Source: Vicinamibacterales bacterium
GTDB taxonomy: Bacteria > Acidobacteriota > Vicinamibacteria > Vicinamibacterales > JAMQPK01
Direction of reading: 5' to 3'
Length of the DNA: 64,000 bases
Assembly (NCBI GenBank): GCA_963762055.1
Contig: CAVXJF010000012.1
Span: 47,695-111,694 of the forward strand
Below are positions 1 through 64,000 of the stretch, one piece after another (position 1 is the first letter of the stretch; each line of letters begins with the position of its first letter). The position numbers and the translations under genes are program-made. The notes under the pieces are model-generated. The model saw only the letters and a list, made by a program, of their open reading frames with translations, made no database searches and had not been told where the DNA came from.

Positions 1-909
1 GTTGCCGAACATCTGTCCAAGTGGTACGGACAGGTGATCGGGTTGAACGACATTACGCTGACCGTCGGTCCCGGCGTAACCGGGCTGCTCGGCCCGAATG
101 GCGCCGGCAAGTCCACGCTGCTGAAGCTGATTACCGGGCAGCTCAAGCCGAGCAAGGGCGGAGTGAAGATATTCGGCGAAGCTGTGTGGGGCAATCCCCG
201 CATCTTTCGCCGCATGGGCTTGTGTCCCGAGCAGGATGCGTTTTACGACCGCATGACGGGCCGCGAATGGGTGACCGCCCTGGTCCGTCTCCACGGCTAT
301 GGCGAGCGCGAAGCCGCCGGCATCGCGATGTCGGCGCTGGAAAACGTCGATCTGAAAGACGCGGCGGACAAACGGATTGGCGCCTACAGCAAGGGCATGC
401 GCCAGCGCGTCAAGCTCGCGCAGGCGATCGCGCATGAGCCGGAGCTCCTGATCCTCGACGAACCGCTGTCGGGCATGGACCCGCTCGCGCGGCGCAAGAC
501 GATCAAGCTCCTGCGCAACTGGGCAGCCATGGGCCGGCACGTCATCGTGTCGAGCCACGTGCTCCACGAAGTGGAAGCCCTCACGTCGAACATCATTCTC
601 ATGCACCACGGCCGCGTCCTCGCTGAAGGCAACGTGCATCAGATTCGGGATTTGATCGACGAACATCCGCACACCGTATGCCTGCGATCGAAGCACCCTC
701 GGGCCCTGGCGACGGCAATCGTCGCCAACGAAGACGTGCTTGGCGTTCGATTCGAGGAAGATGCGGTGTTCGTGCAGACGACGAAGCCCGATCAGTTCTA
801 CGCGCGGATCACCGAAATGGCGTCGCGGGACGGATCGGGTGATATCTACGAAATCACGTCGCCCGACGACAATCTCCAGGCCGTCTTCGAATATCTGGTG
901 AAATCATGA
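1..909 (+). CDS. ABC transporter ATP-binding protein (5'-truncated by window edge)
   Basis: Frame open from base 1 (VAEHLSKWYGQVIGLNDI); Walker A GPNGAGKST, signature YSKGMRQR, Walker B LLILDEP, H-loop SSH. Confidence 0.95.
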   Translation, partial: VAEHLSKWYGQVIGLNDITLTVGPGVTGLLGPNGAGKSTLLKLITGQLKPSKGGVKIFGEAVWGNPRIFRRMGLCPEQDAFYDRMTGREWVTALVRLHGYGEREAAGIAMSALENVDLKDAADKRIGAYSKGMRQRVKLAQAIAHEPELLILDEPLSGMDPLARRKTIKLLRNWAAMGRHVIVSSHVLHEVEALTSNIILMHHGRVLAEGNVHQIRDLIDEHPHTVCLRSKHPRALATAIVANEDVLGVRFEEDAVFVQTTKPDQFYARITEMASRDGSGDIYEITSPDDNLQAVFEYLVKS

Positions 910-1721
910 GCGCCTGGAACAGTGTCCTCCGGGTGTTCGATATCTCCTTCAACCAGATGTTGTGGTCGCGCCGGACGGTTTTCATGGCCCTGGCCACAGG
1001 CGCGCCGGTCGTCATCGCCATCGTGCTGCGCGTCATCCACGAGCTCGGGATGTCGTCATTCAGAGTGAATGGCGTGCCGGTTCCGGGCCCCGTCATTTTC
1101 GGCGGCATGATCTGGCTGCTTTATCTGAGATTTGTCGTCCCGGTGCTGGGTGCGTTCTATGGGACTTCCCTGATTTCCGACGAAGTCGAGGACCGCACGA
1201 TCACCTATCTCTTCACCCGGCCGATCCGGCGGGGCTCGGTCATCATCGGCAAATATCTCGCGTATCTCGCCTGCACGGTCCTCGTGGTGCTGCCGTCGGT
1301 GACGGCCGTCTATCTACTGCTCACGCCGCTGGCCGGAGGAAGCATCGGCGGGACTTTTCCTCAGCTGCTCACCGATCTTGGACTGCTTGCGCTTGGCCTG
1401 GCCGTGTACGGGGCGGTGTTCGCTCTGATCGGCGCGCTCGTGCCGCGCCCCCTGGTGGCGGGGTTGATTCTCATATTCGGATGGGAGCAGGTCGCCCTGG
1501 TCGTGCCAGGCTATCTGCGCCGCTTCACGGTTGCGCACTACCTCCAGGCGCTCGTGCCCCACGCCATGCCGCAGGACAGCACGGTTGCGGCCATCCAGAC
1601 GCTGTTTGCCGAGCCGCCGTCTGTCCCGTCGAGCCTCGCATCGCTCGCGGCGATCATGGCCGTCGCGCTGTGGCTGGCGGCCCGGACAGTTGAGCGGCGG
1701 GAATACGTCCTGGACCAATAG
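906..1721 (+). CDS. ABC-2 type transporter permease
   Basis: About 6 hydrophobic segments, motif ISDEVEDRTITYLFTRPIRRGSVIIGK; ATGA overlap with ATPase stop. Confidence 0.9.
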   Translation: MSAWNSVLRVFDISFNQMLWSRRTVFMALATGAPVVIAIVLRVIHELGMSSFRVNGVPVPGPVIFGGMIWLLYLRFVVPVLGAFYGTSLISDEVEDRTITYLFTRPIRRGSVIIGKYLAYLACTVLVVLPSVTAVYLLLTPLAGGSIGGTFPQLLTDLGLLALGLAVYGAVFALIGALVPRPLVAGLILIFGWEQVALVVPGYLRRFTVAHYLQALVPHAMPQDSTVAAIQTLFAEPPSVPSSLASLAAIMAVALWLAARTVERREYVLDQ

Positions 1722-1771
1722 GATTCGTGGAACTCGCCCATTCATGCGTTCGTCTACTTCAATACCTGACC

Positions 1772-2797
1772 ATGACCAGAAAAACCCGGTATTTCGTCGT
1801 CGGCGCTGCGGCGGTATTGATTGTTGGGCTCGGGGGCGGGTTGGTGGCCTACCTGAGCTATACGCGCGGCGCGGCGCTGCCAGACGGGGTTCCGGCGGAA
1901 GTCCGATACGTCCCGGCGAACGTCGAGTTGATCGCTTACGCCGACGTCAGAGCGGTCATGAACTCGGAGCTGCGCAAGCAGCTCATGCCCATCCTCGAAG
2001 GCCGCTCCCACAAGGGACGCCAGATGATGACCGACTTCGCCGGCGTGGACCTCGAAAAGCAGGTTCACCACGTTCTGGCGTACGTGGAGCCATCCGATCC
2101 GGCTGAGGCGCAGGCGGACCGGAATTCCGAAATGCCCCCGGCAGCCATCCTGGTCAACGGCAGCTTTGATTTCGCTCGAATCGAGCAAGCCGTCCGCGAG
2201 CGATCAGGTGAGCTCAGCGAGTACAAGGGACGGAAACTCCTCGTTCACCGCCACGGCGCCGAGGCTGTTGCGGTCGGCTTTGTCGCGCCCGAACTGATCG
2301 CCCTGGGTCGGGAAGATGCCGTCCGCCGCATCATCGACCTGTCGGTAGAGACACCGCGCGGCGCAAGTAACATCACCGGCAACCAGGAAATGATGCAGCT
2401 GATCCGCGACGCAGCGGGCAGCACGGCGTGGGTCGTCGGCCACTTCGATGCCGTCCGCAAGCGCTTGAAGCTTCCCGCGGAAGTGGGCAGCAAAGTGCCG
2501 CCTCTCCGCCTGGTGTCGGCCAAAGCGAACGTCAACGGCGGCATAAGAGCGACTGTCCGAGCGGAGGCCGGCGACGAGGCCGCGGCGCAGGAGCTTCGTG
2601 ATGCCGTGCGCGGCTTCGTCTCGCTTGCCCGCCTTCACAGTGGCGGCAAGGCCGGGTTCGACAGCACGCTCAAGTCGATCGAACTGTCAGGCACCGCCAA
2701 AACCGTGCAGCTGTCCTTTGCGATGTCCCCCGAAACGCTCCGCCTGATTGCCCCGCATCCCCCGGCCCCGCCGCCGGCGTCCCCGTCGCAGCCCTAA
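1772..2797 (+). CDS. Membrane-anchored hypothetical protein
   Basis: Long ORF; N-terminal MTRKTRYF plus hydrophobic anchor; Pro-rich C-tail; no family recognised with confidence. Confidence 0.75.
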   Translation: MTRKTRYFVVGAAAVLIVGLGGGLVAYLSYTRGAALPDGVPAEVRYVPANVELIAYADVRAVMNSELRKQLMPILEGRSHKGRQMMTDFAGVDLEKQVHHVLAYVEPSDPAEAQADRNSEMPPAAILVNGSFDFARIEQAVRERSGELSEYKGRKLLVHRHGAEAVAVGFVAPELIALGREDAVRRIIDLSVETPRGASNITGNQEMMQLIRDAAGSTAWVVGHFDAVRKRLKLPAEVGSKVPPLRLVSAKANVNGGIRATVRAEAGDEAAAQELRDAVRGFVSLARLHSGGKAGFDSTLKSIELSGTAKTVQLSFAMSPETLRLIAPHPPAPPPASPSQP

Positions 2798-2840
2798 ATT
2801 CACCGTGCTACACTCGGACTCGTTTCGTAGTACGTAGTAA

Positions 2841-2901
2841 TACGTAGCGTCCGGCTTCAGCCGGACTTCGCGACGTCCGCCTGAAGGCGGACACTACGTA
2901 C
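2841..2901. repeat. REP-like element, two inverted hairpin units
   Basis: GTCCGGC-TTCA-GCCGGAC (2849-2866) and GTCCGCC-TGAA-GGCGGAC (2875-2892), flanked by TACGTAGcG...CACTACGTA; near-identical element at 32736-32797. Confidence 0.9.
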
Positions 2902-2919
2902 GAGGGACGACGCAAGACC

Positions 2920-3321
2920 ATGTCAGACCGAGTGTTTTTCTACGGCACGCTGCGCACGGGCTTCAACCGGACCACGCGCGCGGGAATCGACGCCTTTCTC
3001 ACGTTCACCGGACGCGGCTGGATCAACGGAAAACTGTTCGATCTCGGGATCTATCCGGCGGCGGTGCCCGCAAGCGATGCGCGCGTCTGGGGAGAAGTGT
3101 TCGAGATTACGGATCCGCCGACGGTCCTTGCCGCCCTGGATCGCATCGAAGGGCATCGGCCCGCGGAGCCCGAGCGGAGCCTCTATAACCGCGTGCGCGT
3201 CGCGGCGACGCTCGATGACGGCACGACGGAAGAGGTGTGGGTGTATTTCTACAACGCCCCGCTCGGCCGGGCGCCGCGCATCACGTCAGGCGACTACATC
3301 GAACATCTCAAATCACGCTAG
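2920..3321 (+). CDS. Gamma-glutamylcyclotransferase family protein
   Basis: VFFYGTLR motif, VWGEVF, LDRIEG...LYNR, VWVYFYN. Confidence 0.9.
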   Translation: MSDRVFFYGTLRTGFNRTTRAGIDAFLTFTGRGWINGKLFDLGIYPAAVPASDARVWGEVFEITDPPTVLAALDRIEGHRPAEPERSLYNRVRVAATLDDGTTEEVWVYFYNAPLGRAPRITSGDYIEHLKSR

Positions 3322-3338
3322 CCGGCGCGCCGCAAGAC

Positions 3339-3390
3339 AAAAAAAAGGGGCGGAAGCTATTTGCCCCTCGCCCCTTACCCCTTGCCCCTT
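3339..3390 (-). terminator. Intrinsic terminator fused to G-rich heptamer array
   Basis: Minus strand GGGGCG...CGCCCC followed by a T-run; four C4 runs on + at 3364, 3371, 3378, 3385. Confidence 0.65.
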
Positions 3391-3405
3391 GTTACCGAGT
3401 CTGCG

Positions 3406-3790
3406 CTAGTTCAGCTGCAACGCGGCCGGCTGACTGAAGACGTCGTCCGGCGGGTCGAGCAATTCATCGTGCATCACTTCGTCTTCCTGTGTCACCGTGC
3501 ACGTCACAAGCGGAATGAGCTTCGTTTCGGGATCGATCTTCAGCATCGAGAGCACCTGGAACCCGTCGAGATCGTCGATATCGAGGCACACGATAATGAG
3601 ATGCGGTGTCAAACGCTTGATATGGGTATAGGCGTGTTCCGTCGACTCAACGAACACCACGTCGGTACTGCCCTGCGTCGAGCATGGTCTCCAGTAACCC
3701 GTTCAGTTGCGACTGCTTGCTGACCACAACAACCTGCTGTGACAGGGACTTCACCGTCCGCGGCGTTGTCGTTTCTGTGGTGGTTATCAT
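3406..3790 (-). CDS. Atypical stand-alone receiver-domain protein (one frameshift near 3660)
   Basis: RBS GAGAAGG before ATG 3790; QQVVVVSKQ...AGQY joins DVVFVES...PHLIIVCLDIDDLDGFQVLSMLKIDPETKLIPLV after removing one base (TAC-C-GAC). Confidence 0.7.
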
Positions 3791-4090
3791 GGTCCTTCTC
3801 CCGTCTCCTGACCCCATCTGATACAAGAACCAGGCCAAGTCCGCACGGTCAAAATTCGGCAGTAAAGCTCCAGTCAAATCAGCTATTTGACGAAATGCCG
3901 TCTGAGGTGCTGCAAAAAGGGGTCGTACAATCTCGCGCCGCTTCATGGCTCCTTCACGCAGCGGGTTCATGCCGATGGGCCGTCTGACTTTTGCCATGAC
4001 ACCATTCTCGCGAGCTTCATGCCCCCTGTCGTTGTCCTGCGTCAATGAGAGAAAAGTCTGCTGGTTTTCGCGGAGGCCAGGGTCGGGCAG

Positions 4091-4122
4091 AAAAAAGAGG
4101 GGAGCGATGTTCCGCTCCCCTC
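4091..4122 (-). terminator. Intrinsic terminator of TBDR 4147-7227
   Basis: Minus strand GAGGGGAGCG-gaacat-CGCTCCCCTC-TTTTTT, 25 nt after the stop. Confidence 0.9.
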
Positions 4123-4146
4123 CGACTTACCCGATCGAATCGAACC

Positions 4147-7100
4147 CTAGAACAGGAACTTCACCATGAAGTGACCCTGAGTACCTTCGTTCCAGAGGTC
4201 CGGCATGTTGTATCGCGGATCGTATCCGTTCACCGGACCGTTGGGCGACGCGTTGATCCGCGCACGATAGTCGTAGCCGTCGGCCAGATTGATCAGATGG
4301 AGATCCGCCGCGGCCGCGCCGCGGTTCCGGTTCAGCCCCACGAAGCGATGCCGAACCGTCTTCTGGTTGAACAGGTTGATCACGTTCAACTCGAAGCGGA
4401 TGCGATCGCTGCCCCGCATGCGGATCTCGTGCGACAGGAGGAGGTCGGTAAGCGCCAGGGCCGGCGTGCGGCCCATATCGCCCCGGCCTTCCGGAAACGC
4501 GATCGTGTGCAGAGTCCTCAGCTCGGTCGTCAGCGGCGTGCCGCTGCCGATGTACTGGTTGAGGCCGATCTGCGTGCCGAACGGCGTCATGTAGGCGCCG
4601 TAGACCTTGAACACATGCGGCCGGTCTGTGGCCAGGCGGCCCGTCACGTCGAGGTTGCCGTTGGCGTCCCACATCATCTCGTCGAGGTCGAACGCGCGGT
4701 TCGCACTGCCTCCAGGCCGCGCGGTGCCGGCGCCCTGCTGCTGGTCGACGGCGAACGAGCTGTTGCCCGGCGTGCGGATTTCGTCCGAGCTGGCAATGCC
4801 CGCGTAGTTCCCGTAGAGGCGGCTGAGCGTGTAGTTGCCGGCCAGGAACCAGTTGTTCGAGAAGCGGCGATTCAGGGAGACCTGAAGCGCGTCGTACACC
4901 CGCTTCGGCCGCGGAACGTTGAAGGGAGTGGTCGCGGTGGAGACGAATGCTGCTTCCACGAGCCCCTCACCGGGGTTGCCGTAGGTGTACACCTCGCTGC
5001 CGTCGATGAGCTGCCCGACGTCTTCGATCGTGCGGATCAGGTCGTTGTGGACGTAGTTGACGGCCAGGACCGTCGAGCGTCCCACCTGATACTCCACGCC
5101 GCCGCTGTAGCTGTCCTGGCTCATCGGCTTCATGTCCGGATCGAGCACGTCTTCGGTGAAGGCGGGAATACGCCAGTCGGTGTAGCCGAGCGCGGCGCCG
5201 AGCAGGTCGCGACCGGGCAGGTTGTTGATGTTGATCGACGAAAGCAACGCCGGATCGTCGAACGAACGGTAATACGTCTTCCAGAGGTCGCCGCCGAATG
5301 TGCCTCGTGCGAGCTCGTACTTCGTCCAGTCATAGTACCGGCCGTAGCTGCCGAACACTTTCATCCGGCCGTCGCCGAAGACGTCGTAGGCCGCGCCGAT
5401 CCGCGGCGCGAACTTCTCGCCCCAGCCGAATTCGATCGCGGTTTCCCGCTCTCTGAACGCCGGAATTTTTTCCTGTTCGAAACGGACGCCGAGGTTGAGC
5501 GTCAGGTTGCCCGCCGACCACTGATCCTGCATGTAGAAGTGGGCGATGTCTCCCTGCGTCTCGCCGAACGTGCCGAGGTCGTCGACTTCGTAGTAGCCGT
5601 AGGTGCCTGTGCTGGGAGCCACGCCAGGCACGCTGCTCTGGAACGTCTGTCCCCACCACACGCCGACGCGGCCGCCGGGGTAGCGCTTGTCGACGTCGTT
5701 GCTGTTGCGCCGCATGCCGGCGCCGGCCTTCAACGTATGGTATCCCGCTGCGGTGAACGCCGCGTTGTAGTCGGCCTGGAAATAGGTCTGCTTGGTTGTG
5801 TCGTGATCGACGATATTGACCGCCGGCGTGTTTGTGAAGTCGGTCGGCCCGGCGAACTGCGCCGGGACGTTCGGAGCCAGGCTGGACGGCGTGCGGTACC
5901 AGATTGGCGTCGTCAGCGGAAGGCCGATGTCCTTGTAGTTGTCGTAGAAGTGGCCGGCCTGCACTCGGACGAAGGACGAGCCGCTCACGTGGAGATCGAC
6001 GTTGCCGGTGAAGTTCCGTTGATCGATTTCGTAGCCACGCTCGAGGTTCACATTGTTCGCCGCCTTGGAGCTCGAGAGGTACTTCGGCCCGATGCCGTTG
6101 TAGGCCGGCAACGTGCCCTCCGACGTGGTCGGCGTCAGCAACATGCCGAAGTAGGCGTTCACCCGCCGGCTGCCGTAGCTCACTTTGCCGTAGGCGTTCA
6201 TTCTCGTCTGGTCGCGCGCGATTTCGCCCGCATCCGTGCCGCTCGAGAACAGATATTCGCGAGTCGTGCTCGCAAACCGCGGTGAGAGCGAACCGAAGAA
6301 GAACAGCTTGTCGCGCATGATCGGACCGCCGAGCGAGCCGCCGATCTCGTTGTGGTGATTTGGCTGCTTCGGCTCCTCCACCGTGAACACGGTGCGGTCG
6401 TCGATCGGCGAGATGACCAGGCGCGGCACCGGGCTGCCGCTCAGGCCGCTACCGAGGTAGTAGTAGTGCCCCTCGCCGGTGAAGCGGTTTCCTCCGGACT
6501 TCGTGACGGCGCTGATGACGCCGCCGAGAGCCCCGCCGAACTCAGCCGTGATGCCAACCGTCTTGACCTGCACTTCCTGCAGATACTCGAACACCGTGTC
6601 TTGCCGCGATTGTCCGTTCAGCAAGCTGTTGGTCGCCACGCCGTCGATGGTGAACTGATTTTCAGATCCGCTCGCGCCGTTGACCTGCAAGCCGCCTTCG
6701 ATTTCGCCCTGATTCACCGACGGTGCGGTGATCGCGACCGACTGGAAGCTGCGGCCCTTCGGCATGCGGTCGATTTCTTCCGACGTCACGTTGTGCGCGA
6801 TCATCGTGCTGCGCGTATCAACGAGCGGCGCGGACTCGGCCGTCACCTGCACGGCCTCCGAGACGGCTCCAACTTTGAGCGTCGCGTTGACGGTGAACGT
6901 GCGACCGAGCAGCGCTTCTACTTCCGGCATCTCCTGCCGGGCAAAGCCGCTCAGCTCGAACGCGACCTTGTAGCGGCCCGGATCAACCGTAGCCGTATAG
7001 TTGCCCGCACCGTCAGTCACGACCGAGTAAGTACGTCCGGACTGGATGCTTGTCAGTGTCACCGTAACGCCGGGCAACACAGCCGCCTGCGTGTCGGTGA

Positions 7101-7227
7101 CTTGTCCCGTGATGATTCCGAAGCGCTCCTGAGCCTGCACTATGTGTGCAGGGCCGAGCAGCATTCCGAGCGACAACAGGAAGCACAGCAACAATGAGGC
7201 TGCTGTTTCGCGTCGTCCCATATTCAT
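4147..7227 (-). CDS. TonB-dependent receptor, Oar-like, N-terminal carboxypeptidase regulatory-like domain
   Basis: Signal peptide, ITGQVTDTQAAVLPGVTVTL, plug [37 protein letters not shown]-terminal F. Confidence 0.93.
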   Translation of the reverse strand: MNMGRRETAASLLLCFLLSLGMLLGPAHIVQAQERFGIITGQVTDTQAAVLPGVTVTLTSIQSGRTYSVVTDGAGNYTATVDPGRYKVAFELSGFARQEMPEVEALLGRTFTVNATLKVGAVSEAVQVTAESAPLVDTRSTMIAHNVTSEEIDRMPKGRSFQSVAITAPSVNQGEIEGGLQVNGASGSENQFTIDGVATNSLLNGQSRQDTVFEYLQEVQVKTVGITAEFGGALGGVISAVTKSGGNRFTGEGHYYYLGSGLSGSPVPRLVISPIDDRTVFTVEEPKQPNHHNEIGGSLGGPIMRDKLFFFGSLSPRFASTTREYLFSSGTDAGEIARDQTRMNAYGKVSYGSRRVNAYFGMLLTPTTSEGTLPAYNGIGPKYLSSSKAANNVNLERGYEIDQRNFTGNVDLHVSGSSFVRVQAGHFYDNYKDIGLPLTTPIWYRTPSSLAPNVPAQFAGPTDFTNTPAVNIVDHDTTKQTYFQADYNAAFTAAGYHTLKAGAGMRRNSNDVDKRYPGGRVGVWWGQTFQSSVPGVAPSTGTYGYYEVDDLGTFGETQGDIAHFYMQDQWSAGNLTLNLGVRFEQEKIPAFRERETAIEFGWGEKFAPRIGAAYDVFGDGRMKVFGSYGRYYDWTKYELARGTFGGDLWKTYYRSFDDPALLSSININNLPGRDLLGAALGYTDWRIPAFTEDVLDPDMKPMSQDSYSGGVEYQVGRSTVLAVNYVHNDLIRTIEDVGQLIDGSEVYTYGNPGEGLVEAAFVSTATTPFNVPRPKRVYDALQVSLNRRFSNNWFLAGNYTLSRLYGNYAGIASSDEIRTPGNSSFAVDQQQGAGTARPGGSANRAFDLDEMMWDANGNLDVTGRLATDRPHVFKVYGAYMTPFGTQIGLNQYIGSGTPLTTELRTLHTIAFPEGRGDMGRTPALALTDLLLSHEIRMRGSDRIRFELNVINLFNQKTVRHRFVGLNRNRGAAAADLHLINLADGYDYRARINASPNGPVNGYDPRYNMPDLWNEGTQGHFMVKFLF

Positions 7228-7476
7228 AGCCTCTCCTTAGAAAATTGCCTGGCCGTCACTATTAACGTCCAGGCGTTTCCACTAGCCGGAACGATGCCAA
7301 CTGTGCCAAGGAGCTGAATATAGCAAATTGCTAACAATTTGAAGGGGCATCCCGATCAAATTGTATGTAGATTCAAATTATCGGATCAGTTGATCCTGAT
7401 TTTTGGAGTTGAGCTTCATCTGTCAGCTGCCGGACGGCAAATCCGTGCACGCTCAAGGAGTTCCGGTCATACAGGG

Positions 7477-10400
7477 ATGTCGGAAAAATCCGATAATACC
7501 GTCGTATGCACAAGCATCAATGCATCGCTGTGGCTGCTCGTCGCGACTCTGCTGAGCGGTGTTCAGACCGCATATGGTCAGTCGCCGACGGGCACGATTT
7601 CGGGCCGTGTGACGTCTTCCGATGGTCTTCCGCTCCCAGGTGTCCTTGTATCCGTCACCTCCGAAAGCGCGCCTGGCACGCGGACGACAGTGACGTCAGC
7701 GACCGGCGACTATCTGTTCGCGATGCTGCCGCCTGGTGCTTACACGCTCGCGTTCGTGCTCGATGGCTTCCAGTCGCTGCAGCGGACGCAAAACGTGGCG
7801 GGCACGAACAACGTGCTGCTCGACGTGACGATGTCTCCGGCAGGAGTGGCCGTCGCGGTGGATGTCGTCGCTGACGCGGAGCCCTTTGTCCGATCCGCGC
7901 AAGTCGCGACCAACTTCAAACACGACCTGATCGCCGCGCTTCCATCGAATCGCACGCTCGACGCGATGCTGCTGATGGCCCCCGCGGTCCATCCAACGGG
8001 ACCGCGCGGCGCTTACACGATTAACGGCTCGCAGTCGTATGAAAACCTCTGGATCGTCAACGGCGCGGTGATCAACGAAAACCTGCGTGGCCTGCCGATG
8101 ACGCCCTACATCGAAGACGCGATTCAGGAGGTCACGATCGCGACCTCGGGCGTGTCCGCTGAGTACGGACGATTTGCCGGCGGCGTCGCGACGGCTGTCA
8201 CGAAGTCGGGCGGCAACATCTTCAGCGGCTCGTTCCGCACCACGTTTGGCAACGACAGCTGGCGCTCCTTTACACCGTTCGAGTCGACCGAGCTCATCCT
8301 GAACCCTCAACGAAAGCCGTCCGATCTCAAGCTCGACAGCACCATTCCGACCTACGAGGTGACTGCCGGCGGTCCGATTCAGACAGATCGGTTGTGGTTC
8401 TTCGGCGCGATGCGCTCGCAGGTGCAGAAATCGCAGCGCACCACCGTCCAGACGAACATCCCGTATACGTTCACGAACGACGAGCAGCGGTACGAAGGGA
8501 AGCTGACTTACGCGCCACGCGCCGGCCACTCGCTGCAGGGCTCGTTCCTCAAGCTCAACCAGTTGCTCGACAACCAGAACAGCGGCAACGTCGCCGACCT
8601 GATCAGCCTCACCAGGCAGGGCCAGCCGCAAAGCCTCGTGTCGGCGCAATACACCGGCGTGTTGACGCCCAATTTTTCGATGTCGGCGCAATATTCCTCG
8701 CGTCAGCTCACCTTCACGGACGTGGGCGCGGGCACAACGGATCTGATCGACGGCACCCTCGTGCTCGATCTCGCGCGAAACGTGCGCTTCTGGAGCCCCA
8801 CGTTCTGCTCGGGCTCGGTCTGCGGCGACGGCAACGAACAGCGCGACAACCAGAATTTCGTCGTCAAGGGTTCGTACTTCCTGTCGAACGGCGCCAGGGG
8901 TACCCATCACGTGGCGTTTGGCTACGATTACTTCAACGACAACATTTTCGCCAACACCCACGCGTCGGGCAGCGACTACCGGCTGCGCGCCGGTTCGTCA
9001 ATCACTCGGGGCGATCGGATTTTCCCGACGTTGATGCCGAACGCGACGACGACGTTCGACTACACGCCGCTGGCCGGGCTCAGCGAAGGCTCGAACCTCC
9101 GCATGCATTCGTTGTTCGTCAACGACAACTGGCGGGTGAATGGAAAACTGACCCTGAACGTCGGCCTCCGCATGGACAAGAACGATGCGACAGACGGCGA
9201 CGGCGACCTCGTCGGGGACGACTTGTCCCTCAGCCCGCGCGTCTCCGCCGTGTGGGACCCCATCGGCGACGGACGGTGGGCGCTGAGCGGCGGCTTCGCG
9301 CGCTACACGATGGCGCTGACCAGCAACGTCGTGGCGTCAACGGCTGTCGGCGGCAACGCGGCGACGAGCCGCTGGGTTTACACCGGCGCGCCGATCAATG
9401 CCGATCCGAACGCTCCGACCGAGTCCCTGATGACGACCGACGCCGTGCTGAGGTCCGTCTTCGCGTGGCACGAGTCGCTCGGCGGAAATAATCGGGCGGC
9501 GTCCCTCTCGAACCTGCCGGGCGTCAACATGAAGATTGACGAGCCGCTCAGCTCCCCGTATTCGATGGAATATTCGACCGGGATCGCGCGAGCGCTCGGC
9601 GAGCGTGGCTCCGTTCGCGCCGACATCGTGTACCGCGACTTCCGCAACTTTTACGCCATTCGCACCGATCGCGAGACCGGGACCGTCACCGACGCGAAAG
9701 GCAACAGGTTCGATCTCAGCCTGGTTGAAAATACCGACCGCACCGAGCGCCAGTACGCCGGACTGACGACGCAGGCAACCTACGATTTCGGAGGGCGCGG
9801 TTCGGTGGGCGGGAACTACACGTTGTCGAGGGCCTGGGGCGATCTCGAGGGAGAGAACGCCAACGCGGGTCCGAGCGGCTCGTCCATTGGCAACTACCCG
9901 GAGTACCGCGTCGCATCGTGGAACTACCCGACTGGGGACTTGCTGATCGACCAGCGGCACCGCGCGCGGATGTGGGCCACCTACAACGTGCCGGTCTCGC
10001 CGGCCGCGGGCACCTTCTCCATTGGATTGCTACAGCAGTTTGCCTCCGGTGTTCCGTATCCGGCCGTGGCCATGATCAACCCGACGTCGTTCATGACCAA
10101 CCCGGGATACCTGACACCGCCGGCCGCAGTCGAGTACTACCTGCTCGGCAGGGACCCGTACCGGACCGAGGCGACGTTGAGAACCGACCTGTCGGTCAAC
10201 TATGGGTATCGCCTGGGACCGAGCGGCAGCTTCCATCCCGAACTGTTCTTCCACGGCGAGCTGCTGAACGTGTTCAACAGCTATCAGCTGTGCGGCTGCG
10301 GGGAGAACGTGTTCCGCAATGGTGGCATCACGGATCTCCTGACGATTGGATCGGGCGTCCAAATCATTGCACCGCAATTCAACCCGTACACGACCACGCC

Positions 10401-10506
10401 GGTGGAAGGCACGAACTGGCGGAAAACCAATCTCGGTCAGCCGCTGAACCGCTTCGCGTATACCACGCCGCGTCTCTTCAGGTTTTCGCTCGGCGTTCGC
10501 TTCTAA
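7477..10506 (+). CDS. TonB-dependent receptor, Oar-like
   Basis: [55 protein letters not shown]-terminal FSLGVRF; start uncertain (ATG 7477 preferred to TTG 7339). Confidence 0.92.
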
Positions 10507-10519
10507 GCGTCGCCCGCAC

Positions 10520-10559
10520 GACTCCGCGACTCCCAGACTCCTGGACTCCCAGACTCCTG
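10520..10559. repeat. Five tandem GACTCCnn octamers
   Basis: GACTCC at 10520, 10528, 10536, 10544, 10552. Confidence 0.85.
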
Positions 10560-10570
10560 TACAATTCCGG

Positions 10571-11170
10571 GTGATGCAGGAGCTCATCAGGCAGCTCCTC
10601 GCGGAGCTGGGTGAGGATCCCAGCCGCGAGGGACTCCTCAATACGCCCAAACGCGTCGACAAAGCCCTCAGGTTCCTCACGAGCGGCTACGGCATGGACG
10701 TCGACGCCGTCCTCAACGACGCCTTGTTCACCGTCAATTACAGCGAGATGGTGATCGTCAAGGACATCGACTTCTATAGTCTCTGCGAGCACCACCTGCT
10801 GCCGTTTTTCGGCAAGTGTCACGTCGCGTATATTCCCAGCACGAAGGTGATCGGCCTCAGCAAGATCCCGCGGCTCGTCGATATCTTCAGCCGGCGTCTC
10901 CAGATTCAGGAACGGCTGTCGAGTCAGATTGCCGACACCATCCGCGAGAAGATCAATCCGCTCGGCGTGGCGGTTGTCATCGAGGCCACCCATCTGTGCA
11001 TGTCGATGCGCGGGGTCGAAAAGCAGAATTCGTTCTGCGTCACGAGCTCGATGCTCGGCGCGTTCCGCGACAACGCCCGCACCCGGATGGAGTTTCTCGA
11101 GTTGATCAAACTGCGGACGGCGCTGCGCACAACTGCGGCCGAACCGTTTGCTGCGTGCGTCGATGAGTAA
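10571..11170 (+). CDS. folE: GTP cyclohydrolase I
   Basis: [52 protein letters not shown]. Confidence 0.97.
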
Positions 11171-11906
11171 TCATTCACCACGGATGAACAATCATTCACC
11201 ACAGAGCACACAGAGAGCACTGAGAAGAAAAATTCTCTTCTCTGTGGCCTCTGTGTTCTCTGTGGTTATGGCCGTTACGGTTATATGGTCCAATGTCTCG
11301 CTCGACGCGCAGACCCGCGGGACCACCCGGAAACCGGCGCCTCCGCCCAAGCGGACGGTCGCGGCGGCGGAAATGACGTGCCCTGCGCCGCTGGGGACCG
11401 GCATCAAGACCAAACGTCAATATTGCGACGTCCTCATCGGCCGCGACCCGAAGGAAGGCATTCTCATCAAGCTGCCTCCCCACCGCGGCCCAGTGACCTT
11501 GCGCTTCACGCTGCACAATCGCCACACCTACTCCGAAGAAGAAGTGCGCAACAAGCGGGCCTTTGCCTCGTACTCCGCGGGCGTCGGCGTGTTGACGCTC
11601 GACAACACCCTCGTGACGCGTGCCGCCGTTGCCACGGAGTTCCGCCGCGCGGCCGATCTGGTCGAGCGCATCAGCGGCGGCGCGGGTCCCGGCGGCGTCA
11701 AAGCTGTCGCGCCGGTCGGTGCCGAACCGATCTCCGTCGATCTGCCGGCCGAGGTCACCGAAGTGGCCATCCTTGGAGAAAAGCTCAACGTCGTACGCGC
11801 GGAGGGTGAGGCGGCGAATTATTCGACGCCCGGCAGGCCCATCGCGATCGTCAGCGACGTCAACGTGGAATACGTGCCCGCGCCAGCTCCTGCACGAAAG
11901 AAGTGA
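11163..11906 (+). CDS. Exported hypothetical protein
   Basis: Signal peptide [21 protein letters not shown]...LDA-Q; start ATG 11163 or 11184; no family recognised. Confidence 0.75.
11169..11266. repeat. Direct plus inverted CACAGAG-type repeat overlapping a signal peptide
   Basis: AATCATTCACCAC at 11169 and 11190; ACCACAGAGCACACAGAG (11198-11215) inverted at 11249-11266 with one mismatch. Confidence 0.8.
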
Positions 11907-11932
11907 TTGGTAGGCGATCCACCAATCTGCCA

Positions 11933-12640
11933 ATGCTTCGACCCGCTCCAGAACTCATCTCCATATTGGTTCCGGTATATAACGAAGCGCGGACGGTTGG
12001 GCAGGTCATCGATCGCCTGCTCCAGATTCCCCTGCCCGCGCCCCGCGAGATCATCGTCGTCAACGACGGCTCGACCGACGGGACGCGCCAGGTCCTGGAC
12101 GGGCTTGCGCCTGTCGATGGAGTGCTGTCCATCGTGCACGCGCGCGCAAACGGCGGCAAGGGAAGCGCCATCCGCATCGGTCTTGCGCAGGCACGCGGAA
12201 CGATCATCGCGATCCAGGACGCCGACCTCGAGCTCGATCCGGTGCAGCTGGCGTCGCTCGTGCAGCCTATTCTCGACGGCGAAGCGCAGGTCGTGTATGG
12301 CTCCAGGTTTCTGACGGGCCACGCTTCGGGCCCGTGGCTGTCTGTCGCCGCCAATCGCGGACTGACGCTGCTCACCAACGTGCTCTTCGGCGGCCGCCTC
12401 ACGGATATGGAGACCTGCTACAAGATCATGGATGCGCAGGTGGCGCGCGGGCTGACGCTCGAATCGAACCGCTTCGACATCGAACCGGAAATCACCGCCA
12501 AGCTGCTGAAGAAGCGCCACCACATCGTCGAGCGGCCCGTCGCATTCGATCCGCGCAGCCGCGCCAGTGGCAAAAAGATTGGGTGGCGCGACGGCGTCCA
12601 CGCCATCGCGGTGCTCTTGAAGTACAGATTTCAGCGGTGA
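11933..12640 (+). CDS. Glycosyltransferase family 2 (DPM1/GtrB-like polyprenol-phosphate glycosyltransferase)
   Basis: ISILVPVYNE, VVNDGSTDGT, NGGKGSAIR, IQDADLE, VYGSRF, TDMETCYK, FDIEPEIT. Confidence 0.93.
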   Translation: MLRPAPELISILVPVYNEARTVGQVIDRLLQIPLPAPREIIVVNDGSTDGTRQVLDGLAPVDGVLSIVHARANGGKGSAIRIGLAQARGTIIAIQDADLELDPVQLASLVQPILDGEAQVVYGSRFLTGHASGPWLSVAANRGLTLLTNVLFGGRLTDMETCYKIMDAQVARGLTLESNRFDIEPEITAKLLKKRHHIVERPVAFDPRSRASGKKIGWRDGVHAIAVLLKYRFQR

Positions 12641-14213
12641 AACAGGCCTGCCTGGCAATCGGGGTCGCCGCGGCGATGGCGGTTGCAGCCGTCGGCTTTC
12701 TTCGAGGGACCTACGCGGCCGGAGGATCCGATTCCTCCTGCTATGCGTTGATGGCGGACGCGTTCGCGTCCGGCACGCTCCAGCCGACGAGCGCGCTCGT
12801 GGAACGCGTGCCGTGGCCCGATGCGCCGAAGACGTTCACGCCCGGCGGATTCCAACCGTCTGAAGAAACCCGGTCCGCATATGTGCCTATATGCGCACCA
12901 GGATTTTCCCTGCTGCTCGCGCCCCTCGTCGCCGCCGGCGGGCTCGACGGCGTGTTCGTGCTCTCGCCGATTGCCGGCGCGGTCCTGGTGTGGTGCACGT
13001 TTGTCGCCGCGCGGCGTATTGCCGGCCCTGCGGCCGGGGCGGCTGCAGCCGCGCTCATCGCGGCAAGCCCGGCAATGCTGTATCAGGTCGTGCAGCCGAT
13101 GAACGACGTGACCACAGCCGCCTTGTGGATGGCGGCGTTCGCCGCGTTGACGGGCCGCCGCTGGGTGCTCGCGGGGGCCTGTTGCGGCCTCGCACTGCTC
13201 GTGCGACCCAACCTGCTGCCGCTTGCGGTGGTGGCGGCCATCGGTCTATTGATTAAAGGTGTACTGATTAAGGATCAGGGGGCGGTCCTGCGCTTTGGCA
13301 TCGCTGCTGCTCCGTTCGGTCTGCTGGTGCTCGTGCTGAACGATGCGTTGTATGGCAGTCCGTTTCGCACCGGGTACGGCCAGGTCAATCGACTTTTCGA
13401 TGTGTCGCTCGTGCCGTCCAACGCGGCGCGGTACCTCGGCTGGCTCGTTGAGACCCACACGTTCTTCCCGCTGCTGGCCATTGCGGCTCCGTTCGTCGTT
13501 CCGCGCGAGAAGCGCGGCGAGGTCTGGCTCGCGCTCGCTCTGATCGGCGCCACGATGCTGATCTATTTCATGTACACGCCGTTCGACGATTGGTCGTACT
13601 TGCGCTTCCTGCTGCCCGCAATCGCGCTGATGCTCGTCTGCGCCAGTTCGGCGGTCGTGATGCTCGTCGAACGGACGATCGTAGCCGGATTACGCGGGGC
13701 AGCGGCTCAGTACGTTGTCGAGCGTCCGGCTTTAGCCGGACTGCGATTGTCATCGCCGTCACCGTGGCCGTGGCGCTGTTCTGCGTGCGGGTCGCCGACA
13801 ACCGGCTCGTGTTCAACCTTCAGGCATTGGAGCAGCGGTTTCGCAGCGCGGGTGTTGTCGTTCGTGACGTGTTGCCGGACGGAGCGGTCGTCCTGTCGGT
13901 TTGGGACAGCGGCGCGGTGAGATTTCACGGCAGGAAAGAAGCACTTTCGTGGGAGGGGCTCGATCCGGCCTGGCTCGACAGGAGCCTCGAATGGCTCGGC
14001 GAGCAGGGGCACGCGCCTTTCATCATGCTCGAGTCGTGGGAAGAGCCGGAGTTCAGGAAGCGTTTCGGCGGCCACAGCGATATCGGAAAGCTGGACTGGC
14101 CGGCGAAATACGAAATCGATCGCCTCGTCCGCATCTTCGATCCCAGGGACCGCCAGCGGCACGAGCGCGGCGAGCGGGTCGATACTGAATATCTGTGGCC
14201 GCTTCGCCGCTGA
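12637..14213 (+). CDS. Polytopic membrane protein, GT-C-fold glycosyltransferase-like (one frameshift near 13690-13720)
   Basis: First loop GGSDSSCY, QVVQPMND, VRPNL, many TM segments; second frame continues ASGFSRTAIVIAV to 14213; GTGA overlap with GT2. Confidence 0.7.
13724..13741. repeat. REP hairpin unit inside the CDS
   Basis: GTCCGGC-TTTA-GCCGGAC identical to 32746-32763; AGTACGT flank at 13709. Confidence 0.8.
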
Positions 14214-15256
14214 CCCCGCGTGTGCTTCGCGCGCGCGCCGTCACCCGCTCGCTGTTCGCGCCGACGACGCTGGCCGCGGCAATCGGCCGGATGGGGTTCG
14301 TGCAGGCCGATCCGATTCGTTCGCCCGCCCGGGCACAGGATCTCATTCTCCGCCACCGGGTCCAGGGCTACCGCGCGGGCGATCTCGAGCGCGATTACGC
14401 ATCGCTCGACGTCGAAGAGGACTATCTGTACGCATACGGCTTCGTGGCGCGGCACGTGTGGAACCTTCTCCATCCGCGCGAACATTCGCGGATGCGTGCC
14501 TTCGAGCAGAAGGTGCTCGAGACGGTTCGCCGTCTCGGAGAAGTGCATCCGGCCGCGCTCGAGCCCCATCTCGGGCGCAAGCGCGTCATAAATGCCTGGG
14601 GCGGATACTCGAAGGCCACCACGCGGGCGCTCGAAGACCTGCACTATCGCGGCCTCGTACGGATTGCCCGCCGGGAGGCGGGCATCAGAATCTACAGACC
14701 GTCTTCACCTCCAGGGCCTCCAGCCGAGAGCGAATCCGCGGCTGACCGCTTGCGGGCGCTCGTGATGATCACGGCGGGGATATTTGCGCCCGCGCCGGAA
14801 AAGAGTCTGCAGAAAGTCATTGCTCGCTATCGCCATCTTGGCAGCGCTCGCGGAATAATCGCGGCACTGGTTGCGTCCGGAAAGCTGCGGCGGGAGCAAG
14901 TCGATGGCATGAGCTACGTCTGGCCGGCGACGGAGAACGCCGATACGGAAGAGCCGCGCCGCGTCCGATTTCTCGCTCCGTTCGATCCGGTGGTATGGGA
15001 TCGGGTGCGGTTCGAGCACCTGTGGGGATGGCCGTATCGATTCGAGGCGTATACGCCCATCGCGAAACGCATTCGCGGCTACTATGCGATGCCGATGTTC
15101 TGGGGGAATGACTGTGTGGGTTGGGCGAATGCGTCCGGCGGGGGAGGGCAGTTCGACGTGAAGGTCGGCTTTGCCGCCAGGCGGCCGAGAGAAGCGGCGT
15201 TCACGCGCGAGCTCGACGCCGAAATTGCCAGGCTCGCCGAATTTTTGGGGTCATGA
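14195..15256 (+). CDS. YcaQ/AlkZ-family winged-helix DNA glycosylase
   Basis: FVQADPI (QxD motif), RFLAPFDPVVWDR, YRFEAYTP..KRIRGYYAMP. Confidence 0.85.
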   Translation: MAASPLTPRVLRARAVTRSLFAPTTLAAAIGRMGFVQADPIRSPARAQDLILRHRVQGYRAGDLERDYASLDVEEDYLYAYGFVARHVWNLLHPREHSRMRAFEQKVLETVRRLGEVHPAALEPHLGRKRVINAWGGYSKATTRALEDLHYRGLVRIARREAGIRIYRPSSPPGPPAESESAADRLRALVMITAGIFAPAPEKSLQKVIARYRHLGSARGIIAALVASGKLRREQVDGMSYVWPATENADTEEPRRVRFLAPFDPVVWDRVRFEHLWGWPYRFEAYTPIAKRIRGYYAMPMFWGNDCVGWANASGGGGQFDVKVGFAARRPREAAFTRELDAEIARLAEFLGS

Positions 15257-15257
15257 C

Positions 15258-16232
15258 GTGAAGACGATTCGATGGGGAATGATCGGCTGCGGGGACGTCG
15301 CGGAAGTGAAGAGCGGTCCCGCCCTGCAAAAGGCCGAAGGCTCGGCGCTGGTGGCGGTGATGCGCCGCGACCACGCGCTGGCGGAAGACTACGCAAGGCG
15401 CCACGGGGTTCGGCGAGCGTATGGCGACGCCAGCGCGCTCATTGCGGATCCCGACGTGGATGCGGTCTACATCGCCACCCCGCCCTCGAGTCATCGAGAG
15501 CTTGCCATCGAGGTGGCCGCGGCGGGAAAACCGTGTCTGGTCGAGAAGCCGATGGCGCTCAACCACGCCGAATGTATCGAGATGACGGAGGCGTTTCGCG
15601 CCGCCCGCCAGCCCTTCTGGGTCGCGTACTACCGGCGCGCGCTGCCGCGCTTCTTGAAAGTGCGCGAGTTGCTGCGTGCCGGCGCGATCGGCCGGCCGAC
15701 CTCCGTTCAGATCTATGTGAGCGATCCGCTCGCTACAGGAGAGAAAGCACGCGCGTGGCGTTTCGACAGGGCGACGGCCGGAGCCGGGCTCTTTCTCGAT
15801 CTGTCATCCCACTACTTCGACATCGTCGATTTCCTTGCGGGCCCCGTCACCGCTGTTCATGGCCATGCCATCAACACCGGCGGCTCGTACGCCGTCGAAG
15901 ATGTCACCACGGCGGCCTTCCGGATCGGCAACGACATGGTCGGCACCGGCGTCTGGAACTTCAACGCCGGCGAGTCAACCGACTCGATCACGTTCACCGG
16001 ATCGAAAGGGCAGTTGAGAACCGCCGTCCGCGCGGATGAAGACGTGGTTGTGGTGCGGGATGGCAACCAGAACACGTACCGGTTCCGCAACCCTCCGCAC
16101 GTGCATCAACCGCTCATCCAGACGATCGTCGACGAGCTCCTCGGCCGCGGGCGATGCGAGTCCACCGCTGAAACCGGAGCCCGCGCGTCGTGGGTGATGG
16201 ATCGGTGCCTGGAGGATTACTACCGGGATTAA
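15258..16232 (+). CDS. Gfo/Idh/MocA family oxidoreductase
   Basis: IRWGMIGCGDV, DAVYIATPP..H, LVEKPMA, VAYYRR; GTG start 15258. Confidence 0.93.
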   Translation: MKTIRWGMIGCGDVAEVKSGPALQKAEGSALVAVMRRDHALAEDYARRHGVRRAYGDASALIADPDVDAVYIATPPSSHRELAIEVAAAGKPCLVEKPMALNHAECIEMTEAFRAARQPFWVAYYRRALPRFLKVRELLRAGAIGRPTSVQIYVSDPLATGEKARAWRFDRATAGAGLFLDLSSHYFDIVDFLAGPVTAVHGHAINTGGSYAVEDVTTAAFRIGNDMVGTGVWNFNAGESTDSITFTGSKGQLRTAVRADEDVVVVRDGNQNTYRFRNPPHVHQPLIQTIVDELLGRGRCESTAETGARASWVMDRCLEDYYRD

Positions 16233-16331
16233 CACTGTTGTTACGTCCCCGCTACATGATGGTCATGGCTATCAGGTAATTTCCGCCGCAGTTCTTCCGA
16301 CAGCCGAACCGTTCACCACAAGGACAACACG

Positions 16332-18665
16332 ATGAAAAAGACTGCGATCGGATTATTGGGGATTCTTGCGCTTGCGCTTGCCGTCTCCGGCACCACCAAG
16401 GCCGCCGGTGACGAACCAGCCGGGGCGCGCTTCTTTCAACGGGTAGGAACGTTTGCGAACTATCTCAATAACGCGGACATCGGCGATCAGACCGTCTCGG
16501 AAATCGTCGCCGCCACGGCCGATGGCATGACGCTCGTCTACACCGACGCGGTTGGACGGCAAATCGGATTCATCGATATTACCTATCCACAGGACCCGCA
16601 GCCGCTCGGCACGGTTGCTGTCGATCCGGACCCAAACGCCGGCAAGCAATATTCGCCGACGTCCGTCGCTGTTCTGCAGAATCAGTACGCGCTGGTTGCG
16701 GCTGATACCAGCGAGTCGTTTGCGAATCCCAGCGGAAGCCTGATCGTCGTGGATGTCGCGACCCGCGCCATCGTCCACGAGCTCGATCTCGGCGGCCAGC
16801 CGGACTCGATCAAGATCAGTCCGGACGGGAAATACGCGGCAATCGCCATCGAAAACCAGCGTGACGAAGACGTCGAAGTCGACGGCGTCGAGGGCGGAAT
16901 CCCGCAGCTGCCCGCCGGCTACCTCGTGGTCGTCGATCTGAGCAATCCCAACCCCATCCACTGGGTGCGCCACGACGTCTCTCTCACCGGCCTGGCGAGC
17001 TACGCGCCGAACGACCCCGAACCGGAGTTCATCGACATCAATAATCAGAATGAAGCCGTGGTGACGCTGCAGGAGAACAACCACGTCGTCATCGTCAATC
17101 TCGCGACGAGAGCGATCGTCGGCCACTTTCCTGCGGGCGACGTCACCCTCAACAACATCGACAAGACGAACGACGGTGTCATATCGCTGTCGGAAACGCT
17201 CGCCGACGTGCCGCGCGAGCCCGACGCCGTGACGTGGCTGCCCGGTTTTGGCGGGACGATGAACATCGGGACGGCCAATGAAGGCGATCTGTTCGGTGGG
17301 AGCCGGGGCTTTTCGATTTTCCGGCGAAACGGCACGGTATTGGTCGACAGTGGAAGCTCGATCGAGTCGCTGGCGGTGCAGTTTGGCCACTACCCGGAAG
17401 ATCGTTCGGATAACAAGGGCACTGAGCCCGAGGCCATCACCTACGCCCGCTTCGGCGACGAGAAATTCATGTTTCTCGCCAGCGAACGCGGCAGTTTCGT
17501 GGCCGTGTTCGCGCTCAATCCGCTGGGTGTCCCCGTATTCAAACAGCTGCTGCCCGCCCCGCTCGCACCCGAGGGATTGCTGGCCATACCGCAGCGCAAT
17601 CTGCTGATTGCTTCCGGGGAGGAGGATGCGCCGTCGTTCGGGGTGCGCTCGACGGTGATGATCTATGAGCTCAAAAACGCTCCCCCGACCTACCCGCAAA
17701 TCCTGTCGAGGCGCCCGTCCGGACAGCCGATTCCGTGGTCGGCGCTGTCGGGGATGGTCTCCATGCCGTGGAATCCCAATAACCTGCTCGGGATCTGGGA
17801 CTCGTATTACAGCGAGAGCAAGATTTTCCTCATCAACGTGTCGACCAGCACGGCAATAATTACCGGTTCCCTCACCTTGACGCCTCAAGACGGCACCGGC
17901 GGCTACGACCCGGAAGGCATCGCCATCTCGCCGGACCACACGATCTGGATTGCGAGCGAAGGCAACGCCTCGGACAGCACGCCCAATCTGCTGCTGCAGG
18001 TCGACCTTGCCGGCAACGTTCTGCACGAAATCGGCCTGCCGCCCGAGATCATTGCGTGCCGCGCGGCGACGGCGAAACGAGGCACACTCGGCTCCGGCTT
18101 CGAGGGAGTTGCGGTGCTGCGCGGCCCGGGGTTCTACCGGCTCCTCGTTGCGCAGCAGCGCGGCTGGGACTACACAACGCCTGAATGCGAAAGTCTCGAC
18201 GACGATGCCGGTGGTTTCGACGCCGCCGGTGAGCCGAAGCAAACGAGATTGTGGATTTACACGCCTTCGACCGGCGAGTGGGATCATGTCTCGTGGGAAC
18301 TTGCCGCAAAGCCCGCGAACGCGAGCTGGGTGGGCCTTTCGGAGATTACCGAGCTGCCCGATCTCGGCGGATACATGCTGATCGAGCGTGATAACCGCAC
18401 CGGAAACTTCGGCGTATTGAAAACACTCGTGAAGATCAGCCGCGAGTCGCTTGTCGATCTCCAGGTTCAGGCGCCGGAGAAGTCGGTATTCAATCTGCGG
18501 ACGCCCCTTACCGCCACCAACGGATGGATTACGGACAAACCGGAAGGAACGGCGGTGAGTGCCGAAGGCCGTGTATACGTCGTTACCGATAACGACGGCG
18601 TCGAGGACTGGTCGGGGGAGACCCAGTTCCTTAACCTTGGAACGCTGGGCGAGTTGTTCCCGTAA
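16332..18665 (+). CDS. Secreted beta-propeller phosphatase (alkaline phosphatase / esterase-like phytase family)
   Basis: Signal peptide; SEIVAATADG, GQPDSIKISPDG, PEPEF, EPEAI, DPEGIA, GFEGVA, KPEG, VVTDNDG. Confidence 0.82.
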   Translation: MKKTAIGLLGILALALAVSGTTKAAGDEPAGARFFQRVGTFANYLNNADIGDQTVSEIVAATADGMTLVYTDAVGRQIGFIDITYPQDPQPLGTVAVDPDPNAGKQYSPTSVAVLQNQYALVAADTSESFANPSGSLIVVDVATRAIVHELDLGGQPDSIKISPDGKYAAIAIENQRDEDVEVDGVEGGIPQLPAGYLVVVDLSNPNPIHWVRHDVSLTGLASYAPNDPEPEFIDINNQNEAVVTLQENNHVVIVNLATRAIVGHFPAGDVTLNNIDKTNDGVISLSETLADVPREPDAVTWLPGFGGTMNIGTANEGDLFGGSRGFSIFRRNGTVLVDSGSSIESLAVQFGHYPEDRSDNKGTEPEAITYARFGDEKFMFLASERGSFVAVFALNPLGVPVFKQLLPAPLAPEGLLAIPQRNLLIASGEEDAPSFGVRSTVMIYELKNAPPTYPQILSRRPSGQPIPWSALSGMVSMPWNPNNLLGIWDSYYSESKIFLINVSTSTAIITGSLTLTPQDGTGGYDPEGIAISPDHTIWIASEGNASDSTPNLLLQVDLAGNVLHEIGLPPEIIACRAATAKRGTLGSGFEGVAVLRGPGFYRLLVAQQRGWDYTTPECESLDDDAGGFDAAGEPKQTRLWIYTPSTGEWDHVSWELAAKPANASWVGLSEITELPDLGGYMLIERDNRTGNFGVLKTLVKISRESLVDLQVQAPEKSVFNLRTPLTATNGWITDKPEGTAVSAEGRVYVVTDNDGVEDWSGETQFLNLGTLGELFP

Positions 18666-18687
18666 GCAGCCTCGTCGAACAAAGTGG

Positions 18688-18718
18688 AAAGGGCGGGTCC
18701 ATGGGCCCGCCCTTTTTT
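18688..18718 (+). terminator. Intrinsic terminator
   Basis: AAAGGGCGGG-tccatggg-CCCGCCC-TTTTTT, 22 nt after the stop. Confidence 0.9.
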
Positions 18719-18764
18719 GTCCGGCTAAAGCCGATGTTATCCGACTGAAGCCGGACATATGTAC
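18719..18764. repeat. Degenerate REP copies
   Basis: GTCCGGCTAAAGCCG and TCCGACTGAAGCCGGACA...GTAC. Confidence 0.65.
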
Positions 18765-18841
18765 GCTGATCCCCATGACGTCCCCAGGCTGAAACGGGGT
18801 AGGATAGCCACCTACAAACGAGTGTCAACGAGGAGGATGGG

Positions 18842-19906
18842 ATGCTGCTTCGGCCATCGAAGATCCTCGCCGCAGTTTTAGTGGCCTCTGGCGCGATCGG
18901 CGTGTCGGCGGCGCTGCAGCGCGCACCTGCAACGCCGGACACGACGGCGCGAGCCGTTGCCGCGGCGGACGCGTTTCTGGCAACGCTCGACGCGGCCCAG
19001 CGGAGCAAAGCGAACCTCGACTTCAACGAGCAGACGCGTGTCGTCTGGTCCAACCTGCCCTCGGGCATAGCGATGCAGGTCGGCGCCAAGGAACGGAACG
19101 GCGTCAAGCTTGGCGCCATGACGCCAGCGCAGCAAAAGGCCGCGCTTGCGTTGGTGGCGGCGACGTTGAGTGCCGATGGATTCCGGAAGGCGATGGCCAT
19201 CGTGGACGCTGATGAGGCGCTCGAGACGAGCAGCGCTCCGACCCGTGCGCCCACCGCGCCGATTCGATTCGGACGCGGCGAGTACTACGTCAGCATCCTG
19301 GGGAAGCCATCGGCCGCCTCTCCTTGGATGATGCAGTTTGGCGGTCATCATCTCGCGATCAACGTGACGCTGGCGGGGAATCAGAATGTCCTCGCTCCGA
19401 CGCATACGGGCGCGCAGCCAGCCAGCTACAGCGTGGACGGAAAGTTGATCCGCCCGCTTGGCCAGGAGAACGATCGCGCGTTCGAGCTCGTCAACGCGCT
19501 GAGTCCCGATCAGCAGAAGCAGGCCATTCTTGGATTCGAGGTCCGCAACCTCGTGCTGGGCCCCGGCACCGACGGCAAGACGATCGCGCCGGAAGGTGTC
19601 CGGGTATCGACGTTCACTCCGCCGCAACGCTCCATCCTGCTGGCGCTGGTGCGTGAGTGGGTCGGCATTCTCGATGACCAGGCCGCACGCGCCAAAATGG
19701 CGGAAATCGAAGCGGGTCTCGCAGACACGTATTTCGCGTGGGCCGGGCCGACGACCAATGGCAAGGGCGCCTATTTCCGTGTTCAGGGCCCAGCCGTCTT
19801 CATCGAGTACGCGCCGCAGGGTTCGGGGGACGCCAACGTCAACCACATTCACACGATTTATCGCGAGCCGGCGAACGACTACGCGGCCAAGGCGGCGCGG
19901 CGGTGA
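18842..19906 (+). CDS. DUF3500 domain-containing exported protein
   Basis: Signal peptide; WSNLP, QFGGHHLAIN, YFRVQGPAVFIEY, NHIHTIYR...NDY; RBS GAGGAGG. Confidence 0.85.
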   Translation: MLLRPSKILAAVLVASGAIGVSAALQRAPATPDTTARAVAAADAFLATLDAAQRSKANLDFNEQTRVVWSNLPSGIAMQVGAKERNGVKLGAMTPAQQKAALALVAATLSADGFRKAMAIVDADEALETSSAPTRAPTAPIRFGRGEYYVSILGKPSAASPWMMQFGGHHLAINVTLAGNQNVLAPTHTGAQPASYSVDGKLIRPLGQENDRAFELVNALSPDQQKQAILGFEVRNLVLGPGTDGKTIAPEGVRVSTFTPPQRSILLALVREWVGILDDQAARAKMAEIEAGLADTYFAWAGPTTNGKGAYFRVQGPAVFIEYAPQGSGDANVNHIHTIYREPANDYAAKAARR

Positions 19907-20536
19907 GAGCGCTTCCAGTTGCGGTGCTTGTCGTTCTGGCCGGGGCCGGAGCCGGTGCACATCAGGTCGATGAATATCTGCAGGCCGCTCGCGTGTCCGT
20001 GGGCCGCGCCGGGCTGACCCTGGAAGTGGACCTGACGCCGGGAACGCGCATCGCATCCGGTATCGTGCGCACGATCGACACCGATGCAGACAATGTGATC
20101 TCATCCGTCGAGGCCGAAACCTACGGCCGGGACGTTCTGTCAGACCTTACCCTCGAGCTCGATGATCGCGCGGTGAACATGACCCTGACGGGCATCACCG
20201 TCCCCTCGGTCGAGGAGATGCGTCACGGAATCGGCACTGTCCGGTTGCGGGCGTCCGGGAATGTCGCGGCCGAAGCGGGCCGTCACCGCGTCTACCTGCT
20301 CAACAATCACGCCCCCGACAGCAAGTGCCTATATGGTGAACGCGCTGTTGCCCGATGAGCGCGGCGTGATGGTGACCGCGCAATCGCGGGATGCCCGGCA
20401 GCGTGAATTCCGCATGGAGTACACCATCAATCCGCGCTGGCCCATTGGACTGGTGTGGCTGGGTGTGAGCGCGACGGGGCTGGTTGCGATCGCCGTGGCG
20501 CGCACGAGGGACAAACGAAAAACGACGAACGAATAA
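19903..20536 (+). CDS. Exported protein with C-terminal TM anchor (one frameshift near 20322)
   Basis: GTGA overlap; signal peptide then AHQVDEYLQAARV; second frame SAYMVNALLP...GLVWLGVSATGLVAIAV. Confidence 0.7.
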
Positions 20537-20555
20537 CATCGTACGAATAACAACG
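20514..20555. repeat. Six imperfect AACGAAT heptamers across the stop codon
   Basis: aacgaaa/aacgacg/aacgaat/aacatcg/tacgaat/aacaacg. Confidence 0.75.
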
Positions 20556-20574
20556 TCGTCATGTCCGACAGAAA

Positions 20575-23500
20575 ATGACGTGTTCGCACTCCATCAGGCT
20601 CGTAATACTGGGCTGCGTTGCTGCCCATCTGCTGGAGCTCACCGCACTTGCGGTCGACCGCATCCGCTCAAACACATCCCACCACTGGTGACCTGACGGG
20701 AACAGTACGCGACGAAACACAAGGCGTCCTGCCGGGGGTGACGATTGTCGCCGTCGAACCTGACATTGCGCTGACTCGCACCACGGTCAGCGGGGACAAC
20801 GGTACTTTTGTCGTTCCGGCGCTTCCAGCCGGTACCTATCAGCTCCGCGCCGAGCTGGCGGGCTTCAACCTACAAATATTCGATGATGTCGTGATCACGG
20901 TCGGTTCGACGCTCGACGTATCAATTACGCTGCGCCTTGGCGGATTCGCCGATCGCATCACTGTCGTTGCGGCGACCCGCGCGCTCATCGATCCAGAGCG
21001 AACGGCAATCGCCAGAGAGGTTACGCAGCGGCAGATTGAAAGCCTGCCGATCAACAGGCGCAATTTCGTGTCGTTCGCGCTGGTCACGCCTGGCGTGACG
21101 CCAGACCAAACCCCGGCCCAGGGCGCCGCGAGCACTTCCGGGCTGGTCTTTCACGGTCAGCGGGCGCGCTCGAACAACATCACGATCGACGGCCTGGACA
21201 ACAACGACATCACCGTTGGCAGCGTCCGTGCCACATTCAGTCAGGAGGCCGTCCGCGAATTTCAGGTGGTGACGAATTCTTACGGCGCGGAATTCGGGAA
21301 CGCGTCCGGCGGCGTGGTCAACATCGTCACCAGAAATGGCACCAACAGTTTTCAGGGCAGCGCGTTCGCATATTTTCGTGATCGTGCGCTCAATGCGCGA
21401 AATTATTTTGAGCGGTTCGACGTCTCCGGAACCCCTATCGACCCGCCCAAGGCCCCGTACGCGCAGCTGCAGTTCGGCGGCATCGCCGGAGGCCCGATCA
21501 AGCGTGATGCGACGTTCTTCTTTCTCTCCTTCGAGCGGCTCGATGTCGACAACAGCCGCTTCGTCACCATCGACGACACGACGTTGGTTCCAGATCCGAG
21601 CGGAGGACCCCCGCTGGGAACGCCTGCGGAGATCATTCGCCGCGCGGGTTTTGTGATCGAAACGGGGCATGTTCCATTCGTCGAGCACTCCAATGCGTTC
21701 CTTGCCAGAATCGATCATCAGTTCGGCGCCGACAGGAATCTGATCGTGCGGGCGAATTATGCCGGCGCCAACAATGAGAATGCGGAACCTTGGGGTGGAC
21801 TGGCTGCGCGGAGCCGCGGGGCGGTGATCGAATCGAAGGACATTGCGGTCGCGAGCTCGTACACGCACGTACTCTCTCGAAGAATGCTCAACGAGGTTCG
21901 AGGGCAGTACGCCTACAGAGACCAGAGCGTGCTCGCGCTCGATCCACGCTGCCCGATGCCGTGCACGGCCGAGAACCAGGGTGGGCCGACGGTGGGAATA
22001 ACGGGAGTTGCAGCGTTTGGCCGTCAACAGGTACACCCCCCAGCTCCGCGCTCCGAAACTCTGGCAAGTGGTGGATACGCTGACGTTCAACGGTCCCAGC
22101 CATAGTCTCAAGGCCGGCCTGGACCTCAGATACATCGATACGCCCGCTAGCTTGCCGCTGGCATTCGGCGGCCAGTTTGCGTTTTCTGCGCTGCCGCTGA
22201 TTCCGGGTCTGACCCCCGCGCCGGTTTCAGGCATTCAGGCGTTTGCGTTGGGGATTCCTGCTGTGTATTCCAGGGCTACGGTAATTCCGACGCGGGATAT
22301 TCGTATAAAGAATTGTCGGGCTTTGTTCAAGACGACTGGAAGGTTGGCAGCGCCCTTACCCTCAAAGCTGGTCTGCGCTACCAGCTTTCGCTGTGGCCTC
22401 GTCTTCACGTCACCCCTCCGGGCCTGGAGGCCTACACCTTTCCACGTGATTACAACGACCTGGCACCTCGGCTCGCGTTCGCGCTGAGGCCAGCCTCCGC
22501 GATGGTGTTGCGCGGTGCCTATGGAATGTTTTTCGAGCGGCATCCGACGACGCTCGCCGCCAACGTCAAATCCCTGAACGGAGGGGATGGTGTCCGCACG
22601 TTTCTTGCGACCCTTCCGTCGATGGTGCCGGTTACGGCCTGGGCGACACCTGAACGACAGCTGCCGGAACCGTCAACGCCATTTTTGAGTGTGATTCAAA
22701 CCGTCGATCCCGCTCTCAAATCGCCTTATGCGCACCACGCTTCAGGCGGTATCGACCGCGAGCTGCCGGGGCAAGTTCTGGCTTCGGCGAATGTCGTATG
22801 GATACGAGGGGCCAATCAGCTCGGTGTGCTGGATTACAATCCGATTGTTGCCGAGCTCGGTCCGGGCCGGCGTCCTCTCGATGTCAACGGCGTGGCCGGG
22901 ACCTCGACCAGCGTCTCTCAACTGACGTCCTACGGCACAACGTGGTATCGCGGGCTGATGTTGTCTCTGTCGACACACCGCCAACGCCATCAGTTTCTCG
23001 CGAGTTACACCTGGTCGCGCGCTGAAGACAACGTCACGGACTATATCGGCGGACCGGAAAACAACGGAGGGGGCCGCGATCCCGGCAACCCGCACGGGTT
23101 GCCTCTGGGATTCGACCCGTCGGCCGAGCGCGGCCCTTCAGTTCACGATCAGCGTCACCGTCTCGTCCTCAGCGGCTTCTACGAAGCCCCGTTCGATCTG
23201 CAACTGTCGAGCATTGTCACGGCGGCGTCTGGCCGCCCCTACAGCGTGTTGGCAGGTTTCGACTTCAACAGGGACGGGTCGCCGACGGATAGAGCGCGCG
23301 GCAACCCGCAGTCAGCGCCGTCAGACTATTCGACAAGCGTGAGAAGAAACAGCGAGCGATTGCCCGGAAGCGTCATCGTTGATGTCCGGTGCGTCAAACG
23401 GTTTCAGACAAGCGGCCGTGTCTCACTCGACGTGTTGATCGAAGCGTTCAACGTTTTTAATCATGTGGCCTTCAATCAGATAAACACCTTCTTCGGCCCT

Positions 23501-23597
23501 GGTGCGTATCCTTCGTCCCCGGCCGCCGGTTTCGGTCAGTTCACACCAGGCCGAAGCGCCGCGACAGGTGCAAGTAGGTGTGAGAGTCGCCTTCTAG
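20575..23597 (+). CDS. TonB-dependent receptor, Oar-like (about 4 frameshifts)
   Basis: TGDLTGTVRDETQGVLPG, GQRARSNNITIDGLDN, AEFGNASGGVVNIVT; segments at 20618, 22008 and 22313 join; repaired C-terminus QAEAPRQVQVGVRVAF*. Confidence 0.85.
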
Positions 23598-25999
23598 CGA
23601 TCGCCGGGACTGGCCGGCAAGCCGACTTGCTTGACGAGCTCCTGGAACCGCGGATCCTTCTTCAGCCCGTCGAAATGCGGGTTGACGTTGATAAAGGGTA
23701 CGTGCCCGTGACGTTCGCGGACTGCCGCTCGTCAGCCACTCGATTGCTCGATCGGCGTCACCGATGTCTGCAAAGTAATAAGCGACGAGGATCGCTGGCG
23801 CGCCTCCGTTTTTGGCCGCCTCTTCCAAAGCCGCCCTCCTTTCAGCTGAGCTTCGCGTGGGCTGCGGATCAACGCGAGGTAATTGCGCAAACGGCTTCGG
23901 CGCGACGGAGGTCCGAATCGTGTTTCGAAAGAATTTCCGTGAAATCGTCCGCGGATTTCCCGCTCATCTGAAGTGCCGACATGAGCAGTCCCTGAGCGCC
24001 GCTATTGGTCTTGTCGAGTTCCAGAATTTTGATCGCTTGGGTGATGACCTCGTCGTACCGCCGAGCGAAGAACAGGCTGCCGGCCAGACCCAAATTGGCA
24101 TCCAGGCTGAGTGGGTCCAGGTTGATGGCCGCGCGTCTCTCGGCCACAGCTTCGAGCGTGCCGACCGACGGCCGTTAAATAATTGCCATAACCCGAATGC
24201 GCTCGCGCAGAATCGGGGGAAAGCTCCAGAGCGCGGCGGAAATCGGCCGCCGCTCGAGCAAAATCCCAGTCATAGAACAACTTGACGACCCCGCGAGCGG
24301 CAAGAGCGTCTCCGAGATCGGGATCGATCTCCAAAGCCCGTTGAGCCGCCGTTCTGGCACGCGGGTAAGCATCGGCGGGGGGCATCACTCCCAGATATCC
24401 ACTCCACGAAAATGAATCAGCCAGCCCCGCGAACCCAAGCGCATACCCGGGGTCCAGGTCGATTGCGCGTTTGAAAAATTCACTACTGCGACGGATGTCA
24501 TCCGGCGTTTGTTTGTTCAGGTAATAGAGACCTTTCAGGTAAAGGTGGTACGACTCGATGTTATCGGTGTACCGCCGCCTGAGCCGCTGATCGTCCTGCT
24601 CGCTCACGCGCACGCGAAGCTGTTTGACGAGTTCCGTCGAAATCGACTCCTGCAAATCCAACAGGTCGTCGAGCGAACTTTCGTACTGCCGGCCCCAGAC
24701 TTGGGCGACTTCGCGTGCGTCGCTCAGCTCCACCGCGAGCGTGAGGCGCTTGTCGCGCTGACTGATTCGCCCCGTTACCATGGCGGCCACGTCCAGCTGT
24801 TGTCCGAGCTCCAGCGGGTCGACGTTCTTGTCCCGGTACCAGTACACCAGGGACCTCGGCACGACGCGCAACGACGACACCTGCGCCAGCCCATTGATCA
24901 GACGATCGGTGATCCCGTCGCTCAGGTAGTCGTTGTCGGCATTCCCGGTGCCGTTCACAAATGGCAACACGGCAACTGAATCGAACGTCGTCCGCTGCGG
25001 CCACTGAAGAACGATTCCTGTCGCGATCAGCGCTGCGACCGCGCTTGCGGCCACAAGAGTGAGGGGACGCGCCGCGACGGCTGAGCGATGTTTTCTGGCG
25101 CCGGCCGCCGTGTGGCCCGGCCGCAGAGTTCGCTCGGCCGTGTCGCGCTGAAGCCGCTTGAGATCAGCCTGAAGCTCCGCTGCCGTCTGGTAGCGGAAAT
25201 CGCGGTCTTTCTCCAGGGCCTTTGCGATGATTCGCTCGAGCTCAACCGGCAGTCCGGGATTGAGGCGTACCGGTGCGCAGGGCTCGCGATTCAGTATCGC
25301 GTCGAGCTTCGTCAGGGCCGTGTCCCCGGGAAACGGCAACTGCCCGGTGGCTGCCTGGTAGAGAACAATCCCGAGCGAAAAGAGATCGGTGCGCGTGTCC
25401 ACGTCCTCCCCCCGGATCTGCTCGGGAGACATGTAAGCCCACGTTCCCACCAGACATCCCGTGGCCGTAATGGACCTGGCACCGGTGAGACTGGTGTCGA
25501 TGTCGTCTGGACGGGTGAGGGACTGCGCAGCGGAAAACTTCGCGAGACCGAAATCCATCACCTTGGCTTCGCCGCGGTTGGACACCATGACGTTCGTCGC
25601 TTTTATGTCGCGATGAATGATGCCCTTGGCGTGAGCGGCGTCCAGCGCGTCGGCGACTTGAATCCCGAGGCTGATCACGGTGTCGGTTTTCAGTGGTTTG
25701 CCGTTGATCAGGTGCTGGAGCGTGTGCCCTTCGACGAGCTCCATCGCGATGAACGGACCCTCGTCGATTTCCCCGATCTCATAGAGGGTGCAGATGTGCG
25801 AGTGATTCAGCGCAGAGGCGGCGCGTGCTTCGACCAGAAAGCGGTCGCACGCCTGCCGGTCGTCCGCGAGCTGTTCCGACAGGAACTTGAGCGCGACCTT
25901 GCGCTTGAGCTTGATGTCCTCCGCCAGATACACGACACCCATGCCCCCTTGACCGAGGGTATCGAGCACCTGGTAGTGGGAGATTATTCGGCCCTTCAT
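23594..25999 (-). CDS. Hanks-type Ser/Thr kinase with TolB-like segment and TPR repeats (about 3 frameshifts at the 3' end)
   Basis: GQGGMGVVY, VALKFL, HRDIK, DFG, YMSPEQ; SVAVLPF...YLSDG; TPRs; repaired end DPRFQELVKQVGL. Confidence 0.9.
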
Positions 26000-26107
26000 T
26001 TCCGGGTTCGCCGGAATCTTAGGCCCGGAGGGTACGAGGGTCAAGCTAGGGACAACCACCGTGGTCGTGTCCACCGAACCGGCCAGGCAGGATTAGCGAA
26101 TAGAAAG

Positions 26108-26140
26108 AAAAAGGGCGGGTCTCGTTAAAGACCCGCCCTT
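26108..26140 (-). terminator. Intrinsic terminator of the radical SAM gene
   Basis: Minus strand AAGGGCGGGTCT-ttaacg-AGACCCGCCCTT-TTT. Confidence 0.88.
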
Positions 26141-26143
26141 CCA

Positions 26144-26183
26144 GACTGTCGACTATCGACTGTCGACCGTAGACTGTCGACTG
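26144..26183. repeat. Six GACTGTC-type heptamers
   Basis: gactgtc/gactatc/gactgtc/gaccgta/gactgtc/gactg. Confidence 0.85.
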
Positions 26184-26184
26184 G

Positions 26185-28272
<2,088 letters not shown>

Positions 28273-28297
28273 TCAATAAGCTCCTTTGGATCCAAAG

Positions 28298-28325
28298 GTC
28301 CGGCTGAAAGCCAGACACTACGTAC
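28298..28325. repeat. Single REP unit upstream of the radical SAM gene
   Basis: GTCCGGCTGAAAGCCAGACACTACGTAC. Confidence 0.75.
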
Positions 28326-28475
28326 CTCCGTACCGATGGCCCTGTGGGGACGAGATCGGGACCCAAGAACACCCAATAATATCGGCAAGTCAGCAACTTA
28401 CAGCCGTTTTTGGCCTGTATTGGCAATGGGCGGCCCTGAGCGGGCAAACTTGGCGTACGGACGGCGGGGCAGTTA

Positions 28476-28561
28476 GGCAACAGGCTACGGGCCACAGGCC
28501 GCAGGCAACGGTGGCCTATTCGGCCGTCAGGGCTACTGGCTAATGGCTACCGGCTATTGGC
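28476..28561. repeat. Two GGC-initiated heptamer arrays in the divergent promoter region
   Basis: ggcaaca/ggctacg/ggccaca/ggccgca/ggcaacg (28476-28510); ggctact/ggctaat/ggctacc/ggctatt (28531-28558). Confidence 0.75.
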
Positions 28562-28588
28562 CGGATTACGTATGGCAAACTACACAAA

Positions 28589-29624
28589 ATGCAGATTCGT
28601 GACGTCACCATCGTGGGGGCGGGGCCGGCGGGTTTGGCGGCGGGCATCGCGGCGAAAAAAGCCGGGCTGGACTATTCCATCGTCGAAAAAGGCGTCCTCG
28701 TCAATTCCATCTACAAGTTTCCCGTCAACATGGTGTTCTTCACGACACCAGAGCTCCTCGAGATCGGCGGGCTGCCGCTCGTCTCTCCCTTCGAAAAGCC
28801 GACGAGGCTCGAAGCGCTTCGCTATTACCGCCGCGTCGTCGACACCTACGAGCTGCCAATCGACTTCGGCGAGCAGATCGTCGACGTGAAGCCCGCCTCC
28901 GCGCGCGCCCGCCCGAACGAGGCAGGCGAGCAGGACGTTTTCGAGATCGAGACGCGGACGGATAAAGGTGTGCGGCGGATCCGGCACAGCCGGAACGTCA
29001 TCTTCGCCATCGGCTACTTCGATCACCCGAATTACATCGGCGTGCCTGGAGAGAAGCTGCCGCACGTGTCGCACTACTACAACGAGTCGCACGGGTTCTA
29101 CCGGAAGAACGTGGTCATCGTCGGCGGCGGCAACTCGGCGGCGGAGACGGCGCTCGAGCTGTTCCGTTCGGGGTCGCACGTCACGCTGGTGCATCGCCAT
29201 CCGCAGTTGAAGCCGAGCATCAAATATTGGGTGCGGCCCGACATCGAAAACCGCATCAAGGAAGGCTCCGTCACGTGGCCTCCTCAACACGACGGTCGTC
29301 GAGATTCTTCCGTCGAGCGTCGTCGTCGAGCGTGACGGCGCGAAGGAGGAGATCCCGGCCGACGCGGTCTTCCTGCTCACCGGATATCATCCCGACTGCG
29401 ACTTGTACCGGCGCGCCGGCATCCGGCTCAACCGCGAGACGATGGCGCCCGAGTTCAACCGGGATACGTTCGAGACGAACGTCCCCGGGATTTTTCTCGC
29501 GGGCGGCGCGATTTGCGGCCGGGATACCTCCAATATCTTCATCGAAAACGGGCGGTTCCATGGCGAAGCGATCATCAGCGTGCTCGCCGGACGGCTTGGA
29601 AAGCAGTACGCCGGAACCCGCTGA
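28589..29624 (+). CDS. ypdA: YpdA-family putative bacillithiol disulfide reductase (one frameshift near 29278)
   Basis: IVGAGPAG, EKGVLVNSIYKFPVNMVFF, GYFDHPN, GGGNSA, IKYWVRPDIENRIKEG, FIENGRFH. Confidence 0.88.
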
Positions 29625-29630
29625 CGCCGC

Positions 29631-30263
29631 ATGAGCCAGAGCACAACGCGGACCGTACACATCCGCCCGCCGTCGGTGCGCGCCGAAACGCTCAACGTAC
29701 TGAAAGCGGCGGCAGCCATCGCGGTGGTCGTAGCCGCATACGTGTTCCGGCCGTCATTCGGCGGACCGCCGGGGGCCACGCAGGAATTGCCGGCCGGACT
29801 TCTGCCGTATCAGCAGCTCATACGCGACGCGCCGGCAGCCGATCAGCGCATTTTCAGAGAATTGCAGGAGGGGCTGCTCGAAGCCGAGCGCATCCGCGCC
29901 CAGACGGGGCACTGGCCCGACGTCACGACGCTGGCGGCCGAAGGCATTCCGCCGTTTGCGGCGGACCCAACGCAGAAGGTCGAATACAAGTGGACATCGG
30001 TGCGTCAGGACTGGGCGACCAATTATCTGGGCGTGCCTTCGGACACCTCGAAGCCGGCCTGGGTGCTCGTCATACTCGAACCCGAACCGGGCGCGCCGGC
30101 CGATCCGGCGCCCAACGATGAGACCCATCATCGGCTGCCCGACGGAACGACGCTGCACGTGTCTGCGTGGAGCATCCCGGAAGACAAGCGCCGCAGCAGC
30201 TTCGCCGCGTTGAGGCTGCCGCAGAATGAAGGCTGGACGAACTGGCTGGTGGGAGGGCAGTGA
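29631..30263 (+). CDS. Membrane-anchored hypothetical protein (DUF6162/FpvK-like by recollection)
   Basis: IRP..VRAETLNVL, one TM, FRELQEGLLE, WPDVTTLAAEGIPPFA; directly upstream of a metal ABC operon. Confidence 0.6.
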   Translation: MSQSTTRTVHIRPPSVRAETLNVLKAAAAIAVVVAAYVFRPSFGGPPGATQELPAGLLPYQQLIRDAPAADQRIFRELQEGLLEAERIRAQTGHWPDVTTLAAEGIPPFAADPTQKVEYKWTSVRQDWATNYLGVPSDTSKPAWVLVILEPEPGAPADPAPNDETHHRLPDGTTLHVSAWSIPEDKRRSSFAALRLPQNEGWTNWLVGGQ

Positions 30264-31268
30264 TGGGGATGGGGAAAGTGGAGAAAGTGGAAAGGAAAAA
30301 GTGGAAAGTGGAAAGTAGGTGCGGCTACAAGCGCATCGCGTCGTTCCTTCTTACTTTTTACTTTTTACTTTTCACTTTCCACTTTCAGGCAGTCCGCCCA
30401 GCCTGCACCCCTCAAGATCGGCGTCACGCTCCACCCGTATTACTCATGGACAGCTAACGTCGTCGGCAAGCTGCCGGGGTACGAGGTGCGCGCGCTGCTG
30501 CCGGGTGATATCGACGCGGGTGACTATCAGCCGCGGCCGCAGGACATCAAGCGGCTTGCCGATCTCGACGTCGTCGTCATCAACGGCATCGGACACGACG
30601 ACTTCATCCTGCCGATGCTGAAGGCGTCGGGCAACACGCGAGCGACGATCCTCCGCGTCAACACGGAGACGCCGACGATTCGCGCCGAACGCGGCAATGG
30701 CGTCAACTCCCACACGTTCATCTCCTTTTCGAACGCCATCCAGCAGACCTACGCGATTCAGCGCGCCCTCGCCAGGCTCCGGCCGCAGGATGCCGCCGCG
30801 CTCCAACAGAACGCGGCCGACTATGCTCGGCGGCTCCGGGTCATCAAGGCCAACGCCGCATCGCGGCTCGCCGACGCGCGAGTCACGCGCGTCGTGACGG
30901 TTCACGACGGGTATGGATATCTGCTCCAGGAGTTCGGACTGGAGGTGGCGGGCGTTGTTCAGCCCTCGCACGGCCTGACGCCGTCAGCGGGCGAATTGCG
31001 CGACATGGTGGCCCTGCTCAAACGCGAGAAGATCGCCGTTGTGTTCAGCGAGGCCACATTTCCCGAGCCGCTGTTGAAAGTGCTGCGCGATGAGGCCGGC
31101 GTGACGGTGTACCTCATCAGCCACGTTGCCTCAGGTCCCTTCACCGCCGACAAATTCGAACGGGAGATGCAGCAAAACGCCGAGACCATGATCCGCGCGC
31201 TGGTCACCCTAGCAGGAGACCAGGAGAGTCAGGAGGAATTTTTTTGGAACAACCCAAGTAACTCCTAG
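30263..31268 (+). CDS. Metal ABC transporter substrate-binding protein, ZnuA/FpvC-like (start needs a frameshift)
   Basis: LKIGVTLHPYYSW, INGIGHDDF, NSHTFIS, VHDGYGYL, PSHGLTPS, HVASG; main frame open from 30264 with no start codon before the mature domain. Confidence 0.85.
30273..30388. repeat. Inverted pair of heptamer arrays (GAAAGTG)n and (CACTTTT/C)n
   Basis: ggaaagtg/gagaaagtg/gaaag/gaaaaagtg/gaaagtg/gaaagtag, then cttacttttt/acttttt/acttttc/actttcc/actttc. Confidence 0.85.
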
Positions 31269-31283
31269 TCTCCTGATCTCCGT
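31213..31283. repeat. Inverted CAGGAG / CTCCTG octamer arrays at the SBP-ATPase junction
   Basis: caggag at 31213, 31221, 31230; ctcc at 31262, 31270, 31278. Confidence 0.7.
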
Positions 31284-31902
31284 GTTCAAGGATCCGTTGC
31301 TCGAGATTTCGAGGCTGACGCTCGGGCCCGCACGCCAGGCGCTGCTGTCGAACTTCTCACTGACCGTCGAGCGGGGCAGCCTGCATGCGATCGTGGGGCC
31401 GAATGGCGCCGGCAAGACGACGCTGCTCTCCGCGATTCTTGGCCTCGTCCCGTTCGAAGGCGACATCGTCGCGCACTGGTCGGGGCGAGGGCGGATTGCG
31501 TATGTCCCGCAGCACTTCCAGGTCGATGCGACGCTGCCTGTCACCGTGGCCGATTTTCTGGCGCTGACCCGCCAGAGCCGTCCCGTGTGCCTGGGTGTTT
31601 CCGCGGCCGTCCGTTCGCGAGTCTCACGGCTGCTCGAACGGGTTGATTTACGCGGGTTCGAGAGTCGTCTTGTTTCCGCTCTGTCGGGCGGAGAGCTCCG
31701 CCGCGTGCTGCTTGCCAACGCGCTCGATCCACTGCCCGAGCTGCTGATTCTCGACGAGCCGGGCGCGGGGCTGGACGAAGCGTCCGCCCGCTGGCTCGAC
31801 GAAACGCTGATGGCGCTGAAAGGCGAGATGACCGTGTTGATGGTCTCTCACGATTCCGACCAGGTCCGGCGCCTTGCCGATCGCATCACGAACCTGAGCT
31901 AG
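31282..31902 (+). CDS. Metal ABC transporter ATP-binding protein
   Basis: GPNGAGKTT, AYVPQ, LSGGELRR, LILDEP, VSHD. Confidence 0.93.
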   Translation: MFKDPLLEISRLTLGPARQALLSNFSLTVERGSLHAIVGPNGAGKTTLLSAILGLVPFEGDIVAHWSGRGRIAYVPQHFQVDATLPVTVADFLALTRQSRPVCLGVSAAVRSRVSRLLERVDLRGFESRLVSALSGGELRRVLLANALDPLPELLILDEPGAGLDEASARWLDETLMALKGEMTVLMVSHDSDQVRRLADRITNLS

Positions 31903-32730
31903 ATGATCTCCGACCTGTTCGAATATCCGTTTCTCGTGCGCGGGTTCCTGTGCGTGATGCTGCTCGCGCCGCTGCTCGGCGGCCTCAGCCATCTCGTGGT
32001 CGCCAGACGCATGGCGTTTTTTGGCGCCGCGCTCGGACAGGCGGCGATTACGGGCGTCTGCGTTGGCCTCCTGATTGGTGAGCCGCTCAACGCGCCGTAT
32101 GGCGGGATGTTCGGCTTTTCTCTCTTGTCGGCGCTGGCGATGGTCTACGCGAAGCGCCGTTCGAAGCTGCCGAACGACACGCTCATCGGCGTGTTTCTCG
32201 CGCTGACGCTGGGGCTGGGGTTGTGCCTGCTCGTCGCAGTCACACGGCAGTTCAACGTCCATCAGGTCGAAGCGATCCTTTTCGGGAGCCTCCTGACGGT
32301 GACCGACACCGACCTCGTCCTGCTCGTCGTCGCGGCGGCCGGTGTCGCGTTCCTGCTCTTCCGCCATTACAACGACCTGCTGCTCGACAGCCTGAGCCCT
32401 CATCTCGCCACCGCGCGCGGGATCAATTCCGCCTATCTCGAATACGGGTTTGCGATCGTGCTGACGATCGCCATCCTGGTGAGCCTGAAGATCATCGGCG
32501 CGCTGCTCGTGGAAGCGCTCGTCATCGTGCCCGCCGCCGCGGCGCGGAACATGGCCGTCAGCACGCGGTCGTATCTCGCGTGGAGCGTCGCCGTGGCGTT
32601 TGTCGCGGGAGTGGGCGGGCTGATTATTTCGACGCGGCTGCTGGTGCCGACCGGGGGCGCGGTGGTGCTGGCGGCGAGCCTGATCTTTTTCGCGACGCTT
32701 GCCGCGGGCGCGCTGCGCCGCAGTACGTAA
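31903..32730 (+). CDS. Metal ABC transporter permease (ZnuB/ABC-3 family)
   Basis: VVARRMAFFGAALG, DTLIGVF, EAILFGSLL, KIIGALLVEAL.IVPAAAARN. Confidence 0.92.
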   Translation: MISDLFEYPFLVRGFLCVMLLAPLLGGLSHLVVARRMAFFGAALGQAAITGVCVGLLIGEPLNAPYGGMFGFSLLSALAMVYAKRRSKLPNDTLIGVFLALTLGLGLCLLVAVTRQFNVHQVEAILFGSLLTVTDTDLVLLVVAAAGVAFLLFRHYNDLLLDSLSPHLATARGINSAYLEYGFAIVLTIAILVSLKIIGALLVEALVIVPAAAARNMAVSTRSYLAWSVAVAFVAGVGGLIISTRLLVPTGGAVVLAASLIFFATLAAGALRRST

Positions 32731-32735
32731 TGAGT

Positions 32736-32797
32736 AGTACGTAGTGTCCGGCTTTAGCCGGACCGCACGGTCCGCCTAAAGGCGGACACTACGTACT
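32736..32797. repeat. REP-like element between convergent genes
   Basis: Perfect 14-bp terminal inverted repeat AGTACGTAGTGTCC/GGACACTACGTACT enclosing hairpins 32746-32763 and 32770-32787. Confidence 0.92.
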
Positions 32798-32800
32798 GCA

Positions 32801-33427
32801 CTAATGCATGCGTGATTTGCCGCCGTGCGAGGGCATCATGCGCATTTCCAGCAGTTCGACGAGCGTTTCACACCGCTCGAGCAGGCTGTTGCATTCGAGC
32901 AGCGCCTGTTTTTCGAGCGGCTCGAGGTGCTGCGCGATCGCATGGACGAGGTCGGAGTCCGGCACGTCTTTGGGAATGAAATCGTGGTCCGTCTTCTGCA
33001 GCTTGCGCGCCAGCAGCCTCTCCAGCTTCTGCCGCGCCTGCTGAATCGCCGAGACACTGCCCGCCGTCGACTCCCGGATCGATTCGATCCTGGCGACGCG
33101 ATAGCGCTGAATGCCCTCGCGCGCGTAGCGCTCCTCGTCGATGCGGAACTTCTGGGTCCCGCGCAGGATGATGTTGTAACGCCCGTCCGCGAGCGGCTCG
33201 GCGTGGGTGATGAAGCCGGCGCAGCCGACCGGATACACACGCGGTGCGCCTTCGTAGTCCGGCTCCCACCCCGGCTGCAGCATCACCATGCCGATCAGGC
33301 GCTCGCCGTCGAGCGCATCTTCGACCATCGCGCGATAACGCGGCTCGAAGATATGCAGCGGCAGCAACGTGCTGGGGAACAGCACCACGTTCGGCAGAGG
33401 GAAGATCGGAATCTCAGAAGGCAGCAT
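32801..33427 (-). CDS. LON peptidase substrate-binding domain protein
   Basis: IPIFPLPNVVLFP..LLPLHIFEPRYRAMV, GRYNIILRG. Confidence 0.92.
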   Translation of the reverse strand: MLPSEIPIFPLPNVVLFPSTLLPLHIFEPRYRAMVEDALDGERLIGMVMLQPGWEPDYEGAPRVYPVGCAGFITHAEPLADGRYNIILRGTQKFRIDEERYAREGIQRYRVARIESIRESTAGSVSAIQQARQKLERLLARKLQKTDHDFIPKDVPDSDLVHAIAQHLEPLEKQALLECNSLLERCETLVELLEMRMMPSHGGKSRMH

Positions 33428-33436
33428 GGCGCTCTT

Positions 33437-33471
33437 GATCTAGAGATCTACAGATCTAGAGATCTCTAGAT

Positions 33472-33474
<3 letters not shown>
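33437..33474. repeat. Five GATCTA-type octamers
   Basis: GATC at 33437, 33445, 33453, 33461, 33469. Confidence 0.85.
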
Positions 33475-34773
<1,299 letters not shown>

Positions 34774-34785
34774 TGGTCCCTGTCA

Positions 34786-34868
34786 GGGGGAAGGGGTAAG
34801 GGGCAAGGGGTAAAAGAACGCGCGTGACCGTGTGAAATCTTACCCCTTGCCCCTCACCCCTTGCCCCT
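34786..34868. repeat. Inverted G4-run / C4-run heptamer arrays
   Basis: G runs at 34786, 34793, 34800, 34807; C runs at 34843, 34850, 34857, 34864. Confidence 0.85.
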
Positions 34869-34869
34869 C

Positions 34870-36393
34870 TCAGTTGTAGTACTTCTTCTTCCCGCCCGGC
34901 AGCGGAAATCCTTCGTCGATGTCGCGTTCCGTGGCGCGCGGCGTCTGCCGGCGCTGCGGCTGTTCGGCGGCGTAATACCCGCGATCCTCGCTGCGGCTGA
35001 TCTTCTTCTGCGCGTAGAGCCCTTCGAGCACGAAGTCGACGGCCGAGGCGAGCGCCGGCTCCGACGGTTTGGCGCCGAGCTGCAGCTGTTCGGCGGCTTC
35101 GACGAGCCCCTGAACGCCGCGCGCGTGCGCCAGCAGTTCTTTCGCCGGCGCGGTGTCGGCCGACTGCATCGAGCCGCCGAGATCGAACCACTCGACGACC
35201 CGCCGCAGGTCGACATCATCGAAACGCTCGGCGAACACGTTGGCCACCGAGGCGCGAATCAGCTCCCGCGCGACGTTGTCGGCGCCCTTGAGCTCGCCTT
35301 CGTATTCCATCTCGAACTTGCCGGTAATCGACGGCAGCGCCGCGTAGACGTCGGTCACCCGCGCCACCACCTGCGTCTCGCCGCTGGTCAGCGCGCGGCG
35401 TTCGGCATTCGACAGCACATTTTCCAGGCAGCTAATCGCCAGGCGCTGGCTGACGCCGGAGCGGCGGTCGATCTTGCGATCGGCGCGCGCCTGAAAGGCG
35501 ATTTCCTCGACCACCTCGCGGACGTAGGCCGGCACGTCGATCTTCTTCCCGTCCTTGCCGCGATCGAGCCACGCTTCCTGGGCGGTGATCTCCATCGCGT
35601 GGCTGCGCGTGGAGGGGTAGTGCGTGCGGATTTCGGAGCCGATGCGATCTTTGAGCGGCGTGATGATCTTGCCGCGCGCCGTGTAGTCTTCCGGGTTGGC
35701 GGTAAACACCATCAGCAGGTCGAGCGGCAGGCGGACCGGATAGCCCTTTATCTGGATGTCGCCTTCCTGAAGGATGTTGAAGAGGCCGACCTGAATCTTG
35801 CCGGCCAGGTCGGGCAGCTCGTTGATGCCGAAGATGCTGCGATTCGCCCGCGGGAGCAGCCCGTAGTGGATGGTCAGCTCGTCGGACAGCTGCAGGCCGC
35901 TTCGCGCCGCCTTGATCGGGTCGATGTCGCCGACCATGTCGGCGATGGTGACGTCGGGCGTCGCGAGTTTTTCGACGTAGCGCGCTTCGCGCGGCAGCCA
36001 GGCGATGTTGGTGTCGTCGCCTTCGGCCGCGATCCGCATGCGGCAGGCCGAGCAGATCGGCGCGAGGGGATCGTCGTGAATCTCGCAGCCCGCGACGACG
36101 GGCAGCGATTCGTCGAGCAGCGAGACCAGCGCCCGGAGTATCCGGCTTTTCGCCTGGCCGCGCAGCCCGAGCAGGATGAAGTTGTGCCGCGACAGGATGG
36201 CGTTGACGAGCTGCGGGATGACGGTGTCGTCGTAGCCGATGATGCCGGGAAACAGCGTCTCTCCGCCGCGCAGCTTGGCGATGAGGTTGTCGCGGACTTC
36301 GTTCTTCACCGATCGTCGCGGAAACGCCTCCGGCGACGCCTGGTGTGCGCGACGCAGGCCGCCGAGCGTCTTGACGTTCGAAATGGATGTCAT
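34870..36393 (-). CDS. AAA+ ATPase of the Mg-chelatase/MoxR-like clade
   Basis: Variant Walker [33 protein letters not shown]. Confidence 0.88.
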
Positions 36394-36454
36394 GGATGAA
36401 CCTTAAAAAGGAAAACCGACCCTGAGCCGATTCTATCCCAGCTAGAATCGCGCG

Positions 36455-37207
36455 GTGCATCCGGCGCTCCGCGGGTCCCGTCCCCTGGTGTTCGCGCATC
36501 GGGGCGGCAGCAAGATAGGCCCTGAAAACACCATTACCGCGTTCGATCGCGGGCTGCTCGTCGGCGCCGACGGCCTCGAGCTCGACGTACACCTCTCGCG
36601 CGACCACGTCGTCGTCGTCCATCACGACGCCTCGCTCGAGCGCACGACCCCCCTGAAAGGACCGTTGAACCATCGCACGGCCGCCGAACTTGCGCGGGAA
36701 GACGTGCCGGCGCTTCGCGAAGTCCTCGCGCGCTACCCGCGCAAGCCGATCATCATCGAATTGAAGGAGCCCGGACCCGCGCTGGCGCGCGCGGTGGTTG
36801 ACGAGGTGCGCCGCGCAGGGGCGGCGGAATGGGTGTGCCTGGGATCGTTCAGCACCTCGGCCCTGCGCACCGCGCGGCGCGCGGCGCCCGAAATCGCGAC
36901 GAGCGGCGCGCGTTTCGAAGTACGGATGGCGTTGTATCGATCGTGGGTCGGCCTCACACCGGGCCGCGTGCCGTACCGCGCGTTTCAAGTTCCGGAAACC
37001 AGCGGATCCACACGCGTCGTCTCACCCCGATTCGTCGAGCTCGCGCACCGGGCGGGCATCGCCGTGCAGGTCTGGACCGTCGACGAGCCGGAGGACATAC
37101 GGCGGCTTCTCGAATGGGGGGTCGACGGAATTATTTCGGACAGGCCTGACGTTGCGGTGCAGGTGGTTCAGGACTGGGTCAGCCGGCGGTCTGGGCTGAT
37201 GGGCTAG
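36455..37207 (+). CDS. Glycerophosphodiester phosphodiesterase
   Basis: FAHRGGS..GPENT, LELDVH, VHHD, IELK, WTVD, GVDGIISDRPD. Confidence 0.93.
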   Translation: MHPALRGSRPLVFAHRGGSKIGPENTITAFDRGLLVGADGLELDVHLSRDHVVVVHHDASLERTTPLKGPLNHRTAAELAREDVPALREVLARYPRKPIIIELKEPGPALARAVVDEVRRAGAAEWVCLGSFSTSALRTARRAAPEIATSGARFEVRMALYRSWVGLTPGRVPYRAFQVPETSGSTRVVSPRFVELAHRAGIAVQVWTVDEPEDIRRLLEWGVDGIISDRPDVAVQVVQDWVSRRSGLMG

Positions 37208-37249
37208 CTTCGGAGGCGATTGGCCTCCTGTCGATATAGTGCATTGAGG

Positions 37250-37291
37250 TTGCGTTCCACCTGTTGACGCTTGCGTTCCACGTGTTGACGC
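37250..37291 (+). promoter_or_regulatory. 21-bp tandem direct repeat upstream of the DUF1592 operon
   Basis: TTGCGTTCCAC(C/G)TGTTGACGC twice with one mismatch; each unit contains TTGACG. Confidence 0.6.
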
Positions 37292-37348
37292 TAATGTTGG
37301 GTGTGCATTAGCATCAATCTGAAATCCGTCAAGAAGCAAGGGGAAGAC

Positions 37349-39833
37349 ATGAGCCATCCGTCGGCGTCGACGTTTCTCGTCGTGTCCGGAGGGATTCTCT
37401 TGGCGTGCGCCAGCTTCCAGCTCGAGGCAGCCCCTTCTCAGGAACGCGTTGCGCGGGCTCAGTCAACGCCGGCGCCGACGTCAGTCGTTCTCGATAAATA
37501 CTGCGTTACGTGCCACAACTCGCGCATGAAGACCGCTGGTTTAACGCTTGAATCAGTCGACATGACGCGCGTCGGTGAGCACGCCGAAGTCTGGGAGAAA
37601 GTCGCCACCAAGTTGCGCACCCGGGAGATGCCGCCTCTTGGGCGGCCACGTCCGGATGACGCCACTTATACGGCGACCACCAACGCAATCGAGGCTGCGC
37701 TGGATACTGCCGCCGCTACAGAGCCAACCCCTGGCCGTGTCGCCGTCCATCGTTTGAATCGCGCGGAGTACACCAACGCCGTGCGCGATCTGCTGGGACT
37801 TGAAATCGACGGGCGGGGGTTGCTATCGGCGGAGGACGAAGCCCAGGAAGGCTTCGAAAACATCGCCAGCGTCTTGTCGGCGTCGCCCGGCCCTGATCGA
37901 AAACTACCTGGCGGCTGCCGGACAGTCAGCCGCCTTGCGATCGGCGATGAGACGCTGAGCCCGGTGGTCAAGACGTTCAATATTTCCAAACTGCTCGTCC
38001 AGGACGAGCAGATGAGTGACGACCTCCCCTTCGGTTCGCGAGGGGGAGCGGTCATCCGATATTCCTTTCCGCTCGATGGCGAATACACGATCAAGGTGCT
38101 GTTAAGGCGCCAGCTGTACGCCTACATCATGGGCATGGGCGAGCCGCACCAACTCGACATTCGGCTCGACGGCGTGCGCATCCAGCGATTCACCGTTGGC
38201 GGCGAAGCCAAGGGCATGACGATGCCTTTGACGTTTGCGGGCAATACGCAGGGCGATCCGGAATTCGAGGAGTACATGCACAAAGCCGACGCCGGCCTGG
38301 AAGTGCGCGTGCCGGTGAAGGCCGGGATTCACGAGGTAGGTGTGTCATTTGTGCGCCGGTTCTGGGAGCCCGAAGGCTTCGTACAGCCGACGCCAACAGG
38401 TTTCTTCAAGGTCACCAACGAGGACTATCACGGCAATCCTGCGGTCGAGTTCGTCATGATCGGCGGCCCGTATGGCAGGCCGGCTCCGGGCGATTCGGCT
38501 AAGCCGACGAAAGATATTCGTCTGCTTTCCAAGGACGCCGCAGCCGAAGAGCCGTGCGCACGAAAGATTCTCTCAAGGCTGGCCGCAAAAGCGTATCGGC
38601 GGCCGCTCACGGCGGACGACCTGCAGACAGTGATGGACTTCTACAAGGCGGGACGCGCCGAGGAGAACTTCGAGGGCGGAGTCCGACGCGGCCTCGAATG
38701 GATTTCGACCGCCCCAAGCTTTCTTTTCCGAATTGAACGGGCACCCGAAAACCTCACCGCCCGGTCGAGTTATCGCCTCAGCGATCTCGAACTGGCTTCA
38801 CGGCTGTCGTTCTTTCTCTGGAGCAGCATCCCCGACGACGAACTGGCCGGGTTGGCCGAAAAGGCAGCCTGAAGGAATACGGCCGTGCTTGACGAGCAGA
38901 TAGGACGAATGTTGCGCGATTCGCGATCCAGAGCGCTCATCGACAATTTCGCCAGCCGCTGGCTCGAGCTCAGCAAGCTTTCCGGTGTTGTCCTCGACAC
39001 CGACCTGTTCTCCGAGTTTGACGAGAACCTTCGCGAAGCGATGGCGCAGGAGACGAAGCTGTTTGTCGCCGATCAACTGAGTCGCGACCGCAGCGTGCTC
39101 GGAGCTTCTGACCGCCGACTACACGTTCTTGAACGAGCGGCTGGCGAGGCATTACGGCATTCCCCGGATCTATGGCAACCACTTTCGCCGCGTCACGCTG
39201 TCCGACGGCCGACGCGGCGGGCTGCTTGGGCACGCCAGCATCTTAACGGTTACTTCTTATCCGAACCGCACATCGGTCGTGACGCGTGGCAAATGGGTGC
39301 TGGCCAACCTGCTTGGTGCGCCTCCGCCCCCGCCGCCGCCAGATGTACCGGCGTTGAGGGAGCCTGGGTTGGAGGGCCAGCCTCGATCGCTGCGCGATCG
39401 AATGGAGATCCACCGCAAGAACCCCGTCTGCGCGACTTGCCACGTGCGGATGGATCCGATCGGCTTCGCGCTGGAGAATTTCGATGCCGATGGAACATGG
39501 CGGACCGTCATCAGACGGTGCGCCAATCGACGCATCGGCGTCACTGCCCGACGGCACGCGTTTCGAAGGTGTCGCAGGGCTGCGATCGCTGCTCGTGACC
39601 CACAAGGAGGAGTTTGCCCGCACCTTGACGGCGAAGCTGCTTGCCTACGCGATCGGGCGAGGCGTCGAATATTACGATTTGCCGGCCATCAGGCAAAATC
39701 GTGCGGGACGCGAAGGCGGAGGATTCCGTTGGTCGTCGATCGTCGAGGGTATCGTCAGGAGTCCGGCTTTCAGTATGGCGCACGGTTCCGGTCGGCAGCG
39801 GACTGCCTGCGAGCTGAAAAAGTGGAACGGTAG
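37349..39833 (+). CDS. DUF1592-type c-type cytochrome protein (DUF1587/1595/1592/1588/1585 architecture; several frameshifts)
   Basis: Signal peptide, YCVTCH, HRLNRAEYTNAVRDLL, LASRLSFFLWSSIPD, TSVVTRGKWV, CATCHVRMDPIGFALENFD; exact end uncertain. Confidence 0.88.
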
Positions 39834-39844
39834 GGAGCGCTCAC

Positions 39845-41189
39845 ATGTTCATTACGAAGAAAGCGATCTCACGCAGAACCATCTTGCGGGGAATGGGTGC
39901 CGCGGTTGCGCTCCCACTGCTCGACAGCATGCTTCCCGCGCTGTCCGCGATGGCGCGAACCGCGGCCAAGCCAATCAACCGTTTCGGCCTCATGTATGTG
40001 CCAAACGGCATGATCATGAAGAACTATCTTCCGGTCGTCGAAGGCGCAGGTTTCGAGATCGGCCGACGCTGAGCGCGATTGCGCCGTATCGCGAACAGAT
40101 GCTGGTGTTGAGCGGGTTAAACAGCACGCCGACCCCCGGACGTCCCGGGGGCGCGCACGCGAAAGCCAGCACGCGCTTCCTGACCGATGTGTCTCCACCG
40201 ACGAGCGAGACATGGCTTGATGCCGGCATTTCGATGGATCAGATTCTCGCGCAGGAAATGGGTAAGCACACCCAGCTTGCGTCGCTCGAACTGGCCATCG
40301 AATCCGGCGAGACCGCTGGCGCGTGCGACACCGGCTTCGCATGTGCGTACACGAACACCCTTTCCTGGAAGAGCGCGAACACCCCGCTGCCGACCCAGAA
40401 CGACCCGCGAGTGGTATTCGAGCGCCTGTTTGGCGACAGCGTCAGCACGGATCCGAAGGTCCGGTCCGCGCGGCTGCGCCAGCAGCGAAGCGTCCTTGAT
40501 GCGGTAGGGCAGGAAATCGCGCGCATGCAGGGTACGCTGCCGCAGTCAGATCGCACCAAGCTCGCGGAATATCTTGAGGCGATTCGCGATGTCGAGCGGC
40601 GTATTCAAATCGCGGAAGCTCAAAGCGACCAGGCGTTACCGCTTGTCGAACACCCATCCGGTATTCCCGCCGAGCTGGGAAGATCACCTCCACGTGATGT
40701 TCGACCTGATGGTGCTCGCGTATCAGTGTGATCTGACACGCGTCATTACCTTGATGACTGGACGAGAGCAGAGCGGCATGACCTATCCGCAGATAGGCGT
40801 TCCCGACGCGCATCACCCTATCTCGCACCACCAGCAGGAGCCGGAAAAAGTCGCGAAAGTCGCCAAGATCAACGCGTATCACGTCGCGCATGTTCAGCAG
40901 GCTGCTGGCAAAGATGAAGGCCACGCCCGATGGCGACGGCACGCTGCTCGATCACATGACGATGATGTATGGCGCCGGAATTGCCGACAGCAATGCGCAC
41001 GCGACGAGCGATATTCCGGTCGTGCTCGTTGGTGGAGGGGCCGGCAACCTCAAGGGCGGACGGCATATCAGATTCAAAGATCTGCCGTTGGCGAACCTTC
41101 ATCTCACTCTACTCGATCAGTTCGGCGTGCACCGGGATCGTATCGGCGATAGCACGGGGATGATCGATGCGAACCTGCTCTCACTTTAG
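39845..41189 (+). CDS. DUF1552 domain protein with Tat signal (3 frameshifts)
   Basis: ISRRTILRG..AVALPLLDSM, SLELAIE, CAYTNTLSW, PRVVFERLFG, HHPISHH, DGDGTLLDH, ANLHLTLL. Confidence 0.88.
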
Positions 41190-42687
41190 GCATTTTGCTG
41201 CCGTCTTGTGCATCGGGGCGGCCGGATCCGGCGTCGTGGGCGCGGCGCCGGACCTGCGCCTGATTCAGGCGGTCAGAAATAAGGATCCACAGGCGGTGCG
41301 CACCCTGCTGAGTCAGCGCATCGACGTCAACGCGCCGCAGGGCGACGGCGCCACCGCCTTGCATTGGGCCGCACGTGTCGACGATCTCGCCATCGCAGAC
41401 ATCTTGCTCCGCGCTGGAGCCCGCGCCGCCGTGGCCAACGATAACGGCGCGACGCCGCTTCACCTGGCGTGCCTCAACCGAAGCGCCGCGATGGTGGATC
41501 GGCTCCTGCGTGCTGGCGCCGACACGAACGCCGCCATGGTCAATGGCGAGACGGTGCTCATGACGTGCTCGCGGAGTGGCACTGCCGAAGCGGTAAAGGC
41601 TCTGCTGGTGAAGGGCGCCCGCGTGAATGCGAAGGAGACCGCGCACGACCAGACCGCTCTGATGTGGGCCGCCGCGCAGCGCCATTCAGACGTCGTTCGG
41701 CTGCTGACGGAAGCCGGTGCCGACCTTCGCGCGCGCTCGAAGATCTATCCGCAAATCGTGGCCCCGTACGACACACAGCGAGCCGGACGCGAAGAGCTGA
41801 ACTACATGGTGCTCGCCGGCGGCTTGACTCCGCTCTTTTTTGCAGCGCGGTCCGGCGACGTGGAGTCTGCACGGCTGTTGATTGCTGCCGGCGCGGATCC
41901 AAACGATCGTCTGCCCGATGGCACGAGCCCCCTTCTGATGGCTGCCTACAGCGGCCGTGCGGAAGTCGGCACGCTTCTCCTCGAAAAAGGCGCGGATCCC
42001 GATGATATGGGTGCGGGGTATACCCCGCTTCATGCGGCGATTCTGAAAAGCGAGTTGAGTCTCGTAAAGGCACTGCTGGCTCACGGTGCCAACCAAAATA
42101 TCCGGATCACCAAGAGCACACCGAAGCGCCGAGACAGCGAAGACTTCGTTTTGCAGCCGATCGTCGTTGGCGCGACGCCATACTTGCTCGCCGCGAAATT
42201 TCTCGAGCCGGAAATCCTCCGTGCGCTGAAAGCCGGAGGGGCGGATGTGAGCCTCTCCATGCCAAATGGTGCGACGCCACTGATGTTGGCCGCCGGCATG
42301 GACTCGGTTACCACTGCGAACCGTCGCGGTGTCCGGATCGTCGACTTCGGTAAAGTCGAGCCCGAAGGCCAGGCGTTGGAGACCGTCGCAGTGGCGTTGA
42401 GCCTTGGTGCCGACGTCAATGCGGCGACTCCAGCCGGGGACACTGCGCTGCACAGCGCCGCGGCGATGCGTTATGACACGGTCATTCAATTCTTGGCGGA
42501 GCACGGTGCGCAGGTGAACGCGAAAAACAAACGGGGGCTCACACCGCTCGGTGCGTTGCTCAGCAGTGGCAGAGGAGGAAGGGGACGCGGAGCGGCGGCG
42601 GCTGATGCGAACGGTGATGACAGTGCCGGCCCTTCGCCGTCGGCGAGCACGGCAGCCTTGCTGCGCAAACTGGGTGCAATTCCCTAG
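41167..42687 (+). CDS. Exported ankyrin-repeat protein
   Basis: Repeated GATALHWAA / GATPLHLAC / GETVLM / QTALMWAA / TPLHAA / DTALHSAA; signal peptide. Confidence 0.93.
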   Translation: MRTCSHFRHFAAVLCIGAAGSGVVGAAPDLRLIQAVRNKDPQAVRTLLSQRIDVNAPQGDGATALHWAARVDDLAIADILLRAGARAAVANDNGATPLHLACLNRSAAMVDRLLRAGADTNAAMVNGETVLMTCSRSGTAEAVKALLVKGARVNAKETAHDQTALMWAAAQRHSDVVRLLTEAGADLRARSKIYPQIVAPYDTQRAGREELNYMVLAGGLTPLFFAARSGDVESARLLIAAGADPNDRLPDGTSPLLMAAYSGRAEVGTLLLEKGADPDDMGAGYTPLHAAILKSELSLVKALLAHGANQNIRITKSTPKRRDSEDFVLQPIVVGATPYLLAAKFLEPEILRALKAGGADVSLSMPNGATPLMLAAGMDSVTTANRRGVRIVDFGKVEPEGQALETVAVALSLGADVNAATPAGDTALHSAAAMRYDTVIQFLAEHGAQVNAKNKRGLTPLGALLSSGRGGRGRGAAAADANGDDSAGPSPSASTAALLRKLGAIP

Positions 42688-42723
42688 CTAACCCGAACAA
42701 CATCGTAGCCTCAAAGGGGGAAT

Positions 42724-45666
42724 GTGATGAACAGGCACAAGTCGTCCGGCGTGCGCGGGCAAGCGGCGTTCCCCTTGGCGGTTACTGTTGCGTTCATCGT
42801 CGTGTGCATTGTCTTTGGGCCGCAACCCGCGGAGGGGCAGACCATCAGCATCATCCACGGTGCGGTAAGTGACGAAAGCGGCGCAGCCCTTCCCGGTGTA
42901 ACCGTGACGCTCACGAGCCAGGCGCTGCAAGTCGGTAAAGTGACCAGAGTGACGGAACCAGATGGCACATATCGCTTCGGCGATCTGCCGGTCGGTACCT
43001 ACAAGATTGCGTTCGAGCTACCGGGCTTCAAGACGTTCATCCGTGATGAGGTGCGCCTCCTCGTAGGTTTCGTTTCACGAATCGACGCGACGCTCGCTAT
43101 CGGTGGCGTCGAGGAGACAGTGACCGTCAGCGGTCAGAGCCCTGTGGTCGACCAGACAACGACCACAACCAGCGTGAACATCACGCGCGACACGCTGGAA
43201 ACGGTGCCGGCTGGGCGAGGCTATCAGCACCTGTTCGCGATGTTGCCAGGCGTCACGACTGCGGGCTCTCCGGACATCGGGGATAGCGCGTTGGCGAGCC
43301 GCAGCGCGATTCAGAGTTACGGTGCGGCGGCCACGTCCAAGATAGAAATCGAAGGGATCAATATCAGTGTCGGCGAGAGCTCGCCTGTGTACTTTACGAG
43401 TTTCTCGTTCGAAGAAATCCAGGTGAAGACGTCGGGGAATGACGCCGAGGTATCGACGCCGGGAATCTCAATGGTCTCGGTGCTCAAATCGGGTTCGAAC
43501 CAGTTTCATGGTTCCTACCGCGTTGCCTACGAAGGCAGCGCGTTCGAAAGCGACAACTTGACGCCTGAATTGCAGGCCCAGGGTCTCTCAGCAACTGCGC
43601 CGTTGAAGTACTACTACGAAGTTGGCGCCGATTTTAGCGGGCGGATCATCAGGGACAAACTATGGTTCTACGTTGCGACGAACCGACAGCGGCGGACGAG
43701 CAGCCTGTTGGGCTTTGCCAGCGGGCCGGGACCCGATGGGAAGTATCTCACCGGTGACGAGCCGCTGGCCGACTATGAAAACAAACTGACAGACCACGCC
43801 GTCAAGATCTCCTACCAGGCCACTCAAAAGCACCGGCTGATCGGCGTCTGGCAGCCCATGCTGAAGCATCAACCTCAGAGGAACGGAAATCGTTTCCGGC
43901 CACTCGAATCCACACTCGACTACACCAATCCCGGCGGGGTCTACAAGGGCGAGCTGCAGAGTACGATCACCAACCGTATGGTGGCCACGCTGTTGGCGGG
44001 CTATGGCGGTAACGAGGAAAACTACTGGGTCGGGCGGTCGAAGTACGTGGATGCGGTCCCGGGTAATCCAAGCAAATTGCACCGCGATACGACTCTGCAG
44101 ACGGGTACCGCCACTGGCAACAACTTGAACACGCGGGACCGCTGGCAGATGGACGGCAGCCTCAGCTTTTTCCCCGATAACTTTCTTGGGGGGAAGCACG
44201 AGTTCAAGACAGGTACGACGCTGTACTGGCAGCGGGCCGGGAACGGGACGCTGACGAACCCGGCCGGAAACTACGTGCTCGTGTACGATCGCGAACTGCC
44301 GGTAGAAATCCGAATCTTGAACGCTCCGACACAGCCCGTGAACGCGCAGGACACTTACGCGGCCTACTTCAAAGACACATGGCGGATTACCAATAGTCTG
44401 ACGGCTAACCTCGGCGTTCGCCTCGAATACCAGCATGCCTATGTGCCTGAACAAGCGAAAGAGGCGAGCACCTTGTTCCCAACCCTCTTCCCGGGCGGGC
44501 AGTTTCCTTACCTGGACGTGGAAACATGGTTCAGCGCCGTGCCGCGCATCGGCTTGGCCTGGAGTCTCGGCGCTAAGACGGTTGTGAAGGGCAGCTTCGG
44601 TCGGTACAACGCAGGACTGATTGGGGAGGGAGGATTTGCCCAGCCGTTCAACACGAATGGAGCGGTGACGGCCACCTACCGGTGGAACGATCTTGATGGC
44701 AACGGCGACTACACTCGCGGCGAGGTGAATCTCGATCTCAATGGGCCGGACTTCCTCAGTATTACCGGTTCAACCAACAACCGGCTCAACCCGGATCTGC
44801 GGCAGCCGATGACCAACGAGGTGACTGCCGGCTTCGAGCGCGAGGTAGCGAGCAACCTCGCATTCCGCGCGCTGTACGTATACAAAGACTTCACAGACAG
44901 TCTCGTCTCGGTCAACGTGGCACGGCCGAGGAGCGCATATAACATTCCACTGACGCGGCGCGATCCAGGTCCGGATGGCCTGTTGGACACCCCCGACGAC
45001 GCGGGGAAGGTGACTATCTGGGATTACGATGCTGCCTATCGCGGTGCGGCGTTCGTGACCAACGAACTGCAAAATAGCCCGCGAACCGACAAATATCAGT
45101 CGGTCGAGATGACCCTCACGAAACGAACTGCGGGACGGTGGTTCGGAATGGGCTCCTTCTGGGCGACCAAACATCATCGCTGGGTCCAGCAGTATCCCGA
45201 CAATCCCAACGAGGATTACTTCCCGCTCGCCGAGCAATGGACGTGGGGCTCGAACCTGAATGGTAATTATCGTTTTCCATGGGATATCAATGTCGGTGCG
45301 TATCTGCAGAGCAAGATAGGCGTGCAGGGCGCACGGACCAACATCTTCAGAGCCGTCGATCCTGACGGAGGTACTCCGCTGCGTCAGCTCAGCACCGTGA
45401 CGCTGCGGCTCGAGCCATTCGCCGCGCGGCAGGGGCCGGCGATCACGATTTTGAACATGCGTGTGAGTAAAGCGTTTGTACTCAGAGGTACCAGGCTCGA
45501 AGTTGATGTGGAGGGATTCAACCTGCTGAACTCGAGCGCGCCTACGCAGGTCGTCTTCGCCTCCGGATCCACTTTCGGGTGGTTCGGCACTACGGGCGGT
45601 AGTGTCGCTGACACAGGCGTCCTCACGGCGCGTGTTATGCGAATGGGTCTTCGATATCGCTTCTAA
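42724..45666 (+). CDS. TonB-dependent receptor, Oar-like
   Basis: IHGAVSDESGAALPGVTVTL, VLKSGSNQFHG, LTANLGVRLE, C-terminal GLRYRF. Confidence 0.92.
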   Translation: MMNRHKSSGVRGQAAFPLAVTVAFIVVCIVFGPQPAEGQTISIIHGAVSDESGAALPGVTVTLTSQALQVGKVTRVTEPDGTYRFGDLPVGTYKIAFELPGFKTFIRDEVRLLVGFVSRIDATLAIGGVEETVTVSGQSPVVDQTTTTTSVNITRDTLETVPAGRGYQHLFAMLPGVTTAGSPDIGDSALASRSAIQSYGAAATSKIEIEGINISVGESSPVYFTSFSFEEIQVKTSGNDAEVSTPGISMVSVLKSGSNQFHGSYRVAYEGSAFESDNLTPELQAQGLSATAPLKYYYEVGADFSGRIIRDKLWFYVATNRQRRTSSLLGFASGPGPDGKYLTGDEPLADYENKLTDHAVKISYQATQKHRLIGVWQPMLKHQPQRNGNRFRPLESTLDYTNPGGVYKGELQSTITNRMVATLLAGYGGNEENYWVGRSKYVDAVPGNPSKLHRDTTLQTGTATGNNLNTRDRWQMDGSLSFFPDNFLGGKHEFKTGTTLYWQRAGNGTLTNPAGNYVLVYDRELPVEIRILNAPTQPVNAQDTYAAYFKDTWRITNSLTANLGVRLEYQHAYVPEQAKEASTLFPTLFPGGQFPYLDVETWFSAVPRIGLAWSLGAKTVVKGSFGRYNAGLIGEGGFAQPFNTNGAVTATYRWNDLDGNGDYTRGEVNLDLNGPDFLSITGSTNNRLNPDLRQPMTNEVTAGFEREVASNLAFRALYVYKDFTDSLVSVNVARPRSAYNIPLTRRDPGPDGLLDTPDDAGKVTIWDYDAAYRGAAFVTNELQNSPRTDKYQSVEMTLTKRTAGRWFGMGSFWATKHHRWVQQYPDNPNEDYFPLAEQWTWGSNLNGNYRFPWDINVGAYLQSKIGVQGARTNIFRAVDPDGGTPLRQLSTVTLRLEPFAARQGPAITILNMRVSKAFVLRGTRLEVDVEGFNLLNSSAPTQVVFASGSTFGWFGTTGGSVADTGVLTARVMRMGLRYRF

Positions 45667-45700
45667 ACGTCACATGACGGATGGATTGCACTAAACGATC

Positions 45701-46575
45701 ATGAAGCGGATCGCAGTCCTGACGCTCATCGTCGTGTGTCTGGGCGTCAGCGGGTCGCACACTCAACAGGCGCCGCAGGTGTTCACTGGCAGAATTTCTG
45801 ACAGCATCTGCGGCGCGTCGCATCAGCCTAAAGCCGGCACTTCAGGCGACCGTCAGTGCATGTTCGAGTGCTTCAAGGGGTTGGCAAAATGGGTGCTTGT
45901 CGACCGGAACGACAAGGTCTTGATGATTGCCAACCAGGATCTTCCCGGGTTGCCGCTATACGCCGGCCGACCGGTCCAGCTGACAGGGCAGTTCGAGGGC
46001 GGCGCCATCGTCGCATCGAGAATCGAGCGTATCCGCCGCACCTTCATGTCGGCCACGTGATGACGAACTGGCGCGACACTCCCGGCGGCGTCGGATTTCT
46101 GATTGCCGCGATATCCGATGCGAGAGTGGCGATGGTTCACGCGAAACTCGTCGGTGAAAATTCCGAAAACCTCGACGACGTGAAATTGCACGCCGGCCAT
46201 GTCCTGCACGCGCTCGATCCCGCTTCGGAAGCAAGCAGCTCGCCCAAGGCTCCGGCTTCCGGATATGGTGTCAAGAAAGCCACGGCTGGCGCGCAACAGC
46301 ATCTGGACTTCGCGGTTAAGGTCGAAGGCGCGTCAGACAACGTGAAGGCTCATGGAACGCATGTCGCCGGCTTGCTGAGCAATGTCCTCCACTGGACTGA
46401 AGAAGCGATCACCGTTGGCCAAAAGATTCGCGCGGGCACATCCGTCGTAGAGGTGGCGCCGTTCGTGAATGAGCTCAATGTGCAGGTGGCGAAGATCGTC
46501 GATGGCCTGGAACAGGCACACGCTCGCATGACAGTGCTGATGAAAGGCGAGGGGATCGACAACGCTCCGCGCTAA
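45701..46575 (+). CDS. Exported two-domain protein, Cys-motif beta domain plus His-rich helical domain (one frameshift near 46027)
   Basis: FTGRISDSICGASH..C...C, then after adding one base IE-AYPPHLHVGHVMT...HAGHVLHA...QHL...HGTH. Confidence 0.7.
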
Positions 46576-46631
46576 GGCTACCCTGTCGCGCTTAGAAAAC
46601 AACCAGCCACGAATCGAGAAAGGATTCCTCG

Positions 46632-48536
46632 ATGCGCCGCACACACTTCATCCTGATTGCCGTAGCTGTCGCGGCCCTCGCGAGCCGGGCGGCGCTCTTT
46701 GGCGCCGGCCCATCGTTCCACCCCGACGCCACGTTCAAAGGATCCAACCTCACCGGATGGCACTCCGTCGGAGGGGCCGCGTGGCGTGCCGATAACGGCG
46801 AGATCGTCGGGACGCCGCAGCAGCCGGAAGGCGGGTGGCTGATGCTCGATCGGTCGTATCAGGACGTCGGTTTCTACGCATCGTTCCAATGTGCACCGGG
46901 ATGCAGGACCGGCGTGATGCTTCGTGCCGAAAAGACCGCGGGCGGGACGAAGGGGATCTATATGGCGTTGACCGATGGAGACCTCGGCGTTTATCGGGTG
47001 ACGCTCGACCAGCACGGCAAGATGCTCACGAGAGAGCCGCTCCGGTTCGTCGGCGGACAAGTGCGCATCGCTCCTCCTCCCGATCCGAATGCACCAGCCA
47101 GAGGCGGCGGTCCTGCCCGAGGCGCGGCGCCGGCTGTGAAACTCCCGCTGTCGGCGCCCGACACCAGTCTCAAGCCCGGCGAGTGGAACCAGATCGAAAT
47201 CTATCTCGATGGAACGGTCATCAGGCCCCTGCTCAATGGCGGCAACGCACGGACGGGCGCTGCCGATATCGACGCGGGAAACTTCGGGCCGGTGGCCCTC
47301 TACGTCGGCGGCGCCGGGACCGTCCGATTCAAGGATATCGCGTACACGGATTTGAGTATCAAGACCAGGGCAGTTGAGGAAGTCTCGAAACATTTCACGC
47401 TGCAACGGTTGAGCGACTTCTACTATTCATGGGGCGCGGGCGCGGCCGACATCAATCACGACAACGTGCTCGATGTCGTTTCAGGCCCGCACGTGTTTTA
47501 CGGCCCCGATTACAGGAAGCGCAGTGAAATCTACCTGCAGCTCACCACCAATCCTTCCGACACATTCGCCACCGACGCCTGGATGCAGTTTGTCAGCGAT
47601 TTCACCGGCGACGGGTGGGCTGACGCGGTGAACTGCAGTTTTTCCGGCGACGTGGGGTGCACGTTGTACGTCAATCCGAAAGGCGAGCCGCGGCGGTGGG
47701 ACAAACATCTGGTCGTGCCGGCCTACCAAACTGAAATCGGGCTGTTGCGCGACGTGGACGGCGACGGGCGTCCGGAGATCGTATACGGCGCCGAAGGGCA
47801 ACTGCGTTACGCGAAACCCGATCCCGCAAACCCGACCGGGACCTGGCTCGTTCGCAATGTCTCGGAGCGCGGCTACGCGACGGCCCACGGGCTCGGCACA
47901 GGGGACGTGAACGGAGACGGCCGGATCGACATTCTCAACCCATTCGGATGGTGGGAGCAGCCACCCGCGGCCAGCGACGCGCCATGGCCCTATCATCCGC
48001 AGGCGTTCGCCTGGTACAAGCGCGGGATGGGTGGAAGCGTCATGGCCGTCTACGACGTGAACGGCGACAAGTTGAATGATGTGGTCACGGTGCTCGCCTC
48101 GCACGGGTGGGGGCTGGGGTGGTTCGAGCAGAAGCGCGACGCGCAGGGCAACATCTCCTTCGAGCGGCACATCATCATGGATGACCCGTCGGCGAAGAAT
48201 GCCGGCGGCGTCACCTTCTCTCAGCCACACGGATCGAGCTTCGGCGATGTCGATGGCGACGGCGTGACCGACTTCATCGTCGGCAAGCGGTTCTGGTCGC
48301 ACAGCGATTCGTATCTCGATCCCGAGCCGTACGCACCGGCGGTGCTCTATTGGTATCGAACCGTCAGGAACCCGAAGGCACCTGGCGGCGCGGAGTTCAT
48401 TCCAGAGCTGGTTCACAACCACTCCGGAACCGGTTCGGACGTCCTCCCGGTCGACCTGAACCGCGATGGGCGGCTCGACATCGTGACGGCGACGCGATTC
48501 GGAACGTTCATCTTCTGGGGACAGACCCGCAAATGA
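46632..48536 (+). CDS. DUF1080 (3-keto-disaccharide hydrolase-like) plus FG-GAP/VCBS repeat protein
   Basis: NLTGW...W..DNGEIVG, EWNQIEI, VRFKDI; repeats DINHDNVLD, DFTGDGWAD, DVDGDGRPE, DVNGDGRID, DLNRDGRLD. Confidence 0.85.
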   Translation: MRRTHFILIAVAVAALASRAALFGAGPSFHPDATFKGSNLTGWHSVGGAAWRADNGEIVGTPQQPEGGWLMLDRSYQDVGFYASFQCAPGCRTGVMLRAEKTAGGTKGIYMALTDGDLGVYRVTLDQHGKMLTREPLRFVGGQVRIAPPPDPNAPARGGGPARGAAPAVKLPLSAPDTSLKPGEWNQIEIYLDGTVIRPLLNGGNARTGAADIDAGNFGPVALYVGGAGTVRFKDIAYTDLSIKTRAVEEVSKHFTLQRLSDFYYSWGAGAADINHDNVLDVVSGPHVFYGPDYRKRSEIYLQLTTNPSDTFATDAWMQFVSDFTGDGWADAVNCSFSGDVGCTLYVNPKGEPRRWDKHLVVPAYQTEIGLLRDVDGDGRPEIVYGAEGQLRYAKPDPANPTGTWLVRNVSERGYATAHGLGTGDVNGDGRIDILNPFGWWEQPPAASDAPWPYHPQAFAWYKRGMGGSVMAVYDVNGDKLNDVVTVLASHGWGLGWFEQKRDAQGNISFERHIIMDDPSAKNAGGVTFSQPHGSSFGDVDGDGVTDFIVGKRFWSHSDSYLDPEPYAPAVLYWYRTVRNPKAPGGAEFIPELVHNHSGTGSDVLPVDLNRDGRLDIVTATRFGTFIFWGQTRK

Positions 48537-48595
48537 GCGGCTAAACACCGTCGCACGCTCTCGACGGCGATGCGCATCGATGCAGGAGGTTAGCT

Positions 48596-51500
48596 ATGTA
48601 TCGCATTGCGAACGTTGCCTTGATGGTTGTTGTAGTGCTGGCCGCGATAAGCCCAGCACATGCCCAGTCAACTGCCCAGATTAGCGGTACGGTCACGGAC
48701 AGGTCCGGTTCGGTGATTCCGGGCGCGACGGTGGTGATCACCAACGAAAGCACTTCGATTCAGACGACTGCCGTCTCCGGCGCGGTAGGGAATTACACAG
48801 CACTGTTCCTTCAGCCTGGAACCTACCGTATAGATGTGTCACTTGATGGCTTTCAACCCATAAGGCGGAGTGGCATCCAGCTACAGGTCGCGCAAGCGGC
48901 GCAACTCAATTTTCAATTGGAAGTCGGCACGCTCAATGAAACGGTCACGGTTGTTCAGACAGCTCCGCTGCTTGACGCCTCGACCAATGCCATGGGAGGT
49001 GTCGTCTCAACGGACCAAATCGAAAACCTCCCCGTCAAAGGCCGGAATTCGAATGCCTTCATGGTGCTGGCGCCCGGTGTCCGCGTGCCGAGAGTGACCC
49101 TGAATCAACCGGTGCTCGAGAGCCATTTCCAATTTTTCTCGATCAACGGGGCGAATCCCCGGCAGAACGCGTTTGTGCTGGATGGAGGCAACAACAACGA
49201 CGTTGGCTTCAACGGTCCCGAATACAGTCCTCAGGTCGACTCCGTTCAGGAAATGAGGGTGCAGACCAACAACTACAGCGCCGAATACGCGAACGTCGCC
49301 GGCGGCGTCATCAACGTTGTGACCAAGAGCGGGACCAACCAGTTTCACGGAAGCGGCTTCGAATACCTTCGCGACCATCACTTACAGACCAACAGCTATT
49401 TCAACAAGCGAGACGGCCTGGAGAAGTCCCCCATGCAAATAAACCAGTTTGGCGGGACGCTCGGCGGGCCGATTCGGAGAAACAAAACGTTCTTCTTCTT
49501 CGGTTTCGAAGCAAGCAGGATACAACTGCCCGCAGGAGGATCGACCACCGCCGCAGGTCTGCCAACTGTTATCACGGTCCCAACCGAAAGGCAGAAGGCT
49601 GGAGATTTTTCACAAACGTTTGACAGCACCGGCGCCCTCGTCAGGATCTACGATCCATCGACCACCAGGCCGGACCCGAACAATCCCGGGAGATACCTCC
49701 GGGATGCGTTCCCAGGCAACATCATTCCGGCGAACCGAATCAATCCGATCGCAGCCTCCTCCCAGAAGTACTACCCGCTTCCGCTGAACGCTGGTGATCC
49801 GAGGACCGGGCTGAACAATTTCCCGTTCACTGGTACTCAGCCCCAGACCAATAATGATTTCTCGATCCGTGCGGACCACCAGTTCAATCCGTCGACCTCG
49901 CTTATGGGAAGATATTCCCATTCCATCGTCAACATAACGCTGCCGTTCGTCTTTCCTGACGAGAACATCGCTGACCCATACAATTCGAGCACCGACCAGG
50001 ATCACGTCTCGGCGGTGATCAAATTGACCAAGTCGTTTTCTCCGACCATGTTTGGCGAATTCCTGGTGTCGTGGAACCTGTTTACCTACTCCCGCTACTC
50101 GGCATCAGCCGGCGAGGTGGATCCCACGGACCTGGGATTTCCCGGATATGTCGCGTCGAGTGCCTCTGTCATTGGTTTTCCTCAGATGATCATCGAGGGA
50201 ATGGGGACCGGGGGATTGTCAAACTCGCTCGGCTTCTACTACGCCGAAGACGACCTCTACGATCGGCCGGGGGCCAAAGTCAACATGACGAAGGTCAGCG
50301 GCCGCCATACGCTGAAGTTTGGAGGACTGATCGATTTTCCGCGACTCAACAGCATCAAATTCAGTAACAACACCGGTTCCTATACCTTCGGCAAGAGCTT
50401 CACGCAAGGACCGGATCCGCTTCTAAGCGGACCGCAGTCGGGACTTGGGTTTGCGACGTTCCTGTTGGGAACACCGACCGCCGGAACGTATCGTCCGACT
50501 ACCGGCGACACCGCCACGATTGTGAAATACGTTGGCGCCCATTTTCAGGACGACATCAAATTAACCGATCGCCTCACCATCAACGCGGGCATTCGCTGGG
50601 ATTACGAGGTTCCACGGACAGAGCGCTATGACCGGTCGCTCAATTGGGACTTCACGAATACAGCGAGGCTCTCGAATGGGGCGGAAGTTCGTGGAGGCGT
50701 GGCATTCCCAGGTGTCGACGGTGTGTCGAGACACTTTTGGAATGGCGACAAGACCAACTTCTCGCCCAGAGCAGGTTTCGCCTACAGTCTGACCGATGCC
50801 ACGGTGCTCCGCGGCGGTTACGGCATCTTCTATGGGAATAGCCTGGGCGGTGGACCGGGTATTCCAAACGCGCCGTTTGTCTGTTCCACGCCCGTCACCG
50901 CCAGTCTCGATGGCGGCTTCACACCCGCCACAACGATCTCCGATCCATTTCCGAGCGGGTTCTGCACGCCAAGTGAGAGTTCGAACGGGATCGCGACCAA
51001 CCTCGGACAGGCGATCACCTTCATCGACCGGGTTCACAAGGTTCTCTACACACAGAACTGGAATCTCAACGTGCAGCGGCTGCTGCCGATGAATCTGGTG
51101 GCGGAAGTCGCCTACACAGGAACCAGGGGCTACAACATTCCTGGCAATACGTCAGTTAACCAACTCGATCCGAAGTACCTGAGTCTGGGATCGCAATTGA
51201 ATACTCTTGTCCCGAACCCGTATTACGGTGTCATCATCCAGGGACCGCTGTCCGGTCCCACCATTACAAGGGCGCAGTCTCTTCTCCCGTTTCCGCAGTA
51301 CTTGAATGTGACGAACCTTGGCAACACCTATGGGACGTCGAAGTACCACGCGCTGTACGCAAGGCTGGAGCGGCGCTTTGCTAAAGGCTTCAGTGTGGCG
51401 GGCGCTTACACGTTATCCAAAAGCATGGACAACGTCGGCCAGGGTTTCCCGGGGGAATCGTTCTCTGGAGGGGCTGTCCAGAATTTCTATGATCTCGACG

Positions 51501-52072
51501 GCGAATGGGCGATATCAAACTTCAACACGCCGCACACGCTGACCATCAGTTCCGTTGTTGAACTGCCATTCGGCCCAGGCAAGCGTTTCTTCACTGACGG
51601 AACCGCGGCCAAGGTTCTCGGCGGGTGGCAGGTTAACGGAATTGCACTGTTCCAGTCTGGTGCGCCGCTGCAAATCACCGGTGGAAATCCCAGCGCGCTG
51701 AATGCTGGTACACAGCGACCCAATTGGGATGGTCGCAACCCGACGCGGAGCGGAGACGTCACCGATCGCCTGGGACAATATTTTGATACGTCCGCGTTTT
51801 CGTTCAACGCTCCGTTTACGTTCGGGAATGCTCCGCGAATCATGCCGAATCTGTACGGACCGGGCGCGCTGAACGTCGATATCTCGCTCTTCAAGAACGC
51901 CCAGATCAGCGAGCAATTTCAACTGCAGTTCCGAGCCGAGGCTTTCAACGTCTTCAACCGGGTCCAGTTTGCGAATCCGGCGACAAACATCAACCAGAGT
52001 ACGTTTGGACGCATCACCGCGCAGGCCAATTTCCCCAGAGATATTCAACTCGCGATCAAGCTGTTGTTCTGA
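48596..52072 (+). CDS. TonB-dependent receptor, acidobacterial type
   Basis: RBS AGGAGG; ISGTVTDRSGSVIPGA, INVVTKSGTNQFHGS, FSPRAGFAY, QFRAEAFNVFNRVQF, QLAIKLLF. Confidence 0.94.
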   Translation: MYRIANVALMVVVVLAAISPAHAQSTAQISGTVTDRSGSVIPGATVVITNESTSIQTTAVSGAVGNYTALFLQPGTYRIDVSLDGFQPIRRSGIQLQVAQAAQLNFQLEVGTLNETVTVVQTAPLLDASTNAMGGVVSTDQIENLPVKGRNSNAFMVLAPGVRVPRVTLNQPVLESHFQFFSINGANPRQNAFVLDGGNNNDVGFNGPEYSPQVDSVQEMRVQTNNYSAEYANVAGGVINVVTKSGTNQFHGSGFEYLRDHHLQTNSYFNKRDGLEKSPMQINQFGGTLGGPIRRNKTFFFFGFEASRIQLPAGGSTTAAGLPTVITVPTERQKAGDFSQTFDSTGALVRIYDPSTTRPDPNNPGRYLRDAFPGNIIPANRINPIAASSQKYYPLPLNAGDPRTGLNNFPFTGTQPQTNNDFSIRADHQFNPSTSLMGRYSHSIVNITLPFVFPDENIADPYNSSTDQDHVSAVIKLTKSFSPTMFGEFLVSWNLFTYSRYSASAGEVDPTDLGFPGYVASSASVIGFPQMIIEGMGTGGLSNSLGFYYAEDDLYDRPGAKVNMTKVSGRHTLKFGGLIDFPRLNSIKFSNNTGSYTFGKSFTQGPDPLLSGPQSGLGFATFLLGTPTAGTYRPTTGDTATIVKYVGAHFQDDIKLTDRLTINAGIRWDYEVPRTERYDRSLNWDFTNTARLSNGAEVRGGVAFPGVDGVSRHFWNGDKTNFSPRAGFAYSLTDATVLRGGYGIFYGNSLGGGPGIPNAPFVCSTPVTASLDGGFTPATTISDPFPSGFCTPSESSNGIATNLGQAITFIDRVHKVLYTQNWNLNVQRLLPMNLVAEVAYTGTRGYNIPGNTSVNQLDPKYLSLGSQLNTLVPNPYYGVIIQGPLSGPTITRAQSLLPFPQYLNVTNLGNTYGTSKYHALYARLERRFAKGFSVAGAYTLSKSMDNVGQGFPGESFSGGAVQNFYDLDGEWAISNFNTPHTLTISSVVELPFGPGKRFFTDGTAAKVLGGWQVNGIALFQSGAPLQITGGNPSALNAGTQRPNWDGRNPTRSGDVTDRLGQYFDTSAFSFNAPFTFGNAPRIMPNLYGPGALNVDISLFKNAQISEQFQLQFRAEAFNVFNRVQFANPATNINQSTFGRITAQANFPRDIQLAIKLLF

Positions 52073-52156
52073 TCATCGAGCGGAGGAATGTGACAACGAG
52101 ACGGAGCCCGGGTCTCGGTGGTGTGGTTCACGAGTACGTCCTGGCGGCGTGACCAG

Positions 52157-54145
52157 TCAGGGCGCCGTGTACGCGATCAGCTCCGCAGGGTAATCCGGCC
52201 CGCTAATGGCGAGCACGATGTACTGCTTGCCGTTCAGCATGTAGCTCATCGGGTTGCCCGTCTGCGGGGCGGGCATGGTCAGATTGGCGACTTCCCGTCC
52301 CGTCGCCTTGTCGTACGCGTACAGCTTCGCGAATCGCTGACCTGACGGCGGCGTCGTGAATCCTCTCTCCCCCGAGACGATCAGCGTCTTCGTCGTCAGG
52401 GTTCCGATCGGGCCAATCCGGCCGGTCCGCGGAATCGTGACCCCTTTCAGCATCGGGTGATTGGTCACCGCGTCGAGGGTCTCACCGTGCGGCACCTGCC
52501 ACACCATTTCTCCCGTCTTGAGATCGATGGCGGTGATGCGTCCCCATGGCGGTTTGACAAACGGCAGTCCCTGAACCGTAATCGCGCACGGCATCAGGTT
52601 GCAGCCGGGGGCGCCCCCTCCCCCGACGCCGGTATCGCCTCCACCGCCGGTATTGATGAAATCCATGTCCGACCGCTTGGGATCGTTTGCGAGGATGAGC
52701 AGGCGCGTCAGCGTATTCGAGTACACATACAGGATTCCCGTTTCCGGATCGTATGAGCCTCCGGGCCAGTTGGCGCCGTTCGCGATGTACGCCGTCCCGA
52801 TCTTGCCGCCTTCGCCGCGCGGGACGGGTGGGGTGAAGAGCGGACCCAATTTGATGTTCGACGCGACCTTTTTCGCCTCAGCAAGCAGCTCTGGAGTGAA
52901 GTCGATCAGATCCTTTTCCTGAACGCCTTGAAGCTCGAACGGCGGAGGTTTCGTCGGGAACGGCTGCGTCGGTGAATACCATTCGCCCGGCACGGTGCCC
53001 TTCTCAACGGGCTTCTCGACAATGGGCCACACGGGTTGTCCGGTCTGGCGATCGAAGACGTAGAGGAAGCCCTGCTTGCTCGGTACTGCGGCGATCTTCC
53101 TGGGTTTGCCGTCTATCGTGACGTCCGCCAGGATGGGCGCGCAGGGGAGATCGAAATCCCAGATGCCGTGGTGGACGAACTGAAAGTGCCACTTCCGTTT
53201 TCCTGTGTACAGGTCGACTGCCACCAGCGACTCTGTGAACAGGTTGTTGCCAGGACGGTGGCCGCCGTAGTAATCGCCGGTAGAAAGCTCGATCGGCATG
53301 TACACGGTCTCGAGTTCTGCGTCCACCGAGAAGGGCCCCCACATGCCGGTGTTACCCGAATACGACCAGGAGTCGTTCTCCCAGCTCTCGTTGCCGAACT
53401 CTCCCGGCTGCGGAATGGTGTGGAAGATCCACAACCGCTTTCCGGTCTTCACATCGAAGCCGCGGATATATCCTTTCGCGTTCGTCCGGCTGCGCGGCGC
53501 AGCCCCGCCCCGATGGGCGGCTCCGACGATCACTACGTCTTTGGCGACGATGGGCCCGGTGTTCAAGCCAATCTCGCCGGTGATCGGATCGAGCACCTGA
53601 TCGTTGTTCTGCTTGAGATCGAGGATGCCGTTCTGGCCGAACGTGCGGACCGGAAGCCCGGTCTTCGCTTCGAGCGCGACGAGCTGATACCCGAACGTCA
53701 CCATGAAGATGCGCTCGTCGCCTTTTCCGTCCGTCCAGTACGCCACACCTCGTCCCGACAGCAGGCGCGGGGCTGCCGCGGCGCGCTTCCCTTCGTCGAT
53801 CCGGAACATCCACAGCAGCTCGCCAGTCGCGGCATCGATGGCGACGGCGTCGCGTCTCGATCCGACCGTGGCATAAAGCACGCCGTTGATCATCAGCGGG
53901 GTCGTCTGAAGGTTGTAATCCGGGCGGACGCCGAAGACATCCGTCTTGAATCGCCAGGCGACCTGCAGCTTGCTGAAGTTCCCGGCGTTGATTTGATCGT
54001 GCGGGACGTAGCGCGTGCTTCCCAGATCGCCGCCGTAGGTGCGCCACTCTCCGCCCTGGGTGCCCGTCTGACCGTAGGCGACCGCCGTGGCGCACATCAA
54101 CGCGAAGGTGAGCGTGAGCTTGAACCTCGGAACTCTACCCAGCAT
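52157..54145 (-). CDS. PQQ-dependent glucose/quinate dehydrogenase family protein (periplasmic)
   Basis: EWRTYGGD..STRY, QTTPL, GFDVKTGKRLW, HHGIWDFD, PPWGRITAIDL, PMSYMLNGKQYI; RBS GAGGAG before ATG 54145. Confidence 0.92.
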   Translation of the reverse strand: MLGRVPRFKLTLTFALMCATAVAYGQTGTQGGEWRTYGGDLGSTRYVPHDQINAGNFSKLQVAWRFKTDVFGVRPDYNLQTTPLMINGVLYATVGSRRDAVAIDAATGELLWMFRIDEGKRAAAAPRLLSGRGVAYWTDGKGDERIFMVTFGYQLVALEAKTGLPVRTFGQNGILDLKQNNDQVLDPITGEIGLNTGPIVAKDVVIVGAAHRGGAAPRSRTNAKGYIRGFDVKTGKRLWIFHTIPQPGEFGNESWENDSWSYSGNTGMWGPFSVDAELETVYMPIELSTGDYYGGHRPGNNLFTESLVAVDLYTGKRKWHFQFVHHGIWDFDLPCAPILADVTIDGKPRKIAAVPSKQGFLYVFDRQTGQPVWPIVEKPVEKGTVPGEWYSPTQPFPTKPPPFELQGVQEKDLIDFTPELLAEAKKVASNIKLGPLFTPPVPRGEGGKIGTAYIANGANWPGGSYDPETGILYVYSNTLTRLLILANDPKRSDMDFINTGGGGDTGVGGGGAPGCNLMPCAITVQGLPFVKPPWGRITAIDLKTGEMVWQVPHGETLDAVTNHPMLKGVTIPRTGRIGPIGTLTTKTLIVSGERGFTTPPSGQRFAKLYAYDKATGREVANLTMPAPQTGNPMSYMLNGKQYIVLAISGPDYPAELIAYTAP

Positions 54146-54646
54146 GACGGTACTCCTCATGGGTCAATTACGGCCTGCAGCGCAAGACACGTCATCGCGA
54201 TGAGCGCGGCGCCCGTCACTATTGCGCGGCAACGCAGGAGGTGCGTGTTCATTGCGGCAGACCTGCGATGTCGGTTCGCAGCTTGTAGAGCGTCTTGCCG
54301 GACACGGCAGGTGCTGGCATGACCAGCCCGCACCAGAGCGCCGTGCTCAAGACTCTCGCCATCAGGTGAGCGTGGTTCGAGAGCATGTTACATCCGGCAC
54401 CGAAGCGGCTGTACGACATTCTGTTCCCATCGGGCGGTCGTCGCCGCGACGGTTCCGCCGGCGCGCATCGAAGTAGTCAAGGAGTCGTCTGGCCTCTTCT
54501 TCTTCTTCCGCCGGTTGGCCGGCCGAATTGCCGGGCACGTGCGGGCCTTTTTTGGGGGGAAATGCTGCCAGACGCCCCCAGTAAAGGAACTCTTGTCAGA
54601 AGGGGTGTAACTCTGGCAAAGTTGACCCAAATTCCTAGGAGCTCAT

Positions 54647-57139
54647 ATGGCAGATAAGAAACTCGTCGGTGAGAACTATTCGACGCCGGAGCTGCGCGCA
54701 AAAGTGACAGGCCGCGCGAAATACGCGGAAGACTATCGCGCCGAAGGGATGCTGTTTGCGCGGCTGCTGTTGAGCCCGTACGCGCACGCCCGGATCAGGA
54801 GCATCGACGCGAGCGCCGCGCTGGCGATGCCCGGCGTGAAGGCCATTCTGACGGGGGACGACGTGCCCGGGCCCAAAGATCAGATCAACGACAACGGGAC
54901 GATCATCAGGGCCAATCCTCGCAGCGAAACGGCGCTCGCCAACGAAGCGATGTATCAGGGTCAGCCGGTGCTCGCCGTGTGCGCCGTCAGTGAGTTCGTC
55001 GCTGCCGAAGCGATCGAACGCATCAAGATTAAGTGGGAGCCGCTGCCGTTCAACGTCGATCCCGTGGCGTCGCTGGTGCCGGGCGCGCAGAATCCGCGCG
55101 TTGAAGGCAACGTCTGGAAACGCCCCGGGCCACCCGCCCAGGGACAGCCGCCTGGCATTCCCGAGCCGATCGACGTGAAGTGGAACGAGGCTGAGGTAGA
55201 GGAATACAGGCAAGGCCGGTTGCCGGTCACCACGTTCACCGATCCCGAATGGAAGCTCGGCGACGTCGAAGAAGGTTTCAAGAAGGCGGCGCTGATCCTC
55301 GAGGACACATTCGTGAGCGCGAACGTCAGCCATCAGTGCCTCGAGTCGCGGACGGCGATGGCCTACTGGCAGAACGGCAAGCTGCATATCCACACTTCCA
55401 CGCAGGGCGTGGCGCAGGCGGTCTTTTCGTTCGTGCGGTGGCTCGAACTGAAGCCGGAAGACATCGTCCTTGTGAACGCATACACGGGCGGCGGCTACGG
55501 CTCGAAGGGCGGCGGATCGATCACCGACATCATTCCCGCGCTGCTATCCAAGAAACTCGGCGGCGCGCCGGTGATGATGCGTATCAGCCGTGAAGAGGAA
55601 CATGCGATCGGCCGCGCCCGCCCGGCGATGCACAGCCGCGTGAAGGTGGGTTTCACGAAAGAAGGCCGCGTGACCGCGGTGGATCTGTTTACCGTGACCG
55701 AAGGCGGCCCGTTCGGTCCCGGCGGCGATGGCAATACGGCGAGCGGCTACGCGTCTTTGATGTATCAGCCGGAAACGTTCCGTTACCGCGGCATCACCGC
55801 GATCACGAACACGCCGCCGCGCGGCGCGCTCACCCAGCCGGGCGGCTTTCAAGGTTGCCTGATTATGGATGAGATCGTCGACAAAGCGGCGCGCAAGCTG
55901 GGCATCGATCAGGTGGCGATCCGCAAGCTGAACGCGCCGGAAGGGAAGGCGAAGTACGGGCCGGCCGACGCTAAAGGCCAACGCGGCTACGTGACAAGCT
56001 GTTTCATCAAGGAAGCGCTGGACAAGGGCGCGGCGCGGTTCAACTGGAACGAGCGTGTCGCGCGTGGCGTGCAGCGCAACGGGTCGAAGGTGCGCGGCAT
56101 CGGCGTCGGCATCAGCTCGTATAGCGGCGGCTCAGTCGGTTTCGACGGTCTCTTCATCATCCAGCCGGACGGCAACATGCGCGTCCATACTGGAATCGGC
56201 AATCTCGGCACCGAATCGTTCTCCGACTGCCAGCGCGTGGCGGCGGAGATGGTCGGCGTGCCGTGGGAGAAAGTCGAGATCGTCTGGGGCGATACGTCCC
56301 TGCACCTGCCGTGGAGCTGCAACTCGGGCGGCAGCCAGACGATACACGCGCATACGCGCACGGCGCACGCGGCTGCGATAGACGCGATCACCAAGCTGCA
56401 GCAGATCGCCGCCAAGGATCTCGGCGGGAGACCCGAGGACTACGAAGTGGGCGGCGAGCGCGTCTACCGGAAGGGCGGCGGTCGCGGGATGACGCTTGCG
56501 CAGGCGGCCAAGCGCGCCATCGAGCTCGGAGGCATGTACGACGGCCACGAGTTGCCCAAAGACATCAATGCGATGACGACCCGCTCCGCGACGGCTCTGG
56601 CCGGGCAGGGGCTCATGGGTGTTGCGAAGGACAATTACAAGCGCGACGGAACGACCCGGTCCTTCTCTGCCGCGTTTGCGGAAGTCGAAGTCGACATCGA
56701 AACCGGAAAATATACGGTCACGGAGTTTCTCTCCGTGGCCGACGTCGGCGTCGTGATTCACCCGACGGCGCTCGGCGGCCAGGTGCTGGGCCGTTCGAAT
56801 CTCGGCATCGCTCATGCGATTGGTCACCGGTGGGTCTACGACCAGCGGTACGGAGTGGGGCTGGCGAGGCGGTTTTACAACAACAGCCCTCCGACGATTC
56901 TCGATATACCGCTGAACACCGCGTGGGACTCCGTCAACTTGCCCGATCCGGAAACGCCGGTTGGCGCGCGAGGCATCGGCGAACCCCCGGTGGCGTCCGC
57001 TTGCAGTGCGGTGCTGAACGCGATTGCCGGCGCGCTCGGCGACGAGGTGTTCGTCCGCTCGCCGGTTATGTTGGATCACATCGTCAGAGCGCTCGAGACA
57101 AAGAGGCCGGGGCAATTCCCGCTCACGGCCAACGTGTAG
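54647..57139 (+). CDS. Xanthine dehydrogenase family molybdopterin-binding subunit
   Basis: KVTGRAKY, SPYAHARI, HQCLESR, GGGYGSK, RGALTQPG, GIGNLGT, DVGVVIHP..LGGQ, GARGIGEPP. Confidence 0.92.
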   Translation: MADKKLVGENYSTPELRAKVTGRAKYAEDYRAEGMLFARLLLSPYAHARIRSIDASAALAMPGVKAILTGDDVPGPKDQINDNGTIIRANPRSETALANEAMYQGQPVLAVCAVSEFVAAEAIERIKIKWEPLPFNVDPVASLVPGAQNPRVEGNVWKRPGPPAQGQPPGIPEPIDVKWNEAEVEEYRQGRLPVTTFTDPEWKLGDVEEGFKKAALILEDTFVSANVSHQCLESRTAMAYWQNGKLHIHTSTQGVAQAVFSFVRWLELKPEDIVLVNAYTGGGYGSKGGGSITDIIPALLSKKLGGAPVMMRISREEEHAIGRARPAMHSRVKVGFTKEGRVTAVDLFTVTEGGPFGPGGDGNTASGYASLMYQPETFRYRGITAITNTPPRGALTQPGGFQGCLIMDEIVDKAARKLGIDQVAIRKLNAPEGKAKYGPADAKGQRGYVTSCFIKEALDKGAARFNWNERVARGVQRNGSKVRGIGVGISSYSGGSVGFDGLFIIQPDGNMRVHTGIGNLGTESFSDCQRVAAEMVGVPWEKVEIVWGDTSLHLPWSCNSGGSQTIHAHTRTAHAAAIDAITKLQQIAAKDLGGRPEDYEVGGERVYRKGGGRGMTLAQAAKRAIELGGMYDGHELPKDINAMTTRSATALAGQGLMGVAKDNYKRDGTTRSFSAAFAEVEVDIETGKYTVTEFLSVADVGVVIHPTALGGQVLGRSNLGIAHAIGHRWVYDQRYGVGLARRFYNNSPPTILDIPLNTAWDSVNLPDPETPVGARGIGEPPVASACSAVLNAIAGALGDEVFVRSPVMLDHIVRALETKRPGQFPLTANV

Positions 57140-57170
57140 GACGCTCCGCGTCGGTCAGGTGGCACAAGGG

Positions 57171-57608
57171 ATGAGGTATGAGGTCAAGAGACTTCTCCTC
57201 ATCCCTTTTGTTTTATCCGTCATACCTGTCGTGCTTCTCTTTCCCTCGTGTTCGCAGCCGCCACCCAAACCAGCTCAACAGACGATAATTTGGGAGCGCG
57301 CCGGGTCGTGGTCGGGCCGCGGAGACATGGAAACCAACTCGTTCCCAGCCGCGAGTGGATACCTCCGATTTACCTGGGAGACGAGCAACGAAACGAAGCC
57401 GGGCGAAGGCAGGTTCAAGCTGATGCTGGGAAGCTCGATCAGCGGCCGCGTGATCCAGGTGGTGGTGGACAGCAAAGGCGCGAGACGCGACGTCGCGTAC
57501 GTCAGCGAGGAGGCGCGCACGTTTTACCTGAAGATCGAGTCGGCAAACGAAGACTGGAAGCTCACCGTGGACGAAGGTTTTTCGGCCACAATCGAACCCA
57601 AGAACTAA
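57171..57608 (+). CDS. Small exported protein, possibly a lipoprotein
   Basis: MRYEVKR + hydrophobic stretch + Cys (weak lipobox FPSC); beta-rich body. Confidence 0.65.
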   Translation: MRYEVKRLLLIPFVLSVIPVVLLFPSCSQPPPKPAQQTIIWERAGSWSGRGDMETNSFPAASGYLRFTWETSNETKPGEGRFKLMLGSSISGRVIQVVVDSKGARRDVAYVSEEARTFYLKIESANEDWKLTVDEGFSATIEPKN

Positions 57609-57633
57609 GCATCAAGCACTAAGCGCCAGACTT
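57606..57633. repeat. TAAGCAC-type heptamer array at a stop codon
   Basis: taagcat/caagcac/taagcgc/cagactt. Confidence 0.6.
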
Positions 57634-57650
57634 CATATTTTCCGGACTCC

Positions 57651-58554
57651 TCACGACCCGCTCGCCTCGCTGAGTGCGACCAGGTCCCTTTCGGCGAATG
57701 ATTCTGGGGCGGGCTGAGTCCCCTGGCGCATCGCGTACGCGCGAGTGAACTCGGCCCCGAGCAACAGGATTTGGCAGGAGTAGTAGACCCACAGCAAGAG
57801 AATCATCACCGACCCGGTGGCGCCGTAGCTGGAGGCCACGCTGCTCTGACCGAGATAGAGTCCGATTAACTGTTGACCGATCGTGAAGAGCACGGCGGTC
57901 ACAAATGCGCCCGTCGTCACATCGCGCCAGCGCAGATGCACGTCGGGCAGGACGCGATATAGAAGGGCGAACAGCGCCGTGGTCACGATAAGCGACACCA
58001 GCACAGTGACCCCGCTCCACACCAGCGGGATGCTCGAGGCGCGTGCAGAGAGCCATCCGCTTAGCGCAGCAAGAGCGGCGGTCACCGCGAGTGAGACCAT
58101 CAGCAGAAAACCGATGGCCACCACCAGGCCGAACGAGCGTAGACGATCGCGCACGAATGCCTTGAGATTCATACCCGGGTTCGGCTTCACGCGCCAGATC
58201 GTATTCAGCGCCGCCTGGAGTTCGAGGAATGCGCCGGTGGCAGCGACGACGAAGGCGATGCTGCCAACAACGGTGGCGATGATCCCACCTCGTCGTTGAC
58301 TCGCTCCCTCGAGAAGACTCTGCACCGCCCGCGCGCCTTCGCGTCCCACGAGCTGATCGAGCTGGCCGACAATTTCCCCGCGGACGGCATCGGCGCCGAA
58401 GACCATTCCCGCGACCGCGGTCGCGACGAGCAGGACCTGGCGCGATCGCAAACAGCGTGTAGTAGGCAAGGGACGCGCCCAGGCGCGGCGCATCATCATC
58501 CCACCAGGCCCTGAGTGCGGTCCCGAATATCGGCAGGATCATCGGTGCGCGCAT
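57651..58554 (-). CDS. YihY/virulence factor BrkB family membrane protein (one frameshift near 58438)
   Basis: APRLGASLAYYTLFAIAP, FLELQAALNTIW, LYRVLPD, SSYGATGS...LLWVYYS..ILLLGAEF. Confidence 0.9.
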
Positions 58555-58682
58555 GACATCAAACCTCCGGACCTCTGGCCCCTCGAGTGGCCGCTAGTGT
58601 GCGCCACGTGGCCACGCCCACGCTGTTCAAGTGTGCACAGACCCAGATGGGCTTGCGCCATACAGTACAAGCGTGGGGCTCC

Positions 58683-60491
58683 ATGGATGACACGTCACAC
58701 TCCTTGAAACCGTGGGTGATATTCGCCGGTTGTGTCCTGGTCATCGTCGTCCTCTATTGGGCGCAGGCCGTCCTCGTGCCGATCGCACTCGCCGTGCTGC
58801 TCACGTTCGTCCTCACGCCTCCTGTCAGCTGGCTTGAGCGTTGGATCGGCCGCGTCCCGGCTGTCCTCGCGGCGGTCACGCTCGTGTTCATCGTTCTCGG
58901 CCTCGCCGGTTGGGGTCTCGCGCGACAGATGGATCATCTGGCCGACGACCTTCCCACCTATCGCGTCAATATCCTGGCGAAGATCGCCGATGTCCGCGGC
59001 GCAGGGAAAGGAGGATCGGTCGAGAAGCTTCAAGAGACGATCGAAGGGATCAAGACCGATCTGGGACAATCGAGCGCGCCGACCGGAACATCCTCGCGGC
59101 CCATCGTGGTCACCTCGGAGCTGGTGACGGGCTTCCCGGGCTACTCGTGGCTTGGTCCGATCGTCGGTCCCGTGGGGACCGCCGGACTCGTGCTGGCGAT
59201 GGTGATCTTCATGCTGCTCGAACGCCGGGATCTGCGCGATCGGTTGATTGGGCTGTTCGGCCTCGGCCACTTGACAGTCACGACGAAGGCGTTCGATGAG
59301 GCCGGTACGCGGGTCAGTCGCCAGCTGCTGATGCAGTCCCTGGTCAATCTGGTCTATGGCATCGCGGCCGGAATCGGACTCTACGTTCTCGGCGTCCCGT
59401 ACCCGATGGTCTGGGCGGCGTTCGGTGCGGCACTCCGGTTCATCCCGTACATCGGACCGGTGATTGGCGCCGGTGCGCCGATCCTCGTCAGCCTTGCCGC
59501 CCTCCCGGGCTGGGCCGGTCCGCTCTGGGTGGTGGCCCTGTTCGTCATGCTCGAGCTGTTCACGAATTTCGTGCTCGAAACCGTCCTGTATGCGGGTGCG
59601 GCGGGAGTCTCCCAGGTGGCGCTGATCGTGTCCCTGGCCTTCTGGACGTGGTTGTGGGGACCGCTCGGCCTGCTCATGGCGATACCGCTGACGGTGTGCC
59701 TCGTCGTGCTTGGCAAGCATGTACCCGGTCTCGAATTCGTTGGGATGCTGATGGCCGACACGCCCGCGCTCGCCCCCGAGTTTGGCTACTATCAGCGCTT
59801 GCTGGCCCGAGATCAGAGCGAGGCGGCCGACCTCATTGAGCAGCACATCAAGACCGAGGCGCCGCGCACAGTCTACGACGCCTTGCTGCTGCCGGCGCTC
59901 AACTATGCGGAGCGCGACCGCCTCGAGCAACGGCTATCGCTGGACGAAGAAACGGCGGTCATCGATGCGACGCGAGAACTGCTGTCCGACGCGGCGGAGT
60001 TGATCCGACGCCTCCAGCCGGAGCCACCACCGCCTGATGATCCGGCACTTCACGGACTACGGGAACCGCTGCGCGTGCTGGGCTTGGCGACCAACGGCGT
60101 CGCTGACGAGGTTGCACTGGAGATGCTCGGGCACTTGCTGAACGATCTGCCAATCGTCGTGGAGATCACCAAGGGGCGCATGTTCGCCTCGGAAGTCGTG
60201 GCGCTGGTGCAAGCGCAAGGCGTCTCAGTTGTCTGCCTCGCTGATCTACCGCCCAGCCCTCCGTCCAAGACGCGCTATCTCGTCAAGAGGCTCCACGCGG
60301 CGTTGCCGGAGGTGCGAATCCTGGTCGGACGCTGGAGCCCGCGGGCGCTGGCGGACGACAGCACACAGCTGCTGCGGGATGCAGGCGCGACTCTCGTCGC
60401 CTCAACGCTGACTGAGACCCGGACTTACCTGAGCGGGCTGGTCGAAATTCCGCGTATCCCGCTTCCGGCAGGCGGCGTCCAGGCGGCCTGA
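58683..60491 (+). CDS. AI-2E family transporter with C-terminal cytoplasmic domain
   Basis: PIALAVLLTFVL, LRFIPYIGP, WTWLWGPLGLLMAIPLTVC, YYQRLLARD; start ATG 58683 preferred. Confidence 0.9.
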   Translation: MDDTSHSLKPWVIFAGCVLVIVVLYWAQAVLVPIALAVLLTFVLTPPVSWLERWIGRVPAVLAAVTLVFIVLGLAGWGLARQMDHLADDLPTYRVNILAKIADVRGAGKGGSVEKLQETIEGIKTDLGQSSAPTGTSSRPIVVTSELVTGFPGYSWLGPIVGPVGTAGLVLAMVIFMLLERRDLRDRLIGLFGLGHLTVTTKAFDEAGTRVSRQLLMQSLVNLVYGIAAGIGLYVLGVPYPMVWAAFGAALRFIPYIGPVIGAGAPILVSLAALPGWAGPLWVVALFVMLELFTNFVLETVLYAGAAGVSQVALIVSLAFWTWLWGPLGLLMAIPLTVCLVVLGKHVPGLEFVGMLMADTPALAPEFGYYQRLLARDQSEAADLIEQHIKTEAPRTVYDALLLPALNYAERDRLEQRLSLDEETAVIDATRELLSDAAELIRRLQPEPPPPDDPALHGLREPLRVLGLATNGVADEVALEMLGHLLNDLPIVVEITKGRMFASEVVALVQAQGVSVVCLADLPPSPPSKTRYLVKRLHAALPEVRILVGRWSPRALADDSTQLLRDAGATLVASTLTETRTYLSGLVEIPRIPLPAGGVQAA

Positions 60492-61050
60492 CGACGCGAA
60501 CGGTGCCAAGAGGAAGGTCTTCGGAACGAGCAGTCACGAGCAGTCACGACAGGTTCATGAGCTCACTTTTGGGAGCAATCTGCGGATGAACCCCATGCAC
60601 CGCGATGAATCCGCCGCTAGGAACTTGATTCTTTAATCAGTTAACCTCTAGGCGGACCGTTGATGGTGCCTGATCTAGAATGACGGCCTCGTCAAGTCCC
60701 GCCGGACCAGCCTCGGTGAACTCATACACAATGGGGAGTCGCTCGTCGGCTGCTTCCTTAACGTGGGGCTTTAGACCGACCGCCGATGGCGCATCGGGTG
60801 CGGGTGTTGCCGCTTGCAACCGTTTGCAACGACCGCCGGGAAGGCGCGGGTCAAAGCGGTTTGACACCGCGGTGGTGCATCGAGCAGGCCGACGACCATC
60901 GAACCGACGGATATAGTGCAGGGAGAAGGTGCCGCCGCCCCGGCCCCGACTTTCTCGCGCAGACGATACGCCCGAATGCCGCTGGTAGTCAAATGGGCAG
61001 CGCCCCCGCAATCGCCTTTACAATCTCGCAGGCTACGGAAGGAGGCACCG

Positions 61051-61440
61051 ATGGCAACCATCAAGTGGGCCCACTACTGCGACTACGCTTTTCTGGATAT
61101 AACCAGAAGGCTGTGCATGGTCGGCGTGAACAATGAGTTGAACTTGCCGGAGGCACTGCCCGTCGTTCTGCAAGCAACCACCCTGGTAGCCCTTCTCGAC
61201 GGCCCCCACGCACAACAGATCAAGCTCGATTTCAGGATCGTCAGTCCTGGCGGTGACGTTGTGCAGCCCGGGAAATTCGTGCTCACCCATGAATTTGGCT
61301 ATCTATTTGTCCACGTTCATTCCCTTCAGATTCAAGCTGAAGGTGTGCTCCGGTTTCAGCTGGATTTTGATGGCGTGCAGGTTCTTGACTTGCCCGTCCC
61401 TGTGCTCCTGCGCCCATCAGAAGGTAGTACCCCTCCTTAG
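61051..61440 (+). CDS. Small hypothetical protein (DUF6941-like by recollection)
   Basis: RBS GGAGG; HYCDYA...LCMVG; visibly more AT-rich than neighbours. Confidence 0.6.
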   Translation: MATIKWAHYCDYAFLDITRRLCMVGVNNELNLPEALPVVLQATTLVALLDGPHAQQIKLDFRIVSPGGDVVQPGKFVLTHEFGYLFVHVHSLQIQAEGVLRFQLDFDGVQVLDLPVPVLLRPSEGSTPP

Positions 61441-61587
61441 GGCCTTCTGCTTTCGGACCCAGATTTGAAATCGGGTACATCAGCGTCGAGTTGCCTACGA
61501 TATGCCATCTCGTCTCGTGTTCCCTGCTGAGTGAGGGTCGGACGCTCGCGACATTCCGCGCCCGCGCCGCCTATAGAAGCCCCAGCC

Positions 61588-62712
61588 GATGATGTGATTG
61601 AAGCGCGAAAGCTGGCGCAACGCGCAAACCGTGCCAACGTCAGCGTGTATCCGATTGACCCAGCCGGCTTAGGAATGGGTCCGACACTCACCACATCGGC
61701 GACTGAACAGGAGCGGTCGGCCGCGCGTCAGAGTGGGTTGCGCGAGCTGGCGGCCCAAACCGACGGTACAGCGGTGCTCCTCGCGGACGAAGGCACCGAT
61801 GGCGCCGAACGCCTGCGCGCGGACCTCAGGCCGTATTACGTCCTCAGTTACTACTCGAGCAATCGGAGCCTGGACGGACGCTTCCGCCGCGTGAGTGTCC
61901 GTGTCAAGCGGGAGGGCGTCGAGGTGCGCACGCGGCCTGGGTACCTCTCAATGTCAGAGACGGAGGCTCGCGCACACGGTATCGTGCCCCCCTCGCCGCC
62001 AGGTAACCGTCCGCCACCCGCCGTCGCTCGGCCCACCGACAGGAGCACTCCGACGGGCAGGCCTCTGGCGGCCCAAATACAAGCGACAGGAGATGTCGGG
62101 CGCATTAAGGCCATAGTCGAGGTCGACGGTGCAACGCTCTCGCACGCTGATTGGCTTACCGGCGGCAGCGTGCGGATGTCAATCGAGTCCGAAGGCGGCG
62201 GCCCCATCGACACCATTGAAGCGGTCATGGAACCAGGACAACGCGTGGCGACGTTAGCATCCAAGAGTCCTCTTGTACCCGGACGATATACAGTGCGTGC
62301 CGAGGTGAGATCGAATATGGGCGCGTCAGCCATGCAGACCGGTCCTATTACGACGGTTCCGGTCGCAACGGCCGTGGCCGGGACGGCGGCGCTCGCCTCG
62401 CGTCGCGGACCTGGCACAGCGTCGGCGTATGAGCCGACGGCCGACCCTCGCTTCCGGCGGACAGAGAGGGTGCAGATTGAGGTGCCGGTGCTGTCAGCAG
62501 ACGTGTCAGCCAGCGGCCGGCTGCTGACGCGAAACGGTCGGCCGATGCCGCTCCCCATCACCGTGAGCGAGCGGGTCGACGGGATGGAGCGGTGGGCCGT
62601 CGCTGACGTCGGATTGGCGCCGCTCGCTGCCGGAGAGTACGTGTTCGAGTTGTCGGTTTCTACTCGCGAGAAGGCTGAGGTAGTGGCCTATGCGTTCCGC
62701 GTCATCCCCTGA
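61588..62712 (+). pseudogene. 5'-truncated acidobacterial VWFA-related protein
   Basis: ANRANVSVYPIDPAGL, LRELAAQTDG, YYVLSYYSSNRSLDGRFRRVSVRVKR.GVEVRTRPGY; N-terminal VWA core and signal peptide absent. Confidence 0.7.
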
Positions 62713-62889
62713 GGCCGACGATGGCCCGGCATTCCGGGACGGTCCACCGTCCTTTGAACTGAAGGCGGCGCCAGGCGAGGAAGCCGCACTCCGTCGGTCT
62801 GAAGACCGCATCGTTCGGGCGCAGGAGAGGAGAATCATGCGGACCCCCCTCGCCGTTGTGTTGGCCGTGCACCGCGACGAGGGATGGGC

Positions 62890-63380
62890 TGACTACGACT
62901 GGCGCATAGACCTGCTGCACGGCGAAGCCGATGAGACCGAGCCCCGCGAGCACCACCAGCCAATCACCGAGCGGCCACCGGAATGCCTCGGTGGCGACCT
63001 CACGCTCGGTGGTCCCCGATGCGGCCGACAGTCCCCGATAGAGGCGAAATGCCTGCCAGCCCAGCACCGCGTGCAGGGCCCCGCGAGCCAGGAAGCTCGC
63101 ACGGATCGCAACGCCAATTGTTGCCTAGGCGGTCCGGATCGAAGAGTCCTTGAAGGATACGCCAGGCGGCGTAGCCGAGAAGCCTAACAACGCCCACGAG
63201 CAGCCGCGTACGGCCGAATGGTTGTCCGAGGACGGTCGTGAGCGCGCCGCGCGTCCCCGTGACGCGTCCGCCTGTCTTGGCAGCGACCTGGAAAGCGAGT
63301 GCGCCAATGACCATGTAGAGCACACCCTTCACAAGGAAGCCCAGGCGGGCCAGCCACGTGATCGCGCCGAAGCCGTTCAT
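62890..63380 (-). pseudogene. DUF1206 membrane protein, frameshifted and 3'-truncated
   Basis: LARLGFLVKGVLYMVIG, QPFGR, GYAAWR; second frame WPLGDWLVVLAGLGLIGFAVQQ then degenerates. Confidence 0.7.
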
Positions 63381-63659
63381 AGATCGATGGTACGCGCCGG
63401 ATTTCTCGCGCGACTCTCGTGAGAGATCTCGAGTTGGTGGGCACCGTGCAAAGCTCGCCGAGAGGCGAGTCTCTGCACTCGCGCTGGCGCGCGCTTAATG
63501 CTTGTTCAGAAGAGGACAGACACCAGCCTGCACCGCTGATAGCCTACACATTGAGTTAGCGTGATCCTGACCGCGAGGGCACCGATCGCCGTCGTTGGTC
63601 ACCACCGTTCGGTGGACGCGATCACACAGGGCGCGCTCGCCAAGGACAGGGAGAGAAAA

Positions 63660-63743
63660 ATGGACACGACCACATTGCTCGTCATCGTCGTCGCGGTGCT
63701 GCTGCTCGGCGGCGGTGGATTATTCTACAGACGCAGGGCTTGA
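63660..63743 (+). CDS. 27-aa single-TM small protein
   Basis: MDTTTLLVIVVAVLLLGGGGLFYRRRA; purine-rich RBS GGGAGAG. Confidence 0.7.
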   Translation: MDTTTLLVIVVAVLLLGGGGLFYRRRA

Positions 63744-63769
63744 CTCGGAAGGGCGGAGGGTCGCCGGGA

Positions 63770-64000
63770 TCAGGTCGCCGCGCGATGCGAGTTCTTGAAG
63801 GGGTGGCCGTTCCGCGTCAGGAATGCCTTGATGCGAAGCGTTGCCGCCGAGTGAACGGAGCCGATGAGTAGGACGTCGCCACTCCCTGCGCGACCAGTTC
63901 CTTCCGTCGATAGATCAACGCGGTCATCAGCACTTCGCCGATTTCGGCGTCGGTCTGAATGAGGGCGTGCATTTGGTCGCGGGTCAGCTGAAGAACTCCG
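63770..64000 (-). pseudogene. Truncated cNMP-binding domain / thioredoxin reductase-like fusion
   Basis: QTDAEIGEVLMTALIYRRKELVAQG / DVLLIGS.HSAATLRIKAFLTRNGHP then a stop at 63770; FAD domain missing. Confidence 0.7.

Follow-up and report, generated by a model that had tools for sequence, protein, structure and literature searches.

A genome-wide heptamer-array hairpin probably read as the signal peptide of a ZnuA-family binding protein in a soil acidobacterium

Random sequences reportedly function as secretion signals, as Kaiser et al. are said to have found in 1987 for yeast invertase. Rickettsia palindromic elements (RPEs), discrete units of about 100-150 bp that have a family consensus and add surface loops to mature proteins, were reportedly found by Ogata et al. 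in 2000 to be inserted in frame in protein-coding genes. PARCELs, the palindromic amphipathic repeat coding elements of Mollicutes and other microbes, are described as long repeat domains within the genes of surface proteins (PMC2996958). Heptameric SSR or STRR arrays are documented as GGGAATC in Xanthomonas, GGGGA(C/T)T in Nostoc, heptanucleotides in Calothrix and TAACTGA in Beggiatoaceae (PMC4692102; PMC4679880); a literature search for heptanucleotide repeats in Acidobacteria found nothing. Lastly, the opa genes of Neisseria contain CTCTT pentamer coding repeats within the leader peptide (PMC3960869; bioRxiv 10.1101/2020.09.16.300947).

The locus described here lies in a window of 64,000 nucleotides, the whole stretch of DNA analysed, taken from the metagenome-assembled genome (MAG) of a soil acidobacterium of the Vicinamibacterales (Acidobacteriota), hereafter G000. 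Its features, in window coordinates, are as follows.

29631..30263, forward strand: DUF6162 gene, 210 aa (ORF list; Pfam PF19659, E = 6.8e-11)
30252..30256, forward strand: Shine-Dalgarno-like GGAGG, found by sequence inspection, 6 nt 5' of ATG 30263
30263..30265, forward strand: probable start ATG of the binding-protein precursor, from codon-for-codon colinearity with the in-frame ORF of strain L118
30273..30317, forward strand: purine arm of GGAAAGT-type heptamers, encoding a K/E/R/W/G-rich n-region
30318..30343, forward strand: hairpin spacer or loop, with TAG at 30316-30318 followed directly by GTG 30319
30344..30388, forward strand: pyrimidine arm of ACTTTTT and ACTTTCC heptamers, giving a hydrophobic h-region in all three frames and no stops
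30389..30392, forward strand: likeliest site of a one-base frame discrepancy, GCAG (4 nt), a single codon in related alleles
30393..31268, forward strand: c-region SAQ and mature periplasmic solute-binding protein of the ZnuA/TroA family (Pfam PF01297, E = 2e-44)
31213..31281, forward strand: second heptamer hairpin, with CAGGAGA and TCTCCTG arms, at the junction of the binding-protein and ATPase genes
31282-31902, forward strand: ABC ATPase gene of the same transporter (Pfam PF00005)
31903-32730, forward strand: ABC-3 permease gene of the same transporter (Pfam PF00950)

The binding protein scores 152.5 bits against PF01297 (cut-off 29) and so stands above the gathering threshold; the adjoining PF00005 and PF00950 genes fit the ZnuA/TroA-family assignment, and JGI labels the protein in relatives 'zinc transport system substrate-binding protein'. 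SAQ is encoded by TCC GCC CAG (30393-30401), the mature domain runs from about 30402, and its N-terminal strand, LKIGVTLHPYYSW, is kept in about 80 orthologues. The mature N-terminus would be expected at ...A/QPAPLKIGVTLHPYYSW, where the slash, here and below, marks the cleavage site. Gene callers start the gene at GTG 30486 (P0005), which yields a truncated, signal-less version of the protein. At its other end the ORF, as assembled, extends into the second hairpin. An extra C at 31207, which deletes the stop codon, was considered as an error of G000; it is also present in L120 and L121 and may be real.

Upstream, the DUF6162 stop codon TGA (30261-30263) overlaps ATG 30263 by one base (GTGATGG), and the same stop/start overlap is found in L117, L118, L119, G012, G013, G015 and L069. 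L117, L118 and L119 keep GGGAGGG or AGGAGG at the position of GGAGG 30252-30256, the putative ribosome-binding site. From the DUF6162 stop to the mature binding protein, the whole gap is taken up by the hairpin, which leaves no room for another signal peptide.

Tandem Repeats Finder delimits three period-7 arrays within the element: 6.0 copies of GGAAAGT at 30273-30316, 4.6 copies of CTTTTTA at 30347-30378 and 2.9 copies of ACTTTCC at 30367-30386. The purine array has 76% matches, with at most two to three identical units in succession. Arms of 35 nt each (30283-30317 and 30352-30386), 83% complementary and 34 nt apart, form an imperfect hairpin, whose RNA fold has an energy of -62.1 kcal/mol (z = -5.6; none of 200 shuffles folds as well). 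Read in its three frames, the pyrimidine arm gives FLLTFYFLLFTFHFQ, SFLLFTFYFSLSTFR and PSYFLLFTFHFPLS, and the purine arm MGMGKVEKVERKKWKVES, WGWGKWRKWKGKSGKWKV and GDGESGESGKEKVESGK, the last followed by a stop. The mature-protein frame is open from 30264, reading ...SRRSFLLFTFYFSLSTFRQSAQPAPLKIGVTL, and as assembled contains no ATG, GTG or TTG between there and GTG 30486. The first-pass annotation, which had described a heptamer array that is hydrophobic in every frame and a mature frame lacking a start after the stop at 30261, was thus accurate in every detail, position included; that stop belongs to the DUF6162 gene.

The unit sequence is far from confined to this locus. With up to two mismatches, GGAAAGTGGAAAGT occurs five times in the window, always within the hairpin element, against 0.22 occurrences expected; with up to one mismatch it occurs 98 times in the genome, compared to three for a control. 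The MAG contains 201 heptamer-array loci of many unit families, of which 81 are intergenic, 66 at the 5' ends of genes, 28 at 3' ends and 26 internal. Nearly all of the 5'-end arrays lie upstream of the real start codon, and when these 66 were searched for other G000 genes with an array-encoded N-terminus, the binding protein was the only clear case. Where GNAAAGT and ACTTTNC units pair as hairpins, purine-to-pyrimidine polarity is fixed (16/16); these 16 loci have only the unit motif in common, spacers and arm lengths differing at all of them. The hairpin at 30273-30386 is one copy of this genome-wide heptamer-array hairpin family.

Such a background invites the reading that the hairpin is purely non-coding, terminator-like or regulatory, and that the protein starts downstream, for example at GTG 30486, or is non-functional. 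Most of the roughly 200 array loci are indeed intergenic or upstream of start codons, some GNAAAGT/ACTTTNC hairpins have GC-rich cores resembling bidirectional terminators, and the gene callers' start would agree. Nevertheless, we judge it extremely improbable. A start at 30486 loses the conserved strand and any export signal, and a scan of the hairpin locus found no promoter or terminator pattern; Rfam, at a permissive threshold, returned only sub-threshold matches to plant miRNA precursors, which are generic hairpins. Above all, a given frame is open across only some 15% of frame-by-hairpin combinations among the 16 GNAAAGT/ACTTTNC hairpins of the genome, whereas the relatives read through the element in frame at a much higher rate.

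An in-frame start is present in L118, L119, L117, L121, G012, G013, G015, L069, L038 and G009. Two near-identical strains on contigs of short-read style, L118 and L119, have an in-frame reading that begins at the same CAGTGATGG junction, with the leaders MEKMDRKKLEVKSRCGDKLIASILLPFSFFLFPFHFQSSAQTAQPAPLKIG and MGKVEREKLKGKSGVESSDTRSRLRRSFLLFTLSFLLFVSPFDLVGSAQAAKSAAPLKIG, respectively. The distant species G012, G013, G015 and L069 have ACTTTCY arrays in frame and a start that overlaps the upstream stop. In these species, as in L118 and L119, the purine arm is a K/R-rich n-region (MEKMDRKKLEVKSR in L118, MGKVEREKLKGKSG in L119, MRDKWKLESGNWKVSWK in G015) and the pyrimidine arm a hydrophobic core (SFLLFTFYFLLS in G012, VTYFLVFSFQFLVV in G015, YFLLSTFSFLLSFCFL in L069). 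With at least eight relatives in frame against the chance level of about 15% per frame, coincidence is not an adequate explanation.

The resulting peptides have the make-up of Sec-type signals, a charged n-region preceding a hydrophobic h-region of about 10-15 residues. The n-region charge of array-derived leaders is +3 to +8, and 12-residue Kyte-Doolittle maxima are 1.9-2.7 in the in-frame relatives and 1.5 in the mature frame of G000, compared to 2.4-2.7 for outgroup leaders. An A-x-A/Q site follows the hydrophobic core in the in-frame relatives, and orthologues mostly have A-x-A/Q; among the alleles, L120 has A-S-A/Q, L118 S-S-A/Q and L119 G-S-A/Q, and the G000 mature frame reads R-Q-S-A/Q, with Q at -3. 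These comparisons support the proposal, made in outline in the first-pass annotation, that the repeat arms act as n- and h-regions: orthologues and near-identical alleles alike appear to translate the junction arrays as the two parts of the binding-protein signal peptide. The orthologous N-termini retain the 7-nt periodicity in their DNA, so that neither finding that would speak against the proposal was made, be it an ordinary start whose signal peptide bypasses the array or the same peptide without periodic DNA. G012, G013, G015 and L069 branch at the base of the clade, and outgroups have ordinary array-less signal peptides of the MTRL...ASA/Q type; the array leader would have been long retained in some lineages and replaced in others.

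The explanation we favour, with rather more confidence than doubt, is that a copy of the genome-wide array hairpin has been taken into coding sequence at the binding-protein locus and serves as its leader, the frame break in G000 being an assembly indel. Translation of the ZnuA-family protein would start at ATG 30263, with GGAGG 6 nt upstream, and would probably be coupled to that of DUF6162 through the overlap with its stop codon. In the precursor, the purine arm would supply the positively charged n-region, and the spacer together with the pyrimidine arm the hydrophobic h-region; the signal-peptidase c-region would be SAQ.

Whether such a leader would address the Sec or the Tat pathway bears on a Tat-like motif noted at first pass. 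The motif is there: the mature frame reads S-R-R-S-F-L-L, within SRRSFLLFTFYFSLSTF, with a basic residue (R) after it in the c-region, L119 carries RLRRSFLLF in its coding frame, G013 has RVRRQVFF, and the genome encodes TatC. It is not, however, conserved among orthologues. The RR pair is absent from L118, G015, L069, L038 and most outgroup orthologues, which are Sec-type with A-x-A/Q endings, and it derives from CGTCGT of the spacer in just one frame. ZnuA-family proteins are generally Sec substrates. We therefore regard a Tat signal as very unlikely.

In the assembled sequence, an offset of one base separates the frame of ATG 30263 from that of the mature domain. The ATG frame is colinear with L118, codon for codon, to CAC TTT CAG at 30380-30388, and the mature frame is conserved from 30393 on; in between, L120 has GCG (3 nt) where G000 has GCAG (4 nt), and reads FQASA/QPAPLKIG. 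Compared with G011 over 134.5 kb of well-conserved sequence, G000 shows 59 isolated indels of 1 nt, which break at least 14 of its ORFs; an extra A at 29273, seen in G000 only, disrupts a conserved neighbouring gene. The closest relatives are Nanopore-only, Medaka-polished MFD assemblies (PMC12313526). Given so many single-base indels, an assembly indel is the likeliest cause of the mismatch, an attribution we make with some confidence, and it probably falls within 30389-30392. The plain sequencing indel raised in the first-pass annotation is to that extent favoured for this assembly; what does not sit with it is the extra base at 30391, which also occurs in L117, the closest allele, and which this sharing suggests to be inherited and not an error.

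The shared base is among the points in favour of a real frameshift, by which the binding-protein gene of this strain would be a recent pseudogene or else be silenced by an Opa-like translational phase switch in its OFF state, set by a change in heptamer number or by a small indel ahead of the mature domain. Seven is not a multiple of three, and the arrays sit between start codon and mature domain. The hairpin is hypervariable, with about 27 differences over 125 positions between G000 and L117, three indel events among them, compared to about 0.8% elsewhere (L117 is 99.2% identical to G000 outside hairpins). Array unit numbers in G000 and G011 differ at other loci too, for example by -14 nt at C15:28996. 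Furthermore, two of the four long-read alleles of the species group (G000 and L120) lack an in-frame start, a proportion above what the average error rate would predict over 130 nt, barring an enrichment of errors in repeats of this kind. On the other hand, the arrays are short and imperfect, unlike classical contingency tracts (CTCTT x 7-28 in opa), and the alleles differ at the hairpin by indels of 1, 3 and 5 nt, none a multiple of 7. The reading is in frame in every one of the six contigs that bear MEGAHIT-style or Logan names, the G000 assembly demonstrably has many 1-nt indels, as seen above, and the mature gene, about 99.5% identical to that of L117, shows no sign of decay. Taken together, a gene that is truly off is a possibility we hold with distinct reserve.

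Three alternative one-base changes (L118-like, L117-like and L119-like) would each give G000 a plausible leader. The second of these corresponds to a different start, the spacer GTG 30319 directly after TAG 30316, which is used by L117; the purine arm would then be a short coupled leader ORF or 5' UTR, only the spacer and pyrimidine arm would form the signal peptide, and G000 would be short of one base near 30381 (CCAC versus CCACC). L117 reaches the mature frame from this GTG, reading MRLQAHRVVPPYFLLSTFYFPPFKRSAQPAPLKIG with TAG directly 5', and the start in the G000/L117 lineage may thus be other than ATG 30263. Nonetheless, the GTG has no Shine-Dalgarno-like motif at a suitable distance, whereas ATG 30263 has GGAGG. 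The L117 leader is only weakly hydrophobic (Kyte-Doolittle 1.19), its K-R at -4/-3 makes a poor signal-peptidase site, and L117 is itself a long-read contig that may hold errors. L118, L121 and the ATG frame of G000 read the spacer in another frame, as SRCG(Y/D)K: SRCGYKRIAS, the peptide of the G000 spacer, has counterparts in the coding frames of L118 (SRCGDKLIAS) and L121 (SRCGYKRIAW). A spacer start for G000 accordingly seems unlikely to us.

Whichever base is at fault, close alleles begin at different start codons and pass through the pyrimidine arm in different frames before they enter the mature domain, which indicates that the design tolerates indels, as had been proposed at first pass. 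The reason that the arrangement works is that stop codons cannot occur in a near-pure pyrimidine tract, which in any frame specifies mostly F, L, S, T, Y, H and P, while purine tracts of the GGAAAGT type specify K, E, G, W, V and S. A shift of frame therefore changes the peptide and leaves its character as it was. Contig_17510, considered as another version of the window's contig, differs in coordinates and hairpin sequence and represents another strain. A bolder version of this tolerance would make the hairpin a functional, possibly phase-variable leader cassette, signal-peptide-like in any frame or orientation, in which small indels and unit changes switch the zinc-uptake binding protein among ATG-, GTG- and TTG-initiated leaders and OFF states, with the start-less G000 and L120 as genuine OFF variants. 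We think it improbable that the hairpin goes so far.

On the favoured reading, a recruited leader starting at ATG 30263, a selfish-looking intergenic simple-sequence repeat would have become the predicted export signal of an essential type of transporter protein. The case illustrates how little signal peptides demand of their sequence, and how base composition alone, purine in one arm and pyrimidine in the other, can ready DNA to encode a leader in any frame. It also marks heptamer arrays in Nanopore-only MAGs as spots at which errors of annotation join with those of assembly. Were the ON/OFF reading correct, Opa-style translational switching would extend to free-living soil Acidobacteriota and to metal uptake; if the hairpin were a leader cassette, array hairpins of purine-to-pyrimidine polarity would be a ready-made source from which new signal peptides could arise.

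Compared with the systems outlined at the outset, the random sequences of Kaiser et al. explain how a charged start and a hydrophobic run from a repeat can act as a signal, although theirs was an experimental library and this a natural recruitment of genomic repeats. Like an RPE, the hairpin is a dispersed palindromic repeat tolerated in an ORF and translated, in frame in the relatives; unlike an RPE, it is a variable tandem-array hairpin, not a discrete element with a conserved consensus, and supplies a predicted cleavable targeting signal. With PARCELs it has in common palindromic repeat DNA that gives a similar kind of peptide from either strand, 'charged then hydrophobic' on both strands here, while PARCELs are neither 7-nt arrays nor signal peptides. 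As with heptameric SSR/STRR arrays, the 7-nt arrays of G000 are many and dispersed, mostly intergenic and near gene ends, and vary in length and sequence among close relatives. Those arrays are described as non-coding, however, and here one became coding sequence; the phylum (Acidobacteriota), the set of units and the fixed-polarity GNAAAGT/ACTTTNC hairpins differ as well.

The closest analogue of the array-encoded leader comes from the opa genes of Neisseria, whose leader peptide contains the CTCTT coding repeat. Here the repeat unit has 7 nt, and its tracts, short and imperfect, are not of the long, near-perfect kind with high-frequency slippage; a complementary purine arm is present and encodes the n-region; and the repeat belongs to a genome-wide intergenic family and precedes a housekeeping metal-uptake binding protein of a soil bacterium. 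In both, nevertheless, a pyrimidine-rich, non-triplet tandem repeat (30273-30316 and 30347-30386 being the non-triplet SSR tracts here) lies in the signal-peptide coding region between start codon and mature domain, encodes the hydrophobic part, and makes the reading frame depend on the number of bases from the start codon to the mature domain.

The element under study, a hairpin built from heptamer arrays, entirely fills the interval between the stop codon of a DUF6162 gene and the first conserved residues of the ZnuA-family (PF01297) binding protein. The features concerned are as follows.

TGA 30261-30263, + strand: stop codon of the upstream DUF6162 gene
30273-30316, + strand: purine-rich period-7 array, about six GGAAAGT-like units, within the region 30263-30411
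30347-30386, + strand: pyrimidine-rich period-7 array, units ACTTTTT and ACTTTCC
31213-31281: second heptamer hairpin, CAGGAGA / TCTCCTG arms, between the binding-protein and ATPase genes
3' of the binding-protein gene: ABC ATPase gene, then ABC-3 permease gene

Each array is an inverted copy of the other, with 35-nt arms that are 83% complementary and 34 nt between them, and the RNA fold of 30263-30411 reaches -62 kcal/mol (z = -5.6). The pyrimidine arm has no stop codon and encodes hydrophobic peptide in every one of its three frames, while two of the three purine-arm frames are open and rich in K, E, W and G. The mature frame, that continuous with the mature binding protein, is open from 30264, its first start codon being GTG 30486; ATG 30263, overlapping the DUF6162 stop, lies in a different frame. 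The first-pass annotation had described this region accurately: the arrays, the missing start and the three hydrophobic frames of the pyrimidine arm were all found.

Sixteen genomes of the same genus, and 80 others, supplied the DUF6162-ZnuA junctions for comparison; the relatives place the organism in the Vicinamibacterales, and most of them are MFD MAGs. Outside the clade the leader is ordinary (e.g. MTRLRASIVATLASIAVLAPGAVASA followed by QTPATLKIG) and 7-nt periodicity is absent. The early-branching lineages of the clade, by contrast, all have an ACTTTCY array at the position coding for the h-region, and each has an in-frame start codon that overlaps the DUF6162 stop:

L069 (orthologous junction): start ATG, leader MRNNTCKTSSSYFLLSTFSFLLSFCFLPASASA, then QS
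G013 (relative's genome): start GTG, leader LGNVKLETGNWRVRRQVFFTYFLVFSFPFFVIPLAMA, then QP
G015 (relative's genome): start ATG, leader MRDKWKLESGNWKVSWKVLVTYFLVFSFQFLVVPIALA, then QQ
G012 (relative's genome): start ATG, leader MDNRRKVKVEVTSFLLFTFYFLLSPSPAPS, then QP

Some clade members carry another heptamer hairpin, GAATCTA/TAGATTC, which in junction L038 is in frame from an ATG; the relative G009 has a CCTTTTT array, and others have GC-rich palindromic elements, after which comes a conventional-looking leader. The latter elements (junctions L011-L015 and L019-L021, many species of the genus) are long, sometimes more than 200 nt, and form a dispersed repeat class distinct from the heptamer arrays; examples upstream of the binding-protein gene are ...CGCGAGACGCCTTCGGCGCGA... 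and GACGCAGAG...CTCTGCGTTGAG. Four junctions (L036, L038, L034 and L037) whose gene DNA differs by less than 3% nonetheless show three architectures, and the relative G011, with a mature protein 99% identical to the window's, lacks any GGAAAGT hairpin, marking the junction as a hot spot of repeat-element turnover. Whatever occupies it is read as the predicted leader.

In array-derived leaders the n-region charge lies between +3 and +8, and the hydrophobic maxima are similar to those of conventional leaders. Across the 16 hairpins of the GNAAAGT/ACTTTNC family in the window's genome, a frame stays open from end to end in only about 15% of frame-by-hairpin combinations, so chance does not explain why relatives are repeatedly in frame. 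Comparison of orthologue N-termini thus bore out a coding role, the clade's arrays keeping their heptamer units while encoding the predicted h-region in frame. TatC is present in the genome, but the proposed Tat-like motif, SRRSFLL, is not conserved among orthologues. That repeat arrays were recruited and long retained as a predicted signal peptide, and rapidly replaced among species, is well supported.

Five further alleles of the hairpin locus, from contigs of close strains, were recovered by protein search and contig look-ups:

L117: 99.2% identical to the window outside the two hairpins; in frame from a spacer GTG, with TAG immediately 5'
L118: contig named k141_ (MEGAHIT style); in frame from the CAGTGATGG junction through both arms
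L119: Logan contig; in frame from the CAGTGATGG junction, as in L118, through both arms
L120: no in-frame start, as in the window
L121: in frame from a TTG within the purine arm

The frame used for the pyrimidine arm differs among these alleles, giving LIASILLPFSFFLFPFHF, RRSFLLFTLSFLLFV, VVPPYFLLSTFYFPPF and IAWFVHFSLFTFTFHF, which directly supports the earlier suggestion that the arms form an indel-tolerant leader. Most alleles retain the hairpin (z from -2.5 to -9.1); its absence from L069 indicates that the coding role does not need it. The arms co-vary, GGAAAGT/ACTTTCC in the window against GGAAACT/AGTTTCC in G015, whose hairpin is almost perfect (z = -9.1) although coding, a pattern suggestive of mutual homogenisation of the arms or of selection on the hairpin.

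ATG 30263 is preceded by GGAGG at a distance of 6 nt, a motif that the spacer GTG lacks. Read from this ATG, the window is colinear with L118, codon for codon, along the purine arm, spacer (SRCGYKRIAS versus SRCGDKLIAS) and pyrimidine arm, as far as CAC TTT CAG at 30380-30388. From 30393 all alleles share TCC GCC CAG (SAQ) in the mature frame. Between these points the window has four nucleotides, GCAG, where L120 has GCG, giving FQASA followed by QPAPLKIG; the simplest reading is one surplus base within 30389-30392.

We consider the missing in-frame start probably an assembly artefact. The assembly is error-prone. Against G011 (about 92% DNA identity; contigs C12 and C15), 59 isolated 1-nt indels were counted in 134.5 kb of well-conserved sequence, only where flanks were at least 90% identical; most lie outside homopolymers. 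Such indels break at least 14 ORFs in the window's genome and at least 21 in G011, and the rate of indel errors in either MAG appears to be about 1-2 per 10 kb. MFD assemblies, of which we infer the window's genome to be one, rest on Nanopore data only and were polished once with Medaka (PMC12313526). The neighbouring conserved Pyr_redox_3 (pyridine-nucleotide oxidoreductase) gene, 28589-29624, is frameshifted by an extra A at 29273 found only in the window's genome and absent from L117, L120 and G011; since synonymous differences downstream show the gene to be under constraint, this base is probably an assembly error. A real frameshift, making the window an OFF variant or a young pseudogene, is less likely, but it would fit the surplus base at 30391 being shared with L117, the lack of a start codon in two of four long-read alleles, and the genuine hypervariability of the hairpin between alleles. 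Part of the small remaining probability goes to an architecture like that of L117 with some other one-base defect.

The second hairpin places repeated AGGAG (SD-like) motifs just 5' of the ATPase start, GTG 31282. Owing to an additional C at 31207, the conserved stop (..MIRALVK*) is lost and the binding-protein ORF continues for 20 codons into this hairpin; L120 and L121 share the C, whereas L117 and G011 lack it. The relatives G011, G005, G010 and G002 have similar hairpins at the same junction.

Such arrays abound in the window's genome (5.17 Mb, 63% GC, 17 contigs). With up to one mismatch, GGAAAGTGGAAAGT matches 98 times, against 3 for the reversed control, and a period-7 scan found about 200 array loci in many unit families (GGAAAGT/AAAAAGT/TAGAAAG, GGGGATT, AAGGGGT, CTACTGG, GACGATG, GGAACCC and AGAGAGC). 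By a simple GC3-based ORF set, 81 are intergenic, 66 touch an ORF 5' end, 28 a 3' end and 26 are internal; for the 66, the real start is nearly always downstream of the array. Many arrays (C4:74517, C15:449049, C17:428920 and others) stop a few nucleotides from a start codon, and the genes concerned often encode an ordinary signal peptide. Ribosome-binding sequence may be supplied or masked by purine arrays. The purine arm precedes the pyrimidine arm in all 16 GNAAAGT/ACTTTNC hairpins, the reverse order never occurring. Several of these (e.g. C13:69721-69818, C3:168433-168531, C15:449041-449176) enclose a GC-rich stem, which gives them the look of bidirectional intrinsic terminators whose A and U tracts are extended.

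As a repeat family the arrays match STRR-like heptameric arrays; comparable intergenic heptamers are described in Xanthomonas, Nostoc and Calothrix (PMC4692102) and in Beggiatoaceae (PMC4679880). Like the Rickettsia RPEs, the window's element is an in-frame palindromic repeat, but it has no element consensus. Its closest functional analogue, as judged by comparison, is the CTCTT coding repeat in the Neisseria opa leader peptide, which is pyrimidine-only, codes for the hydrophobic core and determines the frame (PMC3960869; bioRxiv 10.1101/2020.09.16.300947). Unlike the opa repeat, the element has no long perfect tract and is at most a putative switch; the two are alike in position, in the logic of their composition and in a unit length not divisible by three.
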